Positions 1-64,000 of a DNA stretch of 64,000 nucleotides are shown here, piece after piece (position 1 is the first letter of the stretch; every line of letters starts with the position of its first letter). Location: assembly GCA_903861205.1 (NCBI GenBank), contig CAIOTC010000003.1:7964-71963 (forward strand). Reading direction: 5' to 3'. Both the position numbers and the translations under genes were made by a program. A model generated the notes under the pieces. That model was not told where the DNA came from, searched no databases, and saw only the letters and a program-made list of their open reading frames with translations. This DNA comes from an uncultured bacterium. Its GTDB lineage: Bacteria > Patescibacteriota > Minisyncoccia > Phycocordibacterales > DATDWN01.

Positions 1-112
1 AGTTGAGGGTAAAAATAAAAAGGTGAAAGTTATCAAGGAGAAGATAAAAGAAGAACCGGTCAAAAAGTCCATAAAGTCAAAAGTCCATAAAGAAAAAACC
101 AAAAAAAATTAA
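1..112 (+). CDS. 3' end of upstream CDS (lysine-rich tail ...KKVKVIKEKIKEEPVKK...; position upstream of rpsC suggests rplV/L22), partial
   Basis: Open frame 2 from the window edge to TAA at 110-112; synteny of the S10 operon places L22 before S3. Confidence 0.35.
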   Translation, partial: VEGKNKKVKVIKEKIKEEPVKKSIKSKVHKEKTKKN

Positions 113-156
113 CTTTATAAACTTTAAGGACTTTATAGACTTTAGACTAAAAAAAC
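60..156. repeat. Family-E 'ataaagtc/gacttta' palindromic intergenic element
   Basis: Second copy at 1331-1425. Confidence 0.5.
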
Positions 157-816
157 ATGACCCACACCGTACATCCATATTCCCATAGACTTGGCATCAC
201 GAGAGACTGGAAGTCCCGCTGGTTTGGCGTCAAAGCAAAGTACAAAGATTTTTTGAAAAGCGATGTGTTACTGCGAGAATATCTGGAAAAGCGTTTTCGC
301 GGTTTTTATGTCAGCAATATTGAAATGGAACGCGGAGAAAAAGTTTTGCGCATTGTGATCGAATCGTCTCGCCCGGGTATGATCATTGGCCGAAGCGGGG
401 AAGGCGCGGTTAAACTGCGACAGGACATTTTGGCATTCTTGGCAAAGAACAAATTGTCAGCCGAAGGCGATGTCAAAATCGATATCAAAGAAATTAAATC
501 GCCGGAATCAAACGCGTCGATCGTGGCTCAAATGATCGCCGACGGTTTGGAAAAAAGATTACCTTTCCGACGCGTGACCAAGCAGACAGCCGAAAAAGTG
601 ATGGCCAACAGAGACGTGGAAGGTGTCAAAATCGAATTGTCCGGACGACTTGGCGGTGCATCGATGGCGCGTCAGGAGAAATTGAAACGTGGCCGAATTC
701 CTTTGCAGACTTTCCGAGCGGATGTCGATTTCACAAAATACGAGGCGCGATTGCCGTATGGCGGAATAGGAATAAAGGTTTGGATATATAGAGGAGAGAT
801 ATTTAGTAAAAAATAA
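157..816 (+). CDS. rpsC: 30S ribosomal protein S3
   Basis: 219 aa with the N-terminal KH-like S3 signature (HPYSHRLGITRDWKSRWF); position before L16. Confidence 0.95.
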   Translation: MTHTVHPYSHRLGITRDWKSRWFGVKAKYKDFLKSDVLLREYLEKRFRGFYVSNIEMERGEKVLRIVIESSRPGMIIGRSGEGAVKLRQDILAFLAKNKLSAEGDVKIDIKEIKSPESNASIVAQMIADGLEKRLPFRRVTKQTAEKVMANRDVEGVKIELSGRLGGASMARQEKLKRGRIPLQTFRADVDFTKYEARLPYGGIGIKVWIYRGEIFSKK

Positions 817-913
817 AAAGTTGAATAAGTTTAATAAGTTGAATAAGTCAGGAAATGCAGAAAAACTTATACAACTTATTAAACTAAAGCGAAGCGTAAC
901 TTATTAAACTACA

Positions 914-1330
914 ATGCTTGTCCCCAAAAAAGTAAAATTCAGAAAGTGGCAGACCATGCGAAAAAATCCGGCTAAAGTCGGCACGGCTTCGCGCGGAGCG
1001 ACAATTTCCTTTGGTTCATACGCGCTCAAGGCGTTGCAGGGAATGCGCATCAGATCAAACCAGGTTGAAGCTGCCAGAAAAGTTCTTTCGCGAGCATCAG
1101 GCAAGACTGGCAAGATTTGGATTCGCATTTTTCCCGATATGCCGTATACTCAGAAGCCGGCCGAGGTTAAGCTGGGCAAGGGTAAGGGTGATTTGGCGGG
1201 ATACGTGGCGGCGGTCAAACCCGGCACCATTCTGTTTGAAATCGACGGTGTGACCGAGGCTATCGCGCGCGAAGGTTTGCGAAAGGCCGGCACAAAATTA
1301 CCGCTGAAGACGAAAATCATAAGCAGATGA
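914..1330 (+). CDS. rplP: 50S ribosomal protein L16
   Basis: MLVPKKVKFRKWQ... 138 aa, canonical L16 N-terminus. Confidence 0.95.
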   Translation: MLVPKKVKFRKWQTMRKNPAKVGTASRGATISFGSYALKALQGMRIRSNQVEAARKVLSRASGKTGKIWIRIFPDMPYTQKPAEVKLGKGKGDLAGYVAAVKPGTILFEIDGVTEAIAREGLRKAGTKLPLKTKIISR

Positions 1331-1425
1331 AGTCATAAAGTCCATATAAAGTCAAAAGTCTATAAAGAAATTCAGAATTCACTTTACAGACTTTAAGGAC
1401 TTGATAGACTTTTAACTTAAATTCA

Positions 1426-1617
1426 ATGAAAATCGCAGAATTAAACAAAAAAACAGAAAAAGAGTTGCAGACGCTTCTTACCGAAAAGAGCTTGGCTTTG
1501 CGCGCTTTTCGATTCAGCATTGCCGGCAGCAAGACACGAAACGTCAAAGAGGGAGCTGCGCTGAAAAAAGATATTGCTCGCATCAAGACGATATTTAATT
1601 CAAAAAAACATGAATAA
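1426..1617 (+). CDS. rpmC: 50S ribosomal protein L29
   Basis: 63 aa MKIAELNKKTEKELQ..LL; position L16-L29-S17. Confidence 0.9.
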   Translation: MKIAELNKKTEKELQTLLTEKSLALRAFRFSIAGSKTRNVKEGAALKKDIARIKTIFNSKKHE

Positions 1618-1855
1618 AGAAATTAAAAATGCCGGCAAGATTCTTTCCGGAGTTGTCGTTTCAGACAAAATGAAAGACACCTCTACGGTCAAAGTTTCGC
1701 GATTCGTCAAACATCCGAAGTACGGCAAGTTTTTGAAAGTGGACAAAAAATACAAAGCACACGATCTCGGCAATACCAAAAAAATCGGTGACAAGGTGGA
1801 AATACAGGAATGCGCGCCAATTTCAAAGGATAAACATTTTAAAATAGTTGAATAA
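1610..1855 (+). CDS. rpsQ: 30S ribosomal protein S17
   Basis: Internal ATG of ORF 1574..1855; MNKEIKNAGKILSGVVVSDKM...VKHPKYGKF S17 signature. Confidence 0.9.
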   Translation: MNKEIKNAGKILSGVVVSDKMKDTSTVKVSRFVKHPKYGKFLKVDKKYKAHDLGNTKKIGDKVEIQECAPISKDKHFKIVE

Positions 1856-1935
1856 GTTTGAAAAGTTGAATAAGGAAATACAGAAAACTTATACAACTTA
1901 TTAAACTAAAGCGAAGCGTAACTTATAAAACTAAC

Positions 1936-2307
1936 ATGATACAACCGCGATCCATCGTTAAAATAGCAGACAACTCCGGAGGCCTGATCGGACGTATTTT
2001 CAAAGTGCTCGGAAGTTCAAAGAAAAGATATGCTTCGATAGGCGAGATGGTTGTTTTGTCCGTTCAGAAAGCCCAGCCGCGAAAAACGACCAAGAAAAAA
2101 GACGTTTTGTACGCCGTGGTTGTCCGCCAAAAAGCGCCTTTCCGCCGAAAAGACGGTTCATACATTCGCTTTGACGAAAATGCTGTGGTTATCGTCCTGA
2201 AAGACAAGAAGGAACCGGTAGCCGGACGAGTTTTCGGACCGATTCCGCGCGAGATTGGCGAAGTGGGATATCAGAAAATTATTTCTTTAGCTCCCGAAGT
2301 CGTCTAA
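1936..2307 (+). CDS. rplN: 50S ribosomal protein L14
   Basis: MIQPRSIVKIADNSGG... 123 aa. Confidence 0.95.
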   Translation: MIQPRSIVKIADNSGGLIGRIFKVLGSSKKRYASIGEMVVLSVQKAQPRKTTKKKDVLYAVVVRQKAPFRRKDGSYIRFDENAVVIVLKDKKEPVAGRVFGPIPREIGEVGYQKIISLAPEVV

Positions 2308-2413
2308 GAAACAATTTTATAATTTTTAATTTAGAATTTTTAATGAATGTTTAAATTTAAAAATTCAAAAATTGAAAATTCATTTTAAATTAAAAATTCT
2401 AAATTAAAAATTT
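2308..2413. repeat. Family-A AT-rich palindromic intergenic element (..aatttttaatgaatgtttaaatttaaaaattcaaaaattgaaaattcatt..aaaattctaaattaaaaatt)
   Basis: Copies at ~6808-6922, 7853-7966, 8552-8658, 9096-9205, 12069-12176, 19430-19530, 32095-32177, 33693-33754, 35908-36009, 43465-43500, 44790-44820. Confidence 0.6.
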
Positions 2414-2629
2414 ATGCATGTTAAGAAAGATGACAACGTAATAGTTCTGACCGGCAAAGACAAGGGCAAAAAAGGCGCTGTGGTCAAAGCGTTCCCGAAA
2501 GAAAACAGAGTCGTTGTTTCCGGAGTCAATATTTTGAAAAAACATCAGAGACCGACCAAGTCCGGACAAAAAGGCCAGATTATCGAAAAGACGATGCCGA
2601 TACATGCGAGCAATGTAAGGAAAGTTTAG
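2414..2629 (+). CDS. rplX: 50S ribosomal protein L24 (short form, KOW domain only)
   Basis: [21 protein letters not shown]... matches the L24 N-terminus but lacks ~30 C-terminal residues. Confidence 0.85.
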
Positions 2630-2722
2630 AAAGTTGAATAAGTTTAAAAAGTTGAATAAGGAAAATGCAAGAAACTTATACAACTTATTAAACTAAAGCG
2701 AAGCGTAACTTATTAAACTACA

Positions 2723-3256
2723 ATGCAAACCATCAAAGAAAAAACAAAAGAATCGTACGGCGCGCTCAAGGCTGATTTCGGCTATAAAAACATCATGCAA
2801 TCGCCGAAAATCGAAAAGGTTATTGTTTCGGCCGGTGTCGGATCTTTCAAGGACAAGAAAAAAATCGATCTGGCTTTTGATCGACTTTCCAAAATCACCG
2901 GCCAGCGTCCCGTCAAAAAAGGCGCCAAGCAATCGGTGGCTTCTTTCAAAGTTCGCGAAGGTGACGTTGTAGGTTTGCAGGTTACTTTGCGAGGTCAGCG
3001 AATGTACGATTTTCTTGATCGCTTGATAAACATCTCACTTCCACGAACAAAAGACTTCCGCGGTATTTCTCCAACAGGCATCGACGAAATGGGCAACTAC
3101 ACCCTCGGTATCAAAGAGAACACTATTTTCCCGGAATCGTCCGATGAGGAACTGAAAGACGTTTTTGGTCTGGCTGTCACTGTCGTCACCAGCATTCGCG
3201 ACAAAAAAGAAACAAGAGCGTTTTTGACACACCTCGGATTTCCGTTCAAGAAGTAA
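2723..3256 (+). CDS. rplE: 50S ribosomal protein L5
   Basis: 177 aa, L5 signature; follows L24. Confidence 0.95.
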   Translation: MQTIKEKTKESYGALKADFGYKNIMQSPKIEKVIVSAGVGSFKDKKKIDLAFDRLSKITGQRPVKKGAKQSVASFKVREGDVVGLQVTLRGQRMYDFLDRLINISLPRTKDFRGISPTGIDEMGNYTLGIKENTIFPESSDEELKDVFGLAVTVVTSIRDKKETRAFLTHLGFPFKK

Positions 3257-3297
3257 AAACTTCCAAATTTCACCAATCTCATCGTCTAAAATAATAT

Positions 3298-3348
3298 CCT
3301 GATCCGTCAATGTACCCACTGTACACCTCCGGCTCAGGATTTTATTTT
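3298..3348 (+). terminator. Candidate rho-independent terminator after rplE
   Basis: Inverted repeat cctgatccg...ccggctcagg followed by attttatttt. Confidence 0.4.
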
Positions 3349-3398
3349 ATACGCGACCTTGGCGAAATTATGAAAATTTTTAGTCCGTGGTGACTTAA

Positions 3399-3426
3399 AA
3401 AACCGCTAAACATGGCGGTTTTTGCG
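3399..3426 (+). terminator. Hairpin/terminator T2 (aaaaaccgctaaacatggcggttttt), copy 1
   Basis: Stem aaccgc/gcggtt plus T-run; a near-identical copy lies at 5078-5108. Confidence 0.5.
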
Positions 3427-3455
3427 TATAAGACTTTACTTTTGAACGATAGTTG

Positions 3456-3464
3456 TGGTATAAT
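3456..3464 (+). promoter_or_regulatory. Extended -10 promoter (TGgTATAAT) for gene 3506-4216
   Basis: Read directly: tgtggtataat ~40 nt upstream of the start. Confidence 0.4.
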
Positions 3465-3505
3465 ACATATAGATCCATACCTCGCTACAAACCATTAAAC
3501 CGGTT

Positions 3506-4216
3506 TTGGAAGACGAAGAGTATAGGATGTTGGAGTTTGAAATGCTCACAGATCCGTTGTTCAACGTTTTTGTCGGAGTCGTCGCCCTCGGCGCGTTCCT
3601 GGCTTCTCTCTGGATGATTCGAGAGGCTTACCGGACCTCTGTCCGCTATTACCGCGAATTTTTTGTTTGGCGCCCGGTACGACGCCGTGGAGAGGAGATG
3701 GTCCGTCGAGCCAAGTTTTATGTTCAAATTCATGGTCCGCTCGCGGTCCAAAACAAGGCCAAGAAAGGGGTCACGGCGGTTGCGCGTTACGACAAGTTCA
3801 ACGCGAGACTGCTTGAAGTTCTTCGCAGGGCCGCAGGCGCGCGTAATACGGAGCCGATGTGCCAACGGGTGTTTGTAGATGTGGTCCCCACATTCACATT
3901 CGCTGATAACGAAGCGGTTCATTTTCCAGCACACACAGGTCTGAAAAGAGACATTGACGATCTAATGAGCTGGATTGTCGCTAAAATAACGGATATCGGT
4001 AAGGCAGAGGTTGACAAGAGAAGCTATGAAGAGGCAGTTTTGATTCTCGCAGTTCGTGATCAGCGATTACTGATACCGTTTGAGTACGAAGAACCGTTGC
4101 ACACCGTTGAGGGCGAGTTCAAGAAGTTTGGTGGCACAACACTTCAGCAAGCGGAGGAGCAGTTTGTACCTCCTTTTCCCAACACTAGCACGTTTGACAC
4201 CTCCGCGGACGAATAG
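3506..4216 (+). CDS. Hypothetical protein with an N-terminal TM helix; GC-rich cargo gene inside the ribosomal operon
   Basis: 236 aa ORF; GC clearly above its surroundings; own promoter and terminator. Confidence 0.6.
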   Translation: MEDEEYRMLEFEMLTDPLFNVFVGVVALGAFLASLWMIREAYRTSVRYYREFFVWRPVRRRGEEMVRRAKFYVQIHGPLAVQNKAKKGVTAVARYDKFNARLLEVLRRAAGARNTEPMCQRVFVDVVPTFTFADNEAVHFPAHTGLKRDIDDLMSWIVAKITDIGKAEVDKRSYEEAVLILAVRDQRLLIPFEYEEPLHTVEGEFKKFGGTTLQQAEEQFVPPFPNTSTFDTSADE

Positions 4217-4222
4217 AGAACC

Positions 4223-4259
4223 AGCCGGTGGTCCCTCGCGGGGTCGCCGGCTTTTCATT
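4223..4259 (+). terminator. Rho-independent terminator T1 (agccggtggtccc-tcgc-ggggtcgccggct + T-run), copy 1
   Basis: 13-bp stem including G-U pairs, so strand-specific for +; identical copy at 5688-5726. Confidence 0.6.
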
Positions 4260-4352
4260 TGACTTTAGCTCACTTAAATATTAAGTTTATCCACACTTAC
4301 ACATTTCTAATCATTGAATTTTCATGGGTGTATGGGATAATTAAAACAACAA

Positions 4353-4847
4353 ATGGAGCAAAAACTCAATATAAATAAATATAAAAACGCTCTCGTGTAT
4401 TTGATAGATAAATGTGGAAATGAAAAATTGGGCATCATGAAGCTCAATAAAATTTTCTATTACATGGATTTTATTTCATATCGCGACCGCGGTTTGACTG
4501 TGACTGGCGAAACTTACGTTCATCTTCCAAAAGGACCATTTGCAGATTCTTTGCAAAGTGTGATTTTGCCTCTGGCGGAAAAAGAAAATCTGGTGGAACA
4601 AAAAGAGGATATCAGTGAAAAATTTGGCAAACGAAACAGATTTAAAGCTCTCAAAAAACCAGACATGTCGCTTTTTGATGACTACGAAAAGAAATTGCTG
4701 GAGTACTTGTGCGTGACATTCAAGGATTGGACAACAGATCAAATGGTTGCCCAAACTCACACAGAAGCGCCGTGGGTTTTTTCCAAACCGAGCAAATCTC
4801 TGGATTATAATAATGCTGATGATATAGAATTCTTTGCCAATAATTAA
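4353..4847 (+). CDS. Panacea-domain (DUF4065 / SocA-like antitoxin, phage-associated) protein
   Basis: N-terminal ...GIMKLNKIFYYMDFISYRDRG.TVTGETYVHLPKGPF pattern typical of DUF4065. Confidence 0.55.
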   Translation: MEQKLNINKYKNALVYLIDKCGNEKLGIMKLNKIFYYMDFISYRDRGLTVTGETYVHLPKGPFADSLQSVILPLAEKENLVEQKEDISEKFGKRNRFKALKKPDMSLFDDYEKKLLEYLCVTFKDWTTDQMVAQTHTEAPWVFSKPSKSLDYNNADDIEFFANN

Positions 4848-4859
4848 TTTATTTCCACT

Positions 4860-5081
4860 ATGTCTTGGTCTGTACAGAGAACGGAAAGTTTCGACAAGTG
4901 GTGGAAAAAAGAGGGAATAGAAGATAAAAACTATGAGTATCACGAGCGGGCGCTCACGGAATTTCAAAATATTCCGTTGCCTCATCAGATGCAGAGTTGC
5001 GTATTTAAGAATAGCAGTTTTGAATGCTGGGTTACTCGATTGCCTGACAAAGATCTCGCAAAAGAATTTATGGAAGCTTAA
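4860..5081 (+). CDS. Small hypothetical protein adjacent to the Panacea gene; possible toxin partner
   Basis: 73 aa ORF 12 nt downstream in the same transcription unit; no recognisable family. Confidence 0.35.
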   Translation: MSWSVQRTESFDKWWKKEGIEDKNYEYHERALTEFQNIPLPHQMQSCVFKNSSFECWVTRLPDKDLAKEFMEA

Positions 5082-5108
5082 AAACCGCTCAACATGGCGG
5101 TTTTTACG
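5078..5108 (+). terminator. Hairpin/terminator T2, copy 2 (aaaaaccgctcaacatggcggttttt)
   Basis: Near-identical to 3399-3426. Confidence 0.5.
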
Positions 5109-5116
5109 TGTTTTGA

Positions 5117-5145
5117 TTGACAAATAGATATAAAGGGAGTATAAT
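5117..5145 (+). promoter_or_regulatory. Consensus sigma70-type promoter TTGACA-17-TATAAT
   Basis: ttgaca(5117-5122), 17-nt spacer, tataat(5140-5145), ~80 nt upstream of ORF 5226. Confidence 0.55.
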
Positions 5146-5225
5146 ATAAGCGAAACATGAATTGGGGCATGTATGGACTCCAATCGCCGTCGGGCGTTAA
5201 ATAGATCATTGAAAGAGGTAGAGAA

Positions 5226-5657
5226 ATGATGGATTGTATTTTGGCAGTGATGATGGCGATTGTCGCTTTCATCACAGGTTGGATTCTGGCCGGCATAAAC
5301 ATCAGACGGCAGAAAAAGACAGACCGGGCGGAACATAGAATCGAAAATACCCAACGCAACATCGGCAACCGCGTTTGCAATGCCTTGAATGATGCGGCGG
5401 ACCAAAACCCAGAAGCTCACTTAAGAGCGAAGACCATCTTCTGTAATGGTGGTGAGGTCTACCGCGTCTACCTGTCTTTTGATTTTAGTGGTGCTGATCT
5501 TCTGCTGGTGGACATCGATCCTCGGCAGTCGGTACCCATCACGGTCTTTTTCAACAAAAGCAGGCTGGAAAAGTATTATGATATCACCGAAGGGGATCTT
5601 GTAAGACTCATCCAGATGCTTCAAGAGTTCGTGGTGAATTACTCGCCCGAACGCTAG
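5226..5657 (+). CDS. Hypothetical protein with an N-terminal TM helix; second GC-rich cargo gene
   Basis: 143 aa; hydrophobic N-terminus; perfect promoter upstream and T1 terminator downstream. Confidence 0.55.
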   Translation: MMDCILAVMMAIVAFITGWILAGINIRRQKKTDRAEHRIENTQRNIGNRVCNALNDAADQNPEAHLRAKTIFCNGGEVYRVYLSFDFSGADLLLVDIDPRQSVPITVFFNKSRLEKYYDITEGDLVRLIQMLQEFVVNYSPER

Positions 5658-5687
5658 AGCAACTGACTTACGCCAGCTCAGTTATTC

Positions 5688-5726
5688 AGCCGGTGGTCCC
5701 TCGCGGGGTCGCCGGCTTTTTTGTGG
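5688..5726 (+). terminator. Rho-independent terminator T1, copy 2
   Basis: Identical 30-nt hairpin to 4223-4252, followed by tttttt. Confidence 0.6.
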
Positions 5727-5758
5727 GTGAAAGTGGCACTAAACAAGAATAAATTCCA

Positions 5759-5994
5759 GAGGTTCGACCTTAATGCCCAATTTCCCAAGGTCGAACCTCG
5801 GATGCGGGTGCAAAGTCACCACTAAACAAAATCTCGTACTGACATCTTTTCGGCAACTCCGCAGTGTCGCGAGCCGGTCTTGTCAACGACCCAGCCTTCG
5901 GGGCTGGGCTCATTGACAAGTCGCGACCGAGGACGGTAACAAACTTTTCGCTGGAAAAGTTTGTGGTGACGAAAAGATGTCAGTACGAGATTTT
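5759..5994 (+). other. Highly structured ~240-nt element (nested long hairpins) at the right boundary of the insertion, upstream of the S14 gene
   Basis: 11-bp hairpin 5759-5769/5789-5799; 25-bp perfect stem 5828-5852/5970-5994 enclosing a 62-nt hairpin 5866-5927 (7+8+7 bp stems, ttcg loop). Confidence 0.5.
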
Positions 5995-6060
5995 GTGTTG
6001 ACTTTTCAAGTCACTTTTGGTAGTCTTACCACAGCTTGAAAAAGCTTCGTTTTTGTAAAT

Positions 6061-6246
6061 ATGGCTAAAACATCTGTAAAAGCACGAGCTCGCAAAACAC
6101 CGAAATTCTCAACTCGGGCTGTTAACCGATGTTTCCGATGCGGACGAAAGCACGCTTTCATGCGAGACTTCGGTCTTTGCAGAATCTGCTTCCGCGAGCT
6201 GGCCAATGAGGGGAAGATTCCGGGGGTTAAGAAATCAAGTTGGTAG
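6061..6246 (+). CDS. rpsN: 30S ribosomal protein S14 type Z (zinc-binding, 61 aa)
   Basis: [48 protein letters not shown]; four Cys. Confidence 0.9.
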
Positions 6247-6360
6247 ATACGAAATAACGAATAAATTACGAATGGCTACGAATAAGGAATACAAAGCATT
6301 TCATTCGTTGCAATTCGTAGACCCATTCGTTACTTCGTATATTAAACAAGTTCGTTCTAG
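6246..6360. repeat. Family-D 'tacgaat' palindromic intergenic element
   Basis: Related copies at 15486-15597, 15793-15904, 27480-27520, 44128-44172. Confidence 0.55.
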
Positions 6361-6418
6361 CAAGTCAGCGGTTAAAAACCAAAGATACTGCTAAAATATA
6401 ATACACACAACAAAAGAA

Positions 6419-6805
6419 ATGGATCCAATTTCAGACATGATTATCCGAATAAAAAACGCCTCAGATTCAAAGAAGGAGTCTGTGGTTTTTCCATATTCAA
6501 AAATGAAGCTCGCTATTCTCGACACTTTGATGAAAAGCGGTTTTGTGGTTTCGTTCGGCAAGAAAGGCAAAAAGGTGGTCAAATTCATCGAAGTTGTTTT
6601 GGCTTATGAAAACGGCGAACCGAAAATTCATGGCGTGCAGAGAATTTCCAAAACATCAAAGCGAGTTTATCAGAAAGCCAAGGACATCCGCTCGGTCAGA
6701 AATGGTTTCGGCGCTTTGATATTGTCAACACCGAAAGGAATCATTACGGACAAAATGGCCAGAACGGATAAGGTTGGAGGGGAAGCACTCTTTAAAATTT
6801 GGTAA
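6419..6805 (+). CDS. rpsH: 30S ribosomal protein S8
   Basis: MDPISDMIIRIKNA... 128 aa. Confidence 0.95.
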   Translation: MDPISDMIIRIKNASDSKKESVVFPYSKMKLAILDTLMKSGFVVSFGKKGKKVVKFIEVVLAYENGEPKIHGVQRISKTSKRVYQKAKDIRSVRNGFGALILSTPKGIITDKMARTDKVGGEALFKIW

Positions 6806-6922
6806 TTTTAAAGAAATTTTCAATTTTTAATTTAAAATTTTCAATGAATTTCCAATTTAAAAATTTAGAAATTTAAAATTCAATAAAAATTAAAAATTCT
6901 AAATTAAAAATTATTCAAAATC

Positions 6923-7456
6923 ATGAGCAGAATCGGAAAAAAAGTAATAGCCATACCGGAAAAAACAGAAGTAACTTTTGCTTCGGGTGTTTTGACTGTC
7001 AAAGGTCCGCTCGGAACTCTTTCTCGAAGTTTGAAATCGGACATTTCGGTCAACATCACTCCAAAGGAAATCACCTTGGAACCGGTCAAGAAAACACTGG
7101 ACACGAACGCTTTGTGGGGAACATACGCTTCGCTTATTATAAATATGGTAGAGGGGGTAGGCAAAGCTTTTGTCAAAAAGGTTATTTTGGAAGGCATCGG
7201 CTACAAATCGGAAGTCAAAGGAAGTGATTTGGTTTTGGCTCTCGGTTTTTCACATCCTGTTAAAGTTGCCATTCCTACAACGCTTAAGGTGACAGCGGAA
7301 AAGAATACAATCACCATTAGCGGAATCGACAAGGAAGCGGTGGGAGAATTTGCCGCTAGTCTGCGAGCACTGAAAAAACCGGAACCGTACAAAGGTAAGG
7401 GATTTAGATACGAAGGAGAAATCATAAAGAGAAAGCAGGGTAAGAAAACAGCGTAA
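6923..7456 (+). CDS. rplF: 50S ribosomal protein L6
   Basis: MSRIGKKVIAIPEKTEVTF...VKGPLG. Confidence 0.95.
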   Translation: MSRIGKKVIAIPEKTEVTFASGVLTVKGPLGTLSRSLKSDISVNITPKEITLEPVKKTLDTNALWGTYASLIINMVEGVGKAFVKKVILEGIGYKSEVKGSDLVLALGFSHPVKVAIPTTLKVTAEKNTITISGIDKEAVGEFAASLRALKKPEPYKGKGFRYEGEIIKRKQGKKTA

Positions 7457-7497
7457 AATAGAGGTTGGAGAGAAGAGACTAGAGATTAGAAAATACA

Positions 7498-7848
7498 ATG
7501 CAAAATTCAAAATCCAAAACAGAACAGAGAATACGACGCAAGGCGCGAATACGAGCCAAGATTTCGGGCACCAAGGAAATGCCACGACTTTCCGTTTTCA
7601 AATCAAACAGATACATTTCTGCTCAGATTATCGATGACGGATCTTCTGTTACGCTTGCTTCTTCACATTCCAAAACAGCAAAAGGCAAAACGCTTTTGGA
7701 GAAATCAGTTGGCGTGGGAAGCGACATTGCAGCCCAAGCCAAAGCCAAGAAAATTACCAAGGTAGTTTTCGATCGCGGAGGATTCAGATACACGGGGGCG
7801 GTCAAGGCAGTCGCAGAGGGAGCAAGGGAAGGAGGATTAATTTTTTGA
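7498..7848 (+). CDS. rplR: 50S ribosomal protein L18
   Basis: RIRRKARIRAKISGT...PRLSVFKSNRYISAQIIDD. Confidence 0.9.
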   Translation: MQNSKSKTEQRIRRKARIRAKISGTKEMPRLSVFKSNRYISAQIIDDGSSVTLASSHSKTAKGKTLLEKSVGVGSDIAAQAKAKKITKVVFDRGGFRYTGAVKAVAEGAREGGLIF

Positions 7849-7969
7849 TTACAAAAAATAATTTCTAATTTTTAATTTAAAATTTTTAATGAATGTCTAA
7901 ATTTAAAAATTGAATCAATTAAAATTCATTAAAAATTCAAAAATTAAAAATTAAAAATTTTTACAAACA

Positions 7970-8551
7970 ATGGAACCAGAAATACAAAAAGAAATAACAA
8001 CAGAAGCTCCGAAAGTGGACGCCAGTCGTCCTATGGATTTTCGTGGTGGGGAAAGAGGGGGATTTAGAAAAAATACTCGCAAGGGTCCACCTCGTCGCGA
8101 AGCTCGAGTCAAGCCGGAATTCGACCAGAAAATCATTAGCATTCGCCGAGTGACTCGCGTGGTTACCGGAGGACGACGATTCAGCTTTTCCGTCGGTATT
8201 GTTATCGGTGACAGAAAGGGACGCGTTGGTGTCGGCCAAGGCAAAGCGGGGGATACTCCTATCGCCATCGACAAAGCTGTGCGAAACGCCAGAAAAAATA
8301 TGATTACGGTCAAAATGACCAAGAACGGTTCCATTCCGCATGACGTGGAGGCAAAATACTCGGCATCGAGAGTGCATATCATGCGCGCTCCTGGCAAGGG
8401 AATTTTGGCCGGCTCAAGCGTTCGAACAGTTTTGGAATTTGCAGGACTGAAAGAAGTTAGCGCCAAAATATTTTCACGAAGCAAAAATAAAGTGAACAAC
8501 GCACAAGTGGCGATCAAGGCGCTGGGGATGCTGAAAACAGGAAACAAATAA
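7970..8551 (+). CDS. rpsE: 30S ribosomal protein S5
   Basis: RRVTRVVTGGRRFSFSVGIVIGDRKGRVGVGQGKA S5 signature. Confidence 0.95.
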   Translation: MEPEIQKEITTEAPKVDASRPMDFRGGERGGFRKNTRKGPPRREARVKPEFDQKIISIRRVTRVVTGGRRFSFSVGIVIGDRKGRVGVGQGKAGDTPIAIDKAVRNARKNMITVKMTKNGSIPHDVEAKYSASRVHIMRAPGKGILAGSSVRTVLEFAGLKEVSAKIFSRSKNKVNNAQVAIKALGMLKTGNK

Positions 8552-8659
8552 TTTAAAATTTATAATTTAGAATTTAAAATGAATTTAAAATTTCAAAATT
8601 GAATCAATGAAAATTCATTAAAAATTAAAAATTTTAAATTAAAAATTTCTTAAACTATC

Positions 8660-9094
8660 ATGCAACTGAACAATTTAAAAAGATTACATAAGAACAAAAA
8701 GACTCGGCAAATCGGCCGGGCTGGTCAGCGTGGAAAAACATCTGGACGCGGTACGAAAGGTCAGAACGCTCGCGCCGGACACAAAAAGCGACCGGAAATT
8801 CGCGATTTTATAAAGCGTTTGCCAAAAATGCGCGGACGAGGCAAAAATCTGAACACGAGTATAGAGACAAAACCGACGGTCATAAACTTGCGAGATCTTT
8901 CCGTTTTCAAAGCGGGCGAGGTTGTTTCTCCGGAGACGCTTGCTACAAAAAAAATAATTACAAAACTGGATGCCAGCCGTGGCGTCAAAATCCTTTCTGT
9001 CGGAGCAGTGACCGCCAAACTGACTATTTCAAAATGCTCTCTTTCGGCAGGAGCCAGAAAAGCGGTAGTGGATGCGGGAGGGGAAGTGAAGTAA
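8660..9094 (+). CDS. rplO: 50S ribosomal protein L15 (no L30 gene precedes it)
   Basis: MQLNNLKRLHKNKKTRQIGRAGQRGKTSGRGTKGQ. Confidence 0.9.
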   Translation: MQLNNLKRLHKNKKTRQIGRAGQRGKTSGRGTKGQNARAGHKKRPEIRDFIKRLPKMRGRGKNLNTSIETKPTVINLRDLSVFKAGEVVSPETLATKKIITKLDASRGVKILSVGAVTAKLTISKCSLSAGARKAVVDAGGEVK

Positions 9095-9205
9095 AAACAA
9101 TTTAAAATTTATAATTTAAAATTTTTAATGAATGTCTAAATTTAAAAATTGAATCAATGAAAATTCATTAAAAATTAAAAATTCTAAATTAAAAATTATA
9201 TTGTC

Positions 9206-10477
9206 ATGTCCAATTTTCTTAACAAACTATCTCTCATCTTCCAGGACAAAATTCTACGCAAAAGAATATTTTTCACTCTTTCTGCTTTGATTGTTTTTCG
9301 CGCGCTTGCTGCTATTCCGATTCCGGGTATTGACCACACTAAACTGGCATCATTTTTCTCCGGCAATGAATTCTTTGGATTACTGAACGTCTTTTCCGGA
9401 GGCGGACTTTCGCAATTCTCCATCATCATGCTCGGCGTGGCGCCTTACATTACCGGTTCGATTATCATGCAGCTCTTGACCATCATGTCGCCGAAGCTCA
9501 AGGCGATGTACCAGGAGGAAGGCGAAGCGGGCCGACGAAAATTTGCTCAGTGGGGACGACTTTTGACCGTTCCGCTGGCGCTTATCCAAGGTTTCAGCTT
9601 CATCAAAATTTTGCAAAGCCAAGGAGCTCTTTTGCCTCTTTCCACTTCAGCTTTGATTTCTGATTTGCTTATCATTACCGCCGGCTCGGTTCTGCTCATG
9701 TGGATTGGCGAGCTTATTTCCGAATACGGCATCGGCAACGGCGTTTCACTCATCATCTTTGCCGGTATCGTCTCCAGAATTCCGACAAGCGTCGGCCAAC
9801 TGCTTTACACGTTTGATCCGGCCCAGATTCCGTTTTACCTGGCGCTTTTGGTTGTCGGCGCGATTGTCATCATTGGTGTGGTTATCATTACCGAAGCCGA
9901 GCGCCCAATACCGGTGACGTACGCCCGCCAAGTTCGCGGCAACAAAGTTTACGGCGGCACATCGACCTATCTGCCGCTCCGCATCAACCAAGCCGGAGTT
10001 ATTCCGATTATTTTTGCTTCGTCCATACTTTTGTTTCCTCAAATGATTGTCCGATTTTTGCAAAACTCCAGCCACGCCATAATTCAATCGATTTCAAAAG
10101 TCGTATTGGCAGTTTTGGCGAACACCTGGTTTTACGGCATCGCTTACTTCCTTTTGGTTTTTGTCTTTACATATTTCTACACAGCCGTCACTTTTGATCC
10201 TGATCAGATTTCGACCAACTTGCAGAAAAACGGCGCCTTCATTCCCGGTGTTCGTCCTGGTAAATCCACTTCCGAACACATTGCCACCATTCTGACGCGA
10301 CTGACGCTTGTTGGCGCGCTCTTTCTCGGTGTTATCGCCGTCTTTCCGATCGTGGTCAAAAACATTACCGGCATCACAGCTATCTCCGTCGGAGGTACGG
10401 CGCTCCTGATTGTTGTCTCTGTCGTCATCGATCTTATTAAAAAGATTGACGCGCAAGTTTCTATTAGGGAGTATTAG
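9206..10477 (+). CDS. secY: Preprotein translocase subunit SecY
   Basis: 423 aa polytopic membrane protein after L15; conserved SecY N-terminus. Confidence 0.95.
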   Translation: MSNFLNKLSLIFQDKILRKRIFFTLSALIVFRALAAIPIPGIDHTKLASFFSGNEFFGLLNVFSGGGLSQFSIIMLGVAPYITGSIIMQLLTIMSPKLKAMYQEEGEAGRRKFAQWGRLLTVPLALIQGFSFIKILQSQGALLPLSTSALISDLLIITAGSVLLMWIGELISEYGIGNGVSLIIFAGIVSRIPTSVGQLLYTFDPAQIPFYLALLVVGAIVIIGVVIITEAERPIPVTYARQVRGNKVYGGTSTYLPLRINQAGVIPIIFASSILLFPQMIVRFLQNSSHAIIQSISKVVLAVLANTWFYGIAYFLLVFVFTYFYTAVTFDPDQISTNLQKNGAFIPGVRPGKSTSEHIATILTRLTLVGALFLGVIAVFPIVVKNITGITAISVGGTALLIVVSVVIDLIKKIDAQVSIREY

Positions 10478-10625
10478 AACAATTTCCAAATAACAATTTC
10501 CAATTTCCAATAAATTTTTCAATATTCCAATGAATCAAATACAATTCTTTGGAATTTTTTGGAAATTGATCCATTGATTAATTCATTGAAAATTGTAAAT
10601 TGGAAATTGAAAATTATTAGTGCTA
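10478..10625. repeat. Family-C palindromic intergenic element (ttccaatttccaatgaat...attcattggaaattgaaaatt)
   Basis: Copies at ~13075-13210, 30720-30835, 31948-32040, 37080-37195. Confidence 0.6.
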
Positions 10626-10635
10626 TTATTTTCTC

Positions 10636-11226
10636 ATGTCTCCACACACATTTATTTTCATGGGTCAGTCAGGAAGCGGGAAAGGTGAGCAAACCAGACT
10701 CATTCAAAAAGTTTTGAAAGAAAAAGATCCGAACGGAGAGATTTATTATTTGGAGACCGGAAATAATTTCAGAAAGTTTGTTTCTGGTGAAAGTTATTCA
10801 AGCAAGCTGTCAAAATCAGTTGCGGAAGAAGGTAAGCTTCAGCCGGCATTTCTAGCCGTGTATTTTTGGTCCGAAAATCTGATAAATAATTTGAAAAACA
10901 ATGAGCACTTGATATTTGATGGAATTTGCAGACGCATTGAGGAAACGCAAGTGTTTACCACAGCAATGGGATTTTACGACAGGAAACCCATTGTTATTTA
11001 CGTAAAAGTTTCCAGAAAATGGGCGACAGATAGGCTCCTTAGTCGCGGAAGAGCAGACGATGTGGATATGAAGCAACTCAATGGGCGTTTGGATTGGTTC
11101 GAGGAATTTACATTGCCAGTTATTGAATATTTCAAAACGAACGACAGATACACTGTGCTGGAAATAAATGGCGAACAGACCATAGAGGAGGTGCATGCCG
11201 AAATAATAAATAAATTAGATTGGTAG
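10636..11226 (+). CDS. adk: Adenylate kinase-like P-loop nucleoside monophosphate kinase (divergent)
   Basis: GQSGSGKGEQ P-loop; secY-adk-map synteny; sequence is diverged. Confidence 0.6.
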   Translation: MSPHTFIFMGQSGSGKGEQTRLIQKVLKEKDPNGEIYYLETGNNFRKFVSGESYSSKLSKSVAEEGKLQPAFLAVYFWSENLINNLKNNEHLIFDGICRRIEETQVFTTAMGFYDRKPIVIYVKVSRKWATDRLLSRGRADDVDMKQLNGRLDWFEEFTLPVIEYFKTNDRYTVLEINGEQTIEEVHAEIINKLDW

Positions 11227-11237
11227 TTTTCTGTCAT

Positions 11238-11300
11238 CCCCGCGAAGGCGGGGATCTAGATTACTCAATAATCATGGATTCCCGCCTTCGCGGGAATGAC
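11238..11300. repeat. GC-rich double-hairpin palindromic repeat (gtcatccccgcgaaggcggggat ... attcccgccttcgcgggaatgac)
   Basis: Two ~23-nt arms, each internally palindromic; related copy at 23550-23620. Confidence 0.45.
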
Positions 11301-11308
11301 AAAATAAA

Positions 11309-12076
11309 ATGATTACAACAAAAACTTCTGAGGAAATCGAAATTTTGAAGGAAGGTGGTCATCGCCACGCTTTTATTTTAGGCGAGTTGGCCAAAAAAGC
11401 GGCGGTGGGAGTTTCGACACAGGAGTTGGAAGATTTGGCGCGTGAGCTGATAAAAGAAGGCGGGGGCACACCGGCTTTTTTGAATTACACTCCGCGTGGA
11501 GCCAAGCGGCCGTATCCGGCGGCGCTTAACGTTTCCATTAACGACGAAATTGTTCACGGTATTCCGAACGAAGATCCGAAAATTTTGCAGGACGGCGATG
11601 TTGTTTCGCTTGATCTGGGGCTTGTTCACCAAGGCATGATTACCGATAGCGCTATCACGGTTGGCGTTGGTGACATTTCCGAGGAAGACAGGAAAATGAT
11701 TTTGCATTGCCAGGAAGCGCTCTCGATTGGCATCAAAGCGGCTAGAGGTGGCGGCAAAGTGGGGGACATTAGCAGTGCCATTGAAGTTTTTGTACGACCT
11801 CTCGGTTACGGTATTCCTGACGGCTTGGCAGGCCACGGTGTCGGCTACAAGGTTCACGAGGAGCCATTTGTGCCTAACGAGGGGGCAAAGGGCAAAGGCG
11901 AGCTATTGCGTCCCGGTATGGTTCTGGCGATTGAGCCAATGATCACGCTTGGTTCCTCACGCATTGTCCTGTCCGGCGACGGTTACACCTACAAAACAGC
12001 CGATGGTTCGCGCGCCGCTCATTTCGAGCATACGATAGTGATCACGGATGGAGAAGCGATAATACTTACAAAATAA
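11309..12076 (+). CDS. map: Type I methionine aminopeptidase
   Basis: 255 aa; conserved metal-binding regions (DLGLVHQGM, HGVGY..HE). Confidence 0.95.
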   Translation: MITTKTSEEIEILKEGGHRHAFILGELAKKAAVGVSTQELEDLARELIKEGGGTPAFLNYTPRGAKRPYPAALNVSINDEIVHGIPNEDPKILQDGDVVSLDLGLVHQGMITDSAITVGVGDISEEDRKMILHCQEALSIGIKAARGGGKVGDISSAIEVFVRPLGYGIPDGLAGHGVGYKVHEEPFVPNEGAKGKGELLRPGMVLAIEPMITLGSSRIVLSGDGYTYKTADGSRAAHFEHTIVITDGEAIILTK

Positions 12077-12176
12077 TTTTCAATTTTTAATTTAGAATTT
12101 TTAATGAATATCTAAATTTTAAAATTTAATAATTGAAAATTCATTAAAAATTAAAAATTTTAAATTAAAAATTTAT

Positions 12177-12779
12177 ATGCATCCAAAATTTGAACGTACA
12201 CTTGTTATTATAAAACCCGATGGAGTACAGAGAAGTTTGATCGGCGAAATCATTGGCAGGTTTGAAAAGCTTGGCTTGAAAATGGTGGCAGCCAAAATGT
12301 GCGTGCCAACAGCAGAACATGTTGAAAAACATTACACTCTTGATCCCGAATGGCGCAGAATTACAGGAGAAAAAAGAGTCAAAGCGGCCAAAGAAAAAGG
12401 AGAAAAACTTGCGACGGAAGACCCTTTTGAAATTACAGCAAAAATTTTGGAAGTTTTGATAAAATACATGACATCAGGGCCAGTGGTAGCAATGGTTTGG
12501 CAGGGCGCGCACGCCACTGAATTGGTCAGAAAAATTGTCGGAGGCACGGAACCGCGAAGTTCTGATGTTGGCACAATTCGCGGAGATTATGTTCTTGATT
12601 CGTATGTAATGGCAGACACGGACAGCAGAGCTATCAGAAATCTAGTCCATGCTTCCGGCACAGCCAAAGAATCCGAGGCGGAAATAAAACACTGGTTTAA
12701 AGATGACGAAGTTCTCGACTACAAACTTGTTCAGGAATCTATTCTCTACGATGTAAACCTTGACGGCATATTTGAATAA
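12177..12779 (+). CDS. ndk: Nucleoside diphosphate kinase (with a C-terminal extension)
   Basis: ERTLVIIKPDGVQRSLIGEIIGRFE; 200 aa versus the usual ~140. Confidence 0.9.
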   Translation: MHPKFERTLVIIKPDGVQRSLIGEIIGRFEKLGLKMVAAKMCVPTAEHVEKHYTLDPEWRRITGEKRVKAAKEKGEKLATEDPFEITAKILEVLIKYMTSGPVVAMVWQGAHATELVRKIVGGTEPRSSDVGTIRGDYVLDSYVMADTDSRAIRNLVHASGTAKESEAEIKHWFKDDEVLDYKLVQESILYDVNLDGIFE

Positions 12780-12787
12780 TTAGTAAA

Positions 12788-12867
12788 GGAAGCAGCAGCA
12801 TAATAATTTTCCTCGGCTCCGCAGGAGATGGAGGTCGGTCGAGGAAAATTATTATGCTGCTGCTTCC
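12788..12867 (+). terminator. Long perfect hairpin after ndk (28-bp stem)
   Basis: ggaagcagcagcataataattttcctcg and its exact reverse complement, separated by 24 nt. Confidence 0.4.
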
Positions 12868-13227
12868 TTCCTTGCATCTTCATTTCGGCGGAAGTATAAT
12901 CGAGGTAGGGTTACATGATTTTTCTTTCTAAACATTTTTAAGGGAGTCTCATATTTGTGTATTATGGCGAGCGCTTGTCGTTCCGATTGATACATTTGCG
13001 GACACCCACCTAGTATTTTTCTAGGGGAAACTCATGTAGCTCTACTAAAAAACTCCGCTTTGGCGGAATTTTTTAAATTTCCAATTTCCAATTATCAATT
13101 TCCAATGAATGATTCAATTAACCAATTTCCAAAAAATAAAATAGTCCTGTTTGATTTATTGTGGCATTGAAAAATTTATTGGAAATTGGAAATTGATAAT
13201 TGGAAATTGTTGGGGTATTATTACCCA

Positions 13228-13629
13228 ATGATGTCCCAGAGACTTTTCAAACGAGCTTTTTTGGTACTGCTAGTAACGGCTGTTTTGAATTGGTTTGTAA
13301 GCATGATGTATTTACACTGGACCATTTGGTGGATTGATATTATTTTGCATTTTTTGGGTGGTCTTTCTGTGGCATTATTCTTTTTGTGGTTTTGCGCGAC
13401 AAAGTTTGATTTGAAAAATTGGAGTTCGCGTAAAATTTTGTTTGCAGTTTTGGGTTGTGTGATTTTGGTCGGTGTCTTGTGGGAATTGTATGAATTATAT
13501 TTTGGTCTGACATTTCTCTCCGACGGTTTGAGCTATTTTGCCGACACATTTTCGGATTTGATAATGGATGTTGTAGGCGGGTTGACTGGATTTCTTTACA
13601 TTCAACTTCTTTTGAAAAATAATGAGTAA
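13228..13629 (+). CDS. Hypothetical polytopic membrane protein
   Basis: ~4 predicted TM helices; internal ATG of ORF 13186..13629. Confidence 0.45.
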   Translation: MMSQRLFKRAFLVLLVTAVLNWFVSMMYLHWTIWWIDIILHFLGGLSVALFFLWFCATKFDLKNWSSRKILFAVLGCVILVGVLWELYELYFGLTFLSDGLSYFADTFSDLIMDVVGGLTGFLYIQLLLKNNE

Positions 13630-15031
13630 TTTACAAATCACATTTTTCGGCGGAGTGGGAAGCGTCACTGGCGCTAATTTTATTTTGCAAAATAATTCCA
13701 CAAAAATAGCCGTTGATTGCGGATTATTGCAAGGGACAGCTGATGCCGATGCGGAAAATGCTAAAACTTTTCCGTACGATCCGTCCACTCTCGATTTTCT
13801 TTTCATCACCCACGCTCACATGGACCACATTGGCAAAGTGGCCAAGCTGGTCAAAGACGGTTTCAAAGGTCTCGTTTATTCCACGCCGGAAACGAAAGAA
13901 CTTTCCCAGCTCATGCTCTCGGATGCTTTGCAGGTTATGCAAATAAGGGAGCAAAGCGAACACTTATGCGTGAGTAATCTCACGCCAAATGGTTCGACTT
14001 TTTTGTACGACCAGTTTGATTTGTCGAAAACTTTTTCGCTTTGGCAGACCATTCCATATCATGCCGAGAAAAAACTGACGGATGAAATTTCCGTTTTTGT
14101 GATGGATGCCGGACACATTCTAGGCTCGGCCATGTATAAATTTACGTGCAACAATAAAAAAATTGTTTTCACCGGAGATTCTGGCAACTCGCCGGCGCCG
14201 CTTCTGCGAGATACCGACAAAATCACCGACGCTGATTATTTGATTATGGACAGCGTTTACGGCGACAGAAATCACGAACCAAAGGATGAGCGCGACGAAA
14301 AGTTTCGTCGGATTGTCACCGAAACAATTTCAGCCGGCGGAACCCTTCTTATTCCGGCTTTTTCTCTGGAGAGAACGCAGGTCATTTTGTACGAGCTAAA
14401 TAATTTGATTGAGGATAAAAAAATCCCGTCGGTGCCGGTTTTTCTGGACGCTCCGCTTGGTGAAAAAGTGACCGAAGTTTACAAAAAATATACAAAAGAT
14501 TTCAACGCGGAAGTCCAAAGTGAAATAAAATCCGGCGATGACATTTTCAATTTTCCAAAACTGAACATAACCCACGGACACACTGATTCAATGAAAATCG
14601 CGCATACACCAAATCCGAAAATAATTATCGCCGGTTCGGGCATGTCCTCCGGCGGGCGAGTGTTGGGGCACGAAATAAATGTTTTGCCTGATCCGAAATC
14701 AACGCTCCTGCTCATGGGCTACCAGGCTCTCGGCACACTTGGGCGAACTTTACAGAACAAACCAAAATCGGCAGAAATTCCCGTAGGCCGAAACAGCGAA
14801 ACACAAACAGTCAGAGTGAACGCCAGAATCGAAATGATATCCGGCTATTCGTCGCACAAAGATTTGGATCATTTGGTGGAAATGGTAGGAGACACGACCG
14901 AAACTGTAAAAAAAGTTTTCGTCGTCATGGGCGAACCATCCGCCTCGACATTCCTCGTCCAGCGTCTGCGCGAATTTCTGGACGTCGACGCGGTCTACCC
15001 TGAAAGAGGAAAGGTGTATGAATTAAACTAA
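13622..15031 (+). CDS. MBL-fold beta-CASP RNA-metabolising hydrolase (RNase J/CPSF-like)
   Basis: HAHMDHIG metallo-beta-lactamase motif; 469 aa; beta-CASP-length C-terminal region. Confidence 0.7.
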   Translation: MSNLQITFFGGVGSVTGANFILQNNSTKIAVDCGLLQGTADADAENAKTFPYDPSTLDFLFITHAHMDHIGKVAKLVKDGFKGLVYSTPETKELSQLMLSDALQVMQIREQSEHLCVSNLTPNGSTFLYDQFDLSKTFSLWQTIPYHAEKKLTDEISVFVMDAGHILGSAMYKFTCNNKKIVFTGDSGNSPAPLLRDTDKITDADYLIMDSVYGDRNHEPKDERDEKFRRIVTETISAGGTLLIPAFSLERTQVILYELNNLIEDKKIPSVPVFLDAPLGEKVTEVYKKYTKDFNAEVQSEIKSGDDIFNFPKLNITHGHTDSMKIAHTPNPKIIIAGSGMSSGGRVLGHEINVLPDPKSTLLLMGYQALGTLGRTLQNKPKSAEIPVGRNSETQTVRVNARIEMISGYSSHKDLDHLVEMVGDTTETVKKVFVVMGEPSASTFLVQRLREFLDVDAVYPERGKVYELN

Positions 15032-15057
15032 AAACCACCTCGCGGTGGTCTTTTATT

Positions 15058-15477
15058 TTATGCAGTTGCTGTTTCCAGTTTTGGAGCGGATTTGGCCGGC
15101 TTAGTTGCTTTGATTTCCGGAGCGGTGGAGAATTCAACCACTTTTTTGAAAGTTTCGGGCGATTCCTTGACCAGGGTGGCCAGGATTTTTCGGTCAATCA
15201 GAACATTTTTCTTTTTCATTGCGCCCATCAGTTTGCTGTACGAAAGCTTTTTATCACCTTGCATTTCCTTGACAGCATATGAGATGTTGACGTTCCACAT
15301 TCGTCTGGCCACGCCTTTTTTGTCGCGTCGGTGAGCAAAAGCGTACGCGCCGGCGTGCTCAATGGCTTCGATGGCTTGTCGTTCTTTGGTTGATCGGCCA
15401 AAGCGAAAACCCTTCACTCGTCGCAGGACGTTTCGTCTGGTCTTTAATGCGTTTACTCCTTTTTTTACTCTTGTCAT
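15058..15477 (-). CDS. rplT: 50S ribosomal protein L20
   Basis: MTRVKKGVNALKTRRNVLRRVKGFRFGR... Confidence 0.9.
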   Translation of the reverse strand: MTRVKKGVNALKTRRNVLRRVKGFRFGRSTKERQAIEAIEHAGAYAFAHRRDKKGVARRMWNVNISYAVKEMQGDKKLSYSKLMGAMKKKNVLIDRKILATLVKESPETFKKVVEFSTAPEIKATKPAKSAPKLETATA

Positions 15478-15485
15478 AAAATTAA

Positions 15486-15597
15486 TATACGAATATGCGA
15501 ATAAATACCAATCTACGAATGGCTACGAATGGGAACGTGATGTTTTGAATTATTCGCATTCATTCGCATCATTCGTCCATTCGCATATTCGTATGTT
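15486..15597. repeat. MITE-like 112-bp element with 16-bp terminal inverted repeats (atacgaatatgcgaat...attcgcatattcgtat), copy 1
   Basis: 100% identical to copy 2 at 15793-15904; tacgaat-family motifs. Confidence 0.6.
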
Positions 15598-15785
15598 TAA
15601 CTTTTAATATAAAACGCTCTATCCTTATTGCTAATCGGCCACTCGGCGCTGCGATTTTTGGCCATCTGATTTCTAGAACTTTCTTTCGTATTGAAATGAT
15701 TTTGACCGGTTCTGCGGGCAATGATTTTGCCGTTCTTGGTCACTTTCAATCGTTTGGTAAATGATTTGTTTGTTTTTGTTGACAT
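15597..15785 (-). CDS. rpmI: 50S ribosomal protein L35
   Basis: 62 aa lysine/arginine-rich, L35-like; infC-rpmI-rplT order. Confidence 0.9.
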   Translation of the reverse strand: MSTKTNKSFTKRLKVTKNGKIIARRTGQNHFNTKESSRNQMAKNRSAEWPISNKDRAFYIKS

Positions 15786-15792
15786 GATGATA

Positions 15793-15904
15793 CGAATATG
15801 CGAATAAATACCAATCTACGAATGGCTACGAATGGGAACGTGATGTTTTGAATTATTCGCATTCATTCGCATCATTCGTCCATTCGCATATTCGTATGTT
15901 TAAC
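15793..15904. repeat. MITE-like 112-bp element, copy 2
   Basis: Identical to 15486-15597; lies between infC and rpmI. Confidence 0.6.
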
Positions 15905-16412
15905 TTGCTTTTTCAATTATTATACTTAATCCCTTTGGGCTTTTGACAGCCGGTCCGGTCACTTTGTACTCCTCGGTAATAAGTTTCAAAACTCTCTCCA
16001 TTCTTTCCTTGAGAAAGTTTATGTCCATATATTTTGTCCTGCCGGGAAGAAATAAGTCTACTTTGATGCGATGACCTTCCTTGAGCCACTCGGACGCTTT
16101 CTTGGCCTTGAGAGCCAAATCGTTGTCTCCCGTGCCGACCTTGACCTGGATATTCTTTATCTCTACCGTGTGAACCTTTGTTTTGGCCACCTTTTGCTTC
16201 TTGTTTTCAGCATACTGAAATTTACCATAATCCATGATTTTTGCAACCGGCGGAACGGCTTTGGGCGAAATCTCGATGAGGTCAAGCCCTGCCTCGCGCG
16301 CTTTTTGGATCGCTTCTTTGAGCGGCAAAACGCCGAGATTTTCGCCGTCCTCCATGATGACACGGAGTTCTGACGCCTGGATTTGGTTGTTTATTTTTAT
16401 TCTTTCTATCAA
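15900..16412 (-). CDS. infC: Translation initiation factor IF-3
   Basis: 170 aa, IF3 N- and C-domains (KINNQIQASELRVI..., VKVGTGDNDLALKAKKASEWL). Confidence 0.9.
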   Translation of the reverse strand: MIERIKINNQIQASELRVIMEDGENLGVLPLKEAIQKAREAGLDLIEISPKAVPPVAKIMDYGKFQYAENKKQKVAKTKVHTVEIKNIQVKVGTGDNDLALKAKKASEWLKEGHRIKVDLFLPGRTKYMDINFLKERMERVLKLITEEYKVTGPAVKSPKGLSIIIEKAS

Positions 16413-16506
16413 GTTTTTGATTATTTAATTACCTGGCAAATATAGCACTATTTGATAAGAATTGCAAGATAAAAAAAGGCATGGATTTCTCCACGCCCGT
16501 GCTCTC

Positions 16507-16845
16507 TCAAAGAGTCTCTAGCATACCTTCAGTCCTGTGATTTTTTGGCCTTTCCTCGGGCGCCGGCCCGATGATCTGAAGCCATCCGGCAACGTCCGGG
16601 GTCCCAACCTTGTTTCCGCTTTGAAGTTCCCAGTCGTAATTTACTAAAATTTGGCCGAAAGGTGTGGGCTTAGCAATTTCCATTCTTCCATTTCGGAGGA
16701 TGATAAAACACGATTCCTGTTTATTTTCCGGAAATCCCTCATTGCATGGGTAAGGCGCAACGTGTGTGCAACTTTGTGTTTTTATTTTCGCATCAAGAAC
16801 TTTGTCCCAATTAGGACTTTTTTCTACCTCAATCAGTTGTGGCAT
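16507..16845 (-). CDS. Hypothetical protein
   Basis: 112 aa ORF, no recognisable family. Confidence 0.35.
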   Translation of the reverse strand: MPQLIEVEKSPNWDKVLDAKIKTQSCTHVAPYPCNEGFPENKQESCFIILRNGRMEIAKPTPFGQILVNYDWELQSGNKVGTPDVAGWLQIIGPAPEERPKNHRTEGMLETL

Positions 16846-16966
16846 CAGCGGAACCTCCGATTAAAAGGTTACGCCGATTTGTTGTTTTGTCAACTCGGTA
16901 GTGAATTTTGGCATCGGGCAAAGCCCGTGTCCTGCGGACAAAGCCAAAATCTACTACCGGGTCAAC

Positions 16967-17599
16967 TTAAATTTTCAACGATTTCATCACCGACTCGAAA
17001 ATTTGCTGATTTTTTTCGCGCGAGATTGCTCCGGGAACGATCAAAACCTCAGCCACTTTTTCCGGCAGTCTGGCGCCGGAGAGAGCTTGAATGGAAGCGT
17101 TTGTGACGACTAGCGTCTGGTCGCTCGCGACGGGGAAATAATACGTCGTTTGTCCACAGCCTTCCACGCCTTCGTAAATAGCAAAGCCGGAAAGCGCTCC
17201 GATGGTGTACGGATCGATGAACCCTGGCGAGGCGACAAGCTCGTCGTTTACAAAATTTTCCTGCGGAATGTACGGACTCAAACTTTTGACGGTGCCGGTC
17301 AAATTTTTATTTACGATCTGCACTGTCATTTCAAAATCGGTCAGTCTGTCATACGTTTTATTATCTCCCATCATGTCGCACGCGCCGGTGTTGGCGTAGG
17401 GAATATCGTGATGCAAAGTCACTTTTTCGCTGGTCGTGCTAGCCGTCAAAGTTTTTGAATATGTAAATGAAATCCCCAGACTCGAATTGTTGTATTGTTT
17501 GGTCAGAATTTCTTTTGGTGCTTTGTTCTTATTTTTCAGGAAAAAATACCCTCCGCCAGCGAGCAAAATGATCAAAATAAAAACAAAAACTCTTTTCAT
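16967..17599 (-). CDS. Hypothetical secreted/membrane-anchored protein
   Basis: Internal start MKRVFVFILIILLAGGGYFF (signal/anchor) within ORF 16967..17812. Confidence 0.45.
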   Translation of the reverse strand: MKRVFVFILIILLAGGGYFFLKNKNKAPKEILTKQYNNSSLGISFTYSKTLTASTTSEKVTLHHDIPYANTGACDMMGDNKTYDRLTDFEMTVQIVNKNLTGTVKSLSPYIPQENFVNDELVASPGFIDPYTIGALSGFAIYEGVEGCGQTTYYFPVASDQTLVVTNASIQALSGARLPEKVAEVLIVPGAISREKNQQIFESVMKSLKI

Positions 17600-17615
17600 A
17601 AAAACAGTATAACAT

Positions 17616-18998
17616 ATGTTGTTGTGGTATAATGCATTTATGAACAAAAAACAAAATAAATTTTTAACGTTAAAAACCAGACCAAAGCCGAAAGACAGGC
17701 TTTTTGTCAGCGAAATTTTGGACAGGAAAATCGAAGAAATATCGAAGTTAATAAAAGATAAAGACATAAAAAGGATGTTTGGCCAGTGCTTGCCGAACAC
17801 GCTGGACACCACGGTTCATCCGGATATGTTTATTTACACGGGTGACATACCGGCTATGTGGCTTCGGGACTCGACCAACCAGATTTGGCCTTATCTTGAA
17901 TTTATAAACGAAGATGAAAAAATAAAAAAATTATTTGTCGGACTGATAAAAAAACAATCGAAGTCCCTTTTAATTGATCCTTATGCCAACGCCTTTGTCA
18001 GGGACGGAGATAAAAAACGCAATCCTTGGTGGCCGAAAGGGGATGCTTGGAAAAAGGGAGTTTGGGAGAGAAAGTACGAACTGGACAGTCTGGCTTCTTT
18101 TCTGAGATTATCGTCGGGATATTTTAAAAAGACAAATGATATTTCCGTTTTTGATTCGCAATGGATGAAAGCTGTCAAAAAAATTGTTGAAGTGGTGGAA
18201 AAAGAACAGCATACTCTCTCAAAGGAAAACTCAAAATCAATGTACAAGTTCTACACTCCGGCTGGGAAAAGTTTCCCGTCGGTCAGAATGAGAGGTTACG
18301 GATATCCTGGAAAAGAATGCGGACTAGTGAGGGGTGTTTTCCGTCCTTCCGATGATGAATCTGTTTTTCCTTACCTCATACCGGCCAACGCGATGTTTGC
18401 GGTCGGACTGAAAGAAGTTTCTGAAATATTAAATAAATTAGATAAATCTGATTTAAAAATTAAATTGATTCAAATCGCGCAAAAAGTTGATACAGCGATA
18501 AGAAATTTCGGCATTGTAAAACACAAAGAGTTTGGCGACATTTTTGCCTATGAGATCGATGGTTTCGGTTCCGTGTGCCTGATGGACGATCCAAATATTC
18601 CGAGCTTGCTTTCTCTGCCGTACTTGGGCTATCTGGACAAAAGTGATCCGATTTACAAATCCACCAGAAAATTTATTTTGAGCAAATCAAATCCTTTTTA
18701 CGCCGAAGGTAAAGTTATCTCGGGTCTGACCAGTCCGCACACGGGAGTTTTGACGCATTTCTGGCCGATGGCTACGATAATGCAAGCCATTGTCTCAGAT
18801 GATGAATCGGAAATTATTTCTTGTCTGAATGTTTTGAGGAAAAGTCACGGAGGGACTTTTTTCATTCACGAAAGTGTTAACGTGGACAATCCAAAAGATT
18901 ACACCAGGCCGTGGTTTAGCTGGGCCAACTCTTTGTTTGGAGAACTTATTTTGAAAATTTACAAAGAAAATCCAAAAATTTTGGAGAAGGAATTTTAG
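17616..18998 (+). CDS. DUF1237 / glycoside hydrolase family 125-like protein (putative exo-alpha-1,6-mannosidase)
   Basis: [12 protein letters not shown] motif, recalled as characteristic of GH125; 460 aa. Confidence 0.45.
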
Positions 18999-19002
18999 AT
19001 AA

Positions 19003-19030
19003 ACAAAAACCACCGCTTGGTGGTTCTTGC
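19003..19030. terminator. Bidirectional terminator hairpin (aaaaaccaccgcttggtggtt) between the GH125 gene (+) and tmRNA (-)
   Basis: 7-bp stem; A-run on one side and T-run on the other. Confidence 0.5.
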
Positions 19031-19033
19031 AAA

Positions 19034-19422
19034 TGTGGAAGTGCCGACATTGAAGTCGGATGCAAAGAAAGAATTGAAATGGGTCTACAACGCTTAGTTT
19101 GTTTCAGGTTTTAGATCTTGCAGCTATAAAACAAACAAAACACTGCAAAATCGAGTCTCTATTTTTTAGAAAATTTTATGAGACAATAAAATTTTCGAAT
19201 CCGAATTTATTAGAACTACGTATCCCTATCGGATGTTGGGAAGGTAATCCTTTCTTACGCTCTCGCGTAGGAAAAAGCGAAATTGTTTGCCGTAAAATAC
19301 GGAGAAACAGTTGCTCGTTTAGTTAAGTTGTTTACACTTAGCTTTCCGGACTGTTTTAGAAGGATCCGGTACTTCGCGTCGCGCATGACAATGTGCAATC
19401 TATGTCAAAACCTGTCACCCCC
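19034..19422 (-). ncRNA. ssrA: tmRNA (SsrA), ~387 nt; proposed tag ANNFAFSYARA
   Basis: - strand 5' GGGGGUGACAGGUUUUGACAUAG...; 3' T-arm CCGACUUCAAUGUCGG; acceptor CACUUCC pairs with GGGGGUG including G3:U70; resume GCA at 19290, stop UAA at 19257-19255; immediately downstream of smpB. Confidence 0.7.
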
Positions 19423-19556
19423 ATACTAAAATACAATTTAAAATTTTTAATTTAGAATTTAAAATTAATTTAAAAATTGAATCATTGAAAATTCAATAAA
19501 AATTAAAAATTTTAAATTAAAAATTATTCTTGCATTCTCGCATCAGAGTGCCAAAT

Positions 19557-20000
19557 TTATTTGTCAACGAACTCGCGGCGGGTTTCTCGTTCAGTTTCGC
19601 GCTTTTTGGTCGTTTCGCGCTTGTCGAATTTTTTCTTGCCGCGGGCAATGACCACATCCACCTTGATTTTCTTCCCTTTATTATACACCGACACTGGCAC
19701 AATTGTCAAGCCTTTGGTTTTCTCGGCTTTTTCCAGGTCGTAAATCTCGTTTTTGTGAAGCAAAAGCTTGCGATTGCGGTACGGATCGTATTCTTTTGGC
19801 GTGTTGCCGACTTGGTACGGCGGAACAAACATGCCGACCACGAATGCTTCGGCTCCGCGGACTGTGACATACGCGCCTTCAAGGGAACCATGCGCGCCCC
19901 GCAGGGATTTGACCTCATAACCAAAAAGCTCTACTCCGGCCGAGTATTTTTCCAAAATTTCGTAAAGAAAGGCTGCTTTTCGATTTGATATTAAGGCCAT
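19557..20000 (-). CDS. smpB: SsrA-binding protein SmpB
   Basis: 147 aa with the SmpB signature (GYEVKSLR...L.LHKNEI). Confidence 0.9.
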   Translation of the reverse strand: MALISNRKAAFLYEILEKYSAGVELFGYEVKSLRGAHGSLEGAYVTVRGAEAFVVGMFVPPYQVGNTPKEYDPYRNRKLLLHKNEIYDLEKAEKTKGLTIVPVSVYNKGKKIKVDVVIARGKKKFDKRETTKKRETERETRREFVDK

Positions 20001-20029
20001 AAGGTGATTTTAACATAAATTTAGTCTGC

Positions 20030-20278
20030 TTGACAGATTTTGCGGTGGGTGTAGCGTAAACATTGGAGAACAGTTGGGAGGGGAGGCAATGGGTGTGAGT
20101 CGCAACCGCGCGTCCCTGTAGGACTCCTTTTCTCTAGTCGCAAGACCCTGTTCCCGTAAAATGACCGGTCCATACAGACGCGGTCTGGGTGGGTACTCCG
20201 GAACACCTCTGGAGACCTTGCTCACGAGCCCCTCCCTGCTTACAAAGCATAGGGGCTTTTCATTTACATAACTTCACT
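20030..20278 (+). promoter_or_regulatory. GC-rich structured 5' leader upstream of ftsH with mutually exclusive terminator/antiterminator (candidate riboswitch/attenuator; class unknown)
   Basis: TTGACA at 20029; terminator gcccct(20228-33)...aggggc(20251-56)+tttt; gggagggg (20078-85) is complementary to cccctccc (20229-36), which overlaps the terminator 5' arm. Confidence 0.4.
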
Positions 20279-20315
20279 TTCATTTTGTTAGTTTTAATGT
20301 ATACTATTGTCACTT

Positions 20316-22250
20316 ATGGCCCAGGAAAATCCCAAAAAACCGACCAAGCCAGGTCTCAAAAAAACGCCCAACAAAAAGCCGGAATCGGAGGGCGGTTCTT
20401 TGGTCAGCTATATTTTGACCATTCTCATCATTTTTATCCTGCTTTCGTCGGCTTATTCTTTCTTTTCAAACAGAGCCAAACCGGCACAAAATATTTCTCT
20501 TTCACAAGTTGCCGCCGATATTGGATCCGGTTCGATTACTTCCATTTCGGTTTCCGGCGATGATTTGAGTTTGACGTACAAAAACGGCGATGTGAAGAAT
20601 TCTAAAAAGGAGCCGGGCGAAGCGTTGTCGCAAACACTGGTCAACTACGGCGTCGGCATGGCCCAGATTGCCAAAATAAATATTGATATCAAAAATGAAA
20701 ATGGTCTTGGCTACTGGATTTTGAATTTGTCGCCGATTATTATTCCACTTTTGTTCATTTTGGTTTTCATCTGGTTCATCACGCGCCAAGTCAGGGGAGC
20801 GGGCATGCAGGCGCTGACATTTGGACAATCCAAAGCGCGCATGATCGATCCGAACGACAGCTCGCAACGTGTGACATTTAAAGACGTAGCCGGAGCCAAG
20901 GAGGCCAAGGAAGAACTTTCCGAGATTGTTGATTTTTTGCGCAATCCGAAAAAATTTCTGGACATTGGCGCGAGAATTCCAAAAGGCATCTTGCTCATGG
21001 GCGCTCCTGGCACGGGGAAAACTTTGCTGGCTCGGGCGGTTGCGGGCGAGGCTGGTGTAGCTTTCTTTTCTATTTCCGGATCGGAATTCGTGGAAATGTT
21101 TGTCGGTGTCGGTGCCTCGCGCGTGCGGGATTTGTTCCTGATGGCCAAAAAAACCGCTCCGGCTATTATTTTTGTTGATGAAATCGATGCGGTCGGGCGA
21201 GTGCGCGGTGTCGGTGCTGGCGGGGGAAACGACGAACGCGAGCAAACGCTCAACCAGATTTTGGTGGAGATGGACGGCTTCGAGCCGAATGAAAAAGTGA
21301 TCGTTATGGCGGCCACCAACCGGCCGGACGTGCTCGACCCCGCGCTCTTGCGTCCGGGCAGATTTGACAGGCGAGTGACTTTGGAACTTCCGGACAGGGC
21401 TGATCGCGAAGAAATTTTGAAAGTGCACTCGACCAAAAAACCGTTGGCCGAGGACGTTAATTTGACCGTCATTGCCGAGCGCACGCCTGGATTTTCCGGC
21501 GCCGATTTGTACTCGCTCATGAACGAGGGCGCTATTTTGGCCGCTCGCGAAAACCGCCAAAAAGTTTCGCAATACGACCTCATTCGTTCGATCGAAAAAG
21601 TGATGCTTGGTCCGGAACGCAAGAGTCACATCCTCTCCAAAAAAGAAAAAGAAATCACCGCTTTCCACGAGGCCGGGCATGCCGTGCTGGCCTCCATTTT
21701 GCCATATGCCGATCCGGTTCACAAAATTTCAATAATTTCACGCGGACATGCTGCCGGTTACGTTTTGAAGTTGCCCCTTGAGGATCGCAAGTTGCAATCC
21801 AAAAAAGAATTTCTGGACGATATTGCGGTTTCTCTCGGTGGTTATGTAACAGAGAAAATGCTTTTTGATGATTTGACCACTGGACCGTCGAATGACCTGC
21901 AAGTTTCAACCGCGTTGGCTCGCGATATGGTGACCAAATACGGCATGTCGGACAAACTCGGACCTGTGGCTCTCGAAGGGCAGGGTGGAAAAGTTTTGTT
22001 TGGCCGAGGTGTGGAAGAAAACGAATACTCGGAAAAAGTTGCCATGGATATTGACGGCGAAGTTTCGCGCATCATGAAGGAGGCGGAAACGAAGGCAATA
22101 AACACCATCACTGAAAATCGCAAACTGCTGGATGCCATCGCGCATCGCCTGACCGAAAAAGAAACCATCGAACGCGCCGAATTCGAAACCATTTTGGTGG
22201 CGCATGGCATCACGCCAAAGCAAAAACTCGACATTGAGCACAGCGGCTAG
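20316..22250 (+). CDS. ftsH: ATP-dependent zinc metalloprotease FtsH
   Basis: Two N-terminal TM segments, AAA+ Walker [15 protein letters not shown] zinc motif; ATG 20316 (TTG 20307 also possible). Confidence 0.95.
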
Positions 22251-22295
22251 TTGTTTTTGCGTGGGATTGTGGTATTGTAATTACCGGAGGTTCTT

Positions 22296-22517
22296 ATGAG
22301 GCGATGCAGAGAAGTCATTGGTCATTTTTTCGGTTTTCCTGTCCACTGTAACAGCAGAATATTGACACTCTTTAAGAGAGAAAATGGAAAAATTTATTGC
22401 GAAGATGTTTGTTCGGAAGGACACAAACAATCTCTCGTGCCGGATGAATTAGACTTGTCAAAACTGCCGCCGACCGTTTCGCAAAAAACTTGGGTTTTCG
22501 GCAAATCAATTTTCTAG
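22296..22517 (+). CDS. Hypothetical small protein
   Basis: 73 aa ORF followed by hairpin gaccggcttcggctggtc. Confidence 0.3.
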   Translation: MRRCREVIGHFFGFPVHCNSRILTLFKRENGKIYCEDVCSEGHKQSLVPDELDLSKLPPTVSQKTWVFGKSIF

Positions 22518-22565
22518 ACCGGCTTCGGCTGGTCTTTACTTTTTGTTGTGGTAAAATGCCTTCAT

Positions 22566-22638
22566 ACGCGCATAGCTCAGTTGGTAGAGCGGTCGACTTA
22601 TACTCGATTGGTCGGGGGTTCGAGTCCCTCTGCGCGTA
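22566..22638 (+). tRNA. tRNA with anticodon UAU (Ile, AUA-reading)
   Basis: Cloverleaf: acceptor ACGCGCA/TGCGCGT, D-arm GCTCAGTTGGTAGAGC, anticodon loop CTTATAC, T-arm GGGGGTTCGAGTCCCTC. Confidence 0.65.
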
Positions 22639-22645
22639 CAAAGAG

Positions 22646-22694
22646 AGTTTAAAAACACCAGGTGTTTGAATTCCAACACCTGGTGTTTAAAAAT
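22646..22694. terminator. Bidirectional hairpin (aaaaacaccaggtgtt-tgaattcc-aacacctggtgttt)
   Basis: 14-bp perfect inverted repeat between the tRNA (+) and a convergent - strand gene; contains the CACCNGGTG motif. Confidence 0.4.
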
Positions 22695-23542
22695 TATCTC
22701 GGAAATTCGTCCAACAGTTCGCTCGAATTGTAAAACTGGGCGGCGAGGGCGCCGAAGCTGTATGTTTTGTCGCCGAGCGTGATTGCTGCGCCGCCGGATT
22801 GCGGTGAGGCGTTTGGTTTGGAGCCGGCAAAGCCGATGTTGTAAAGTGTTGACAAAATTTCCGGTCGATTGGAAATGTCAAAACCGGCCGATTTCCACTG
22901 TGTTTCAATTTCTTTCAAATACAGACCAGCGTACAGATAGCTGTAATAGTGATCGTGTTGGTCGGTCATTCTAGTAAACCTTTCTTGCTTCACCAAGGTG
23001 TCACCTTGGTGGGAAAAATTCAGGAGATTTTCAAATTGCGGGCCGAGATAATATTGCGAGGTTACATCTTTCAAATTTTTTTCGATTTGAATTGCCGTGT
23101 CCTCCTTGGTGCCCATCACGCCCCAGGAAAATTGCGTTTGACTGCCGAGAATTTTAAGCGGTTCAAAAAACTTTTTGAACGATTCACGATCGGTGTAAAA
23201 AAATCGAAGTTGTTCTACGACCAGCTGGGCCACGATCAGGCGAGCGGGAACACCAGCCGTGATGGCCGCTCTGTTGATTGTCGGTTGATCTTTCAAAATG
23301 GCGTTTTTGAGCGTTTGCCATTCCGATCCGGAGTTCCAAAAATAATTTTCGTTTGCCCTAGGGGTTGCCTCGGGCGAACTTGTTGTTGATGAGTTTGCGT
23401 TTGCCAGAAAACTTTCTCGTTGCGTGTCGATTATCCCGCTCGTGTTTGTCCAACCGAATTTGATCGCAAAATATCCGGCCACCAGCACAAATCCGATGGC
23501 GGCAAAAATGTAAAGGAAAATGTTAAAAACTTTTTTGTACAT
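22694..23542 (-). CDS. Hypothetical membrane-anchored protein
   Basis: Start MYKKVFNIFLYIFAAIGFV (TM), internal to ORF 22694..23566. Confidence 0.45.
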   Translation of the reverse strand: MYKKVFNIFLYIFAAIGFVLVAGYFAIKFGWTNTSGIIDTQRESFLANANSSTTSSPEATPRANENYFWNSGSEWQTLKNAILKDQPTINRAAITAGVPARLIVAQLVVEQLRFFYTDRESFKKFFEPLKILGSQTQFSWGVMGTKEDTAIQIEKNLKDVTSQYYLGPQFENLLNFSHQGDTLVKQERFTRMTDQHDHYYSYLYAGLYLKEIETQWKSAGFDISNRPEILSTLYNIGFAGSKPNASPQSGGAAITLGDKTYSFGALAAQFYNSSELLDEFPR

Positions 23543-23549
23543 TTGGTTT

Positions 23550-23620
23550 TTGTCATTCCCGCGCATGCGGGAATCTAGGTCTGGATCCCCGCATACGCGA
23601 GGATGACAGAATTACTTTGA
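23550..23620. repeat. GC-rich double-hairpin palindromic repeat (gtcattcccgcgcatgcgggaat ... atccccgcatacgcgaggatgac)
   Basis: Same family as 11238-11300. Confidence 0.45.
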
Positions 23621-23702
23621 ATTTGTATATCATAAAAAAGATTTTAATGCGAATTTACTTGTTTTTTCTTTTGTTTGTGGTAATGTATTTTCGGAGGTCG
23701 TC

Positions 23703-23978
23703 ATGTCGTTTACACACCAAGATTTAAAAGATCACTATGTTTTAGGCGGTCGGTGCCACGATCCGGCCAAAAATGACACCCTTTTTGATAGGCATGTGAA
23801 CGGGTGTTTTACAATAATTTTGAACGATTCGGTAAAAGATGACGAATCCGCCATCAAAGATGCTGATGTTTGTGTTGAAGTGGATATCATGAGGGCAAAG
23901 CCAGGAGAGAGGATTACCGCCACACTCCATTTTAACAATAGGATAGTTAAAAACTATCCGGAAGTTGTAAAAGAATAG
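23703..23978 (+). CDS. Hypothetical protein
   Basis: 91 aa ORF. Confidence 0.3.
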   Translation: MSFTHQDLKDHYVLGGRCHDPAKNDTLFDRHVNGCFTIILNDSVKDDESAIKDADVCVEVDIMRAKPGERITATLHFNNRIVKNYPEVVKE

Positions 23979-23980
23979 TT

Positions 23981-26197
23981 CTATTCAAAATGTATCGCGT
24001 TTGTTTGGTCAGATATCCGCTCCGCAAGGCACGGGTATTTTTTTAGGTTTGGGTCGGACTCGATAATTTGCGTCGCTTCCAGACGCGCAGCCTCCACCAT
24101 TTTAATATTTTTGATGGCTTCCATGGCCAGGTCGGAGATGCCCCATTGTTTTCGTCCGTAAAGTTCGCCAGCGCCACGCTGGGCCAGGTCGAACTCGGCC
24201 AGCTCAAAACCGTTTTTGGCCGTGGTTAGAGCTTTCAGACGTGCGCGAGTTTTTTCACTTTTGCTTTCGGTGAAAACGAAACAATAGGCTTGATGATTCG
24301 AGCGGATGACGCGACCGCGAAGCTGATGCAGTTGCGACAAACCGAAACGCTCGGCGCCCTCGATGATAATCATGGTGGCGTTCGGCACATTGACACCAAC
24401 TTCCACCACCGATGTGGCCACTAGAATATCGATTTTCTTCTCGGCGAAATTTTGCATCGTTTTTTCTTTTTCGGCCGGAGTCATTTTGCTGTGCAGAATG
24501 GCGATGTTCCATTTTTGAAAAACATCTTTTTTGAGATGCTCGGCTTCGAGTTTGACCGATTTGGCGATGACAGCAAGCTCTTTTGTCGGATCCGGTTCGT
24601 CGATTCGCGGGCAGATGATATAAAGTTGTCGGCCGTTTTCGAGCTCTTGCGAAATTTCGTTGTAAGTTTTTTCACGCTCGGTCGGCAAAATAATTTTGGT
24701 GATAATCGGCTTGCGACCGACGGGCATTTGGTCGAGCAAAGTCAAATCCAAATCTCCGTAAATAGTGAGCGACAATGTACGGGGGATTGGCGTGGCAGTC
24801 ATGGTTAGTAAATGTGGAGCGACGCCGGATTTTGTGGTTAGCTTTTGACGTTGAGCTGTGCCGAAACGGTGTTGCTCGTCAATAACAACGAAAGCCAGAT
24901 GTTTGAAAGCGACGGATTTATAAATCAAAGCATGTGTGCCGATCAAAATTGGAACCTCGCCGTTGGCCACCCACTTCAAAAGCTGAGCGCGCGAAATGTG
25001 TGTCGGTTTGGTTTTGTCTGATTTTGACGGGAATATCTGGCAGCCACTGCCCGTAATCAGGCCGATTTTAATTGGCAGGTGTTTGAAATATCCGATGAAA
25101 TTTTCGTAATGTTGTTTGGCCAGAATTTCTGTCGGCGCCATGTAGGCCACTTGTAAATTGCCGAAATCTTGGCCGTTTGGTCGGCTTGTCGCTACAGCGA
25201 AAGCACAGGTCGCCGCCACTGCTGTTTTGCCGCTTCCGACGTCGCCTTCGAGAAGTCGTGACATAGGATGACCTTTTTTGAAATCGGTCAAAATGGTTTC
25301 GATTGATTTTTTCTGGGCTTCTGTCGGGGTGAATGGAAATCGTGAAATGAATTCATCGATAGATTTTTTGTCGGCGGTGACTGTAAAACTTTTTTCACTT
25401 TGCCATATTTTTTTGTCGCGTTGTTTTTGAAGCTGGATGAAAAAAATTTCCTCGAAAGCGAATCTTTTTCGCGCCGACTCGGCGTCTCGCGTATTTTTCG
25501 GCGTATGAATCCAAATAAGCGCTGTTTTCAAACACGGCAAATTGTATTTTTCCAAAATTTCGGCCGGAATTGGATCCTCCAAATTAGCAAGAACTGTTCT
25601 TGCTAAACTATCACCACGGAAGATTTTCTCGATGGCGTGATAAATCCAATTCGACGTGACGCCGGCCGACTCCGGATAGACTGGATACAAACTGTGTTCG
25701 TCGCCGCTCTCTCCAAACAAACTTTTGCCGACGCCGACGGGAATGGAGCGTGCAACCTCAACTTTTGGATTTGAAAAATATAGCTCTGATTTTCTCTCCG
25801 CCACTTTTCCTTGCACGCGCACCGTCGCGCCTTCGTGGAGCATTTTGGCAATATATGGCTGATGGAACCAAACAATTTTTATTTTTCCAGTTTCATCGGA
25901 CAGCGTGGCGTCAGCCATCGGAATTCTACTGCGGAAACCCTTACTTGTTTTCAGTCCCGTGACAGTACCGAAAACCGTCGCTTCCTCGCCGACGGCAAGC
26001 GAGTCAATGTATTTTATTTCCTTGGTATCGCCATATCGCACCGGAAAATGATACAGCAAATCCCGCACGGTTTTCAGCCCCAGCTTATCCAGTGCCTTCT
26101 TATGCGCCGGCAGTATTCGCAGGATGTCCGAAAGTGGCGAGTTCAAATTCATGGCTTCATTATGGGCTGTTTTGGGGAAAATAAAAAGTGCTTGCAA
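23981..26197 (-). CDS. recG: ATP-dependent DNA helicase RecG
   Basis: 738 aa; wedge domain plus SF2 helicase motifs (GDVGSGKT, DEQHRFG, TATPIPRTL); carries an in-frame REP palindrome at 25584-25606. Confidence 0.9.
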   Translation of the reverse strand: MQALFIFPKTAHNEAMNLNSPLSDILRILPAHKKALDKLGLKTVRDLLYHFPVRYGDTKEIKYIDSLAVGEEATVFGTVTGLKTSKGFRSRIPMADATLSDETGKIKIVWFHQPYIAKMLHEGATVRVQGKVAERKSELYFSNPKVEVARSIPVGVGKSLFGESGDEHSLYPVYPESAGVTSNWIYHAIEKIFRGDSLARTVLANLEDPIPAEILEKYNLPCLKTALIWIHTPKNTRDAESARKRFAFEEIFFIQLQKQRDKKIWQSEKSFTVTADKKSIDEFISRFPFTPTEAQKKSIETILTDFKKGHPMSRLLEGDVGSGKTAVAATCAFAVATSRPNGQDFGNLQVAYMAPTEILAKQHYENFIGYFKHLPIKIGLITGSGCQIFPSKSDKTKPTHISRAQLLKWVANGEVPILIGTHALIYKSVAFKHLAFVVIDEQHRFGTAQRQKLTTKSGVAPHLLTMTATPIPRTLSLTIYGDLDLTLLDQMPVGRKPIITKIILPTEREKTYNEISQELENGRQLYIICPRIDEPDPTKELAVIAKSVKLEAEHLKKDVFQKWNIAILHSKMTPAEKEKTMQNFAEKKIDILVATSVVEVGVNVPNATMIIIEGAERFGLSQLHQLRGRVIRSNHQAYCFVFTESKSEKTRARLKALTTAKNGFELAEFDLAQRGAGELYGRKQWGISDLAMEAIKNIKMVEAARLEATQIIESDPNLKKYPCLAERISDQTNAIHFE
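25584..25606. repeat. REP palindrome (ttagcaagaactgttcttgctaa), in-frame inside recG
   Basis: Perfect palindrome; encodes LARTVLA within the RecG reading frame. Confidence 0.6.
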
Positions 26198-26235
26198 AAT
26201 TAAAACAAATGTGATTTAATAAATGTGGAGGTTTT

Positions 26236-26529
26236 ATGAGCGATGTTCGTATTCCATTTCACGAGGCGGTGATAGGTGTACTCCATAACGCATCCGGTTT
26301 CGGTCTAGTGACGGTAGGTGAACTTTTGTGTAAAACGGTAATACCAAAAAATCACGACAAGATTATGTGGGCATGGGAGAGACGTTGTCAGGACACAAAT
26401 TTCAATCCGCTCACGAGACAACTCGTCATTGACTCAATCGTAAGAAACAAAAAGGAAATCGAGGAGAAAGAAGAGAAAAATAAAAATCCTCTCGATCGAT
26501 TTCGACTTGAAGATGAAAAACACGCCTGA
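26236..26529 (+). CDS. Hypothetical protein
   Basis: 97 aa ORF with a charged C-terminus. Confidence 0.3.
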   Translation: MSDVRIPFHEAVIGVLHNASGFGLVTVGELLCKTVIPKNHDKIMWAWERRCQDTNFNPLTRQLVIDSIVRNKKEIEEKEEKNKNPLDRFRLEDEKHA

Positions 26530-26743
26530 CCGAAGAACAGGGGCGGCACTATCCTATGGGACGTGTCGCTTTTTCTTTTGAAAAGCAAAATAAAAAATTA
26601 CCACTAAGCAAATTTTGTCGAGCCGACACTTTTACGGCGCATTGCGGAATGCGTGAAGACATGAGCAGGAAGAAAAATCGCAGCAGCGATTTATTCTGGC
26701 GACGGAAAAGTGTTGGGTCGTAAGAAATTTGTGATATCGGTTC

Positions 26744-26790
26744 GCTCACACCCGGTGATCACGTTGCTGCGCCGTGGACACCAGGTGAGA
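26744..26790 (-). repeat. Copy of the ~46-nt conserved element tcacctggtgtc(a/c)acggcg(a/c)agcaacgt(t/g)atcaccgggtgtg
   Basis: ~90% identical to 38423-38468 (+); two ACCnGGT half-palindromes. Confidence 0.45.
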
Positions 26791-26798
26791 GCTTCATA

Positions 26799-27494
26799 TT
26801 ACCCAATGAGAGCTCCACGCAAACTCGCCGGATTCTTTCCGTCCCAGGAGATTTCGCCGGTCAAAACTTTTTCGGTGATGATCGGCTGCCATTTGTGTTC
26901 TGTCTCGAGGACGCGCGCGGCAAGCGTGTCGGCTGTGTCGTCGGGAAGAATTGGCACAGATTGTGAAAAGAAAAGCGGACCTTCGTCGTATTTTTCGGTG
27001 ACGAAATGCATTGAAACGGCCGAGTGAGTTATTTTTTCGCAAGAACTGTTCTTGCGAAAGTTGTGATATGCTTCCATGACCGCTTCGTGGACGTGGTGGC
27101 CATACATGCCGGCGCCGCCGAAACGGGGGAGCGGTCCAGGGTGAATGTTGATCGTTTTTTGAGGATCCAAACCGGTGACCAGTTTGAGCCAGCCCGAAAG
27201 GCAAACCAAATCCGCGTCGGCGACAATTTTTCTGTAATTTTCCGCCGTGCCGAATTCCGGTCCAGTTTCTCCATCAACGGGTTTGCGCGCGGGGAAGTAA
27301 ATAAATTTCACACCCAATCTGTCGGCGCGCTGTCTCACCCCGCCGTTTTCGTGATTGGAGACCACGGCCAAAATTTCGGCATTCAAAATTCCATTTCGTG
27401 AAGCATTCACCAAATTTTCAAACCCGCTACCTCCGCCGTCTTTTGTGCCGGAAGCGAAAATGATGATTTTCTTTTTTGTATCATTCGTAGTCAT
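26799..27494 (-). CDS. purN: Phosphoribosylglycinamide formyltransferase-like (PurN family)
   Basis: IIIFASGTKDGGGSGFENL and NIHPGPLPRFGGAGMYGHHVHEAV formyltransferase motifs; in-frame REP palindrome at 27035-27059. Confidence 0.65.
   Translation of the reverse strand: MTTNDTKKKIIIFASGTKDGGGSGFENLVNASRNGILNAEILAVVSNHENGGVRQRADRLGVKFIYFPARKPVDGETGPEFGTAENYRKIVADADLVCLSGWLKLVTGLDPQKTINIHPGPLPRFGGAGMYGHHVHEAVMEAYHNFRKNSSCEKITHSAVSMHFVTEKYDEGPLFFSQSVPILPDDTADTLAARVLETEHKWQPIITEKVLTGEISWDGKNPASLRGALIG
27035..27059. repeat. REP palindrome variant (tttcgcaagaactgttcttgcgaaa), in-frame inside the purN-like gene
   Basis: Perfect palindrome; encodes FRKNSSCEK. Confidence 0.55.
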
Positions 27495-27581
27495 TCGTAA
27501 TTAATTCGTTATTTCGTATATGTGGATAAGTATAGCAAACATTTTATTTTTTGTGGCGTATACTCTACTCAGAGGTGTCAT

Positions 27582-27761
27582 ATGGGAACCAGTGCTGGCG
27601 TCTTTGGTCCGGGTCCTGTAAACATCGGATTTGTGATGGGGCAGACAATAGGAGAGTGCAGAACTCATGGCGAAACGAATTTTGTTTTTTTGGAAGATGG
27701 CAGAAAAGTGTGCCGGCTTTGCGAAGAAAGAAAAGTCTTGTTCAAAGAAATCAGCGAGTAA
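27582..27761 (+). CDS. Small Cys-containing hypothetical protein
   Basis: Internal start of ORF 27522..27761; CRTHGE..CRLCEE. Confidence 0.3.
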   Translation: MGTSAGVFGPGPVNIGFVMGQTIGECRTHGETNFVFLEDGRKVCRLCEERKVLFKEISE

Positions 27762-27849
27762 GGAGAGCCAGGCTCTCCTTTGTTTTGCAAAAAAACAGAA
27801 GGCCATGAACCCTCTGTTTTTTTCATACTATTAATAATTCTTCAATTTT

Positions 27850-28671
27850 TTAAAATCCGAAAAGTTTGGAAAAGAAGCTGCCGATTTTGCCGAAAAATCC
27901 GGTATGCGGAGCGAGCGTCGTTCCGGAAGTGCTTCCTGCGGGAGTCGGTCCTTGGTCGAGAATGGTGGAAGCGACGACTGCGTTGCCGGTAACGGTGCCT
28001 TGAACAACCAAATTATCGCCAGTAGCCAAATCCGTCAAAGCTCCAGCGACGCTGCCTTTCTGAATTTTGGCGTTCGTGGCGTCAACGGTGTAGGTCACGT
28101 TGCTTTTGTTCGTGATCGTCACTGCCTCGCCGCTAACGGCGGTGACAGCGCCCGCAACCACCGGAAGTCCATTTCCCGGATTAAGGACGACTGGTGCTGT
28201 CTTTTGGCCAGTTCCAGTAACTGCCGGTCTAGGAGTCACTCCATCGCGGATGGCTGTGGCTGTTACATTCGTGCCGCTAACCGTGCCCTGAACGGAAATA
28301 GTGTCTCCGACGATAATGCTGGCGACTGTTCCGGCCGCGCCGCTTTTGGTTACTGTGGCGTTGGCGGCGTCAACTGTGTAGGTGACTGTCGTCTGAGTTG
28401 GTGTGGCTGTCGTACCAGTTGTGCTGGTCGGTCTTTGCCACTGCTTACTGGTAACAGTGATTGTGTTGCCGCTCACCGCTGAAACTGTTCCGACAACGCC
28501 TTGTCGCATCATTCCCATTTTGTAACCTTGCGCGAAACCTCTGACGGTTTCGGGAGTGACTTGACTGGCACTCGCTGCCTCTGCAAAAGCCGAAGTGGCC
28601 AGGGTCAAACCTGCGATTGTCATGACGACAGCTGGTAAAATTGTAAACTTGTTTTTGATCATTTTGTTCAT
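27850..28671 (-). CDS. Secreted protein with ~3 internal repeats (TVTYTVDA.NA...G...VQGTV.G)
   Basis: N-terminal signal peptide MNKMIKNKFTILPAVVMTIAGLTLATSAFA; repeat units visible in the sequence. Confidence 0.5.
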   Translation of the reverse strand: MNKMIKNKFTILPAVVMTIAGLTLATSAFAEAASASQVTPETVRGFAQGYKMGMMRQGVVGTVSAVSGNTITVTSKQWQRPTSTTGTTATPTQTTVTYTVDAANATVTKSGAAGTVASIIVGDTISVQGTVSGTNVTATAIRDGVTPRPAVTGTGQKTAPVVLNPGNGLPVVAGAVTAVSGEAVTITNKSNVTYTVDATNAKIQKGSVAGALTDLATGDNLVVQGTVTGNAVVASTILDQGPTPAGSTSGTTLAPHTGFFGKIGSFFSKLFGF

Positions 28672-28798
28672 GAAAATTATCTAGTAATTTTGCGGAATTT
28701 CCCCCGCAATATGAGTACGGCGCTTCATGTAAAAATGGTGCAGATTTCAGTGGACTTTTTCCCAAGTTTGTTATATATTTTGTGAGGAGGAATTTGCG

Positions 28799-29050
28799 AT
28801 GAAAATTCTGTACTTTTTTCATAGGAATTTAGAATTGATTTTAGGAAGCATTTTGTTTGTGTCCTTGTGTTGGGCAATACACGAGGACTTGGAATTGTCC
28901 TGGCATTATTCTGTTTTGGTCTGCACAATAGCATTTGGCGCCGCAGTGATTATTATAGTTAAAGTTTTCACCCCGTTTTTTAAATGGGTTGATCGGGGTA
29001 ATGCTAAAATTGAATCCTGGATTAAAAAGAAGCTTGGTGTTTTGCAGTAA
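28799..29050 (+). CDS. Small hypothetical membrane protein
   Basis: 83 aa, two hydrophobic segments. Confidence 0.3.
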   Translation: MKILYFFHRNLELILGSILFVSLCWAIHEDLELSWHYSVLVCTIAFGAAVIIIVKVFTPFFKWVDRGNAKIESWIKKKLGVLQ

Positions 29051-29125
29051 AACATCAAATCCCGTCTCGGCGGGATTTTATTTTGCTATAACACGTCAAT
29101 ATGGTAATCTTAGTGTGAAATAAAC

Positions 29126-29212
29126 GGAGGGTTGCGCCGAATGGTAAGGCAGCGGTTTGCTAAACCGTGGGGACTTTAAAATCCCCTGTGGGTTCGACTC
29201 CCACACCTTCCG
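29126..29212 (+). tRNA. tRNA-Ser (anticodon GCU), class II with long variable arm
   Basis: Acceptor GGAGGGT/ACCTTCC, anticodon loop TTGCTAA, variable stem GGGGA...TCCCC, T-arm GTGGGTTCGACTCCCAC. Confidence 0.8.
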
Positions 29213-29359
29213 CAACGACATTTCAAAATAGCGTTTTAATAGCTATTTTGAAACGGCGTCTGTTTTGAAGTAGGCGTGGGAGTCGAAGCCCGATTGAGAT
29301 ATTTTATGAGCGAAGCGAAATAAAATATCCAATTGGGGTACTGACCATGTAATGGTCGA

Positions 29360-29390
29360 ATCTCCCACACCTTCTGCAATTTAAAAAATG
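29360..29390 (+). other. Degenerate duplicate of the tRNA-Ser 3' end (ggtcgaatctcccacaccttctgca); att-like direct repeat
   Basis: Matches tRNA-Ser 29193-29214 ~175 bp upstream; a third weaker copy lies at ~29268-29285. Confidence 0.4.
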
Positions 29391-30023
29391 AAACTATTTG
29401 TTTGGGATTTTCATGGGACACTTGAAAAAGGATTTGAATCTGCTGTCTTAGAGTTTACAAACAGATCTCTTGAAAAGCATAACTATTCTGAAAGAGTAGA
29501 CAAAAATATTGTTTCGGAATTGTATGGTAAAAAATGGACAGAATTCTTTAAAAGAGTTCTTCCAGACAAATCTGATGAAGTCCACCTCGGATTGCAAAAT
29601 TACGCCATTTTAGATCAAAGAAAAAATCCGCATATTGTTGCTGGTTGCGTAGAGCCGAATGATTACGCTGAAATTATTTTGAAAGAAATTTCCCAAAAAC
29701 ACGACCAGATTTTAATATCTCACACTGATCAAGATGACATCGAGAATTTTGCCAGGTCGGCAAAACTTGACAGTTATTTTCCAAAAGGAAAATGTTTCGG
29801 AATAAATGCTCATCAATTTGATAAAACAAAAAAAGATATTCTTGATGAATATTTAGCTGGGAAAAATTTTGAAAAAATTATCTTTATTGGCGATTCTCAT
29901 CATGACATGATTCCAAATGAAAGAGGCATTTACTATTTGTATACTCACCCCGGAAAACAATTCAGAGAATCGATGTCAGATTACAAAATAAATGATCTCA
30001 GGGAAATTTTAAGAGAGATTTAA
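29388..30023 (+). CDS. HAD-superfamily hydrolase-like protein
   Basis: N-terminal FVWDFHGTL (motif I variant) and IIFIGDSHHDM (motif IV-like). Confidence 0.45.
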   Translation: MKLFVWDFHGTLEKGFESAVLEFTNRSLEKHNYSERVDKNIVSELYGKKWTEFFKRVLPDKSDEVHLGLQNYAILDQRKNPHIVAGCVEPNDYAEIILKEISQKHDQILISHTDQDDIENFARSAKLDSYFPKGKCFGINAHQFDKTKKDILDEYLAGKNFEKIIFIGDSHHDMIPNERGIYYLYTHPGKQFRESMSDYKINDLREILREI

Positions 30024-30676
30024 TGGGCAATCGTAAACGCGAAAATGTCGCGGGCGCCGGCGGAGAGGAGGGTGGTGCGGGCTTCGGTGAGGGTGGAACC
30101 GGTGGTGACGACGTCGTCGATGAGAATGACGTAGTAGCCGTCGACGCGCGGGTCGGCCGAGAAACAGCCGATCAGATTTTTCATGCGTTCCTCGCGCGAC
30201 AGACTACGGCTTTGGCGAGGAGTTTCAACCGGCTTTTGCAAATATTGCGGAGCGTAAATCAAAAAGTGCTCGCCGTCGAAAGGTAAAATCGATTTGGCGA
30301 TGTGTTCACTCTGATTGTAACCGCGTTCGATGCGGCGTTCGGTCGAAATCGGCACGGGAATCAAGAGAAACTTGGCGTTGCCGTCGAAAAGGGCGATGTC
30401 GCAGGCCAAGGCGACGATCTCCTCGTATAAAAGTTCACCGATCACCGGAAGCGCGCAGGTATTTTCTTTGTATTTCAGCTCCCAAATGATGGCGCGGACG
30501 GAATTATTTTTGTAATGAAAAAGCGGGTGAATCCAGCGGCAACCGTAAACGTCCGGACCTTTCGGCAAATCCAAAATATCTTCTTTGCTCAAATTTTTGA
30601 CGACTAAGGCATCCAACCTCTCCGGCGCGATGAGATCGAGAAGTTGGAACATCCAATTTTTTGCGGTTTCTAACAT
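30020..30676 (-). CDS. comFC: ComF-family phosphoribosyltransferase-domain protein
   Basis: YYVILIDDVVTTGSTL PRTase motif; start taken at internal MLETAKN. Confidence 0.6.
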   Translation of the reverse strand: MLETAKNWMFQLLDLIAPERLDALVVKNLSKEDILDLPKGPDVYGCRWIHPLFHYKNNSVRAIIWELKYKENTCALPVIGELLYEEIVALACDIALFDGNAKFLLIPVPISTERRIERGYNQSEHIAKSILPFDGEHFLIYAPQYLQKPVETPRQSRSLSREERMKNLIGCFSADPRVDGYYVILIDDVVTTGSTLTEARTTLLSAGARDIFAFTIAH

Positions 30677-30835
30677 GAAGATATTATACAATGAGTGAAT
30701 ATGGTATACTATATTAATAATTTTCAAGTAACAATTTCCAATTTTCAATAAATGAATCAATTTTTCAATTGGACAATTGGTTCATTGAGAAATTCATTGG
30801 AAATTGAAAATTGCTAATTGGAAATTTTTTCAAAA

Positions 30836-31945
30836 ATGCCCCAATTTCTCTCAGACATCATCGAAAAATTTTTCGGCAAAAATGGCGGCAGCGTTCTCGG
30901 CGTTGACATTGGTTCGTCGTCCATCAAAGTGGTTCAGTTGCGCCGTCAAAAGGGAAGAGCGATCCTCGAAACGTATGGCGAATTGGCGCTCGGACCATAC
31001 GCCGGCAGCAATGTTGGCCAATCCACCAATTTGCCGGTTGAAAAAGTGGTCGAGGCTTTAAGAGACATTCTGGCTGAAAAAGAAGTCAATCTGACCACCA
31101 GAAATTGCGGTGTGGCCATTCCTTTCGCCTCATCTCTCATGTCGGTCATCGAAATGCCGGCGGTTCCATTCAAGGAGCTTTCCCAAATGGTGCCGATTGA
31201 AGCCAGAAAATACGTGCCTGTAGCCATTTCGGAAGTTTCGCTGGACTGGTCGGTCATCCCGCAGGACAGAGACGAAAGAGACGACAAAAACGCTCCGGCC
31301 AAAACGGAAGTCTTGCTGGTGGCCATTCACAACAACACCATCGAAAAATATTCGGAAATTGTCACCAAAAGCGGCCTCAGTAGCACATTTTTCGAGATTG
31401 AAATTTTCAGCACCATGCGATCCATTTTGGATCAGGAAGTTGTGCCGGTCATGATCCTCGACATGGGCGCCACTTCGACCAAACTCTACATCATCGAACG
31501 CGGAATTTTGCGCTCGTCGCACACCATCAATCGCGGAGGTCAGAGCGTGACAATGTCGCTGTCCAAATCTCTCGGCATTTCCATGCAGGAGGCCGAGGTG
31601 ATGAAGCGCGAAAAAGGTTTGCCCGGCGAAGCGAGCGGAATTGGGCTGAAAGATGTCATTGTGGTGACGCTTGATTTCATTTTCTCCGAAGCCAATCAAG
31701 TCGTTTTGGCTTACCAGAAAAAATACAACAAAAATATCAGCAAGGTCTTTCTGGTCGGCGGGGGAAGCGCACTGAAAGGCCTCGAGGAAGTGGCCAAGAA
31801 AAGTTTCCAGACCGAAGTGGTTTGCGGAAATCCGTTTGGCAAGGTGGTGGCGCCGGCTTTTTTGGAGGATGTGCTGAAAACGACCGGACCGGAATTTGCC
31901 GTGGCAGTGGGAGTGGCGCTGCGCAAAATGCAAGAGTCGGAATAA
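30836..31945 (+). CDS. pilM: Type IV pilus assembly protein PilM (actin-like ATPase)
   Basis: LGVDIGSSSIKVVQL N-terminal motif; heads the pilMNO cluster. Confidence 0.8.
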   Translation: MPQFLSDIIEKFFGKNGGSVLGVDIGSSSIKVVQLRRQKGRAILETYGELALGPYAGSNVGQSTNLPVEKVVEALRDILAEKEVNLTTRNCGVAIPFASSLMSVIEMPAVPFKELSQMVPIEARKYVPVAISEVSLDWSVIPQDRDERDDKNAPAKTEVLLVAIHNNTIEKYSEIVTKSGLSSTFFEIEIFSTMRSILDQEVVPVMILDMGATSTKLYIIERGILRSSHTINRGGQSVTMSLSKSLGISMQEAEVMKREKGLPGEASGIGLKDVIVVTLDFIFSEANQVVLAYQKKYNKNISKVFLVGGGSALKGLEEVAKKSFQTEVVCGNPFGKVVAPAFLEDVLKTTGPEFAVAVGVALRKMQESE

Positions 31946-32177
31946 TTTCCAATTTTCAATTTCCAATGAATTTTTCAATTGGACAATTGGCTCATTGAGA
32001 AATTCATTGGAAATTGAAAATTGCTACTTGAAATTTTTTGTGTATAACTTGCATAGTTTTTTGTTTTAACTTGCTGTATAATTTACATGAGTAAAAATAA
32101 TTTAAAATTTAAAAATTTGTCATTCAAAATTCATTTTAAATTTTAAATTCTAAATTTTAAATTAAAAATTTTTTTCC

Positions 32178-32813
32178 ATGGAACCCCAATTTCAATCATC
32201 GTTCATTCCGAAAAAACCGGCCGTCTCCATACCCAGCGCTCCGGCCGCTCCGACACATTCATTCAATATTTTTTCCATTGCCGCCACGGTTATTCTCGTC
32301 GCTACTATTCTGGCGGCGGGCGGACTTTTCGCTTACAAGCAGATTTTAAACGGCCAAATCGACAAAGCCAACGCCGACATCGTGGCCGCGCGCGACGCTT
32401 TTCAGCCTGACACTATCAAAGAGCTGATCGATGTTTCCGGCCGGCTGATGTCCGCCCAAAAACTGCTCAATTCGCACATCGCTCTTTCCTACATGCTCGA
32501 CAACTTGCAGTCCATGACCTTCAAAAAAATTCGCTTCAACAATTTTAATTTTTCCAGCAAAGAAGGCGTTCCGACAATCTCCATGGATGTTGAAGGCCAG
32601 AGTTACAATGTCTTGGTCCAACAGTATGATATTTTTTCACAGGACACTTCGATCCAAAATCCATCCTTTTCTGATTTCACTGTTACGGACAACGGCAATG
32701 TCACCACGAAATTCATCGGAACGATTGATCCAAGTTTGATTTCGTACAAAAAATCGATTGAGCCGATCGAATCGACACAATCGATCGAATCGGCAACCAG
32801 CACAAATCAATAA
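32178..32813 (+). CDS. pilN: PilN-like pilus assembly protein (TM plus coiled coil)
   Basis: Single TM then LNGQIDKANADIVAARDAF; position after pilM. Confidence 0.55.
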   Translation: MEPQFQSSFIPKKPAVSIPSAPAAPTHSFNIFSIAATVILVATILAAGGLFAYKQILNGQIDKANADIVAARDAFQPDTIKELIDVSGRLMSAQKLLNSHIALSYMLDNLQSMTFKKIRFNNFNFSSKEGVPTISMDVEGQSYNVLVQQYDIFSQDTSIQNPSFSDFTVTDNGNVTTKFIGTIDPSLISYKKSIEPIESTQSIESATSTNQ

Positions 32814-32814
32814 A

Positions 32815-33366
32815 ATGAAAGCCTTCACACCAATCATCATCATAGCTCTCTGTGCCGGCGCATATTACGTTTACCTTTCTCCGGCTTACACGGAGATTCA
32901 GGCTTTGACGGCCAAAAGAGACCAGTACACCGGTGTTTTGGAGAAAGCCAAGGAAATTGGCGCAAAACGCGACGCGATTTTGACCTCGTACAATTCCATT
33001 GCTCCGGACGACCTTGATCGCCTGAAAAAAGCTATTCCCGAAAAATTCAATCCGGTTGTTTTTGCCAAATATGTCAGCGGTTCGGCTGCGAAATATGGCA
33101 TGGCGGTCAAAGACGTCAAGATCACATATTTGGACATCGATACCGGCCAGGAAGTGGCCACTTCGGCCGAGTCGAGCTACAAAACAATGTCCGTCGGTTT
33201 TTCGGTCAAAGGCACCTACGACCAGTTCACCAAGATGCTCAAAGACTTGGAGTCCGGATTGTATCTAGTTGATGTCACGTCACTAACGCTCTCCAGCGAC
33301 GCCAAGACTTCCGGAGCGTCAACATACAATTACACCGTTGAGGTTCACACGTATTCATTGTATTAA
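32815..33366 (+). CDS. pilO: PilO-like pilus assembly protein
   Basis: Internal start MKAFTPIIIIALCAGAYYVYL; TM plus coiled coil. Confidence 0.5.
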   Translation: MKAFTPIIIIALCAGAYYVYLSPAYTEIQALTAKRDQYTGVLEKAKEIGAKRDAILTSYNSIAPDDLDRLKKAIPEKFNPVVFAKYVSGSAAKYGMAVKDVKITYLDIDTGQEVATSAESSYKTMSVGFSVKGTYDQFTKMLKDLESGLYLVDVTSLTLSSDAKTSGASTYNYTVEVHTYSLY

Positions 33367-33377
33367 TTTTCATAAAA

Positions 33378-33692
33378 ATGCTTTCAAAACTCACACAAAC
33401 GCAAAAATTGATACTGGCTCTGGTTATTTTTGCCCTGACCGGCTATGTCATTTACAGTTCGTTTTTTTCAACGCCGAGCGCGCCAAGCGTTTCTCCCGAC
33501 GAGACCGGTGCGGCGGTTCAGGCGGAAGGGCAGGATGTTATTGACCTGGCCGCCAAGCTTGATTCAATCTCGATTGATCCGGGGATTTTTACCTCGACGC
33601 TTTTCAAAAGTCTGAAAGACTTTGACGTGCCGATATCGCCGGAATTGCAGGGCCGACCGAATCCGTTCGAGATAATCGGCATCGATAAGTAA
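33378..33692 (+). CDS. Small membrane protein in the PilP position (hypothetical)
   Basis: 104 aa with a single TM. Confidence 0.35.
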   Translation: MLSKLTQTQKLILALVIFALTGYVIYSSFFSTPSAPSVSPDETGAAVQAEGQDVIDLAAKLDSISIDPGIFTSTLFKSLKDFDVPISPELQGRPNPFEIIGIDK

Positions 33693-33754
33693 TTTTTAAT
33701 TTTAAATTTACAAATTCATTAAAAATTTTAAATTAAAAATTTTAAATTTTTTTC

Positions 33755-35488
33755 ATGGACATTCTCGAAGCTGTTGAACAAAAAGGCTTACTTACAAAAG
33801 CCAAAATAGCTGATGTCAAAAAAGAAGCTGATCGCCTCGGTATTACCATCGAGCAAGCGCTTCTCAAAAATGGCGTTTCTCCGCAGCAGATTTTGGAGTT
33901 GCAGGGAGAATATTTCGACGTGCCGACTCGCGCCGTGGTTGTCGAAGATGTTTCCGACAAAATTCTGGAATATATTCCGCAGGAATCGGCCGAGCATTAT
34001 CATTTTGTGCCGATAGGACTTTCTGACAATGTTCTGGAAGTCGGTATGACTGTGCCGGGAGATATTGATGCCCGCGACGCTCTCAATTTTATTTCTTCCA
34101 AACTCGGCATTCCTTTTAAAATTTTTCTTATTTCCGATGAAGATTTTTCCAGAGTCATTACTTTGTACAAAGGTCTGACCGGTGAAGTTTCCAAAGCGTT
34201 AACCGAGCTTGAAACTGAGTTAAAAATCGAAACGCCGGACAAAAAAGGCGAACACGACAGACCAGAGAGTGAAAAAGAAGAAACCGGAACCAATCAGAAC
34301 GAAATTTCCGAAGACGCGCCGGTGACCAAAATCGTGGCCACCATTTTGCGCTATGCCACCGACGGCAATGCTTCCGACATTCACATCGAGCCGTGGCGTG
34401 AAAACGTCAAGGTTCGTTTCCGCGTCGACGGTGTCATGAACACCTCGCTCGTTTTGCCGTTCAAGGTGCACTCGGCCGTGGTTTCGCGCATCAAGATTCT
34501 TTCCAATATGCGCCTGGACGAAAAGCGCAAACCGCAAGACGGTCGTTTTACGGCGCGCATCGAGGGACGCAAAATCGATTTTCGTGTTTCCACATTTCCG
34601 ACATATTTTGGCGAAAAAGTGGTGATGCGACTTCTCGACCAGGAAAAAGGCGTCAAAAAACTGGACGACCTTGGATTTTCGGAGAAAAATCTCGGTCTGA
34701 TCAAAAAAGCGCTGGACAAACCGTACGGCCTGATCCTGATGTCCGGTCCGACCGGTTCTGGAAAAACTTCGACTTTGTATTCGATGCTCAACGAAGTCGA
34801 TCGCGATCATCAGAACGTGCTCTCGCTCGAAGACCCGATCGAATACAATATCGAAGGCATGTCCCAATCGCAAGTTCGGCCGGAAATCGATTACACCTTT
34901 GCTTCCGGTTTGCGCACGACATTGCGCCAGGACCCGGATGTGATCATGGTTGGTGAGATTCGCGACAAGGAAACGGCTCAGCTGGCCATCCAGGCCGCTT
35001 TGACCGGTCACCTCGTTCTTTCGACCATTCACACCAACTCGGCTGTCGGCGTTATTCCGCGCCTGATCGACATGGGCGTTGATCCGTACCTAATTGCTCC
35101 GACCTTGATTTTGGCCATTGCCCAGCGACTTGTCCGCGCCCTTTGCCCGAATTCCGGCAAACCGATGCCACTTAGCGACAGTATCAAACTGATGATCGAT
35201 ACCCAGTTCAAAGACTTGCCGAAAAAATATCTTGACGAGCTTCCTTTGACGAACGAAATCTACGAACTTTCTCCCGGTCCGGATTGTCCAAATGGCACGC
35301 GCGGCCGTCTGGCCGTTTTGGAAGTGATGGAAATGGACAAAGATATCGAGGAAGTTATTTTGAAAAATCCGACGGAACTGGAAATTTCCAAAGTCGTCCG
35401 CGGCAAAGGCATGATGACCATGAAAGAGGACGCCATTTTGAAAGCGATGCACCGAGAAATTCCTTTTGAGGAAATCGCAACATTGTAG
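33755..35488 (+). CDS. pilB: Type IV pilus assembly ATPase PilB (GspE family)
   Basis: Walker A GPTGSGKTST, GspE N-domain, 577 aa. Confidence 0.9.
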   Translation: MDILEAVEQKGLLTKAKIADVKKEADRLGITIEQALLKNGVSPQQILELQGEYFDVPTRAVVVEDVSDKILEYIPQESAEHYHFVPIGLSDNVLEVGMTVPGDIDARDALNFISSKLGIPFKIFLISDEDFSRVITLYKGLTGEVSKALTELETELKIETPDKKGEHDRPESEKEETGTNQNEISEDAPVTKIVATILRYATDGNASDIHIEPWRENVKVRFRVDGVMNTSLVLPFKVHSAVVSRIKILSNMRLDEKRKPQDGRFTARIEGRKIDFRVSTFPTYFGEKVVMRLLDQEKGVKKLDDLGFSEKNLGLIKKALDKPYGLILMSGPTGSGKTSTLYSMLNEVDRDHQNVLSLEDPIEYNIEGMSQSQVRPEIDYTFASGLRTTLRQDPDVIMVGEIRDKETAQLAIQAALTGHLVLSTIHTNSAVGVIPRLIDMGVDPYLIAPTLILAIAQRLVRALCPNSGKPMPLSDSIKLMIDTQFKDLPKKYLDELPLTNEIYELSPGPDCPNGTRGRLAVLEVMEMDKDIEEVILKNPTELEISKVVRGKGMMTMKEDAILKAMHREIPFEEIATL

Positions 35489-35501
35489 TATAATAAAAAC
35501 A

Positions 35502-35906
35502 ATGACCGAAGAAAAAATTTTAGACAAAAAAATAACAATCATGCTTGTTGACGATGATCGTTTCCTTCTAGACATGTATTCGATCAAGTTCAAGTCCAGT
35601 GGTTTTGATATCGAGACTATTTCCGGAAGCGCCGATGCTTTGACCAAACTGCGCGCCGGAGCCAAACCGGATGTTATTCTGCTCGATATTATTATGCCGA
35701 ATATGGACGGTTTGGAACTTCTCAAGACTATCAGGGATGAAAAATTGGCCGAAACTTCGGTTGTTATCATGCTGACCAACCAACCGGACGAAATGGAAAA
35801 AGCTCAGGCTCTCGGTGCCGACGGTTACATCGTCAAGGCGGTTAATATTCCGTCGGAAGTGGTGAATAAGGTGATAGAAATATATAAAAGCAAAAAAGCA
35901 AAATAA
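35502..35906 (+). CDS. CheY-like response-regulator receiver domain protein
   Basis: IMLVDDD...DVILLDIIMPNMDG...GADGYIVKA. Confidence 0.8.
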   Translation: MTEEKILDKKITIMLVDDDRFLLDMYSIKFKSSGFDIETISGSADALTKLRAGAKPDVILLDIIMPNMDGLELLKTIRDEKLAETSVVIMLTNQPDEMEKAQALGADGYIVKAVNIPSEVVNKVIEIYKSKKAK

Positions 35907-36009
35907 ATTTTCAATTTAAAATTTAGAATTTTTAATGAATGTCTAAATTTAAAAATTTAATCATTGAAAATTCAATAAAAATTAAAAATTAAAAATTTTA
36001 AATTATATT

Positions 36010-37077
36010 ATGTCTTCTGATTACAAAAAAACCCTAGATAATTTTATTGCCACCGTTATCAAAGAAGAGGCGTCGGATTTGCACCTGTCCGAAGGCCGCC
36101 AGCCGGTTATTCGTGTGGGCGGTTTTTTAGTGCCGTTGGTCAAAGAGCCGGTTATGTCGCGGGCGGACGTCAAGGGTATTTTGGACGAAATTTTGAATGC
36201 CAAGAAAAAAGAGGATTTTCTGGAAAAAATGGAAGTTGACTTTGCTTACGATCACAACGGCGAAGCGCGTTTCCGCGGCAATGTTTTCTTTCAGCTCGGC
36301 AAAATCAGCGTGGCCCTTCGTCTCATTCCGAAAAAAGTCAAAACGCTGGAGGAACTCAAACTGCCGTCCATTTTGGAATCATTCGTCAACAAACAGCAGG
36401 GATTTTTCCTGGTTGTTGGTCCGACCGGGCAGGGCAAGTCGACCACCTTGGCCGCGCTTATCGATATGATCAACGAACGCCGGCTTGAGCACATCATCAC
36501 CATTGAAGATCCGATCGAATACATTTTCGAATCCAAGAAATCTCTGATCGACCAGCGCGAAGTATACGAAGACACGCCGGATTTCCAGTCGGCTCTCAAG
36601 GGCATGTTCCGCCAGGATGTCGATGTGGTTATGATAGGCGAGATGCGCACGCCGGATACTATCGCCACGGCGGTGACGGCGGCCGAGACGGGACACCTCG
36701 TTTTTTCCACGCTTCACACCAATACCGCTTCTCAAACAATTGCCCGAATTCTCGACTCGTTCAGCGCCGAACAGCAAAGTCAGATCAGAATTCAACTGTC
36801 GGCCAGCCTTCTCGGTATTTTTAGCCAGCGCCTCATTCCGCGAATTGCCGGCGGGCTCATCCCGGCCTGCGAACTTTTGATCAACAACACCGCTGTGGCC
36901 AACCTCATCCGCGAGAATCGCGCCCACGAAATCGACACTGTCATCGAAACCGGCTCGGACCAGGGCATGATCGATCTCAACAGATACCTAGTGGAGCTGG
37001 TGCGGTCAGGAGAAATCACGCCGGAGAACGCCTATCTGAACTCGCACAATTTGAAAGGATTGGAGAGATTGATGTAA
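36010..37077 (+). CDS. pilT: Twitching motility ATPase PilT
   Basis: VVGPTGQGKSTTL Walker A, 355 aa, PilT-type C-terminus. Confidence 0.9.
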   Translation: MSSDYKKTLDNFIATVIKEEASDLHLSEGRQPVIRVGGFLVPLVKEPVMSRADVKGILDEILNAKKKEDFLEKMEVDFAYDHNGEARFRGNVFFQLGKISVALRLIPKKVKTLEELKLPSILESFVNKQQGFFLVVGPTGQGKSTTLAALIDMINERRLEHIITIEDPIEYIFESKKSLIDQREVYEDTPDFQSALKGMFRQDVDVVMIGEMRTPDTIATAVTAAETGHLVFSTLHTNTASQTIARILDSFSAEQQSQIRIQLSASLLGIFSQRLIPRIAGGLIPACELLINNTAVANLIRENRAHEIDTVIETGSDQGMIDLNRYLVELVRSGEITPENAYLNSHNLKGLERLM

Positions 37078-37197
37078 GGACAAATTTTCAAGTAACAATT
37101 TCCAATTTCCAATGAATTTCTCAATGAACCAATTGTCCAATTGAAGAATTGATTCATTTATTGGAAATTGGAAATTGATAATTATTTTTTATTCATG

Positions 37198-38400
37198 TTA
37201 TATTCTTACACTGCCATCACTCAAACGGGACAGAAAACTCAAGGCACCATTGAGGCGGTTTCGACCGATGTCGGCATCAGCGTTTTGCAAAAAAGGGGAT
37301 TGGTTATTCTGCAGATTCAGGCGCCGCAGGCCGAAAAAGATTTTTCGATAAACCTGCCGTTTTTCAATAAAATTTCCAACAAGGAAGTGGTCGTTTTGTC
37401 CCGTCAAATGGCCACGCTTTTCCAGGCCCAAGTTTCGGCCTTGCGTGTTTTTCGTCTCCTCGGCGAGCAAGTGGAAAATAAAACCCTCCAGAAATACATG
37501 TTCGACATTGCCGACGATTTGCAGGGCGGCAGTTCCATTTCCAATGCTCTGTCGCGTCACCCGGACGTTTTTTCCGATTTTTACGTCAACATGGTCAAGG
37601 CCGGCGAGGAATCCGGCAAGCTCGACGAGACTTTCAACTATCTGGCTGATTATCTGGATCGGACTTACGCCATTGTTTCCAAAACCAAAAACGCCTTAGT
37701 CTATCCGGCTTTCGTCGTCGTCACTTTCGTCGGCGTGATGATTCTCATGTTCACGGTTATTATTCCGAAAATCAGCTTGATGTTGACCGATTCCGGCCAG
37801 GAAATTCCGATTTACACCAAAATCGTTTTGGCTATCAGCAGTCTTTTGATCAATCACGGCATACTTTTGGCCATTGCAGTCATTATCATCGGATATTTCT
37901 TGGTCAGATATGGCCGGACAGAGGAAGGCGCGCTATATTATGACGATTTGAAAATAAAAACGCCGTACATCGGCAATTTGTACCGCAAACTGTACCTGTC
38001 GCGCATTGCCGACAACCTCAACACCATGATTACCTCCGGCATTCCCATTTTGCGAGCGCTGGAAATCACCTCGGCCGTCGTCGACAATCGCGTTTACAAA
38101 AATATTTTAAACGACGCCATAAATGGGGTTAAAGGGGGAGATGCGCTGTCAACCGTGCTTTCCAAATATCCGGAAATGCCCGGCATCATGGTCCAAATGA
38201 CCAAAGTCGGCGAGGAAACAGGCGAGCTGGGCAGTATTCTCAAAACCTTGGCCAAGTTCTACGAGCGTGAAGTGATCGATGCTGTTGACACGCTGGTTGG
38301 CCTCATCGAGCCGGTCATGATTGTGGCTCTGGGTTTGGGGGTGGGCATACTTTTGGCATCAGTTCTTATGCCAATCTATAACATCGCCGGCGGAATGTAG
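37198..38400 (+). CDS. pilC: Type IV pilus platform protein PilC (GspF family)
   Basis: ~400 aa with duplicated GspF domains and TM segments. Confidence 0.85.
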   Translation, partial: LYSYTAITQTGQKTQGTIEAVSTDVGISVLQKRGLVILQIQAPQAEKDFSINLPFFNKISNKEVVVLSRQMATLFQAQVSALRVFRLLGEQVENKTLQKYMFDIADDLQGGSSISNALSRHPDVFSDFYVNMVKAGEESGKLDETFNYLADYLDRTYAIVSKTKNALVYPAFVVVTFVGVMILMFTVIIPKISLMLTDSGQEIPIYTKIVLAISSLLINHGILLAIAVIIIGYFLVRYGRTEEGALYYDDLKIKTPYIGNLYRKLYLSRIADNLNTMITSGIPILRALEITSAVVDNRVYKNILNDAINGVKGGDALSTVLSKYPEMPGIMVQMTKVGEETGELGSILKTLAKFYEREVIDAVDTLVGLIEPVMIVALGLGVGILLASVLMPIYNIAGGM

Positions 38401-38409
38401 AAAAATCTT

Positions 38410-38468
38410 TTCAAGAACTCACCTGGTGTCAACGGCGAAGCAACGTTATCACCGGGTGTGTTCTTGAA
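38410..38468 (+). repeat. REP-core-flanked element: ttcaagaac + 41-nt conserved insert + gttcttgaa
   Basis: Outer arms equal the REP half-sites caagaac/gttcttg; the insert matches 26744-26790 (-). Confidence 0.45.
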
Positions 38469-38570
38469 TTTCTAATCGGTCACCGGGTGTGAGTTCGTTT
38501 TTCGAAAAATTAAAAGTTCTGCACCTTTTTCGTTGTAGTCTGATTTTTTTTGTTATAAAATGAAGACAAT

Positions 38571-39059
38571 ATGAAAAAATCTGTCAGCGGTTTTACCCTC
38601 ATCGAGTTACTTGTTGTCATTGCGATCATCTCGCTCATCTCCTCTGTCATTTTGGCAGCTCTTAATTCGGCAAGAACTAAAGGTATAGATTCTTTAATAA
38701 AAGCAAACCTAAATACCATCATCAAACAAACCGAAATAGTTTTTGACGCAAATAATGGTAGTTATCTTAGTCCAAATTCTATTTGTTATAACACAACAAT
38801 TAGAAATGCCATGCAATCCAGTTCTCAGGCGTCTGCCGGGTATGATCTTATAACGAATGATTATAAAAGAGATTTTAATTGTGGAAATTTTGGTAAGTAT
38901 TGGGCAGTGGTAATAAAAATGAAAGGTTTAAACGGTTGCCCCGCTGCTTCATGGATATGCGCTGATAATAGCGTTGATCCTGCCGCTCCCGCCAAAGTCC
39001 CAGGAACTTACGAGATCATATGTAATCAACCCGGAGTGAGTATTTCCGTATGCCCATAG
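38571..39059 (+). CDS. Type IV pilin (class III signal GFTLIELLVVIAII)
   Basis: Prepilin leader plus hydrophobic N-helix; C-terminal Cys pair. Confidence 0.8.
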   Translation: MKKSVSGFTLIELLVVIAIISLISSVILAALNSARTKGIDSLIKANLNTIIKQTEIVFDANNGSYLSPNSICYNTTIRNAMQSSSQASAGYDLITNDYKRDFNCGNFGKYWAVVIKMKGLNGCPAASWICADNSVDPAAPAKVPGTYEIICNQPGVSISVCP

Positions 39060-39203
39060 AATTATCCACAGTGCCCCTTTTCACCGCTTGCATATAACCG
39101 TATAATAGATGTACTAGTTTAATAGATGAATTCTCTGAAAAAGAGGCGGTCGAGCTAGAAAATTTATTTACAAGAATTTATTAATAAAATTATCAATTAA
39201 TAT

Positions 39204-39695
39204 ATGAAATATATGAAAAGAGGTTTTACGCTTATTGAATTGCTCGTGGTTATCGCCATCATCGGTATTCTTTCATCAGTTGTTTTGGCTAGTTTGAACA
39301 CTGCTCGAAACAAGGGTGCTGATGCCGCTATCAAGTCAAACTTGGCAAATGCTCGCGCACAAGCAGAGATTTTCTATGATACTAACGGTCAGACTTACGA
39401 TGCTGGTACAGCTGCCACTGATGTTTGTAACACAGCAGCATCAGTCGGTAACCCGGCTGTAAAAGGTGTATTTGCAAATGTTCAGGCTGCAGCTACAACC
39501 GCAGGGGCGGGTACTGCGCTTACAGACACGGCAGAAACAACAACAAACGCAGTGTGTAATAGTTCTGCTACTGGATGGGCCGCAGCAGTTCCCCTAAAGG
39601 GAGGTGGACAGTGGTGTGTTGACAGCACAGGAAAGTCAGTACCGGAGGTAGCTGCAAACCTGTTGGCACCAGCTGCAACAGTGGCTTGCCCATAG
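39204..39695 (+). CDS. pilA: Type IV major pilin-like (PilA paralog 1)
   Basis: MKYMKRGFTLIELLVVIAIIGILSSVVLASLNTARNKGADAAIKSNLANARAQAEIFYD; C-terminal WCVDSTG...C. Confidence 0.8.
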   Translation: MKYMKRGFTLIELLVVIAIIGILSSVVLASLNTARNKGADAAIKSNLANARAQAEIFYDTNGQTYDAGTAATDVCNTAASVGNPAVKGVFANVQAAATTAGAGTALTDTAETTTNAVCNSSATGWAAAVPLKGGGQWCVDSTGKSVPEVAANLLAPAATVACP

Positions 39696-39725
39696 TACTT
39701 GATTATGTTTTAGTTTTAGATTCAG

Positions 39726-39752
39726 AAAAACCGGCCTTGGCCGGTTTTTCGT
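39726..39752 (+). terminator. Rho-independent terminator (aaaaaccggccttggccggttttt)
   Basis: Perfect 8-bp stem plus T-run. Confidence 0.55.
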
Positions 39753-39850
39753 TTATTTGAGTTATCAACACCTCACGTTTGTATTGTCTTTTTATGTTGT
39801 ATAATATATCCATAACTTTATAAGTTTTAAATTATTAGTTTATTAAACAT

Positions 39851-40339
39851 ATGAATAAGACAAATCGAGGTTTTACGCTTATTGAATTACTCGTGGTTAT
39901 CGCCATCATCGCACTTCTGTCGTCGGTTGTTCTGGCATCACTTAACTCAGCCAGGAATAAGGGTGCTGATGCAGCTATCAAATCAAACTTGGCAAATGCT
40001 CGCGCACAAGCGGAGATTTTCTATGATGCAAATGGAAGTTCTTATATGGGTACTATTAACACAGCTACCGATGTATGTAACACAGCCGCTTCAGTTAATG
40101 GAGTAAAGGGTATTTATCCAAATGTTCTTGCGGCGATACAAGTAAGTCAGGGTTCTGGTGGTGCTCTAGTCGCTGAAAATGCGGTAGAAACTGGCACAAC
40201 TGCCTCGTGCAACCCCGCTTCAGGTACTTGGGTCGCTCAGGCCCCTTTAAAAAGTGCGGGTTTTTGGTGTGTTGACAGTACGGGCGCTTCTGTTCCTGAA
40301 GCAGCTGTATTACCTATCAACGCGACCAAGTGTCAGTAA
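39851..40339 (+). CDS. Type IV pilin (PilA paralog 2)
   Basis: N-terminal ~60 aa near-identical to 39204 gene. Confidence 0.8.
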   Translation: MNKTNRGFTLIELLVVIAIIALLSSVVLASLNSARNKGADAAIKSNLANARAQAEIFYDANGSSYMGTINTATDVCNTAASVNGVKGIYPNVLAAIQVSQGSGGALVAENAVETGTTASCNPASGTWVAQAPLKSAGFWCVDSTGASVPEAAVLPINATKCQ

Positions 40340-40492
40340 AATACTTGGATAGTTTTAAAAACCGCTCTCCTCAAGGGGGTGGTTTTTGTATGTAAAGTTA
40401 TCAACAAGCTCTAATTTTGTTTATTTTTTTAAGTTGTATAATGAAATCACAAGGTCCAAATTGTCACTTAATTCTTATTAGGTTTTAATTTT

Positions 40493-40918
40493 ATGAAAAA
40501 CATTAAAAGAGGTTTTACGCTTATTGAATTACTCGTGGTTATCGCCATTATCGGTATTCTTTCCGCGGTTGTTTTAGCGAGTTTAAATACAGCTCGAGAT
40601 AAAGGTGCTGACGCAGCTATAAAAGGAGATTTGGATGGTATCCGTGCTCAAGCGCAAATAGTTTACGAGGATAATTCAAATGATTATACCAATGTTTGTA
40701 TAGATCAGACTGTTATTGCTGCTGTAACTGGCGCACTTACAGCCGGAACAGATCTAGGGGCATTAGCTGACAGATGCCACTCCGACACCGACCATTGGAA
40801 CGCTTGGGCCACGCTCAAAACCGACACTGCCCAAATGTGGTGCGTGGACAACACCGGCACATCGCGCCAAGGCCCCGTCGCCTCCGCCCCCACCGACCCC
40901 CTCACCCCTTGCCCATAA
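40493..40918 (+). CDS. Type IV pilin (PilA paralog 3)
   Basis: Same leader and N-helix; WCVDNTG motif. Confidence 0.8.
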   Translation: MKNIKRGFTLIELLVVIAIIGILSAVVLASLNTARDKGADAAIKGDLDGIRAQAQIVYEDNSNDYTNVCIDQTVIAAVTGALTAGTDLGALADRCHSDTDHWNAWATLKTDTAQMWCVDNTGTSRQGPVASAPTDPLTPCP

Positions 40919-40938
40919 ATTAAAGTTATCACCTTCAA

Positions 40939-40965
40939 CCCTAGCAAGAACAGTTCTTGCTAGGG
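40939..40965. repeat. REP palindrome (ccctagcaagaacagttcttgctaggg), 27-nt perfect
   Basis: Immediately upstream of the RAYT gene. Confidence 0.65.
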
Positions 40966-40985
40966 TTTGTATATGTTGATATAAT

Positions 40986-41687
40986 TTGCGTATGTTACGA
41001 AAAGACCCATTTGTTACTGGTGAATACTACCATTTATATAATCGTGGTATCGATAAGAGGATTATATTTAAATTAAAAAGAGATTACGAGAGGTTTATGG
41101 TTCTTTTGTACCTTGCAAATTCGGACGAATCTTTCCGCCTCGATAATTTAATAAGCATACAGCATAAAACATTTGATGAAATTTTGGTTTTAGATAAAGG
41201 TGAGCCCCTAGTTTCCATTGGAGTGTGGTGCATAATGGAGAATCACTTTCATTTGGTGGTAAGACAAGAAGTGGATGGGGGAATCACTCAGTTTATGAGA
41301 AAGCTTGGTGTTGGATATTCAATGTTTTTTAATATTAAGTATCAAAGAAAAGGTGCCCTATTCGGGGGACCTTTTAAATCAAAATTTATTGGGGATGATG
41401 ATTACATGCGGCAACTTTTTGGATATATTCATCTGAATCCTTTAGAAATAAAATTTCCAGATTGGAAAAACACCCTAGCAAGAACAGTTCTTGCTAGATC
41501 TGATGATATGAAAAAATTTCTGGAAGAGTATGGGTATTCGAGCTATTTGGATTATCTTGGAAGAGATAGAGCAGAAAAAAACATTCTCAGCACCAAAAAC
41601 TTTCCGGATTATTTTGGCGAGCAACAATCCTTCAGGAATTTTGTGGACGATTATCTAGCCGAGGGTCTATTTGAAGATGATAAATAA
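40986..41687 (+). CDS. REP-associated tyrosine transposase (RAYT; IS200/IS605-like HuH Y1 transposase)
   Basis: HuH motif NHFHLVV and catalytic-Tyr motif YIHLNPLE; flanked by REP palindromes and contains one. Confidence 0.7.
   Translation: MRMLRKDPFVTGEYYHLYNRGIDKRIIFKLKRDYERFMVLLYLANSDESFRLDNLISIQHKTFDEILVLDKGEPLVSIGVWCIMENHFHLVVRQEVDGGITQFMRKLGVGYSMFFNIKYQRKGALFGGPFKSKFIGDDDYMRQLFGYIHLNPLEIKFPDWKNTLARTVLARSDDMKKFLEEYGYSSYLDYLGRDRAEKNILSTKNFPDYFGEQQSFRNFVDDYLAEGLFEDDK
41473..41497. repeat. REP palindrome inside the RAYT gene (encodes LARTVLA)
   Basis: ccctagcaagaacagttcttgctag. Confidence 0.6.
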
Positions 41688-41699
41688 TTTTAGCAAGTT

Positions 41700-41722
41700 T
41701 TAGCAAGAACTGTTCTTGCTAA
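41700..41722. repeat. REP palindrome downstream of RAYT (ttagcaagaactgttcttgctaa), with a partial tandem half-copy
   Basis: Perfect palindrome, preceded by tagcaagtt. Confidence 0.6.
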
Positions 41723-41805
41723 ATTCTTGGTGTTATTACCAGATTTGTTTTAATTCAGATGCCTTCGCAGTATAATTAGCGTATGGACTTTCATAATGCA
41801 CTGAC

Positions 41806-42549
41806 ATGGCAAATTCAAAAGTAATCATCGTTATGCCGGCTTACAACGCCGAAGCCACCTTGCAAAAAACAGTGGCTGACATTCCTTTTGAATATGTTGA
41901 TGAAATCATTCTGGTCGACGATGCTTCGCAGGACAAAACTGTCGAGCGAGCGCAAAATCTGAAAGACACCTATTTGAAATCAAAAAATATTTTTTTTACC
42001 ATTGAAAAAATGTCCCGCAATACCGGCTACGGTGGCAATCAGAAAAAATGCTATCGTTTGGCTCTGGACCACGGAGCGGATATTATTGTCATGCTTCATC
42101 CTGATTACCAATATGATCCAAAACTGGTAAAGTATTTCGTGGAATTTATCCGTGATGGATATTTTGACGTCATGCTTGGCTCGCGCGTCAGGACCAGAAA
42201 GGAGGCTTTGGACGGAGGCATGCCGGCGTACAAATATTATGCTAATAGATTTCTCACTTTTATCCAAAATGTTGTTGCCGGGCAATCATTGTCGGAATGG
42301 CACACCGGTATGAGAGCCTACAAGAGGGAGGTTTTGGAATCTTTACCACTGGAGAAATTCTCTGACGATTTTGTTTTTGACACACAGGTTTTGTTTGCAA
42401 TTGCCGGTCGGGGATACAAAATTGGTGATATTCCTGTTCCTGTCAGATATTTTAAAGAAGCTTCATCGATAAATTTTAGGCGTAGCGTTAAGTATGGTTT
42501 ACAAACTCTTTTTGAAACAGCGAAATTCTTAGTTGGGAAACTTGTTTAA
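41806..42549 (+). CDS. Family 2 glycosyltransferase (DPM1-like)
   Basis: IIVMPAYNAEATL...ILVDDASQDKT GT2 N-terminal motifs. Confidence 0.75.
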   Translation: MANSKVIIVMPAYNAEATLQKTVADIPFEYVDEIILVDDASQDKTVERAQNLKDTYLKSKNIFFTIEKMSRNTGYGGNQKKCYRLALDHGADIIVMLHPDYQYDPKLVKYFVEFIRDGYFDVMLGSRVRTRKEALDGGMPAYKYYANRFLTFIQNVVAGQSLSEWHTGMRAYKREVLESLPLEKFSDDFVFDTQVLFAIAGRGYKIGDIPVPVRYFKEASSINFRRSVKYGLQTLFETAKFLVGKLV

Positions 42550-42602
42550 AGTTATCACCACTCTCGTTTTCAAATATTTTCCATACGCTGTATAATTAGC
42601 GT

Positions 42603-43463
42603 ATGGATTTTATTTTTGTCGCGTTCATGTTTATTCTGCTTGTTTTTATTGTTGGCGCGCTGCTGGGCAGTTTTCTGAATGTTGTTTCCATGCGCTACAA
42701 CACCGGACTCTCGCCGCTAAAGGGGAGATCGATGTGTTTTCATTGCGGAACACAGCTTAAATGGTACGAAAACATCCCGCTGGTCAGTTTTCTTTTTCTT
42801 CTCGGAAAATGCCGGACGTGCGGGGCCAAAATTTCCTGGCAATATCCACTTATCGAACTTTCAACCGGATTAATTTTTGTCGGAGTCGCTCTGCGTCAAT
42901 ATTTCTTGTGGCCTTTGTACGGCGGATTTGCTCACGGACTCACATATTCCATTTTATTTTTCTTATATTACGCTGTCGTTTTTTGCCTTCTGGAAGTTAT
43001 CGTTCTTTATGATATCCGCCACACCATCATTCCAAACAGTTTTGTTTACGCTTTCATCACTTTGGCTTTCGGGAAATTGTTGCTTTTTCTTTTCATCAAA
43101 GGATTTAATCTTGGCACAATCGACATCTTTGACATATCGGCCGCCTTTGCTCTTTTTGTGCCTTTCGCTTTGCTCTGGCTTGTTTCTGCCGGTAGGTGGA
43201 TTGGCTTCGGCGATGCCAAATTGGCTCTGGGAATCGGCGCCATGCTCGGTTTTGTCTCCGGATTTTCCGCCGTTGTCCTGGCTTTTTGGATTGGAGCGCT
43301 TTGGAGTATTTATTTTATTTTGCACAATCGTTTTTTGAAAAATACGCGGGTCGGTTTGAAAACGGAAGTTCCTTTTGCGCCGTTTCTGATTTTGGCCACG
43401 GCGATAGTTTTTTTCACTCACGCGGATGTGCTGGGATTGGGGAAACTTATAAGTTTTCTTTAA
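42603..43463 (+). CDS. pilD: Prepilin peptidase PilD (A24 family)
   Basis: CFHCGTQL...CRTCGAKI zinc-binding tetracysteine plus polytopic membrane domain. Confidence 0.85.
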
Positions 43464-43496
43464 AAACAATTTAAAATTTAGAATTTATAATTTAAA

Positions 43497-44129
43497 ATGA
43501 ATTTAAAATTTAAAATTTCAAATTTAAAATCCAACGCGGGCTTCACACTCGTTGAAATGATGATTACGGTGAGCATTGTGGTCATTATTATGTTGGTCGT
43601 AATGTTTAACTACCGAACATTCAGCGACAACTTGGCTTTGTCATCGGCAGGGCAGGAAATAGCCATTGAACTCCGCCAAGCGCAGATTTACGGTTTGTCT
43701 GTCAAGGAAGGCGCCGTGGGAGGAAATATTTTTAGCTATGGTTATGGAATTTACGTTGAAAAAAGCGATCCGCTGAATTACATATTGTTCGTCGATAAAA
43801 ATAATGACAACAAATATGACACATCCAGCGTTTGTCCCGGTGGCACCGAATGTGTCGAAAAAGTTCCGATTCGCAACGGCGTGAAAATATCAGATATTTG
43901 TTGGGCGCCATTTGGTGGAGGTTTTGTTTGTCCGTCTGCGGCTAATGTTCAGTCAATGGATGTTTTGTTTCTTCGTCCAAATCCGGATGTCGGCATTCGT
44001 TTTCTAGTCAATGTTCCGCCAGTTACTCTTTTGGGTACATACCAAACTGGTCGAATTGTTCTAACATCACCCCTGGGCAAAACAATGACCGTCAGTATCC
44101 AAAACACTGGACAGATAAGTGTACAATAA
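43497..44129 (+). CDS. Minor pilin / pseudopilin (GFTLVEMMITV N-terminus)
   Basis: Class III signal peptide and hydrophobic helix. Confidence 0.7.
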   Translation: MNLKFKISNLKSNAGFTLVEMMITVSIVVIIMLVVMFNYRTFSDNLALSSAGQEIAIELRQAQIYGLSVKEGAVGGNIFSYGYGIYVEKSDPLNYILFVDKNNDNKYDTSSVCPGGTECVEKVPIRNGVKISDICWAPFGGGFVCPSAANVQSMDVLFLRPNPDVGIRFLVNVPPVTLLGTYQTGRIVLTSPLGKTMTVSIQNTGQISVQ

Positions 44130-44177
44130 TGTACGAAATAACGAATGGGTCTACGAATGTCTACGAATAAATACAAA

Positions 44178-44789
44178 ATGCAAATACGAAAATTTAAAAA
44201 TAATAAAGGCTTCACATTAGTCGAACTCATGGTCTCCGTTTCCATTTTTGCCGTGGTCATGATTCTGTGCATGGGAGCTATTTTGACTGTGCTGGATTCC
44301 AATCGCAAGTCCCAGTCTGTCCGTGCTGTCATGGACAACTTGAGTTATAGTTTGGAGGGCATGACGAGAGCCATAAGATTTGGATCGGTTTATCATTGTG
44401 GTGCCGGTTCCGTTATGACCACTCAAAATTGTGCTTATCCAAACGGAAGTAACACCTTATCGGTTTTGGATTCGACCAAGGCACAACATATAAAATTTTG
44501 GTTTGATGCTGGTAATAAGAAAATTGTTAAAACGGTTTCTGATTCGCTCGGTTCAGGCGCAGTCGATTACGACTTGACATCTCCGGACGTTACAATTCAA
44601 TCACTGACTTTTTATACATCCGGTACGGATTCCTATCCTTTTGCTTCGAATAACTGCGCAAGCGGGGGTTTTGATTGTTTTCAACCAAAAGTGATTGTCG
44701 TCATCAAAGGTTTTGCTGGCACGAAACCTTCGACCCAGACGGCATTTAGTTTGGAAACAACGTTGTCGCAGAGAGCGTTTGATTTTTAA
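44178..44789 (+). CDS. Minor pilin / pseudopilin
   Basis: Internal start MQIRKFKNNKGFTLVELMVSVSIFAVV. Confidence 0.65.
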   Translation: MQIRKFKNNKGFTLVELMVSVSIFAVVMILCMGAILTVLDSNRKSQSVRAVMDNLSYSLEGMTRAIRFGSVYHCGAGSVMTTQNCAYPNGSNTLSVLDSTKAQHIKFWFDAGNKKIVKTVSDSLGSGAVDYDLTSPDVTIQSLTFYTSGTDSYPFASNNCASGGFDCFQPKVIVVIKGFAGTKPSTQTAFSLETTLSQRAFDF

Positions 44790-44797
44790 TTAAAAAC

Positions 44798-45367
44798 ATG
44801 ATTTTAAAATTTAAAATTAAAAATTTAAAATTCAATTCAGGCTTTACAATAGTGGAAACACTCGTGGCTATTTCTATCTTAACCTTATCGATTCTCGGTG
44901 CGTTCACGGCCGTGCAGGGAAGTTTGCAGAAGTCATATTACGCCAAGGACCAAGCCACTGCTTTTTATTTGATTCAGGAAGCTGTCGAATACATCCGAAA
45001 CATTCGCGACAACAATGGAATGGCGAACATTGCGGCTATCACTACTGGTGGTTCAGTAAACTGGCTTAAAGGTATTGCAACTGCGGGCGACGCGTGTATA
45101 TTTGGAAATTGGTGTTATATTGATTCTCCTTTGGATTCAAAAACGGCTTGTTCGCCGAATACTTTTGCAAATTGTCCCTTTATTAAACAGGATTCTACAA
45201 CCGGGTTGTTTGGGTATACAAATGGAACTGCCACAAAATTCAAAAGAGCGGTCCAACTGACACCAATAAATGCCAACGAAATTGTCATAACAGTTCAGGT
45301 GGATTGGACAAGCGGAGTTTTTTCAAAGTCGATACAGGTCAAGCAGTCGCTGTTTAATGTTCGATAA
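44798..45367 (+). CDS. Minor pilin / pseudopilin
   Basis: SGFTIVETLVAISILTL. Confidence 0.65.
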   Translation: MILKFKIKNLKFNSGFTIVETLVAISILTLSILGAFTAVQGSLQKSYYAKDQATAFYLIQEAVEYIRNIRDNNGMANIAAITTGGSVNWLKGIATAGDACIFGNWCYIDSPLDSKTACSPNTFANCPFIKQDSTTGLFGYTNGTATKFKRAVQLTPINANEIVITVQVDWTSGVFSKSIQVKQSLFNVR

Positions 45368-45376
45368 ATATACGAA

Positions 45377-45841
45377 ATGCAAATAAAAAAATTAAAAAAT
45401 AACAAAGGATTTACACTTCTCATTGCTATTATTACTACAGGCATACTTCTTCTGGTCAGTTTTGTTGTGGCCAATTTGGCGCTCAAGGAAGTGTTAATTA
45501 CTCAAACCAGCCAGCAGTCGCAGTTTGCTTTTTATAACGCTGATAGCGGAGTGGAATGCGCCATGTTTTGGGATTTAAAAAATGGTGCAAAAAGCGCTTT
45601 CGATCAATCTACTGCCGGGTCAATAACTTGCAACGGACAAACATTTACAACAGGTAATCCCGTGGGGAGTATTATTGGCGGAGCAGCTATCAGTAATTTT
45701 ACTGTCAACTTTTCAAATGCCTGTGCTGTGGTTAAGGTGACAAAATCTGGAGTTAACACAATAATCGATTCAAAAGGCTACAATACTTGCGCTGCCGGAG
45801 CATTGCGCAAGTTCGAAAGAGGTATTACTATTACGTACTAA
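45377..45841 (+). CDS. Minor pilin / pseudopilin (PilX-like position)
   Basis: KGFTLLIAIITTGILLL. Confidence 0.6.
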   Translation: MQIKKLKNNKGFTLLIAIITTGILLLVSFVVANLALKEVLITQTSQQSQFAFYNADSGVECAMFWDLKNGAKSAFDQSTAGSITCNGQTFTTGNPVGSIIGGAAISNFTVNFSNACAVVKVTKSGVNTIIDSKGYNTCAAGALRKFERGITITY

Positions 45842-47865
45842 TGACGGACAAAATCTCAAAGGAAACAATCGACAGATACAGTAAATTGGTTGATATTGTT
45901 AAGCATCACCAGCATCTGTACCACACTCTGGACAAGCCGGAAATAACGGATGAGGCTTATGACTCGCTTGTTCGCGAGCTATTAGATTTGGAAGAAAAAT
46001 ATCCGGAGTTGAAATTGGAGGCGAGTCCTGCTGAGCGCGTAGGTGGAGAACCGCTGAAAGAATTTGTCAAAGTCAGACACGCGGTCAGGCAGTGGTCTTT
46101 CGACGACGTTTTCAGTTTTGAAGGATTGCAAAAGTGGGATGAAAAAGTTCGCAGAATGATCACGAAAGAACCGACTCTGAAAGACGACAGGGTAGAATAT
46201 TGTTGCGAGTTGAAAATCGACGGTCTCAAAATTATTTTGACATATAAAAATGGCAAGCTGATTACCGGAGCGACACGCGGCGACGGGGAAGTGGGCGAGG
46301 AAGTCACTTCTAATTTAAAAACGATAAAAAGTATTCCGCTTGAAATTTCGCAAAAAGAAAATATAACAGTTGTCGGCGAGTGCTGGTTGCCGAAAAAGGA
46401 GTTGGAGAGAATAAACGTCGAGCGGAAAAAAGAAGATTTGCCTGTTTTTGCCAACACTCGCAACGCCGCCGCCGGTTCGATCCGCCAACTTGATCCGAAA
46501 ATTGTGGCCAAAAGAAATTTGAGCTCTTTCATTTATGACATTGATTCATTTTCCAAAATGCCGGAAACGCAATTGGGCGAATTGGAATTGCTCTCCAGTC
46601 TCGGTTTTCAAACAAATTCACACTTTCGAGTTTTTGATTCGCTTGCCGGCGTGGAAAATTTTTATAAAAAATGGTCAAAGGACAAAAATAGTTTGGATTA
46701 CGGTCTCGACGGCATTGTCATCAAAATTAATTCGCGCAAAATCCAGGAGACGCTTGGTTACACGGGCAAGTCTCCGCGTTGGGGTGTGGCCTACAAATTC
46801 CCAGCCGAGCAAGTGACAACCGTGGTGGAAGATGTCGCTTTCCAAGTTGGCAGGACCGGCGTCATCACGCCAGTGGCCCATTTGCGACCGGTGGTGGTGG
46901 CCGGTTCAACTGTTTCGCGGGCGACTCTGCACAACGAGGACGAAATTCGCCGGCTCGACGTGCGCATCGGTGACACGGTCATTTTGCAAAAAGCCGGCGA
47001 CGTCATTCCGGACATCGTTTCGGTGCTGAAAGATTTGCGCACCGGAAAAGAAAAGCCGTTCGTTTGGCCGACAGCTATTCCGGCTTGTGGAGGCGATGGA
47101 TCGATCGAGCGCATTTCCGGACAAGCGGCCTGGCGATGCGTCAACAAAAATTCTTTCGCCCAGCAAAAAAGAAAATTTTATCATTTAGTTTCCAAGGGCG
47201 CGCTGAACATTGTCGATCTCGGTCCGAAAATCATCGACGTACTGCTTTCCGAAAATTTGGTCGCGGAATATGCCGACATCTTCACGCTGAAAAAGGGCGA
47301 TCTAATTTCGCTTCCGCGCTTTGCGGAAAAGTCGGTGGAAAATTTGCTGAAGTCGATCGAGTCGGCCAAAAAAACGACACTTCCTCGGCTTCTCATCGGA
47401 CTTTCCATACCGCAAGTGGGCGAGGAAACGGCCTACGATTTATCCGAGCATTTTGAGACTTTGAAAAATTTGCAGGTGGCGAAATTTGAAGATTTGGAAA
47501 AAATAGAAGGCGTCGGACCGATTGTCGGACAGTCGGTTGTCGACTTTTTCAAATCAAAAGAAAATAAAAAAATAATTTCGAATTTACTGAAACATATAAC
47601 AATTGAAATTAAAGAGGATGCCCCTCTGGGGAAAGAGGGGCATCCTCTTGCTGGTTTAACTTTCGTTTTGACCGGCACGCTTTCCACGATGTCCCGCGAT
47701 GAAGCCAAACAAAAAATCCGTGCTCTTGGCGGAAATGTCTCCTCGTCCGTATCAAAAGAAACCGATTTTGTTGTCGTCGGAGAAAATCCCGGCAGTAAAA
47801 AAGAAAACGCCCAGAAACTGGGCGTGCCGATTTTAAGCGAGGATGAGTTCATCTCTTTCTTCTGA
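45841..47865 (+). CDS. ligA: NAD-dependent DNA ligase LigA
   Basis: Adenylation motif KIDGLKI, OB fold, Zn finger (C..C...C..C), HhH and BRCT regions; ATG at 45841. Confidence 0.95.
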   Translation: MTDKISKETIDRYSKLVDIVKHHQHLYHTLDKPEITDEAYDSLVRELLDLEEKYPELKLEASPAERVGGEPLKEFVKVRHAVRQWSFDDVFSFEGLQKWDEKVRRMITKEPTLKDDRVEYCCELKIDGLKIILTYKNGKLITGATRGDGEVGEEVTSNLKTIKSIPLEISQKENITVVGECWLPKKELERINVERKKEDLPVFANTRNAAAGSIRQLDPKIVAKRNLSSFIYDIDSFSKMPETQLGELELLSSLGFQTNSHFRVFDSLAGVENFYKKWSKDKNSLDYGLDGIVIKINSRKIQETLGYTGKSPRWGVAYKFPAEQVTTVVEDVAFQVGRTGVITPVAHLRPVVVAGSTVSRATLHNEDEIRRLDVRIGDTVILQKAGDVIPDIVSVLKDLRTGKEKPFVWPTAIPACGGDGSIERISGQAAWRCVNKNSFAQQKRKFYHLVSKGALNIVDLGPKIIDVLLSENLVAEYADIFTLKKGDLISLPRFAEKSVENLLKSIESAKKTTLPRLLIGLSIPQVGEETAYDLSEHFETLKNLQVAKFEDLEKIEGVGPIVGQSVVDFFKSKENKKIISNLLKHITIEIKEDAPLGKEGHPLAGLTFVLTGTLSTMSRDEAKQKIRALGGNVSSSVSKETDFVVVGENPGSKKENAQKLGVPILSEDEFISFF

Positions 47866-48145
47866 CACTTCTTATTGCATCTTTAAATTTCTCATTCTGA
47901 TCCCGTGCCAAATTGTATCTGGCGAAGAATTCCTCGAAATTTGTTTGGTATGCATTTACGACTGAACGCGTCCTCTCTTTTGAGGGAAGTGTTGTTCCTG
48001 TTTCCCAGGAACAAATTAATCTCGTATGGATCCCTATTATACTAGCAACATCGGCTTGGCTCAATGATGCCTGCAATCTTGATCGTCTCAGAAAAAAACT
48101 GAAATCGCGCATGTAATCCGGGTTGGTTTCCATATTGTCTCCCAC
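47849..48145 (-). CDS. XRE-family helix-turn-helix transcriptional regulator
   Basis: LRRSRLQASLSQADVASIIGIHTRLICSWETG HTH_3 pattern. Confidence 0.7.
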   Translation of the reverse strand: MGDNMETNPDYMRDFSFFLRRSRLQASLSQADVASIIGIHTRLICSWETGTTLPSKERTRSVVNAYQTNFEEFFARYNLARDQNEKFKDAIRSVRRKR

Positions 48146-48213
48146 CAGATTAAACTACATTTTAATTTATTTTGCAAACTGAAAATTTTTCAAGACTATG
48201 TTATTATGAAAGC

Positions 48214-48516
48214 ATGATCACTACCGAAGACATCAAACACCTAGCCGAACTTTCACGCATGGAAATTCCGGAAGGGGAAATGGAACATTTGGCCAAGGAA
48301 GTTGACTCTATTTTGGGTTATGTCAGCCAGATTACCGGCGCTACGGGCGACATGTCGCGCGAAGTGCCGGCTCTGCACAATGTTATGCGCGAGGATACGC
48401 CGGAAAACACACCGCGCGAATTTACCGAAAAACTGATTGCTAACGCTCCGTCACACCAGGGTGATTATTTGAAAGTGAAAAAAATTTTGGGAGGAAATAG
48501 TGATGATATAATCTAA
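48214..48516 (+). CDS. gatC: Asp/Glu-tRNA amidotransferase subunit C
   Basis: MITTEDIKHLAELSRMEIPEGE...; precedes gatA. Confidence 0.85.
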   Translation: MITTEDIKHLAELSRMEIPEGEMEHLAKEVDSILGYVSQITGATGDMSREVPALHNVMREDTPENTPREFTEKLIANAPSHQGDYLKVKKILGGNSDDII

Positions 48517-48616
48517 AAGTTAAGAAGTTGAAAAAGTTTAATAAGTTGAATAAGGAAATGCAAGAAACTTATACAACTTATTTAACTAAAGCGAAGCGTA
48601 ACTTATTAAACTTGTA
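48516..48616 (+). repeat. Family-B intergenic element (aagttgaataag...ctaaagcgaagcgtaacttattaaac) abutting the gatA start codon
   Basis: Copies also at ~819-913, 1844-1935 and 2630-2722, each ending at the ATG of rplP, rplN and rplE. Confidence 0.6.
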
Positions 48617-50035
48617 ATGATCGATTTAAAAAATCTGACAATTAAAAAAGCCCACGAACACTTTTCAAAGAAGGATTTTTCGGCGCGAGAATTGGCGGAA
48701 AGTTATTTGAAAAATATCGAGAGCAAAAATCCGGAAATAAACGCATATTTGGAAGTGTACGACGACGTTTTGGCGCAAGCCGGCGAAGCAGACAAAAAAA
48801 TTGCTTCCGGAAATTTTGATGTATTGACTGGGATTCCGCTAGGTATCAAAGACAACATTTTGATCGATGGCAAAAAAGCGACATCGGCTTCAAAAATTTT
48901 AGCCGGATACGTTGCGCCGTACGATGCCACTGTTATAAAAAAGTTGAAAGCGCAATCTGCTGTTTTTCTGGGCCGGACGAACATGGACGAATTTGCCATG
49001 GGTGGCTCAACCGAAAACTCGGCCTTTGGCGTGGTCAAAAATCCGCTCGACATCTCGCGTGTGGCCGGTGGTTCTTCCGGCGGTTCGGTGGCGGCGGTGG
49101 CCATGGGAGGCAGCCTCGGCGCGCTTGGCTCGGACACCGGTGGCTCGGTGCGCGAACCGGCGGCTTTTTGCGGTGTGGTTGGGCTCAAGCCGACATACGG
49201 CGGAGTTTCGCGTTACGGACTGATGGCCATGGGTTCGTCGCTTGACGTCATCGGACCGGTGACGAAAACCGTGACCGACTCGGAGATTTTGTTTGATGCC
49301 ATAAAAGGTGCGGACAAAATGGACAGCACAACACATTCTCTAAACTCTAATCTCAAATCTCTAAACTCTAAAACTATCGGAGTGCCGTATCACATTTTGG
49401 AACAAGAGGGAATCGATCCGGAAGTCAAAAAAAATTTTAATGATTCGATAAAAAAATTGCAGGATTTGGGTTACGAAATAAAAGACATAAAATTGCCGAA
49501 CATCGAATATTCTCTGGCTGTTTATTACATTATTATGCCGGCCGAGGTGTCTTCAAATATGGCGCGCTTTGACGGCGTTAAGTACGGCTTGCACGTTGAA
49601 GGTGGAAAAAATTTGCTCGAAGATTATCTCAAAACTCGCGGCGCAGGTTTCGGTCCGGAAGTTCGTCGCCGAATTTTGATCGGCACATACGTTCTCTCGG
49701 CCGGTTATGCTGATGCTTATTACAACAAAGCATTGATGCTCCGCCAAAAAATTTCCGACGATTTCAAAAAAGCTTTTGCCGAAGTTGACGTCATCGCCAC
49801 ACCGACTGCTCCATGCCCAGCTTTCAAAATCGGCGAAAAAAGCGACCCACTTTCCATGTATCTGGCCGATATTTTCACTGTCACAGCCAACATTGTCGGC
49901 ATTCCGGCCATTTCCATTCCATCCGGCACCGTCCCTGCCGGTGACAAAAATTTGCCCGTCGGCTTGCAAATCATGGCGCCCCACGACCACGAGCCATTTC
50001 TCTTTGACCTCGGCAAAAAATTCCTCGGGGAGTGA
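48617..50035 (+). CDS. gatA: Glutamyl-tRNA(Gln) amidotransferase subunit A
   Basis: Amidase signature GGSSGGSVAAVA; 472 aa. Confidence 0.95.
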   Translation: MIDLKNLTIKKAHEHFSKKDFSARELAESYLKNIESKNPEINAYLEVYDDVLAQAGEADKKIASGNFDVLTGIPLGIKDNILIDGKKATSASKILAGYVAPYDATVIKKLKAQSAVFLGRTNMDEFAMGGSTENSAFGVVKNPLDISRVAGGSSGGSVAAVAMGGSLGALGSDTGGSVREPAAFCGVVGLKPTYGGVSRYGLMAMGSSLDVIGPVTKTVTDSEILFDAIKGADKMDSTTHSLNSNLKSLNSKTIGVPYHILEQEGIDPEVKKNFNDSIKKLQDLGYEIKDIKLPNIEYSLAVYYIIMPAEVSSNMARFDGVKYGLHVEGGKNLLEDYLKTRGAGFGPEVRRRILIGTYVLSAGYADAYYNKALMLRQKISDDFKKAFAEVDVIATPTAPCPAFKIGEKSDPLSMYLADIFTVTANIVGIPAISIPSGTVPAGDKNLPVGLQIMAPHDHEPFLFDLGKKFLGE

Positions 50036-50064
50036 TTTTGATTATAAATATGGTATACTAGCGA

Positions 50065-50325
50065 GTGGAAAAGGAGGGAACAATGAGTGAGCTGAATGTT
50101 GAGATAACGAAAGATGCAAGGGCATGTCTAAATTATGACGACCCTGATAGCTTAATTGTGCTCGACTTGTTGCGTGGTGCCGGCTACGGTGTTCGTAGCG
50201 TTTTCGTTGAGGGGTTATCGAAGCCTCGCGTTATCGTCAAGTCCGGAACATACTCTGGTTTGAAGCAGATTAGACAGATGATAGAAGCTGACAGTCAGAG
50301 AAATCAGACAAAAGAAGCTGGTTGA
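50065..50325 (+). CDS. Hypothetical small protein (GC-rich)
   Basis: 86 aa ORF. Confidence 0.3.
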   Translation: MEKEGTMSELNVEITKDARACLNYDDPDSLIVLDLLRGAGYGVRSVFVEGLSKPRVIVKSGTYSGLKQIRQMIEADSQRNQTKEAG

Positions 50326-50423
50326 TTTGAGCGGGGGTGTTGGTGTAGGAACCGACGCCCTTTTCTTTTGGCCGAGAAAGTTTGTGGTATAATAAAACGA
50401 AGAATTAAAACTAATTTCAAAAT

Positions 50424-51491
50424 ATGGAAAATAATATTGTTCCACCAATTGAATCTTCTCAAAATCTACCGATTACTGATCCAAATCCAATAGAACAAAA
50501 ACCTCGCGGAAACGCTTTTCTGCTTACTCTGACATTTCTCCTCATTCTCTCTGGAATTTTCGGCGTTTGGTATTTCTCGCATCCATTGCTGGATGATGAT
50601 TTTGGAACTGCGACAACTGATCAATTCGCTGGTTGGAAAACGTACAGAAGTGACCAGTATGGGTTTGAATTTAAATATCCAGAAAATCTGGTGTCTAAAG
50701 GAAAAAGTATAAATTCTAATAATGTTATACAGGTCGGTTATGCCTCAATGGAACTTGCGAGTAGTTCACCAGAAAATGGTTTAACTGCTGATTTAGTGTT
50801 TAATATTTTTGAAAATCCAAAACACCTTGCAATGAAGGATTATTTTACCAACAAAAATAATTATTTTTGGCCTGATGTTTTTACATCTAGCACTACTATG
50901 CAAACAACTGTTGTGGATGGCAGAAATGCAGTTTATTATAATGTTGAAAGCGAGTATGATTTCAAAGAAATTATATTGAATGATAATTACAGATTTATCA
51001 GAGTTCAGGATTTTGGGGATGGCAAATTTGTCAATCAAATTCTCTCCACATTCAAATTCATTTCAACTTCGACTTCGGCGGTTGACATGAGTGGGTGGGA
51101 GACATATACAAACAGTCAGTATGGGTTTGAATTTAAATATCCACAAAACTTCAGTGTAACGTTAGATTCTTACGGAAATGTTAGTGTTATGGATCTAAGG
51201 GAAAATTATTTTGATTTAAATTTTGGTGTTTTAACAAAATGGGTATCCCCGGCTGATAGCCAGTATATTGAGCAAAAAACTGATGGATATAATTCTAATA
51301 ATATTTTATATCACAAGTATTTTCAGATACTTGGTTCCAGCAACGAATATCATTATTTTCTAATGAAAGACAAAAGTCTTGGTGTTGATGCAAGCTATAC
51401 GCACGAAAGATCAAATGATATTGGGCTGAGTTTAAATCCTAACGAAAAAGAATTTAATCAAATCCTCTCCACTTTCAAATTCACGAAATAG
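50424..51491 (+). CDS. Membrane-anchored hypothetical protein with two repeated domains (GW.TY...QYGFEFKYP...ILSTFKF)
   Basis: TM near the N-terminus; internal duplication visible; TGnTATAAT promoter at ~50384. Confidence 0.45.
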   Translation: MENNIVPPIESSQNLPITDPNPIEQKPRGNAFLLTLTFLLILSGIFGVWYFSHPLLDDDFGTATTDQFAGWKTYRSDQYGFEFKYPENLVSKGKSINSNNVIQVGYASMELASSSPENGLTADLVFNIFENPKHLAMKDYFTNKNNYFWPDVFTSSTTMQTTVVDGRNAVYYNVESEYDFKEIILNDNYRFIRVQDFGDGKFVNQILSTFKFISTSTSAVDMSGWETYTNSQYGFEFKYPQNFSVTLDSYGNVSVMDLRENYFDLNFGVLTKWVSPADSQYIEQKTDGYNSNNILYHKYFQILGSSNEYHYFLMKDKSLGVDASYTHERSNDIGLSLNPNEKEFNQILSTFKFTK

Positions 51492-51517
51492 ATTTTGTAT
51501 AATTTATAACTATTCCC

Positions 51518-52468
51518 ATGGCCGACGCAAAAAAACCAGACAAAAAAGATGCCAAGCCGGCGACGGCGAAAAGCGATCCGTTTGCGGAAATTGTGACGTG
51601 GATTTTTTTGGCTTTTCTGGCCATGTATATGATCAACGGTTTTGCGCAAATGTTTTCAAACGGGACGTTTTCTCACGGTTGGCAGGGACTCACTCCGCAT
51701 GGCATTATCGCGGCGCATACCCAACCGGTTTCTTTTCTAGAAAATCCCATTGGTACGCGGGTTGTTTCGATGAGCGACGACACTTCGGTTTACGATTCTC
51801 CAGGCGGAAAAGAAATCGGCACGCAACCGTTTAACTCTCGCGGCAAAATTTTGCAGGGTTATGTCGAAGTGAACGGCCAGAAATATTGGTACGTCGATTT
51901 CGACAATGGCAGTGACGGCTGGGTCAGGGAAAGCGACATCGCCAACTTGCAAAGTGAGCCGACGATGTTTGAAAAAATTTTGCTGTGGGGTTGGTCCGTC
52001 ATTCCGTCCGTCAAAATATTTTCCGTGCTTTTTTCTCTGGCGCTCATGTTGTTTGCGGCGTACGTCGTCGTGAAATTGACTGAGATCAGAAAAAATCAGC
52101 ACGCCCTTTTGTATCCCGCTTCCGCCGAATCGGCCGGAGAAAACATCGGGATTGTCAATCCGAAATGGGAAAAAATTCTGGCGCAGATCGAATCGCTGAA
52201 CGAAAACGACTGGAAGCTGGCTGTGATCGAAGCGGATACGATGCTCGCCGATATTTTGGACAAACTTCATTTGCCCGGCGAGACGATGGGGGACAAAATG
52301 AAAGCGGTGGAGAAAAGCGATTTTACGACCATCGACATGGCGTGGGAAGCGCACAAAATCCGCAACCAAATCGCCCACGAAGGCAGCGATTTCGTCCTAG
52401 TTCAGCGCGAAGCCCGCCGCGTCATCGCTCTCTACCAAGCCGTTTTCGAGGAGTTTCAGATAATTTGA
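51518..52468 (+). CDS. Two-TM protein with an extracytoplasmic SH3-like segment and a C-terminal HEPN-like (HepT/DUF86-type RNxxAHEx) domain
   Basis: TM1 ~res 25-45, TM2 ~165-190; C-terminal AWEAHKIRNQIAHEG resembles the HepT Rx4HxY motif. Confidence 0.4.
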   Translation: MADAKKPDKKDAKPATAKSDPFAEIVTWIFLAFLAMYMINGFAQMFSNGTFSHGWQGLTPHGIIAAHTQPVSFLENPIGTRVVSMSDDTSVYDSPGGKEIGTQPFNSRGKILQGYVEVNGQKYWYVDFDNGSDGWVRESDIANLQSEPTMFEKILLWGWSVIPSVKIFSVLFSLALMLFAAYVVVKLTEIRKNQHALLYPASAESAGENIGIVNPKWEKILAQIESLNENDWKLAVIEADTMLADILDKLHLPGETMGDKMKAVEKSDFTTIDMAWEAHKIRNQIAHEGSDFVLVQREARRVIALYQAVFEEFQII

Positions 52469-52604
52469 ACACGTAATTTGAACACGAAAAGTGGATAATT
52501 CGAGTTGATTTTGACGTTAAAGTATGATAGCATTCGTCCACAGCGGGATAGAGTAGCAGTAACTCGCGGGGCCCATAACCCTGAAACTCACGTGCAAGTC
52601 GTGA

Positions 52605-52661
52605 TCCCGCAACAAGTATGAAAAAACACCCATAATGGGTGTTTTTTCATACTTGTTGCGG
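52605..52661. other. Perfect 26-bp-stem hairpin (cccgcaacaagtatgaaaaaacaccc-ataat-gggtgttttttcatacttgttgcggg)
   Basis: Read directly; lies between the HEPN-like gene and tRNA-Met. Confidence 0.4.
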
Positions 52662-52707
52662 GATAGCGCTTGTTTTTATTCACTTGTTATATTATATTGT
52701 TTGTGCA

Positions 52708-52778
52708 GCCGGCGTAGTTCAATGGTAGAACGGGGGACTCATAAGCCTCAAAAAATGGTTCAATTCCATTCGCCGGCA
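52708..52778 (+). tRNA. tRNA-Met/Ile2 (anticodon CAU)
   Basis: Acceptor GCCGGCG/CGCCGGC, D-arm GTTCAATGGTAGAAC, anticodon loop CTCATAA, T-arm AATGGTTCAATTCCATT. Confidence 0.7.
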
Positions 52779-52809
52779 CAAATTTATTTTCTAGTTTAGT
52801 GTGTGAATT

Positions 52810-53529
52810 GTGGATAACCAGTTAGTCAAATACCCTGTCACTATGTATAATATTATCGTGTATTCATATAAAAAAGTAAATAAAAATTTTTTCAAAAAAT
52901 GGTCATTTGAAATGGCATACGTTTTGGGATTTTTTGCTGCAGACGGATATATTACTGTAAATAGACGTGGAGGGCAGTTTTGGTGCTTTGATATTGGAGA
53001 CGAAAAATTAATAAAACAAATCAGAAAAACTATTAAATCTACCCACAAAATTAGCACAAGAAAAAGAAGTGATGGAAAGTATACAACTTATCGTTTGCAG
53101 ATTGGTAGCTCGGAAATGTGCGATGATTTACGTAGATTGGGTTTCAGCGAATGTAAAACAAACAACTTAGCTATACCGTACATTCCAAAAAAATATTTTT
53201 CTGATTTTGTAAGAGGGTATTTTGATGGTGATGGGCATGTGTGGGTTGCATATATAAACAAAAATAGAAAAAAACAAACTTTAGTAATTAATACTGGTTT
53301 TACATCGTGTTCCCTTAAGTTTCTTGAAGCACTTAATGATAGACTTGAAGTTTTTAATTCAGGTAAAGGTACAATAAGACAGGGAAATGGAAATTCTTAC
53401 CGTTTGAATTTTAATATAACTGGCTCTTTGAATTTGTACAAATTTATGTATAATGGTATGGACGAGTCTGATTTGTTTTTAAGCAGAAAAAAAGTAGTTT
53501 TCGAAAAGTTTATAAAAATGCGGTTGTAG
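52810..53529 (+). CDS. Free-standing double-motif LAGLIDADG homing endonuclease
   Basis: Two LAGLIDADG motifs, LGFFAADGYI and RGYFDGDGHV; low GC; stop codon lies inside the first nucleotides of tRNA-Asp. Confidence 0.75.
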   Translation: MDNQLVKYPVTMYNIIVYSYKKVNKNFFKKWSFEMAYVLGFFAADGYITVNRRGGQFWCFDIGDEKLIKQIRKTIKSTHKISTRKRSDGKYTTYRLQIGSSEMCDDLRRLGFSECKTNNLAIPYIPKKYFSDFVRGYFDGDGHVWVAYINKNRKKQTLVINTGFTSCSLKFLEALNDRLEVFNSGKGTIRQGNGNSYRLNFNITGSLNLYKFMYNGMDESDLFLSRKKVVFEKFIKMRL

Positions 53530-53593
53530 CTCAACGGTAGAGCACCCGCCTGTCACGCGGGAGGCCGTGGGGTCAGCACCCATCAGCCGCGCA
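53520..53593 (+). tRNA. tRNA-Asp (anticodon GUC); atypical T-loop; 3' end overlapped by the integrase gene
   Basis: Acceptor GCGGTTG/CAGCCGC, D-arm GCTCAACGGTAGAGC, anticodon loop CTGTCAC; T-loop GTCAGCA is non-canonical. Confidence 0.6.
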
Positions 53594-55190
53594 ATATAAG
53601 ATTAATCTTGTCAAGGGACGCTTCAACGGCGTCTCCTTTGGCTTTTTTCAGTTCCCACTCTGATATAGCGGCCTCTACGACTTTTTTCTTTTTTGTAATC
53701 GGAATAAACCATTTCATGGTGTCAATACTGAGTTTTCCGTCGGTTAGCTTGCAGTTCCCACCCATACCTAAAAATACTTCTTTTTTAGTTTGAAGATCAC
53801 CTTTATCAAATTTTTCTTTCGCCTTGCAAGCAAAATTAAATGTCTTTTCTGCCAGTTCCTGCCAGCTATCTGTTCTGTGTTCTGTTTGTTTTACACTTTG
53901 TCGCAGTGAAATAATTTCACTTTTCAGTCTTCTTTTTTCTTTCAAAAATTCTTCGTCGTCAATTAGTCTTCTGTATCGCATTTGAGTCAATTGATCCATG
54001 TCACTTTGTGTGGCATCGAGTGTCTTCTGTTGAGATGTAGCAACTATTTTTCTGTCGTTGATTTCAACATCATTACTTTTTTTGATAATATCAATTGCCC
54101 AATCTTTGAACTGAGGAATAATAGTAATTTCCTCAAGTTTCGCTTTTATTTGTTTTTCAAGCGATCTTCCAGTAGTGTAATGATTTTGTCCGCACTTACT
54201 ACCTTTATTTCTTCGCATACAGTAGTAGTACTCAAAAGTGGCAATTTTACCTGTACTTTTTATTATCTTTTTCTTCTCGATGGCAGTTACACTACCCCCG
54301 CACTCGCCGCATTTAATAATGCCAGTAAAAGCATGTTCGTGTTTTTTAGGACGAGGTTTACCTTTCTTTCCAAGAATTATCTGAGCTTTATCGAATTCTT
54401 CTTTAGTTATCATTGGTTCATGACGACCCTCATACCACTCACCGCCATACTTGAACATTCCAGTGTAAAAAGCGTTTGAAAATAATTCAAATATACTGCT
54501 ACGGCCAATAGGGCCACCACCACTTCTTTTTGTCTTTCGTGTTCTTATTCCCCACGCATTATTCATGATTTCCAATATCTGTGTGGGGTTATACGCATCA
54601 GAAAGAAGCAAGTCCCAAGCTTTTCTCACTAAATCAAATCTCTCAGGATCTTTCTTTATGGAATTCTCTCCACGACTTTCAAATTTTGTGTTGAGGTAAC
54701 CTATGGGGGCAACGATAGGGGCCATGCCTTTTGCAAGTTTGCTATCAATTCCTCTTTTAACATTTCGCTTCATGTCTCTGATAAACTGATTTGAAGAAGC
54801 ATTTTCAACGCTAATAACCACAGCATTATCGTCTGGCAAATATTCTCGGTTCATCGTTTGAATTGATTTGATAACTTCTTTCTGTAGTAGCCACTGAATT
54901 GTGGCACTGTCTATTGGATTTCGTGAAAGGCGATTCATCTCCCAGCACAAAATTCCATTTGCCTCACCTCTATTGATTCTTTTTATCAGTTCGTCAAAAA
55001 CTTTTCGGACATACGGTTCTTTTGCTGATTTTGATTCAAATAAAATATCCACGATTTCTAAATCCTTCGCTTTGGCAAGAATTTTCAAGCGGTCTATTTG
55101 ATCGTCGATTGACTGTATCTGCCTGTCCGACGACTCGGAACTTTTGCGAGCATAAAGCAGATATTTAATTTTCTCAGTTGAATTTAACAT
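53583..55190 (-). CDS. Large serine recombinase (phage-type integrase)
   Basis: N-terminal resolvase catalytic domain YARKSSESSDRQIQSIDDQ, recombinase domain, zinc-ribbon/coiled-coil C-terminus; 535 aa. Confidence 0.9.
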   Translation of the reverse strand: MLNSTEKIKYLLYARKSSESSDRQIQSIDDQIDRLKILAKAKDLEIVDILFESKSAKEPYVRKVFDELIKRINRGEANGILCWEMNRLSRNPIDSATIQWLLQKEVIKSIQTMNREYLPDDNAVVISVENASSNQFIRDMKRNVKRGIDSKLAKGMAPIVAPIGYLNTKFESRGENSIKKDPERFDLVRKAWDLLLSDAYNPTQILEIMNNAWGIRTRKTKRSGGGPIGRSSIFELFSNAFYTGMFKYGGEWYEGRHEPMITKEEFDKAQIILGKKGKPRPKKHEHAFTGIIKCGECGGSVTAIEKKKIIKSTGKIATFEYYYCMRRNKGSKCGQNHYTTGRSLEKQIKAKLEEITIIPQFKDWAIDIIKKSNDVEINDRKIVATSQQKTLDATQSDMDQLTQMRYRRLIDDEEFLKEKRRLKSEIISLRQSVKQTEHRTDSWQELAEKTFNFACKAKEKFDKGDLQTKKEVFLGMGGNCKLTDGKLSIDTMKWFIPITKKKKVVEAAISEWELKKAKGDAVEASLDKINLILRG

Positions 55191-55264
55191 TTTGTTTTGT
55201 GGTTAATTATAGTTCCAATAAATGAATTTTGGTAGCTGTTAGGATGTTAATAAGAAGTTGATAA

Positions 55265-57703
55265 CTACCATGGCAAATCAATCTCTTCATCTCCAGACGA
55301 ATCTTCTACCGATGCGACGATGGTTTCGGCAGGGCTATTTTCTTTAAGTATATTTTCTTGTTCCTCTGATTCTGTCGGTGCATCGGTGCTAGGCATTTCA
55401 GCTTTAACTTCCATAGTTACACTTTCACCAGTCAAAGGGTTGTAAATATTTTCAATATTTTCTTCAGGATTATCTAGGATAAGATCTTCGATAGAAGGCA
55501 AGAAGGTATCGCCAGGTAGTTCCTTTGCTTCAAGCTTGAATTCGGCACCTTTTGGCCCTTTGCTGTCAGTCACAACAGTCGTATAGCCCTTCTTGCTGGC
55601 AGGCTTCATCCACTTTGCCACTGTGTCTCTGTCCCATCCCAACTTTTTTGCCAATTGAGTTATAGTGAAAGTCTCATCACTACTAGGTGGAAATCCATCA
55701 ACATCGTCTTCTGTGACAATTATGTGAGCCATTTCAATCAGCTCTATGGTTTTCTCAGGCAATTCATAAATTGACTTGGACAAAGAATCCTCAACTATTA
55801 TTTTTGCGATATAAGCATCAGCTAAAGTAGCTTTAATATATTTTTTGCCATACAACTCAATTTTCTCTCGTTGTTTCTGGTGCAAAAACGCCACTGATTC
55901 CACTATTGCAAGGAAGTGTCCATAATCTCGTCTCGTGCGAACAATATGGTTAGGAAAATATTTTCTGAAACTTTTAACAAATGGAATATAGACAGGCATT
56001 TCTTCCAAAACTAGCTGGGCATTTTGCCATGGCTTGATTTCCTCATCACTTATCGGCTGTCTGCCTGTGTAACGGGCATCGACAGATTCATAGACACGAC
56101 TAGTCTGTTCAGAGCTTTGATCTGGAAACATAGATATATTTCGTGTGTCATTTTCAGCGTGGATATATGAAGCTGTGGTAGTGGTAACGAAGCCTGTAGG
56201 GCCTTCCTTTTCTATTGTTTGTGCTTCAAACTGTCCAGTATCAGGATTTTTTATTGTAACCTGAATTTTCAGTTTGCCTTCAGATTGAAGTGTTCGAATG
56301 GCATAGTCTGCTCGTTCACCGCCATGTTTTTCAAATATAACAATTATTTTGTGCTTGAAATGATCTTCTTCGCAGTAGAAAAAACTCTGAGGTGTGGCAT
56401 CAGTCAAATCAATGTAAGCGGATTTTGGAAACAACTTTATCGTAGTGAGCAATGTATATGACTTGCCAGAAGAACTATCACCTTTGACTGTTGCCGAAAG
56501 TGGATTTTTCAATTTTCGTGAAGTGAAAATAATATAGTGAAGCAAAACATTTTTTTCTTCACCAACAACACCTAACTTTTTAACCATTTGAAGAATGTCA
56601 AAAAGTAGGGTGGGGGATTTCAGTATTTTTTCTGCAGTTTGTTTTTCTTCCTCTGTCATTTCAGGTTCTGTTTCAAGTTGCTCCGCTTTTTTCTTTGCTT
56701 CTGTAACTTTTAAAATAAAATTGTATTTCATTTTTCTGAAATGTTTGATAATCAAATTCACATCTTTCGGTTTAATATCCAATTCAGTTTTTACTTTGTT
56801 ACGAATATATATTTCCGCTTCTTCTAAACTATCGCCTGAAACTAGTATTTCAAACAGTGGTGTTAGCACATTCAAGATAGATTCTTTAGGTGTATCTTTT
56901 GGTATTCTGCTCAACACAAGATTACATTGTTCCATAACAGATTCACTTTTTACGGCTTCAGTGGGGTATTTTCTGACACTCTCAAAAATACTGCGAAGTT
57001 CTTTTTCTTCCAGAGGTTCAGGTAGTCTATTATTACGAGCCACGACTGAATCCCAACCCGCAGTGTTCCACAACTCAATAGGAAGCTCATGCAGTATCTT
57101 TCCTGTGTAGGAAGTCATAGCGTTGCTTCTTGAACCCTCGACTATTTCATCAGGTTCTTTTTGCCAAAGCTTTACATCTTTTTTATCATCTTGCTGTTTA
57201 TCAAATTCAGCTTTTAGCCATACTGGAATATCAGCAACTTCTGCATCATCTGGGCTAACCGTCCATTCATATCTATTGCCACTCAAATGTAATGATGGGG
57301 CGACTACTACATATCCACCGTCTGCCTTTACATCAATTCCTACACCAAAAAGTTGTCCATTTGTGCTTTTGATAAACTTGCCAGGATATTTGAAAAAGAA
57401 ATGTTCACCACCACCGCCTGTTCTAGAACAAACGGTAGGTGGAATTTGGAATTCTTTTGAACTTCTATTGTGTTTGGCATCAATGTCAAAAACAACTAAG
57501 CTGGAAACTTTGCCTGTTGCTATACCTATGTTGGCATCAGGATTGTTTTTCCATAATAATGCCAGTTCTTCATCAGAAGCAATTTCAGTCTGATATTTTT
57601 TCCAGTCACAGAGAGGGATTTTATTTTTGCCAACTGGAAAAGGACTCCAACCTATACTGCGGTAATAAAGTGCCCACTCAAGATTTGTTTTTGTATTATC
57701 CAT
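55265..57703 (-). CDS. Bifunctional primase-polymerase (AEP PrimPol N-domain) fused to a P-loop NTPase (D5/SF3-like) replication protein
   Basis: N-terminal ...VVFDIDAKH... (DxD) and LHLSGNRYEW; central Walker A GDSSSGKSYTL; 812 aa. Confidence 0.75.
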   Translation of the reverse strand: MDNTKTNLEWALYYRSIGWSPFPVGKNKIPLCDWKKYQTEIASDEELALLWKNNPDANIGIATGKVSSLVVFDIDAKHNRSSKEFQIPPTVCSRTGGGGEHFFFKYPGKFIKSTNGQLFGVGIDVKADGGYVVVAPSLHLSGNRYEWTVSPDDAEVADIPVWLKAEFDKQQDDKKDVKLWQKEPDEIVEGSRSNAMTSYTGKILHELPIELWNTAGWDSVVARNNRLPEPLEEKELRSIFESVRKYPTEAVKSESVMEQCNLVLSRIPKDTPKESILNVLTPLFEILVSGDSLEEAEIYIRNKVKTELDIKPKDVNLIIKHFRKMKYNFILKVTEAKKKAEQLETEPEMTEEEKQTAEKILKSPTLLFDILQMVKKLGVVGEEKNVLLHYIIFTSRKLKNPLSATVKGDSSSGKSYTLLTTIKLFPKSAYIDLTDATPQSFFYCEEDHFKHKIIVIFEKHGGERADYAIRTLQSEGKLKIQVTIKNPDTGQFEAQTIEKEGPTGFVTTTTASYIHAENDTRNISMFPDQSSEQTSRVYESVDARYTGRQPISDEEIKPWQNAQLVLEEMPVYIPFVKSFRKYFPNHIVRTRRDYGHFLAIVESVAFLHQKQREKIELYGKKYIKATLADAYIAKIIVEDSLSKSIYELPEKTIELIEMAHIIVTEDDVDGFPPSSDETFTITQLAKKLGWDRDTVAKWMKPASKKGYTTVVTDSKGPKGAEFKLEAKELPGDTFLPSIEDLILDNPEENIENIYNPLTGESVTMEVKAEMPSTDAPTESEEQENILKENSPAETIVASVEDSSGDEEIDLPW

Positions 57704-57859
57704 TGTTGTTTCGGTTATATTTTTTAATGTTGGTATTGCACATCTTTATTATTTTGTTAGGAATAAAGTTATTTTCTCGTGCAATGCGATTAAATTTTTT
57801 TAGTGACATCCAACTTGGGCCACTGTTTTCTACTCTTCTATAAAACTTCCTTAGGTTTG

Positions 57860-58156
57860 TCATATAATTTTGTTATTATGATTAACTATTAATTTTGGTT
57901 CTAAAACTTTTTCGTCACATGGTTTATCACACAAAAGCAACATAAAGCGGACGAGCTTCATGCCTTCTTGGCGAGCGTCTTCTACGCTTAGATCAATTCC
58001 AAAATGATCCTTGTAAAGGGCTTGGAATTTTGCTATGTCGCTGTCTGTGAGTTGAACCATGTTTTTGTTGATAATGTTTATAATTCGACTTTCATGGTTA
58101 GCTGGCATTTGCCAAATATGGAAGTCAAGTGGAAACAAATAGATTGTGGAAAGCAA
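57860..58156 (-). CDS. Hypothetical protein (element-encoded)
   Basis: 98 aa ORF in the same - strand operon as the primase. Confidence 0.3.
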   Translation of the reverse strand: MLSTIYLFPLDFHIWQMPANHESRIINIINKNMVQLTDSDIAKFQALYKDHFGIDLSVEDARQEGMKLVRFMLLLCDKPCDEKVLEPKLIVNHNNKII

Positions 58157-58305
58157 AAATACCGCTATGTTAAGCGGTATCCCTACTCTTCACTTTTTTG
58201 GTTTATTTTTTTTACTATTTCAATTCTGGAAAAATTTTTGAAATATTGTTGTATTAAGCCACAGAAAAAATCCAGAATTCAAAAACACTGGATTTTTTGA
58301 CTTTA

Positions 58306-58986
58306 TTAAATAATCATTTTGTAACCTATTCCTCTAACACTCTCAATTATTTCTGGAAATTCTGTGTAGCCAGTTGCCATTTTCAATTTTTCCTTCACTT
58401 CGTTCACAGCAGATTGCACAGCAGTTATCTGCCTTTTTGTTACTCCCTCTCTTTGATTTGGTCGTCCTTGTCCAAAGTCTCTCACATTTCTTATAGCTTC
58501 GTATAGTTCTTCGAAAGAAGTATCCTTTCCAAATTTCCTTTTCAAACACCGAAACACTGCGAGTTCATTTCCCCTGAAAGAAATTTCAGTAGGCAATCCT
58601 AAGTAAGTCAAAACTGTACTACCTTCATGATTTTGTTCTTCACCAAACAAGCATGACGATTCGTCAAAAGTTTTTTCAAAATACATTTTAAGTAGTTCCG
58701 TAGTGTATCCAGATATTTCAACATGTCCATTTTCAGATAGTGTCCATGAGGGTTCTGGGTTTGTTTCCGGTCTTATTTTTAGTACAACACCTTTTATTTC
58801 TGTCAGCATATGTATAACAAGCCATTGTGGTGTTTTTCTTGCAGTGTCAAAGTCAGTAGGGGAATTTGTTATAAGTGCAGGATCAAAATCAATAGATGTG
58901 TGAAATCCGTCGACTTCATGTACTCTCATTTCGATTAATTGTCGTGTGAACCATTTTAGCTGCTCACTAAAAATTTCAGTTACCAT
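58306..58986 (-). CDS. Putative regulator with a C-terminal OmpR/PhoB-type winged-helix (..ESVRGIGYKMI)
   Basis: C-terminal motif resembles the trans_reg_C terminus; N-domain unknown. Confidence 0.4.
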   Translation of the reverse strand: MVTEIFSEQLKWFTRQLIEMRVHEVDGFHTSIDFDPALITNSPTDFDTARKTPQWLVIHMLTEIKGVVLKIRPETNPEPSWTLSENGHVEISGYTTELLKMYFEKTFDESSCLFGEEQNHEGSTVLTYLGLPTEISFRGNELAVFRCLKRKFGKDTSFEELYEAIRNVRDFGQGRPNQREGVTKRQITAVQSAVNEVKEKLKMATGYTEFPEIIESVRGIGYKMII

Positions 58987-59013
58987 ATGAGGTTATTATA
59001 AAACAAACTTAAC

Positions 59014-59292
59014 TCAAATCATCATTGTGGCCATTAATAATAATATAGAAAGTAGAGGTGATACTAATAATATCAAAAAAATGGACGGGGTTTGTTTGCC
59101 ATTTTTTATAAAAATAGTTACTGAGTGAACGAAACTTGAAACTAGCACAACAACATAAACAAAAATAGTAAATGTCAAAATATTTCCAGAATCTCCAAAC
59201 ATAGTTAAAAATGTATGTATTAATGCAAAAGGTAGAATAAATTCTAAAACCAACAATACAATAGCAAGATTGTTGTCACTTCGTTTGATCAT
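59014..59292 (-). CDS. Small membrane protein (3 TM), holin-like by size only
   Basis: 92 aa, strongly hydrophobic. Confidence 0.35.
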   Translation of the reverse strand: MIKRSDNNLAIVLLVLEFILPFALIHTFLTMFGDSGNILTFTIFVYVVVLVSSFVHSVTIFIKNGKQTPSIFLILLVSPLLSILLLMATMMI

Positions 59293-59446
59293 AATTTGTT
59301 ATTTTTTTAAAGTTAAAGTTCGGATTTTTAATAACTCAATTATACAGCAGTTAACATCTTTTTTGTAATCCACAGTCGTATAACAGGTTTACACCCAAAT
59401 GAACTCATTGTGATATAATATATTTATTAAAAATTTCTAAAATAAT

Positions 59447-60607
59447 ATGGAACAAAACTATCAAAATGGTGAATCTCCTTTGCAACCCTTACAAACCACT
59501 CAACAAAACGATTTTTCAAATCAAACTTCACCACAATCTGATATTAAAATTCCAACGCACCCTACTGGTAAAAAGTACAGTAAATTTTTTGTAGTTATTC
59601 TAGCAGTTTTGTTGGTTGTAACCATAATAACTGCGGGAATTTTTGCTATGCAAAATAAAACTGTAAGTGAAAAATCTGTGACAAACATTTCTGACTGTCA
59701 AAAAACATCAGATGCAGGATCTTGTATTTTATCGTTTGCATTAAAACAAGCTGATCCATCAATATGCGGTGAATATTTTGTTGGTGAGAAAAAGGATATG
59801 TGTTTATCACAGGTTTCTGTTTTAAAAAAGGATTTGGCTACATGTCAGTTAGTTGACACATTACAATATAGACAGATTTGCTATCAACAAATTACTGGAA
59901 AAAATTTGACTGCCACTACATCTGTAACTCAAAATCCAAGTGATTGCACAAGCCTTACCAATCCAGCTGAACAATATTATTGTGTTGCAAAACAAGCTGA
60001 ATCAAAAAATAATCCAGCTCTATGCGACACAGTAACAACACAAAACTTTAAAGACAGATGTTACATGCAGGTTGCGGAAGATACAAAAAATTCACAATTA
60101 TGTGCCAAAGTTAGAACACCTGATAATAAAGATATTTGCTATAACGCCTTAGCCCAATTAACTAACGATTCTAAGTTATGTAATCAAATAAAAAATAATA
60201 CTGGAATGAAAGAAGGCTGTTTACAAATTTTTGAATTGAAGAAACCACAAGTTCCTTCGCTTGCTGTAACTATGGATTTGTCTATGGCAACTTTAACGGG
60301 TAAGGCGGGACAAACTGTTGATGTAACAGGAACTATAGAAAATTATTCTGGACAAACCGTATACCTTAATACCATGGGTGGATCATTAGGTTCGCCTGAT
60401 ATGGAATTGGACACTGCATACTTCTTTCAAGTTGTTCCTCGTATTTTCAAACAAGGGGATATATATAAAGGTACATTATTTTCAGTAAGTATTGGCAGTA
60501 ATGTTCAGCCTGGTAACTATCGGGTTAGTTTCTATTTCATGGGGGGAAAGGATATTTCTGGTTTTGATCAGTTAACAAAACAAAATCTCTCAATAACAGT
60601 ACAATAA
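59447..60607 (+). CDS. Membrane-anchored Cys-rich repeat surface protein with a C-terminal beta-rich domain
   Basis: N-terminus MEQNYQNGESPLQPLQTTQQNDF..., TM, ~8 Cys-pair repeats (C...D..CY). Confidence 0.5.
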   Translation: MEQNYQNGESPLQPLQTTQQNDFSNQTSPQSDIKIPTHPTGKKYSKFFVVILAVLLVVTIITAGIFAMQNKTVSEKSVTNISDCQKTSDAGSCILSFALKQADPSICGEYFVGEKKDMCLSQVSVLKKDLATCQLVDTLQYRQICYQQITGKNLTATTSVTQNPSDCTSLTNPAEQYYCVAKQAESKNNPALCDTVTTQNFKDRCYMQVAEDTKNSQLCAKVRTPDNKDICYNALAQLTNDSKLCNQIKNNTGMKEGCLQIFELKKPQVPSLAVTMDLSMATLTGKAGQTVDVTGTIENYSGQTVYLNTMGGSLGSPDMELDTAYFFQVVPRIFKQGDIYKGTLFSVSIGSNVQPGNYRVSFYFMGGKDISGFDQLTKQNLSITVQ

Positions 60608-60658
60608 ACAACTGTGATAAATAATACAATATTATCTTTAATTTAAAGTAAAAATACC

Positions 60659-62125
60659 ATGGAACCAAATAATACAAATAGCGAGTTTCCTTCACAACCT
60701 TTACAAACTACACCTCAGCCAGATTTTTTAAACCAAACTCAACCTTCTAAAAAATTATCAACAATATTTTTGTTGTTTATTATCATAATGGTTGTTGTGC
60801 TTGGTGGTGCTAGTGTTTTTGCATATCAAATATATCAAAAAAATAAAATTATTCCTGCTGTTCCTGTTAAAAATACAGTTGTTAATAATGTAGCGATTGC
60901 TTCAACAACTGGCATAACAATAAAATACATTGATGTTAAAGGTAAAATTTTAGAAGCTAAAAATGGACATTACTTATCTGGTGAAAATATTTACTCTTCA
61001 AATATAAATTTATTTTATGATGGAAATCCTATTTTGAATAAAACAATACTTGGTAAAGATAGTTATTTTGACAGTCAATCATTAAGTAGTAACGGTATGC
61101 ATTATGCTTTTGTTATGGCACATTATCCACATTATCCTATGATGCCACTGACAAATACCCACGATTTGTATATTGATGGCAAGAAAATAAAAGCTTTGCA
61201 TAGTCCTATAATTCCACTTGTTTCTGATACTGGTGAATTTGTAGAGGCAAACCTCAAGACTGCAAAGCAGTCTACTTTCCCATATTCTATGTCTAGTCCA
61301 AATGGACAACATAATGCGGATATAAAAAATGGGAATCTATTTATAGATGGTAAACCAATGTTATCGAGTACAACCACTATTATTAATATTAATCAATTGC
61401 AGATCACCGATTCTGGACATTATTTGCTATTTTTCTCTTACATTTACACATCAGACAAATACGGTAAAACATCTAAAACATCAGTTTATATTGATGGAAA
61501 AGAATATTCCTCAACAGGTTTCGTCTATGGCTACATAAATAATGATGCAACCCATCATCTTTTCTATAGTTCTAATAATGTGTGGGCATTGGATGACAAA
61601 CCTATAGATTTCCAAGGTGTTGCAATTCCTTATAATAAAATTAGTGACGCTCCTTTTGGAACAAGTCTAGTGGAAATGATAGACAATACAATTTATGTTT
61701 ACAAAGCAGATAAGACATACAATGTAGTTGATAAAATTCCTGAAATGCCTGCCAATACCGTTAATAGCTTAGATCAAAACATCAGTGTTATTCTGGATAA
61801 GGTTGATGGCATTGGAAGCAGAAATACAGCAATTCAGTTCAAAGGAAAAGTTGTAAATAATTCTGACTGGAAAGAAATTTATCTCAATGGTGCTGGTGGA
61901 AACACATCTAGTGGGGAACTAACCATGGACAACTCTCAGTTTTTTGTGTTGCCCCCAAAACTTGATCCTGGTCAAGTTATAACAGGGGAACTTTTTTCAA
62001 TTGCAGTTTCTCAAGTTGCTTTACCTGGTGACTATTCTGCAACTATGACTATTCAAGGTGGTACAAATCAAACGACCTATGACACGATGACTACTTCAGA
62101 TGTAACAATTAATATAAAACCATAG
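60659..62125 (+). CDS. Paralogous membrane-anchored surface protein (same cytoplasmic N-terminus and C-terminal domain, different ectodomain)
   Basis: MEPNNTNSEFPSQPLQTTPQPDF... parallels the 59447 gene; C-terminal ...GELFSIAVSQVALPGDYSATMTIQGG resembles ...GTLFSVSIGSNVQPGNYRVSFYFMGG. Confidence 0.5.
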   Translation: MEPNNTNSEFPSQPLQTTPQPDFLNQTQPSKKLSTIFLLFIIIMVVVLGGASVFAYQIYQKNKIIPAVPVKNTVVNNVAIASTTGITIKYIDVKGKILEAKNGHYLSGENIYSSNINLFYDGNPILNKTILGKDSYFDSQSLSSNGMHYAFVMAHYPHYPMMPLTNTHDLYIDGKKIKALHSPIIPLVSDTGEFVEANLKTAKQSTFPYSMSSPNGQHNADIKNGNLFIDGKPMLSSTTTIININQLQITDSGHYLLFFSYIYTSDKYGKTSKTSVYIDGKEYSSTGFVYGYINNDATHHLFYSSNNVWALDDKPIDFQGVAIPYNKISDAPFGTSLVEMIDNTIYVYKADKTYNVVDKIPEMPANTVNSLDQNISVILDKVDGIGSRNTAIQFKGKVVNNSDWKEIYLNGAGGNTSSGELTMDNSQFFVLPPKLDPGQVITGELFSIAVSQVALPGDYSATMTIQGGTNQTTYDTMTTSDVTINIKP

Positions 62126-62140
62126 TCATAAAATAAAAAT

Positions 62141-62398
62141 ATGTACAATTTTTTTGTTAATTTAGTAAAAGAGTTTTTTGCTCACCCATTCATTCTGATT
62201 TTATTTGTTCTTTTGATAGTAGGTATGTTTCTGTACACAAAGAATAAAAAACAAAAAACTAGTACCACCGTACGAGAATCATTAACAATGGTTGCCATAG
62301 GAGTATTGGTGTTTGTAGTCATTATTATATTGTTTATAAATTTTATTGGCGGAAGTTTTGAATGTAATGGTGGTAGTGGTTTTATATTTGCGTGTTAA
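62141..62398 (+). CDS. Small membrane protein
   Basis: 85 aa, 2 TM. Confidence 0.3.
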   Translation: MYNFFVNLVKEFFAHPFILILFVLLIVGMFLYTKNKKQKTSTTVRESLTMVAIGVLVFVVIIILFINFIGGSFECNGGSGFIFAC

Positions 62399-62409
62399 AC
62401 TTAAAAATA

Positions 62410-62717
62410 TGAAAAAAATTATCTTTTTCTTGGTGGGTTTGTTTTTACCAGTTGCTATTGAGGTGTATTTTTATTTTAATTTTCTTTCACCGAGTGTTTC
62501 TTCTATAGCATCACCACTAGTATTTACTTTTCTCGGAGTTCCACTAGCCGTTTTGTTTGTAGTACCCATTATTGTCGGTGCAATCATTATGAATTTATAC
62601 GGTTTTGCAAATAAACCAGTCGTTTATAGTTATTGGATTGGTGTAATTTTAGGAATATTATCCGTATATTTTGTATCTATACCAAATTTTATTTCTTTTC
62701 TGAAAATATACTTTTAA
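62410..62717 (+). CDS. Small membrane protein
   Basis: Start MKKIIFFLVGLFLPVAI; 3 TM. Confidence 0.35.
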
Positions 62718-62723
62718 TTATCC

Positions 62724-63269
62724 ATGACTAGTATTCAACAAAAAATAGTAGATGAAATTCTGGACGAATACAAAAACAAGGAACACATAATCGGTGTCCG
62801 TGTTTTTGGAAGTGTTGCTGTGGGTAAAGAAAGAAGTAATTCAGATGTTGATATCACCATCATTTTTGATGACGATAGAGAATGGGAATTATTCAAAGAA
62901 AATAAATATGGAATCGCTGTTGATTTTGAGATTGTTACAAAAAATATTTGGGAGATGATGTTGAAAGAGTATCCATATCTTTTTTACATAGAAAATAGCA
63001 AGATTGTTTTGGATAAGACAGGATTTGTAAAAGATGCGTTAAACAAAAGTAAAAAATATTTTGACGACAATCCTGAGGTTTATGATTTTTGGAAAAAGAA
63101 CTATGATCTGATGAGGGAATTAAAAGCGTCTGGAGAAAAACCTAAAAATTATATTGTAATTTGTGATGAAGCGGAAACCAGATTTTCAGATTATCACTCT
63201 GTTAAAAGGGACATCTTGACACCAGAATTTTTTCATAAACATACAAAAAAAATCAACCTAATGAATTGA
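62724..63269 (+). CDS. Minimal nucleotidyltransferase (Pol-beta superfamily; MNT/KNTase-like)
   Basis: GSVAVGKERSNSDVDITII = GS-x9-13-DxD NTase motif; 181 aa with a helical C-terminus. Confidence 0.6.
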   Translation: MTSIQQKIVDEILDEYKNKEHIIGVRVFGSVAVGKERSNSDVDITIIFDDDREWELFKENKYGIAVDFEIVTKNIWEMMLKEYPYLFYIENSKIVLDKTGFVKDALNKSKKYFDDNPEVYDFWKKNYDLMRELKASGEKPKNYIVICDEAETRFSDYHSVKRDILTPEFFHKHTKKINLMN

Positions 63270-63353
63270 TAGGGAGTTTGGAAGAGCTTCCATTTGTAAA
63301 TAAAGAAAAAAGGGCTGGCGGAATAATCACGCACAGCCCATTGAAATTCTTTT

Positions 63354-63554
63354 TTACTCCCAAACCAAACCATATTTCTTTCTGGCCTCGTCCACTTTCG
63401 CTAACTGGATTCGGATAGTGGCTCGCTTAATACACTCCATTAGCTCCTCCCAGTCCTGCCACGGAAATGTTTTGACTTTCACCATAGCAGACAGCACTTG
63501 CTCGTCGGTAGTGAGTGTCTGAATTTCAGATATGAATTTTTCTTTCACTCTCAT
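63354..63554 (-). CDS. Hypothetical small protein
   Basis: 66 aa ORF. Confidence 0.25.
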   Translation of the reverse strand: MRVKEKFISEIQTLTTDEQVLSAMVKVKTFPWQDWEELMECIKRATIRIQLAKVDEARKKYGLVWE

Positions 63555-63706
63555 TCCTTTCTACAGTCTATATTATCATACAAGATATAATAAAGTCAAT
63601 AGTGGGGTGTAGGGTGTTGTATTAGATTTGGTATATGAAGTTTATATCGAATGGAAGTGTATTGTTTGACATACCATTTCACATTTGATATGATATCGTC
63701 ATAAAT

Positions 63707-64000
63707 ATGAAATACAGAGAAATATTGTTAGAACAGCTCAAATCACAGCCATATTTCACTAAAAAGGTGGTATATCAGCTCAGTGAGCAGTATAAGCTTA
63801 AAAATACCACAGTTGACTCATATATCAGCCAGTCTTTGAAGCACAAGGATATTATTTCGCTCAGAAATGGACTATATATTTCTAACGATTTTTATAACAA
63901 AAACAAAGGCGATATTTCCTATTCTTTTTACCTTGCAAACATACTTCGTAAACCTTCGTACATAAGTTCGTGGACGGCTTTGCAGTATTACAACCTGGCG
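63707..64000 (+). CDS. AbiEi-like (type IV TA antitoxin / transcriptional regulator N-domain) protein, 5' partial
   Basis: Open frame from ATG 63707 to the window end (98 codons); ...SLRNGLYIS..., ...PSYISSWTALQYYNL resembles the AbiEi pattern. Confidence 0.4.
   Translation, partial: MKYREILLEQLKSQPYFTKKVVYQLSEQYKLKNTTVDSYISQSLKHKDIISLRNGLYISNDFYNKNKGDISYSFYLANILRKPSYISSWTALQYYNLA

What the first reader, a model, noticed from the sequence alone, without database searches (positions are those of the whole stretch)
53520..57703. Integrated element at tRNA-Asp: large serine recombinase overlapping the tRNA 3' end, plus an AEP primase-polymerase/NTPase replication protein
The integrase gene ends 11 nt inside tRNA-Asp. 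The tRNA T-loop (GTCAGCA) is non-canonical, consistent with the 3' portion being element-derived. The 812-aa protein combines a PrimPol domain (DxD, ...LHLSGNRYEW) with a Walker-A NTPase. This is a replication module typical of phages, plasmids and ICEs. Mobile elements of CPR bacteria are poorly characterised.
Basis: partly seen in the sequence, partly recalled or inferred. Interest (0 to 1): 0.55.

Follow-up and report, generated by a model that had tools for sequence, protein, structure and literature searches.

The report
Serine-integrase replicating element at tRNA-Asp
A small self-replicating mobile element is inserted at the end of a tRNA-Asp gene in a candidate-phyla-radiation (CPR) bacterium; its integrase belongs to a large, apparently undescribed group of serine recombinases that sit against tRNA gene ends, a target so far credited only to tyrosine integrases.

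Summary
tRNA-Asp(GUC) lies at 53520-53591. A 535-aa large serine recombinase (LSR; 53583-55190, minus strand) has its last three codons and stop on the antisense of the tRNA's last 9-10 nt, not 11. An 812-aa Prim-Pol protein lies at 55265-57703 (minus). Its 'NTPase' part is an MCM-like AAA+ helicase followed by a winged helix.

It is an inserted element:
- Orthologous loci (gatC-gatA-h316-LAGLIDADG-tRNA-Asp) in metagenome contigs lack it.
- GC falls from 0.435 to 0.36.
- In 63 of 85 loci with related LSRs, the gene converges on and overlaps (one abuts) the 3' end of a tRNA. Nine tRNA types are used, and LSR relatedness tracks tRNA type.
- Three relatives carry a 13-18-nt repeat of the tRNA-Asp 3' end at the far side; in two a hairpin plus T-run follows it.
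- One element is 96-99.9% identical in three species, and in one pair identity stops 7 nt inside tRNA-His.

The far end of the element was not found in the window.

The Islander paper (published 2014) stated that serine integrases were not known to target tRNA genes. I found no later description.

The parts
53520..53591 (+). tRNA-Asp(GUC), the integration target (attL side). It is intact and has no intron. The T-loop GUCAGCA is non-canonical and the acceptor stem has a U5-G68 wobble pair.
   Evidence: ARAGORN; Rfam tRNA 58.8 bits; T-arm parsed. The same gene lies in the same synteny without any LSR in L117, L123, L125 and L159.
53583..55190 (-). Large serine recombinase (serine integrase), 535 aa. 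The last three codons (L-R-G) and the TGA stop lie on the antisense of tRNA positions about 65-73.
   Evidence: Pfam Resolvase E 6.7e-15, Recombinase 1e-11, Zn_ribbon_recom 2.4e-9. PHROGs phrog_95 integrase, E 2.3e-59. Invariant in 33 homologues: R15, S17 and the four Cys C294, C297, C324, C333. Full-length alignment to homologues of 50-76% identity.
53583..53592 (.). Overlap of the LSR ORF end with the tRNA-Asp 3' end; presumed to lie in or next to the recombination core.
   Evidence: Sequence. The same 10-nt overlap occurs in L085, L014 and L062 and a similar short overlap in L168 and L171 (read from sequence); a 40-nt overlap occurs in 12 other tRNA-Asp loci.
53615..53650 (+). Terminator-like hairpin (8 pairs) followed by a T-run, 24 nt after the tRNA and inside the LSR coding sequence. 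Inferred to be an element-supplied replacement terminator for the tRNA operon.
   Evidence: Consensus scan, which was not enriched over shuffles, so this is weak on its own. An analogous hairpin with changes on both arms lies in L005, L010 and L063 (GGACGC..GCGTCC against GGAGC..GCTCC). In reconstructed empty sites a hairpin plus T-run follows the tRNA.
55265..57703 (-). Replication protein, 812 aa: Prim-Pol (aa 12-162, nt 57218-57670), PriCT_1 (aa 187-246), MCM-like AAA+ core (about aa 383-608, nt 55880-56557; Walker A 408-415, Walker B-like IIVIFE 453-458), winged helix (about aa 650-724), and a disordered acidic tail.
   Evidence: Pfam; PHROGs primase families. AlphaFold2 model of aa 260-812: mean pLDDT 82.3. 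Foldseek against PDB: the top hits are nearly all MCM2-7 or archaeal MCM, E down to 1.3e-8, probability 1.00. Profile search against PDB: MarR-type winged helix. Invariant G-K (Walker A), E, TTT and RR residues. In homologues the C-terminal module is fused to Prim-Pol, DnaG/Toprim or PF22763 N-termini.
57860..58156 (-). Small conserved ORF (98 aa as listed; the conserved part is about 40-65 aa). A core gene of this element family with unknown function; candidate regulator or directionality factor.
   Evidence: tblastn homologues inside 43 of the LSR loci, up to 57% identity. No match in Pfam, PHROGs, NCBIfam or PADLOC.
58306..58986 (-). 226-aa ORF with a weak C-terminal winged-helix match. Probably the last core gene of the element.
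   Evidence: Pfam Trans_reg_C, E 6e-4, below the cutoff. A homologue (29% identity, E 2.7e-11) lies at the equivalent position of the related element in L168. An unannotated 237-aa gene of similar size sits at that position in L171, but tblastn found no similarity to it.
59014..64000 (.). Low-GC (0.325) accessory region whose membership of the element is uncertain. It holds a small membrane ORF (59014-59292), two ORFs (59447-60607 and 60659-62125) that by eye share N-terminal and C-terminal motifs and a hydrophobic N-terminal stretch, small hydrophobic ORFs, a MntA-like nucleotidyltransferase (62724-63269), and the 5' part of an AbiEi-like gene (63707 to beyond 64000).
   Evidence: GC values. 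No homologues in the 85 LSR loci. NCBIfam MntA_antitoxin E 1.4e-6. PADLOC AbiEi E 1.4e-12. Related compact elements in L168 and L171 appear to end right after the 229/237-aa gene, which argues that the window's element may end between 58987 and 59446.

Best explanation
Positions 53592 to at least 58986 are an integrated, plasmid-like mobile element of a CPR (Patescibacteria) bacterium.

Integration (inferred from the family). The LSR recombines an attP site at the 3' end of its own gene with an attB site formed by the 3' end of the chromosomal tRNA-Asp gene and its downstream flank. The tRNA gene stays intact. In some relatives the element brings an identical copy of the last 13-18 nt of the tRNA and leaves the displaced copy at the far junction. 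In the window's own clade no duplicated tRNA piece is detectable, so the crossover is probably at or just after the tRNA 3' terminus, as expected for a 2-bp serine-recombinase crossover.

Replication (inferred from domains). After excision the circle would be replicated by the 812-aa protein. The winged helix would recognise the origin, the MCM-like AAA+ ring would unwind it, and the Prim-Pol domain would prime synthesis.

Shown here: the gene content, the overlap with the tRNA, absence of the element from orthologous loci, and family-wide association with tRNA 3' ends. Inferred: the crossover position, present-day activity, episomal replication, and the route of transfer between cells. No virion or conjugation genes were seen.
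For: Anatomy and domains.

Composition: GC is 0.435 in 1-52800 and 0.359 in 53592-59440.

Empty sites: a metagenome scan with the neighbouring LAGLIDADG protein returned 80 loci. In these the LAGLIDADG ORF abuts tRNA-Asp, and only one (the same contig as L082) has an LSR beside it. L117, L123, L125 and L159 share the upstream genes with the window (gatC/gatA in some, h316 and LAGLIDADG in all) but have no LSR or Prim-Pol downstream.

Family behaviour: at least 574 LSR relatives in GTDB species genomes. In 63 of 85 loci a convergent tRNA meets the LSR ORF end (62 overlap it by 10-108 nt, one lies 43 nt away). Ten more contigs stop right after the LSR. Of the remaining 12, two (L082, L004) carry a tRNA split by a group I intron by Rfam and a third (L007) appears to by eye. 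The nearest-neighbour LSR shares the tRNA type in 53 of 63 cases, against 12.7 expected by chance. LSRs of only 28-34% identity also lie next to tRNA-His, -Met or -Thr.

Delimited relatives: L005, L010 and L063 have repeats of 18, 14 and 14 nt that start at the tRNA-Asp 3' end, giving elements of about 10.7, 5.9 and 7 kb. In the reconstructed attB of L005 and L063 the tRNA is followed by a hairpin plus T-run.

Recent mobility: one element is 96-99.9% identical in three GTDB species genomes (L027, L028, L029). Between L028 and L029 the identity stops 7 nt inside divergent tRNA-His genes; between L027 and L029 it runs through the tRNA and stops at its 5' end.

Same replicon elsewhere: L168 carries it at tRNA-Asp in the same host synteny, and L171 has the replicon, an LSR and a tRNA-Asp 3' exon (its contig ends inside the tRNA). 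L170 carries the replicon with a tyrosine integrase instead.

Replication protein fold.
Against: No attR, and no copy of the tRNA 3' end, lies in 53620-64000, so the far boundary of this copy is unknown and the copy could be immobilised. No read-level evidence of excision is available. The att sites and crossover position are inferred from relatives whose LSRs are 50-58% identical. The closest relatives (L001, L002, L014, L062, L168, L171) also show no far-side repeat within 10 kb. The MCM assignment rests on a predicted structure (TM-score about 0.39 over the whole query); no sequence-level MCM match was found.
Confidence: 0.8

Rival explanations
1. The element is an immobilised remnant. The LSR and Prim-Pol genes are still intact, but the far att site has been lost or degraded, so the island can no longer excise.
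For: No second att repeat lies in the 10.4 kb downstream of the tRNA. The low-GC region continues to the end of the window with unrelated cargo.
Against: Both large ORFs are full length relative to homologues (98-100% coverage). Related compact elements of the same replicon type (L168, L171) also lack a detectable repeat although they look complete. A serine recombinase needs only a 2-bp identity at the crossover, so the absence of a long repeat is not evidence of decay.
Confidence: 0.15
2. It is the integrase-and-replication end of a larger temperate phage whose structural genes lie beyond the window.
For: The low-GC island runs to position 64000 and beyond: an AbiEi-like gene is cut by the window end. 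Prim-Pol-helicase proteins are common in phages. One distant LSR relative lies on an IMG/VR contig next to tRNA-His.
Against: No PHROGs structural, packaging or lysis family matches any ORF in 57.7-64 kb. The LSR alignment found only 2 distant relatives in 2.9 million viral contigs, against at least 574 in genomes, and the Prim-Pol protein found none. Delimited relatives are about 6-11 kb, and other relatives appear to be only about 6-7 kb; the genes immediately upstream of the LSR in 73 relatives show no virion-type Pfam family, though the full gene content of those elements was not scanned.
Confidence: 0.07
3. One reading: the 3' part of the tRNA, including the odd T-loop, was brought in by the element, making the tRNA a chimera.
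For: The last 26 nt of tRNA-Asp are identical in the window, L082 and L085, while the 5' halves differ. The window has a U5-G68 wobble where the other two have C5-G68.
Against: The identical T-loop GTCAGCA, the same acceptor 3' strand CAGCCGC and the same or a near-identical T-stem occur in six loci with no LSR beside the tRNA, two of them with 8-10 kb of LSR-free downstream sequence. LSR relatives of equal similarity (L001, L002, L083) sit at tRNA-Asp genes with canonical T-loops.
Confidence: 0.04
4. The junction is an assembly artefact that joins a free plasmid to the chromosome through a shared tRNA-like sequence.
For: Many related contigs break at exactly this junction (10 of 85; also L001, L002, L171).
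Against: The shared sequence in relatives is only 13-18 nt, shorter than the k-mer lengths normally used by assemblers (this last point is my own knowledge). The same junction type recurs in 63 independent assemblies with host genes beyond the tRNA, including contigs of 0.5-0.6 Mb (L010, L029).
Confidence: 0.02

Closest known systems
Staphylococcal SCC/SCCmec elements (CcrAB/CcrC large serine recombinases, Cch MCM-like helicase, CCPol primase-polymerase)
   Same: A small integrative element with no virion or conjugation genes of its own. It is moved by a large serine recombinase, inserts at the extreme 3' end of a conserved housekeeping gene without inactivating it, and carries an MCM-like helicase and an AEP-type primase, which implies replication after excision. 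NCBIfam gives a weak CcrB match (65.6 bits, far below the 900-bit cutoff). The SCC facts are from my own knowledge (Mir-Sanchis et al. 2016; Bebel et al. 2020) and were not checked here.
   Different: The target is a tRNA gene rather than rlmH (orfX). The host is a CPR bacterium. Primase and helicase are fused in one 812-aa protein. The LSR is only distantly related to Ccr, and its ORF ends inside the target gene.
tRNA/tmRNA-targeting genomic islands with tyrosine integrases (the Islander signature; P4-like integrases)
   Same: The integrase gene sits beside the 3' end of a tRNA. The tRNA stays intact. In relatives a short 3' tRNA fragment marks the far end. Integrase clades switch between tRNA species.
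   Different: The enzyme is a serine recombinase, not a tyrosine recombinase. [quoted passage not shown] The repeats are shorter (0-18 nt), and the integrase ORF overlaps the tRNA on the opposite strand.
BcMCM, the primase-MCM fusion protein of a Bacillus cereus prophage
   Same: An N-terminal AEP primase domain is fused to an MCM-type AAA+ helicase that lacks the canonical MCM N-terminal domain, and it is encoded by an integrated mobile element (abstracts of PMC2715239 and PMC3273815).
   Different: No sequence-level MCM match here (no Pfam MCM hit). The precomputed Pfam domain is PF27228 (MTBMA_p00010_2nd). There is an extra PriCT_1 and a C-terminal MarR-like winged helix. A direct comparison with the BcMCM sequence could not be run.
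Phage serine integrases (phiC31, Bxb1, A118, TP901-1) and the serine-recombinase integrative mobilizable elements of Firmicutes
   Same: The same three-domain architecture: catalytic domain, recombinase domain, and zinc ribbon with coiled coil.
   Different: According to the review read (PMC5704250), known serine-recombinase mobilizable elements integrate within protein-coding genes, often disrupting them. This family consistently sits at tRNA 3' ends. The statement about the named phage integrases' targets is from my own knowledge.
pRN1-type plasmids and integrated plasmids of archaea (ORF904 Prim-Pol plus helicase)
   Same: A single large replication protein with Prim-Pol, an NTPase/helicase and a winged helix, on a small cryptic replicon that can integrate. 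This is from my own knowledge. Foldseek against viral structures also hits fusellovirus proteins.
   Different: ORF904 carries a superfamily-3 helicase, whereas the fold here is MCM-like. The host is bacterial (CPR) and the integrase is a serine recombinase.

Membership tests
Large serine recombinase (serine integrase) | N-terminal resolvase-type catalytic domain with the serine nucleophile | tested here: met
   PF00239, E 6.7e-15, residues 12-155. R15 and S17 are invariant in 33 homologues.
Large serine recombinase (serine integrase) | Recombinase domain followed by a zinc-ribbon domain | tested here: met
   PF07508 E 1e-11 and PF13408 E 2.4e-9. Four invariant Cys: C294, C297, C324, C333. That the helical, charged stretch after C333 is a coiled coil is my reading of the sequence only.
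Large serine recombinase (serine integrase) | Catalyses attP x attB recombination at a central dinucleotide | not testable with these tools
   Needs a recombination assay. Junction comparisons in relatives only bound the crossover to the last 18 nt or less of the tRNA.
tRNA-integrated genomic island (Islander signature) | Integrase gene adjacent to an intact tRNA gene | tested here: met
tRNA-integrated genomic island (Islander signature) | Displaced tRNA 3' fragment as a direct repeat at the far end of the island | tested here: inconclusive
   None in 53620-64000, but the island may run past the window or use a repeat of only a few nt. Met in relatives L005, L010 and L063.
tRNA-integrated genomic island (Islander signature) | Element absent from the orthologous locus of related genomes | tested here: met
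   79 of 80 LAGLIDADG loci have no LSR beside the LAGLIDADG gene, and four of them share the window's upstream synteny.
tRNA-integrated genomic island (Islander signature) | Integrase of the tyrosine recombinase family | tested here: not met
   No PF00589 match on any ORF scanned in 53.5-64 kb; the only recombinase found is the LSR.
AEP / Prim-Pol primase-polymerase | Prim-Pol domain with the DxD and histidine catalytic motifs | tested here: met
   PF09250, E 7.8e-29. D73-x-D75, GGGGEH at 96-101, GIDVK at 122-126.
MCM-type AAA+ replicative helicase | MCM AAA+ fold with Walker A/B and arginine-finger-type residues | tested here: met
   Foldseek against PDB: 101 hits at E <= 1e-3; the top 50 are nearly all MCM. 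Walker A GDSSSGKS; invariant E, TTT and R residues. This is a predicted structure (pLDDT 82), not a solved one.
MCM-type AAA+ replicative helicase | Sequence-level membership (Pfam MCM) and the canonical N-terminal OB-fold/zinc domain | tested here: not met
   No MCM family in Pfam, NCBIfam or by PDB sequence search. The segment before the AAA+ core is all helical in the model. It therefore works like an MCM but is not filed as a canonical MCM.
SCC-type element | Ccr-type LSR and integration into rlmH (orfX) | tested here: not met
   CcrB scores 65.6 bits against a 900-bit cutoff, and the target is tRNA-Asp.
Temperate phage (prophage) | Capsid, terminase, tail or lysis genes | tested here: not met
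   No such PHROGs family among 10 ORFs of 53.6-63.6 kb. The window ends before the island does, so this is incomplete.

The most novel reading that the evidence does not exclude
A deep clade of large serine recombinases, found mostly in CPR bacteria (at least 574 members in species-representative genomes), has independently evolved the habit of tyrosine integrases of inserting at the 3' ends of tRNA genes and probably tmRNA genes. Its attP lies within the end of its own gene, so that the antisense strand of the host tRNA supplies the integrase's last codons and stop codon. Specificity has switched among at least nine tRNA species. These would be the first tRNA-targeting serine integrases described and a natural panel of enzymes for conserved 'safe-harbour' sites.
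Probability: 0.5. Interest if true: 0.8.

Novelty: new variant of a known kind. Interest (0 to 1): 0.64.

Why it matters
Integration at tRNA genes is a textbook property of tyrosine integrases. [quoted passage not shown] A large family of serine integrases doing exactly this would show convergent evolution of target choice. It would also mean that island finders which assume tyrosine integrases at tRNA genes miss these elements. Serine integrases are valued genome-engineering tools, and this family would add enzymes whose natural sites are short, highly conserved tRNA ends. For CPR bacteria, whose mobile elements are barely known, it defines a common type of small integrative replicon (LSR plus an exchangeable primase-helicase module) and gives concrete att candidates that could be turned into genetic tools.

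Tried and rejected
1. Finding the second att site in the window. Searches with the tRNA 3' 23-mer and 14-mer (up to 3 mismatches), the acceptor 8-mer, anchored 10-14-mers and blastn-short all found nothing beyond 53592. An exact 15-nt pair (59260-59274 and 62994-63008, family D19) loosely resembles the sequence just after the tRNA, but it has no counterpart in empty sites, so I treated it as chance.

2. Fetching the rest of the 76,426-bp contig. Exact look-ups of three window proteins failed. An exact 59-mer scan of JGI metagenomes found nothing. The genome is not among the GTDB species representatives returned.

3. Far-side repeats in the closest LSR relatives (L001, L002, L014, L062, L168, L171): none above chance. 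A 10-nt repeat in L027-L029 was rejected as attR because it lies inside sequence shared by all three copies. The left limit of identity between L028 and L029 shows no tRNA fragment.

4. Locating the window's host flank by homology to genes downstream of tRNA-Asp in empty sites: no hits.

5. Sequence-level identification of the C-terminal domain: nothing in Pfam, NCBIfam or PDB sequences. It was solved only by structure prediction.

7. Circular contigs (terminal repeats) among the LSR loci: none.

8. Dyad symmetry around the tRNA 3' end. A motif (G/A)AGTCCC-N16-GGGACTT is visible in the 40-nt-overlap clade (read) but not in the window's clade, so I did not use it to place the crossover.

9. Literature. 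Nine searches and six papers read; the TIGER 2020 paper is not held.

Full report
**What is in the window.** ARAGORN calls tRNA-Asp(GTC) at 53520-53592, and Rfam's tRNA model matches 53520-53591 at 58.8 bits. On the opposite strand, ORF 53583-55190 encodes a 535-aa protein with Resolvase, Recombinase and Zn_ribbon_recom domains. PHROGs assigns it to integrase family phrog_95 at E 2.3e-59. Its stop codon is the reverse complement of 53583-53585, so the overlap with the tRNA is 9-10 nt, not 11. ORF 55265-57703 (-) encodes 812 aa with a Prim-Pol domain (E 7.8e-29), a weak PriCT_1 match, and the motifs D73xD75, GGGGEH and Walker A GDSSSGKS. GC falls from 0.435 upstream to 0.359 in 53592-59440 and 0.325 in 59440-64000.

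**The replication protein.** The C-terminal 550 residues match nothing by sequence in Pfam, NCBIfam or the PDB. Homologues carry this module behind three different primase types: Prim-Pol, DnaG/Toprim, or PF22763. This is the pattern expected of a helicase that pairs with interchangeable primases. An AlphaFold2 model built from a 31-sequence alignment has mean pLDDT 82.3. Foldseek against the PDB returns almost only MCM2-7 and archaeal MCM subunits (best E 1.3e-8, probability 1.00). A profile search against PDB sequences finds a MarR-type winged helix near the C-terminus. The protein is thus Prim-Pol + PriCT + MCM-like AAA+ + winged helix. This is the same logic as the primase-MCM fusion of a Bacillus cereus prophage (PMC2715239 and PMC3273815). 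It is not a canonical MCM by sequence.

**Is it an inserted element?** The gene directly upstream of tRNA-Asp is a LAGLIDADG endonuclease ORF (52810-53529). Using it as a handle, a metagenome scan returned 80 loci out of at least 341 relatives. In these loci the LAGLIDADG ORF abuts tRNA-Asp, yet only one has an LSR beside it, and that one is the same contig as L082. L117, L123, L125 and L159 also share the window's upstream genes (gatC/gatA in some, the 316-aa gene here called h316 and LAGLIDADG in all) and have no LSR or Prim-Pol downstream.

**The recombinase family.**
- A scan of GTDB species genomes with an alignment of 33 LSRs found at least 574 relatives, most of them labelled as CPR/Patescibacteria genomes.
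- Among the 80 fetched loci plus 5 from protein look-ups, 63 have a convergent tRNA at the end of the LSR ORF. In 62 it overlaps by 10-108 nt; in one it lies 43 nt away.
- The tRNAs are His 21, Asp 17, Gln 7, Trp 6, Asn 4, Ser 4, Ile 2, Glu 1 and Arg 1.
- Ten further contigs end within 200 nt of the LSR.
- Of the 12 loci with no tRNA call, L082 and L004 have a tRNA-Asp split by a group I intron by Rfam, and L007 appears to by eye. L067 ends in what looks by eye like a tmRNA 3' end.
- The most similar LSR shares the tRNA type in 53 of 63 cases, against 12.7 expected by chance.
- LSRs of only 28-34% identity also abut tRNA-His, -Met or -Thr.

**Junctions in relatives.** In L005, L010 and L063 the last 18, 14 and 14 nt of tRNA-Asp recur 9.0, 4.2 and 5.3 kb upstream of the LSR (E 1e-5 to 3e-3). 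Swapping the arms reconstructs an attB. In L005 and L063 this attB shows the tRNA followed immediately by a hairpin and T-run, as expected for a native tRNA terminator. In these loci the LSR ORF reads 40 nt into the tRNA, past the repeat. Its last 7-8 codons and its stop (the antisense of the anticodon loop) are therefore host DNA, and the excised form would encode a different tail.

A second line of evidence comes from L027, L028 and L029, which are three different GTDB species genomes. They carry the same element at 96-99.9% identity over 6-10 kb. Between L028 and L029 the identity stops 7 nt inside divergent tRNA-His genes. Between L027 and L029 it runs through the tRNA, with several mismatches there, and stops at the tRNA's 5' end. 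The shared segments at these junctions are too short to cause assembly chimeras.

**The T-loop.** GTCAGCA is truly non-canonical, and it also occurs beside the related LSRs in L082, L085 and L171. But it occurs equally in six tRNA-Asp genes with no LSR beside them, with the same acceptor stem and the same or a near-identical T-stem. A second odd variant, ATCAACA, occurs in two more. LSR relatives of equal similarity sit at tRNA-Asp genes with canonical loops. The loop is a host-lineage trait, not a scar of integration.

**Extent of the element in the window.**
- The 98-aa ORF (57860-58156) has homologues in 43 LSR loci.
- The 226-aa ORF (58306-58986) has a homologue in the related element of L168.
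- Nothing beyond 59014 has a homologue in any LSR locus.
- L168 carries the same replicon (62% identity) at tRNA-Asp in the same host synteny. L171 carries the replicon (64% identity), an LSR and a tRNA-Asp 3' exon, but its contig ends inside the tRNA.
- Both of these are compact, about 6-7 kb, with the order 229/237-aa gene, small ORF(s), Prim-Pol-MCM, small ORF, LSR. Genes on the far side look like host genes (polysaccharide synthesis; an ABC transporter).
- By analogy the window's element may end between 58987 and 59446, at about 5.5-5.9 kb. No repeat marks that point.
- Alternatively the element continues past 64000, where an AbiEi-like gene is cut by the window end.
- No far-side repeat was found in L168 or L171 either. 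This suggests that in these clades the crossover lies at or just beyond the tRNA terminus.

**What kind of element.** No virion, packaging, lysis or conjugation gene was found in the window region. The genes immediately upstream of the LSR in 73 relatives match only primases, helix-turn-helix proteins and a few other families, none of virion type. The LSR family is nearly absent from 2.9 million viral contigs, and the replication protein is absent from them. The replicon module also travels with a tyrosine integrase and defence cargo in L170. The best description is a small integrative plasmid-like element. It resembles SCC elements in logic (LSR, MCM-like helicase, primase, and insertion at the 3' end of a housekeeping gene), but it targets tRNA genes.

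**Novelty.** The Islander paper says that only tyrosine recombinases are known to target tRNA and tmRNA genes (PMC4383910). A 2017 review places serine-recombinase mobilizable elements inside protein genes (PMC5704250). A 2026 provirus survey reports that tyrosine integrases preferentially target RNA loci (PMC13626063). Nine searches found no description of tRNA-targeting serine integrases or of these CPR elements. The TIGER 2020 paper and subscription journals could not be checked, so prior mention in large catalogues cannot be excluded.

**Verdict.** The finding is real and its main interpretation is right. The T-loop argument is wrong, and the far boundary is unresolved. The wider significance lies in the family, not in this single copy.

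Noticed in passing
window 52810-53529 (+); loci L088-L167, L082, L007, L168: A free-standing LAGLIDADG endonuclease ORF ends 10 nt inside the 5' end of tRNA-Asp. Its last codons (M/L-R-L) and TAG stop are tRNA positions 1-10, and the stop is the conserved U8-A9-G10. At least 341 relatives exist in metagenomes. Among the 80 fetched, an intact tRNA-Asp starts within 30 nt of the ORF end in 39, and most of the rest show the tRNA 5' exon there. In the window, tRNA-Asp is therefore overlapped at both ends by genes of selfish elements.
   Followed up: partly
L082 3796-3995 (-); L004 11648-12009 (-); L007, L168, L171; about 33 of L088-L167: In many relatives tRNA-Asp is split after anticodon position 35 (...CCTGT | AGAnnnnTGCAGCTT...) by an intron of about 200-360 nt. 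The intron matches Rfam group I intron (44.7 bits, E 8e-10; and 54.2 bits, above the gathering score). The count of about 33 is from reading the sequences by eye. The window's copy has no intron although it keeps the adjacent LAGLIDADG gene. This suggests an endonuclease encoded outside the intron that acts on the intron insertion site.
   Followed up: partly
window 53572-53578; L091, L092, L117, L123, L125, L159, L127, L164: A CPR lineage has tRNA-Asp with T-loop GUCAGCA, or AUCAACA in two loci, in place of the canonical UUCRANU. Position 54 is not U in either variant, and position 58 is G rather than A in GUCAGCA; U55 and C56 are kept. This is independent of the mobile element.
   Followed up: partly
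window 52542-52664: The first 'tRNA-Met' (52542-52613) is called only by ARAGORN, not by Rfam at its gathering score, and has T-loop UGCAAGU. Its 3' end is part of a perfect 30+30-nt palindrome (52604-52664) around a terminator-like hairpin, followed by a 12-nt partial copy of the tRNA's own 5' end. In L082 the equivalent tRNA-Met is inverted, so the palindrome may be the footprint of an inversion.
   Followed up: no
window 63707-64000 (+) and 62724-63269 (+): An AbiEi-like gene (PADLOC E 1.4e-12) is cut by the window end; its AbiEii partner would lie beyond. A 181-aa MntA-like nucleotidyltransferase lies just upstream (NCBIfam E 1.4e-6; PADLOC PDC-S09). Both are defence or toxin-antitoxin type cargo in the low-GC region.
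   Followed up: partly
window 59447-60607 (+) and 60659-62125 (+): Two adjacent ORFs that by eye look paralogous: they share an N-terminal motif (..PLQPLQTT.Q.DF.NQT.P), a hydrophobic N-terminal stretch and a C-terminal motif (FF.V.P......G..F S..). GC is about 0.30. They match no family in any library and have no homologue in the LSR loci.
   Followed up: no
L005, L010, L063 and other tRNA-Asp loci with 40-nt overlap: The LSR ORF runs past the direct repeat into host tRNA sequence. The integrated form always ends ...RDLNPQP.. with the anticodon-loop antisense TGA as stop, whereas the reconstructed excised form would encode tails of different length (538-606 aa in total). Integration therefore changes the integrase C-terminus. 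Whether this matters for directionality is unknown.
   Followed up: partly
L027, L028, L029: The same element is 96-99.9% identical over 6-10 kb in three different GTDB species genomes, next to divergent tRNA-His genes. This is evidence of very recent horizontal spread among CPR bacteria.
   Followed up: partly
about half of loci L003-L081, directly upstream of the LSR: A same-strand ORF of about 190-230 aa precedes the LSR in about 38 of 76 loci, and most of these match no Pfam family. HTH_36 proteins (7), Prim-Pol (5) and Toprim primases (5) fill the position in other loci. The unannotated ORF may be an unrecognised replication or directionality protein.
   Followed up: partly
L067 about 1530-1594; L015; L038: Some LSR genes end in sequences that look by eye like the CCA-bearing 3' end of a tmRNA, or of long-arm tRNAs that ARAGORN did not call. 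The family's targets may therefore include tmRNA.
   Followed up: no
L170 2868-15375: The same Prim-Pol/MCM-like replicon (60% identity) is followed by a tyrosine integrase instead of an LSR, plus Pif1, RadC, Schlafen/AlbA and a type I restriction-modification system. This shows modular exchange of integrases and defence cargo.
   Followed up: no
L004 6935-7053 (-): A LOOT RNA (Rfam RF03000, 90 bits) lies about 3 kb upstream of the LSR gene in a Candidatus Taylorbacteria contig, probably within the LSR element.
   Followed up: no
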